6,907 bases of DNA from Octopus sinensis (GCF_006345805.1 NW_021824091.1:1-6907), one strand, 5' to 3'; shown: positions 1 through 6,907, numbered from the stretch's first letter. Notes: a model not told the origin generated them from the sequence alone. Numbers and translations are program-made.

Positions 1-3000
1 AGGGGGACAAGGGAAACCGGGGAGGCGACGGGCAAGCCGGCGCCAGAACGGAGGGAGCGGGCGAGCGCGCGCTCGACAAAGGGAACCGGAGGCCAGGCGA
101 ACCGCAAGCCGGAATCCGAGCCCGGAGCGCGGCCCAGCGGGCAGCCAGGGGGCGGGCGGGCGGGGGGCCCCGCGCACCAGGACGAGCGAGAAGGGAAAGG
201 CCCAAGGCAAGGGCAACGCCCGTGCGAGGGCCGCAGCAAGGGCTGAAAAGGGCGCGTGACGACGGGGGGGGTGCGGGGGGCGACGGGTAAGCGGCAGACA
301 GGGGGACGAAAAGGAACCGGGGAGGCGACGGGCCAAGGCCGGCGCCAGAACGGGAGGGAGCGGGCGAGCGCGCGCGCGACAAAAGGAAACCGGAGGCCAG
401 GCGACCGCAAGCCGGAAGCCGAGCGCGGCCCAGCGGGCAGCAGCAGGGGGGGGGCGGGGGGGGGGCCGCCGCGCACCAGGACGAGGCGAGAAGGGAAAGG
501 CCAAGGCAAGGGCAACGCCCGGGCGAGGGCCGCAGCAAGGGCGGAAAAAGGGAGCGGACGAGGGGAGGGGGGGGACGACGGGGCGGCAGACAGGGGGACG
601 AAAAGGGAACCGGGGAGGCGACGGAAGCCGGCGCCAGACGGGAGGGAGCGGGCGAGCGCGCGCGCGACAAAAGGGAACCGGAGGGCCCAGGCGACCGCAA
701 CGGGGAAGCCGAGCGCGCCCAGCGGCGCCCAGCGGCAGGAGCCAGGGGCGGGCGGGGGGGGCGCCGCGCACCAGGACGAGGCGAGAAGGGAAAGGCCCAA
801 GGCAAGGGCAACGCCCGGGCGAGGGCCGCACAAGGGCGGAAAAAGGGAGCGGACGAGGGGAGGCGGGGGGGGACGACGGGGCTGCGGCAGACAGGGGGAC
901 GAAAAGGGACCGGGGAGGCGACGTGCAAGGGCCGGCGCCAGAACGGGAGGGAGCGGGCGAGCGCGCGCGCGACAAAAGGGAACCGGAGGCCAGGCGGACC
1001 CGCAAGCCGAAGCCGAGCGCGGCCCAGCGGGCCCAGCGGGCAGCGGGCGGCGGGGGGGGCCGCCGCGCGCACCAGGACGAGGCGAGAAGGGAAAGGCCCA
1101 AGCAAGGGCAACGCCCGGCGGAGGCCGCAGCAAGGGCGGAAAAAGGGAGCGGACGAGGGGAGGCGGGGGGACGACGGGCGGCAGACAGGGGGACGAAAAG
1201 GGAACCGGGGAGGCGACGGGCAACCGGCGCCAGAACGGGAGGATGGAGCGGCGAGCGAGCGCGCTCGCTACAAAGGGAACCGAGGCCAGGCGACCGCAAG
1301 CCGGAAGCCGAGCGCGGCCCAGCGGCAGCCAGGGGGCGGGCGGGCGGGGGGGCCGCTCGCACCAGGACGAGGCGAGAAGGGAAAGGCCCAAGGCAAGGGC
1401 AACGCCCGGGCGAGGGGCCCGCAGCAAGGGCGGAAAAAGGGAGCGGACTAGGGAGGCGGGGGGACGACGGTGGCGGCAGACAGGGGGACGAAAAGGAACC
1501 GGGGAGGCGACGGTCAAGCCGGCCGCCAGAACGGGAGGAGCGGGCGAGCGCGCGCGCGACAAAAGGGAACCGGAGCCAGGGCGACCCAAGCCGGAAGCCG
1601 ACGCTGCCCAGCGGGCAGCCAGGGGGGGGGCGGGCGGGGGGGGCCGCCGCGCACCAGGACAGGCGAGAAGGGAAAGGCCCAGGCAAGGCAACGCCCGGGC
1701 GGGGGCGCAGCAAGGCGGAAAAAGGAGCGTACGAGGGGAGCGGGGGGGCGCAGGGCGGCAGACAGGGGGACGAAAAGGGAACCGGGGAGGGACGGGCCAC
1801 AAGCGGCGCCAGAACAACGGAGTGAGCGGGCGAGGCGCGCCGCGACAAAGGGAACCGGAGGAGGCCAGGCGACCTCAAGCCGGAAGCCGAGCGCGGCCCA
1901 GCGGGCAGCCAGGGGGGGGGGGGGGCGGGGGCGGGGGGGCCGCCGCGCACCATGACGAGGCGAGAAGGGAAAGGCCCAAGGCAAGGGCAACGCCCGGGCG
2001 AGGGCCGCAGCAAGGGCGGAAAAGGGAGCGGACGAGGGGAGGCGGGGGACGCGACGGGGCGGCAGACAGGGGGACGAAAAGGGAACCGGGGAGGCGACGG
2101 GCAGGACCGGCGCCAGAACGGGGGGAGCGGGCGAGCGCGCGCGCGACAAAAGGGAACCTGAGGGCCAGGCGACCGCAAGCCGGAGCCGAGCGCGGCCCAG
2201 CGCGGCCCAGCGGCGCAGCGGCACAGGGGGGCGGGCGGGGGGCCGCCGCCACCAGGACGAGGCGAGAAGGGAAAGGCCCAAGGCAAGGGCAACGCCCGGG
2301 CGAGGGCCCAGCAAGGGCGGAAAAAGGGACGGACGAGGGGAGGCGGGGGGACGACGAACGGGGGCGGCAGACAGGGGGACGAAAAGGAACCGGGAGCGAC
2401 TGCACCAAGCCGGCGCCAGAACGGGAGGGAGCGTGCGACGCGCGCGCGACAAGTGGAACCGGAGGCCAGGCGACCGCAAGCCGGAAGCCGAGCGCGGCCC
2501 AGCGCGGCGCAGCGGGCAGCCAGGGGCGGGCCGGGGGGCGCCGCGCACCAGGAACGGGCGAGAAGGGAAAGGCCCAGGAAACAAGGCAACGCCGGGCGGG
2601 AGGGCCGCAGCAAGGGCGGAAAAAGGGAGCGGACGAGGGGAGGCGGGGGGGGACTACGGGGGGCGGCAGACATGGGGGACGAAAAGAAACCGGGTAGGCG
2701 ACGGCAACCGCGCCAGAACGGGAGGGAGCGGGCGAGCTCGCGCGCCGACAAAGGGAACCGGAGGCCAGGCGGACCACCGCAAGAAGCCAAGCGCAGCGCG
2801 GCCCAGCGCGCCCAGCGCGCCCAGCTGGGCAGCCAGGGGGGGGCGGGGGGGGGCCGCCGCGCACCAGGACGATGCGAGAAGGAAAGGCCCAAGGCAAGGG
2901 CAACGCCCGGTGCGAGGGCCGCAGCAAGGGCGGAAAAGGGAGCGGACGAGGGGAGAGGCGGGGGGACGACGGGCGGCGGCAACAGGGGGACGGAAAAGGG

Positions 3001-4204
3001 AACCGGGGAGGCGACGGGTCAAGCCGGCGCCAGAACGGGAGGGGCGGGCGAGCGCGCGCGCGACAAAAGGGAACCGGAGGGCCAGCGACGACGCAACCGG
3101 AAGCCGAGCGGCCCAGCGCGGCCCAGCGCGGCGCAGCGGGCAGCCGGGGCGGGCGGGGGGCGCCGCGCACCAGGACGAGGCGAGAAGGGAAAGGCCCAAG
3201 GCAGGGCCAACGCCCGGCGGGAAGGGCCGCAGCAAGGGCGGAAAAAGGGAGCGTACGAGGGGAGAGTCGGGGGACGACGGGGCGGCAGACAGGGGGACGA
3301 AAAGGAACCGGGGAGGCGACGGGCAAGCCGGCGCCAGAACGGAGGGAGCGGGCGAGCGCGCGCGCGACAAAAGGGAACCGGAGCCAGCGAACCGCAAGCC
3401 GGAAGCCTAGCGCGCCCAGCGCGGGCGCAGCGGGCAGCAGGGGCGGGGCGGGGGCCGCCGCGCAACAGGACGAGGCGAGAAGGGAAAGGCCCAAGGCAAG
3501 GGCCAACGCCCGGGCGAGGGCCGCAGCAAGGGCGGAAAGGGAGCGGACGAGGGGAGGCGGGGGGAGACGACGGGCGGCGCAGACAGGGGGGACGAAAGGG
3601 ACCGGGGACGGGCGACCGGCAAGGGGGCGCAGAACGGGAGGGAGCGGGCGAGCCCGCGCGCGACAAAAGGGAACCGGAGCCAGGCGACCGCAAGCCGGAA
3701 GCCGAGCGCGGCCCAGCGCGGCGCGCGGCCCAGCGCGGCGCAGCGTCAAGCCAGGGGGCGGCGGGGGGGGGCCGCCGCGGCACCAGGACGAGGCGATAAG
3801 GGAAAGGCCCAAGGCAAGGGCAACGCCCGGCGAGGCCGCAGCAAGGGCGGAAAAAGGGAGCGGACGACGAGGGGAGGTGGCGGGGGGACGACGGGGCGGC
3901 AGACAGGGGGACAAAAGTGGAACCTGGGAGGCGACGGGCAAGCCGGCGCCAGAACGGGAGGGAGCGGGCGAGCGCGCGCGCGACAAAATGGAACCGAGGC
4001 CAGCGACCGCAAGCCGAAGCCGAGCGCGGCCCACGCGGCCCAGCGGGCAGCCAGCGGGCAGGGGGGCGGGGGGGGCCGCCGCGCACCAGGACGAGGCGAG
4101 AAGGGAAAGGCCCAAGGCAAGGGCAACGCCCGGGCGGAGGCCGCAGCAAGGCGGAAAAAGGGAGCGGACGAGGGGAGGCGGGGGGACGAACGGGGCGGCA
4201 GACA

Positions 4205-4237
4205 GGGGGACGAAAAGGGAACCGGGGAGGCGACGGG
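4205..4237 (+). other. Putative G-quadruplex-forming sequence (G5-N7-G3-N4-G4-N7-G3), recurring at the start of most units
   Basis: GGGGG ACGAAAA GGG AACC GGGG AGGCGAC GGG matches the canonical G3+N1-7 x4 pattern. This is a motif match only; folding is not shown. Confidence 0.6.
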
Positions 4238-4317
4238 CAAGCCGGCGCCAGAACGGGAGGGAGCGGGCGAGCGCGCGCGCGACAAAGGGAACCGGAGGCC
4301 AGGCGACCGCAAGCCGG
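4209..4317 (+). repeat. Intra-monomer diverged direct repeat (sub-repeat A 4209-4245, sub-repeat B 4281-4317), present in every unit
   Basis: A = GACGAAAAGGGAACCGGGGAGGCGACGGGCAAGCCGG and B = GACAAAGGGAACCGGAGGCCAGGCGACCGCAAGCCGG. The blocks AAAGGGAACCGG, AGGCGAC and GCAAGCCGG are shared in the same order, 72 bp apart. Confidence 0.9.
4271..4281. other. Alternating (GC)5G tract, a potential Z-DNA-forming element, once per unit
   Basis: GCGCGCGCGCG at 4271-4281, with equivalents at, for example, 5519-5527 and 6097-6107. It is self-complementary and contains overlapping BssHII (GCGCGC) sites. Confidence 0.55.
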
Positions 4318-4323
4318 AAGCCG

Positions 4324-4365
4324 AGCGCGGCCCAGCGCGGCCCCAGCGCGGCGCAGCGGGCAGCC
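4324..4365 (+). repeat. Nested variable-copy 10-mer (AGCGCGGCCC / CCCAGCGCGG), shown for unit 15; copy number varies between units
   Basis: Unit 15 reads GAGCGCGGCCCAGCGCGGCCCCAGCGCGGCGCAGCGGGCAGCC, whereas unit 19 (from 5569) reads GAGCGCGGCCCAGCGGGCAGCC. The length steps of about 10 and 20 bp account for much of the variation in unit length. Confidence 0.88.
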
Positions 4366-4430
4366 AGGGGCGGGCGGGGGGCCGCCGCGCACCAGGACGA
4401 GGCGAGAAGGGAAAGGCCCAGCAAGGGCAA

Positions 4431-4440
4431 CGCCCGGGCG
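4431..4440. other. Perfect 10-bp palindrome CGCCCGGGCG (contains SrfI GCCCGGGC and SmaI CCCGGG sites), once per consensus unit
   Basis: Read directly at 4431-4440. The GCCCGGGC core is intact in about 15 of the 23 units. Confidence 0.8.
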
Positions 4441-6907
4441 AGGGCCGCAGCAAGGGCGGAAAAAGGGAGCGGACGAGGGGAGGCGGGGGGACGACGGGGC
4501 GGCGGCAGACAGGGGGACGAAAAGGGAACCGGGGAGGCGACGGGCAACGGCAAGCCAGCGCCAGAACGGGAGGGAGCGGGCGAGCGCGCGCGCGACAAAG
4601 GGAACCGGAGGCCAGGCGACCGCAAGCCGGAAGCCGAGCGGCCGGCCCAGCGCGCGCAGCGGGCAGCCAGGGGCGGGCGGGGGGGCCGCCGCGCACCAGA
4701 CAGGCGAGAGGGAAAGGCCCAGTCAAGGCAAAGCAAGGGCAACGCCCGGGCGAGGGCCGCAGCAAGGGCGGAAAAAGGGAGCGGACGAGGGAGGCGGGGG
4801 GACGACGACGGGGCGGCAGACAGGGGACGAAAAGGGAACCGGGGAGGCGACGGGCAAGCCGGCGCCAGAACGGGAGGGAGCGGGCGAGCGCGCGCGCGAC
4901 AAAAGGAACCGGAGGCCAGGCGACCGCAAGCCGGAAGCCGAGCGCGGCCCAGCGCGGCCCCGCGCGGCGCAGCGGCAGCCAGGGGCGGGCGGGGGGGGGG
5001 CGCCCGCACCAGGACGAGGCGAGAAGGAAAGGCCCAAGGCAAGGCAACGCCCGGGCGAGGGCCGCAGCAAGGGCGGAAAAGGGGAGCTGACGAGGGGAAG
5101 GCGGGGGGACGACGGGGCGGCAGACAGGGGGACGGGGGGGAAAAGGGAACCGGGGGCGACGGGCAAGCCGGCGCCAGAACGGGAGGGAGCGGGCGAGCGC
5201 GCGCGCGACAAGGGAACCGGAGGCCAGGCTAACCGCAAGCCGGAGCCAGCCGAGCGCGGCCCAGCGCTGGCCCAGCGCGCGCAGCAGGCACCAGCCAGGG
5301 GGCGGGGGCGGGGGGGCCGCCGCGCACCAGGACGAGGCGAGAAGGGAAAGGCCCAAGGCAAGGGCAACGCCCGGGCGAGGGCCGCAGCAAGGGCGGAAAA
5401 AGGGAGCGGACGAGGGGAGGCGGGGGGGGACGACGGGGCGGCGGCAGACAGGGGGGACGAAAAGGGAACCGGGAGGCGACGGGCAAGCCGGCGCCAGAAC
5501 GGGAGGGAGCGGGCGAGCGCGCGCGCGACAAAAGGGAACCGGAGGCAGGCGACCGCAAGCCGGAAGCCGAGCGCGGCCCAGCGGGCAGCCAGGGGGGGGC
5601 GGGCGGGGGGGCCGCCGCGCACCAGGACGAGGCGAGAAGGGAAAGGCCCAAGGCAAGGGCAACGCCCGGGCGGGGCCGCAGCAAGGGCGGAAAAAGGGAG
5701 CGGACGAGTGGAGGCGGGGGGACGACGACGGCGGCAGACAGGGGACGAAAAGGGAACCGGGAGGCGACGGGCAAGCCGGCGCCAGAACGGGAGGGAGCGG
5801 CGAGCGCGCGCGCGACAAAAGGGAACCGGAGGCCAGGCGACCGCAAGCCGGAAGCCGAGCGCGGCCCAGCGGCAGCCAGGGGGGCGGGCGGGGGGGGGGG
5901 GGGGCCGCCGCGCACCAGGACGAGGCGAGAAGGGAAAGGCCCAAGCAAGGGCAACGCCCGGGCGAGGGCCGCAGCAAGGGCGGAAAAAGGGAGCGGACGA
6001 GGGAGGCGGGGGGACGACGACGGCGGCAGACAGGGGGACGAAAAGGAACCGGGGAGGCGACGGGCAAGCCGCGCCAGAACGGGAGGGAGCGGGCGAGCGC
6101 GCGCGCGACAAAAGGGAACCGAGGCCAGCGACCGCAAGCCGGAAGCCGAGCGCGGCCCAGCGCGGCCCAGCGGCAGCCAGGGGGGGGCGGGCGGGCGGGG
6201 GGGGGGCCGCCGCGCGCACCAGGACGAGGCGAGAAGGGAAAGGCCCAAGGCAAGGGCAACGCCCGGGCGGAGGGCCGCAGCAAGGGCGGAAAAAGGGAGC
6301 GGACGAGTGGAGGCGGGGGGACGGACGGGGCGGCAGACAGGGGACGAAAAGGGAACCGGGGAGGCGACGGGCAAGCCGGCGCCAGAACGGGAGGGAGCGG
6401 GCGAGCGCGCGCGCTCGACAAAGGGAACCGGAGGCCAGGCGACCGCAAGCCGGAAGCCGAGCGCGGCCCAGCGGCAGCCAGGGGGCGGGCGGGGGGGCCG
6501 CCGCGCACCAGGACGAGGCGAGAAGGGAAAGGCCAAGGCAAGGGCAACGCCCGGGCGAGGGCCGCAGCAAGGGCGGAAAAAGGGAGCGGACGAGTGGAGG
6601 CGGGGGGACGACGGGGCGGCAGACAGGGGGACGAAAAGGGAACCGGGGAGGCGACGGGCAAGCCGGCGCCAGAACGGGAGGGAGCGGGCGAGCGCGCGCG
6701 CGACAAAGGGAACCGGAGCCAGGCGACCGCAAGCCGGAAGCCGAGCGCGGCCCAGCGGCAGCCAGGGGGGCGGGCGGGGGGGCGGGGGGCCGCCGCGCAC
6801 CAGGACGAGGCGAGAAGGGAAAGGCCCAAGGCAAGGGCAACGCCCGGCGAGGGCCGCAGCAAGGGCGGAAAAAGGGAGCGGACGAGGGGAGGCGGGGGGA
6901 CGACGGG

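Follow-up and report, generated by a model that had tools for sequence, protein, structure and literature searches.

A tandem array of a complex ~290-bp unit with almost no T on one strand: a possible satellite descended from a T-free ancestor

Background

Satellites in which one strand lacks a base are known, among them kangaroo-rat HS-beta, (ACACAGCGGG)n, and the purine satellites of Drosophila, (AAGAG)n. The array described here resembles them in being long, head-to-tail and non-coding, with an extreme strand asymmetry and a G-rich strand without T. Their units, however, are 5-10 bp long, a length at which a missing letter is unremarkable, whereas the unit here is complex, about 290 bp long, with 69 A and no T, and we know of no precedent for such a satellite unit.

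G-rich tandem repeats that form R-loops and G-quadruplexes are familiar from immunoglobulin switch regions and GC-rich minisatellites, with which our array shares kilobases of tandem repetition, G clusters on one strand, a GC skew of +0.29 and many G-quadruplex (G4) motifs. Switch regions lie in transcribed introns and carry T-containing motifs (AGCT, GGGGT); the array has the G-rich strand with its G clusters but not the dense AGCT/WGCW motifs, as AGCT occurs three times in 6.9 kb, at stray T. Synthetic three-letter cassettes used in transcription assays, such as the G-less cassette, also consist of complex sequence, a few hundred bases in length, in which one strand lacks one base. The G-less cassette is single, designed and without G, whereas the present array is heterogeneous, has 23 copies and is without T, and its slippage-type variation and runs of as many as 15 G are nothing that a designer would pick.

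The remaining comparison is technical. Phantom satellites that are strand-specific and have no counterpart in other data types have been documented for nanopore sequencing (Tan et al. 2022, PMC9414165; Carvalho et al. 2026 preprint, bioRxiv 10.64898/2026.07.13.738322): TTAGGG was read as TTAAAA and CCCTAA as CTTCTT or CCCTGG (PMC9414165), and AAGAC was read as AAAC, which was absent from Illumina reads and had a strand ratio of 41:1 (bioRxiv 10.64898/2026.07.13.738322). The likeness lies in a wrong letter composition and in poorly characterised long-read repeats; the phantoms, however, are simple repeats with similar current profiles, whereas our unit is complex, of about 300 bp, and accurate between distant copies.

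Results and Discussion

Layout and base composition of the array

The window, that is the whole stretch of 6907 bases that was analysed, contains 3372 G, 1872 C, 1613 A and 50 T (0.72%). An initial annotation had counted about 50 T (~0.7%) in 6907 bp, which the exact count matches, and had located T-free runs at 289-882 and 3990-4722; both coordinates are exact for these runs (594 and 733 nt), and a third such run lies at 5710-6307. All 1-kb bins have a GC content of 0.75-0.77, a GC skew of +0.26 to +0.30 and an AT skew of +0.90 to +0.99. TRF returned a single array at 9-6907 with a period of 304, 22.9 copies, 85% matches and 10% indels, and for the final 5.5 copies a period of 292 with 91% matches. 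Both ends of the window fall inside a unit; unique flanks and flanking genes are absent from it.

1-6907, no strand assigned: uninterrupted direct tandem array of 23 copies (TRF, anchor matches and monomer alignment)
Monomer starts, first 12: 1 (partial), 295, 587, 888, 1182, 1477, 1759, 2063, 2368, 2667, 2980, 3286
Monomer starts, last 11: 3580, 3900, 4199, 4506, 4817, 5121, 5445, 5735, 6027, 6334, 6620 (partial)

The head-to-tail direct repetition over kilobases that characterizes satellites is therefore seen both by TRF and in the 23 aligned monomers, which are 282-324 bp long when cut from the array. Their majority consensus of 298 nt contains 150 G, 79 C, 69 A and no T, close to the earlier estimate of 145 G, 76 C, 69 A and no T. 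Same-base autocorrelation found no sub-period within the unit other than weak lags at 10-12 nt, which are due to a 10-bp sub-repeat block, and this agrees with the earlier description of a complex unit that is not a microsatellite. No higher-order lag was found among the 23 copies.

The probability of finding A at every one of the 69 A/T positions is 1.7e-21 when A and T are equally likely, and becomes 2e-7 with A favoured 4:1 and 7e-4 with A favoured 9:1. Chance does not account for the missing T; the figure of 2^-69 first offered was right to place the absence of T beyond chance, but its value is a formal one, being dependent on the odds assumed. The scarcity of T is a property of the record as deposited, and may not be one of the DNA molecule.

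Parts of the unit

The following features define the unit in its short and long forms.

6334-6619, + strand: short-form representative unit, 286 bp, with one GCGCGGCCCA unit (departs from the consensus in 4 of 254 conserved columns)
4199-4505, + strand: long-form representative unit, 307 bp, T-free, with three 10-bp units; cleanest of all copies (departs in 2 of 254 conserved columns)
4211-4245, + strand: arm 1 of an internal duplication, CGAAAAGGGAACCGGGGAGGCGACGGGCAAGCCGG, with arm 2 at about 4280-4317 (local alignment)
4271-4281, no strand assigned: alternating (GC)5-6 tract, palindromic and of a Z-DNA-prone type, one per unit (regular expression on copy m15)
4325-4355, + strand: 10-bp sub-repeat block, (GCGCGGCCCA)n followed by the variant GCGCGGCGCA (TRF rows of period 9/10)
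4365-4389, + strand: G-run block CAGGGGCGGGCGGGGGGCCGCCGCG, at the core of the G4 motifs (variability is highest in alignment columns 205-236)

The short form is among the copies nearest the consensus and lies at an edit distance of 15-19 from m02, m19, m20 and m23. The copy number of (GCGCGGCCCA)n differs among monomers and explains most of the variation in unit length: the variable segment between fixed anchors measures 42-72 bp in steps of about 10 bp, and the nine segments of at least 56 bp are all within m08-m21, although a runs test on sub-repeat number along the array gave z = +0.63 at one cut-off, which weakens the case for strong clustering. TRF reported rows of period 9/10 at 2794-2825, 3108-3138, 3701-3745 (the largest block), 4320-4358 and 4937-4974. 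The palindromic arms CGAGCGCGCG/CGCGCGCGCG of the (GC)5-6 tract are found once in each unit, and the G-run block is the least stable part of it. The internal duplication, of about 36 bp, is a modest excess, with a score of 41 compared to 27.5 +/- 4.3 in shuffles (maximum 43) and 7-mers in common at an offset of about 71.

Canonical G4 motifs number 40 on the + strand and 0 on the - strand, with 1-3 per monomer, and runs of three or more G occur at 63 per kb (the longest of 15). Judged from these motifs, the array would be G-quadruplex-prone. Should transcription use the + strand as the non-template strand, R-loops would be expected in the duplex. The same propensity had been proposed from the G skew alone, and the strand distribution of the motifs supports it.

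Differences among copies and the error profile

The copies differ chiefly by indels, which far outnumber substitutions and come in patchy bursts that are mostly private to one copy; these private differences amount to 4-11% per copy. The error profile is long-read-like, indel-dominated and deletion-biased in runs. Of 254 conserved columns, the best copies depart from the consensus in 2-5, and exact stretches of 99-104 bp are common to distant copies. The differences resemble long-read error superimposed on copies that are themselves fairly homogeneous, to which real (GCGCGGCCCA)n variation is added, and at best the record is long-read output that was poorly polished. The real differences between copies are the 10-bp length steps, the long forms in m08-m21 and probably a T variant in m19, m21 and m22; the last two are the few variants shared by neighbours, inter-copy distances being mostly star-like. 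Run-length instability is linear in run length and uninformative on whether T was read as G.

Because the sequence carries errors of the long-read type, a base-calling origin is a serious rival explanation, and the main one, and the absence of T may be a sequencing artefact. The periodic array would then be real, but one strand would have been systematically misread on a nanopore-type platform as a result of an unusual signal, modified bases or a mismatched model, and the three-letter text would not be the true sequence. We consider this less likely than a real three-letter satellite but the strongest of the alternatives. The error profile agrees with it, as do the strand-specific phantoms already documented for nanopore reads, and the noisier copies have more T calls (Spearman 0.75, p 4e-5). 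The documented cases, however, are all simple repeats of about 6 bp or less that mimic the current profile of another simple repeat, and a complex 290-bp unit is not of that kind; for a complex unit of 300 bp, whose ~70 hypothetical T positions would lie in varied contexts, we know of nothing similar. An off-model signal should also reproduce poorly, yet the read-out looks faithful and not scrambled, as judged from the exact sharing of 99-104 bp, the 2-5 differences in the best copies and a rate of about 0.2% for all substitutions but G>T. As for bulky modifications of thymine, they are reported to stop nanopore sequencing completely and not to give clean miscalls (PMC12686479). The outcome reported for thymine-hypermodified phages is sequencing failure and not T-to-G reads. 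Finally, a T common to three neighbouring copies suggests that T was callable when present.

How T enters the array

Substitutions were counted at clean-flank alignment positions, with misaligned G-run columns set aside. With 28 events, G>T far exceeds all other classes (at most 5 in each) and affects about 1.2% of G positions; other substitutions occur at about 0.2% per site. T substitutions fall in G columns in 40 of 43 cases (p 1.9e-9). Transitions, the usual form of natural mutation, are nearly absent (2-4 for G>A and 1 for C>T). Most of the differences are therefore likely to be technical and to hold little information on evolution. One T is recurrent:

5709 (m19), 6308 (m21) and 6595 (m22), + strand: GAGTGG for GAGGGG (alignment column 352, T in these copies only)

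These make up three of the four T in the cleanest five copies and are probably a real G>T variant. As G>T is the commonest change, substitution makes T and does not avoid it. The initial annotation had suggested two causes for the missing letter, and of these the growth from a T-free seed is still viable, whereas a strand-biased mutation that avoids T is contradicted by the counts.

The prevalence of T in G columns also prompted the idea of an ordinary four-letter repeat in which T had been read as G by a channel collapse. We weighed it together with two library artefacts, a short hairpin-capped insert read repeatedly and a rolling-circle concatemer of a small circle. Inter-copy differences do resemble read noise, and G+T (3422) nearly equals A+C (3485), as it does in the consensus (150 and 148), with similar run-length spectra; this near-equality is expected from hidden T read as G and equally from random three-letter text with 50% G. 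A collapse, however, needs a uniformly noisy single-pass read, whereas accuracy here is patchy, with the exact matches of 99-104 bp between copies. The recurrence of T columns does not discriminate, a model in which any G column may carry T doing slightly better (4 coincident pairs compared to 3.1 or 6.9 expected), and degenerate G-to-K patterns for two conserved segments retrieved no four-letter original from the viral, GTDB genome and JGI metagenome collections. We rejected the collapse on its patchy accuracy and on these searches. A hairpin-library read of alternating strands was rejected because there is no inverted symmetry even when T is allowed to be read as G: the collapsed-complement score of 82 is below that of shuffles (102 +/- 17), with no K<->M inverted symmetry. 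A rolling-circle concatemer was rejected because the copies differ by whole 10-bp units and so are not passes over one circle. Taken as a class, explanations of this kind appear very improbable to us.

Searches for relatives

No DNA or protein relative of the unit was found in any collection searched, in accordance with the earlier remark that the repeat family was not recognised. BLAST against plasmids, phages and E. coli genomes gave no match, and nothing usable was found in the literature on the unit's k-mers, on thymine-free repeats or on platform-specific G/T confusion. The unit thus has no independent occurrence in these collections, an observation that speaks against a satellite and in favour of a base-calling phantom.

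Coding potential and function

ORFs are open in six frames up to 1055 codons, those on the + strand having 786-813 codons, for the sole reason that with no T on one strand none of the six frames can contain a stop codon. The codons available without T spell Gly, Ala, Arg, Pro, Glu, Asp, Lys, Asn, Gln, His, Thr and Ser, and the + strand could accordingly be read as a purine-loaded coding repeat for a long disordered protein rich in Gly, Arg, Glu, Lys and Ala. Such a protein should leave a codon phase, yet none was detected (local base-by-phase chi-square 3.64 compared to 4.11 in shuffles), nor any period-3 autocorrelation in the array. The clean unit lengths (286, 288, 292 and 307) are not consistently multiples of 3, the sub-repeat and the length steps are of 10 bp, and A-runs of 4-5 do not fit the codon usage expected at high GC. 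A homology search of 5.8 billion clusters gave 0 protein homologues for both strands, and phmmer with the + strand only gave 0 matches among 1.84 billion representatives. With neither phase signal nor homologues the coding repeat is refuted for practical purposes, and we give it almost no credence. The analogy first drawn with the EBNA1 Gly-Ala repeat fails for this reason: unlike EBNA1 and the low-complexity proteins of very GC-rich bacteria the array is non-coding, with neither a period that is a multiple of 3 with one frame nor protein relatives.

A structured RNA was likewise rejected, since no Rfam family matched and neither strand folded better than shuffles (z -0.8 and +0.05). The sequence leaves no room for promoter-like sites, and terminator-like sites are rarer than in shuffles. 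The unit is non-coding and encodes no protein or structured RNA; the absence of phase, of period 3 and of protein homologues, together with the 10-bp steps, is what a satellite unit would show.

These results bear on the proposal that the three-letter strand is real and actively maintained, by selection or by dedicated copying, as a transcript without U or an antisense without A. The reasons might be evasion of a U- or A-dependent nuclease, six stop-free frames or copying from a template without one base. The absence of T is far beyond chance and persists despite G>T at about 1.2% of G positions, which is compatible with a purging of T-bearing copies, and the frames are indeed open. There is, however, no positive indication of function: no RNA structure signal, Rfam match, codon phase or homologous protein was found, the window holds no flanking genes, and the collections searched gave no second occurrence from which conservation could be judged. 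Homogenisation from a T-free master copy accounts for the persistent absence of T with no need of selection. We regard active maintenance as improbable, and the selection on a U-free or A-free transcript put forward in the initial annotation receives no support from folding, Rfam, codon phase or promoter-like sites.

Origin of the three-letter strand

The explanation we favour, and to which we give about an even chance, is that of a real non-coding satellite with a ~290-bp unit of 76% GC that owes its three-letter strand to a T-free ancestor. The G-rich strand would truly be almost without T, as the legacy of a T-free ancestral unit and not because selection upholds it. Change would come mainly from slippage, small duplications and deletions, by which the text is reshuffled and no letters are added; the excess of indels over substitutions fits such letter-conserving change. 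Unequal exchange or gene conversion could repeatedly re-spread a T-free master copy, and T would enter only by occasional G>T changes, or as miscalls, and rarely spread. Against this satellite reading, we know of no mutational or selective process that keeps random-looking 300-bp text without one letter on one strand. In addition, repeated 7-mers in the unit are about as frequent as a hand estimate for random three-letter text, which gives no sign of cryptic simplicity in the seed.

Conclusions

If the array is a phantom, nanopore repeat artefacts would extend from simple repeats to complex units, and would be seen to include ORFs of 1000 codons on both strands that gene callers could mistake for genes. 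If the three-letter strand is actively maintained, it would represent a new class of compositionally constrained genomic element with no stop codon in any frame. If one strand is truly without T over a complex 300-bp unit, this would be, to our knowledge, the longest natural three-letter text. It would be resistant to every restriction enzyme with A/T in a palindromic site, and therefore easy to purify, and would provide a clean natural system in which to follow how G-quadruplexes and R-loops form, how damage falls asymmetrically on the strands (G>T) and how repeats evolve by letter-conserving change.

Composition and array structure

The window contains 3372 G, 1872 C, 1613 A and only 50 T (0.72%), and its longest T-free runs lie at 3990-4722, 5710-6307 and 289-882. 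The recount agrees with the base counts and with the first and last of these runs as reported in the initial annotation. TRF placed the sequence in one array, from 9 to 6907, with a period of 304, 22.9 copies, 85% matches and 10% indels; for the last 5.5 copies the period was 292 and the matches reached 91%. Cutting the array at one conserved anchor yielded 23 monomers of 282-324 bp each (m01 to m23, numbered along the window), and their majority consensus is 298 nt long with 150 G, 79 C, 69 A and no T. Even if A were favored over T by 4:1, the probability of 69 A and zero T would be 2e-7. The missing T is beyond chance, and the earlier conclusion to that effect stands.

The composition is flat along the window, with a GC content of ~0.76, a GC skew of ~+0.28 and an AT skew of +0.9 to +0.99. 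The CpG observed/expected ratio of 1.05 indicates no depletion. Enzymes with palindromic sites that include A/T would be unable to cut an array wholly free of T. The window has no EcoRI, HindIII, BamHI, MseI (TTAA) or Sau3AI (GATC) site, and the six palindromic enzymes tested with A/T in their sites gave none; AGCT, GTAC and CATG occur 2-3 times each, at stray T only, and GGCC, CCGG and GCGC (HaeIII, HpaII, HhaI) occur 105-189 times.

Anatomy of the unit

Same-base autocorrelation of the unit revealed neither a period of 3 nor a sub-period of ~72 nt, only weak lags of 10-12 nt that were traced to one internal block, and the number of repeated 7-mers was roughly equal to a hand estimate for random three-letter text. 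The unit is complex text, and the initial description of a complex unit of about 300 bp whose consensus has no T is confirmed. Its features are located below in m15 (4199-4505), a long-form unit that is the cleanest copy and free of T.

Features of the unit in the clean copy 4199-4505 (+ strand coordinates)
4211-4245 versus ~4280-4317: internal duplication of ~36 bp, modestly above shuffles
4271-4281: alternating (GC)5-6 tract
4325-4355: (GCGCGGCCCA)n block
4365-4389: G-run block

The segment with the 10-bp block varies in length from 42 to 72 bp, in steps of roughly 10 bp, and all nine segments of at least 56 bp fall within copies m08-m21. All 40 canonical G-quadruplex motifs lie on the + strand, at 1-3 per unit, and the - strand has none; going by composition, the array could form G-quadruplexes, and R-loops if + is the non-template strand in transcription. 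The inverted repeats of the window are all short and contain no bases but G and C. A sigma-70-like promoter is impossible in its sequence, and shuffled versions have more terminator-like sites than it does. Two copies carry private additions, a duplication of ~13 nt in m16 (4724-4737, GTCAAGGCAAAGC-like) and an extra segment in m18 (about 5135-5150, GGGGGGGAAAAGGGAACC-like), which are slippage-type duplications larger than ordinary read errors.

Coding potential and RNA

All six frames are open because TAA, TAG and TGA need a T on one strand or an A on the other and the strand is T-free. ORFs reach 1055 codons in the window, and those of 700-1055 codons overlap on both strands (for example 1875-5042 and 3746-6862 on -, 256-2697 and 2872-5232 on +). 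These long ORFs are by-products of composition. A coding repeat was rejected on several grounds: the base-by-phase chi-square in 60-nt windows was 3.64, below the 4.11 of shuffles; none of the clean unit lengths is a multiple of 3, and the unit length changes in 10-bp steps; translations of both strands had no relatives among 5.8 billion clustered proteins, nor did that of the + strand in an exhaustive scan of 1.84 billion representatives. A known RNA was likewise rejected, as the unit has no Rfam family and the folding of the two strands (z of -0.8 and +0.05) was no better than that of shuffles.

Differences between copies

Indels are the predominant difference between copies. Shortening of runs greatly outnumbers lengthening, and its rate is nearly uniform, at 3-4% for each G and 1.5-3% for each A or C. 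We counted true substitutions only where the flanks were perfectly aligned, setting aside G-run columns and one A/G run boundary, which left 28 G>T, about 5 G>C, 4 A>G, 4 G>A, 1 C>T and 1 C>A. T substitutions fall in G columns in 40 of 43 cases (p = 1.9e-9), and the T count of a copy rises with its noisiness (Spearman 0.75). The differences are clustered (dispersion index 4, with 2-31 of 254 conserved columns departing from the consensus per copy) and almost wholly private to one copy, in a star-like pattern of distances (radii 11-33); no higher-order period appears among the monomer distances. Distant copies nonetheless have exact stretches of 99-104 bp in common, and the most similar pairs show 5-6% difference. 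Substitutions other than G>T amount to ~0.2%, and transitions, expected to be abundant in natural divergence, are nearly absent. In our reading the array itself is fairly homogeneous and is overlaid by errors of the long-read type (from nanopore-like reads, or from a long-read contig with poor polishing), to which real differences are added, namely the 10-bp length forms and a GAGTGG variant.

This variant, a G>T change of GAGGGG at the same unit position, is found in the neighboring copies m19 (5709), m21 (6308) and m22 (6595), and accounts for three of the only four T that the five cleanest copies contain. It is probably a true variant in local spread, and its presence suggests that a T can be called where one exists.

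G>T is strongly strand-asymmetric (28 versus 1 C>A), with about half of the events after C, and may stem from oxidative damage of the G-rich strand or from a platform-specific confusion of G and T. The first 4 kb (1-4000) hold 42 of the 50 T and the copies that form most of the noisy set (m01, m05, m06, m09, m10 and m13), 4001-6907 being much cleaner; this excess could mean that read quality changes along the window, or that this part is a flank of the array that has diverged further.

Possible sequencing artefacts

Misreading of T as G would imply a balanced original composition (G+T 3422, A+C 3485) with similar run-length spectra, and would account for the confinement of T to G columns. K-degenerate patterns (G to K) from two independent conserved segments had 0 matches in IMG/VR, GTDB species genomes and JGI metagenomes, and this reading was rejected; the literal unit sequence is also absent from these collections. 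Repeated occurrence of T in one and the same column of the unit does not discriminate between the models; "any G column" has a slightly better fit than the "fixed 45% subset". A collapse of letters needs a uniformly noisy single-pass read and is excluded by the long exact matches between copies. An alternating-strand read of a hairpin library was rejected for want of collapsed-complement symmetry (score 82 versus 102 +/- 17 in shuffles), and the 10-bp length forms rule out a rolling-circle concatemer made from a single circle.

The one artefact left as a serious candidate, less probable than a real T-free strand, is a phantom produced systematically and strand-specifically in base-calling. Such phantoms are documented for nanopore reads, in which TTAGGG is read as TTAAAA and CCCTAA as CTTCTT or CCCTGG (PMC9414165), and AAGAC as AAAC, absent from Illumina reads and with a strand ratio of 41:1 (10.64898/2026.07.13.738322). 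However, all known cases are simple repeats mimicking the current profiles of other simple repeats, whereas here a complex unit is accurately repeated between distant copies with very few substitutions beyond G>T, and the reported effect of bulky thymine modifications on nanopore sequencing is a block (PMC12686479) rather than clean miscalls. The remaining artefact or coding models, taken together, are very improbable. There is a substantial, though lesser, chance that no genome really carries this array.

Probable origin of the three-letter strand

We consider it rather probable that the T-free template is real. That it is both real and a neutral satellite stands at about even, and a T-free strand maintained as a feature seems improbable. 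As a neutral satellite, the array would owe its three-letter strand to an accident of descent, the unit having arisen from a T-free, G-rich sequence. Since then the unit would have changed mainly by slippage, small duplications and small deletions, all of which reshuffle letters already present, and homogenization would re-spread the T-free master. T would enter through G>T, the one common substitution, and spread rarely, the variant of m19, m21 and m22 being the single visible exception. The observation behind the initial annotation stands and its interpretation is partly supported: growth from a T-free seed is retained, and a mutation bias against T is dropped because the data show the opposite.

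Short satellites that lack one base on one strand are known, among them the Drosophila AAGAG satellite and the kangaroo-rat HS-beta unit ACACAGCGGG. To our knowledge no complex unit of ~300 bp with one strand missing a base has been described, and k-mers of the unit were not found in the literature searched. The array would work like other G-skewed repeats; it differs from switch regions in being without their motifs, AGCT occurring 3 times and always at a stray T. As a direct, non-coding array it has the structure that defines satellite DNA, and we provisionally regard it as such, with an extreme three-letter strand. The ORFs that follow from its composition could be reported as genes by a gene caller.
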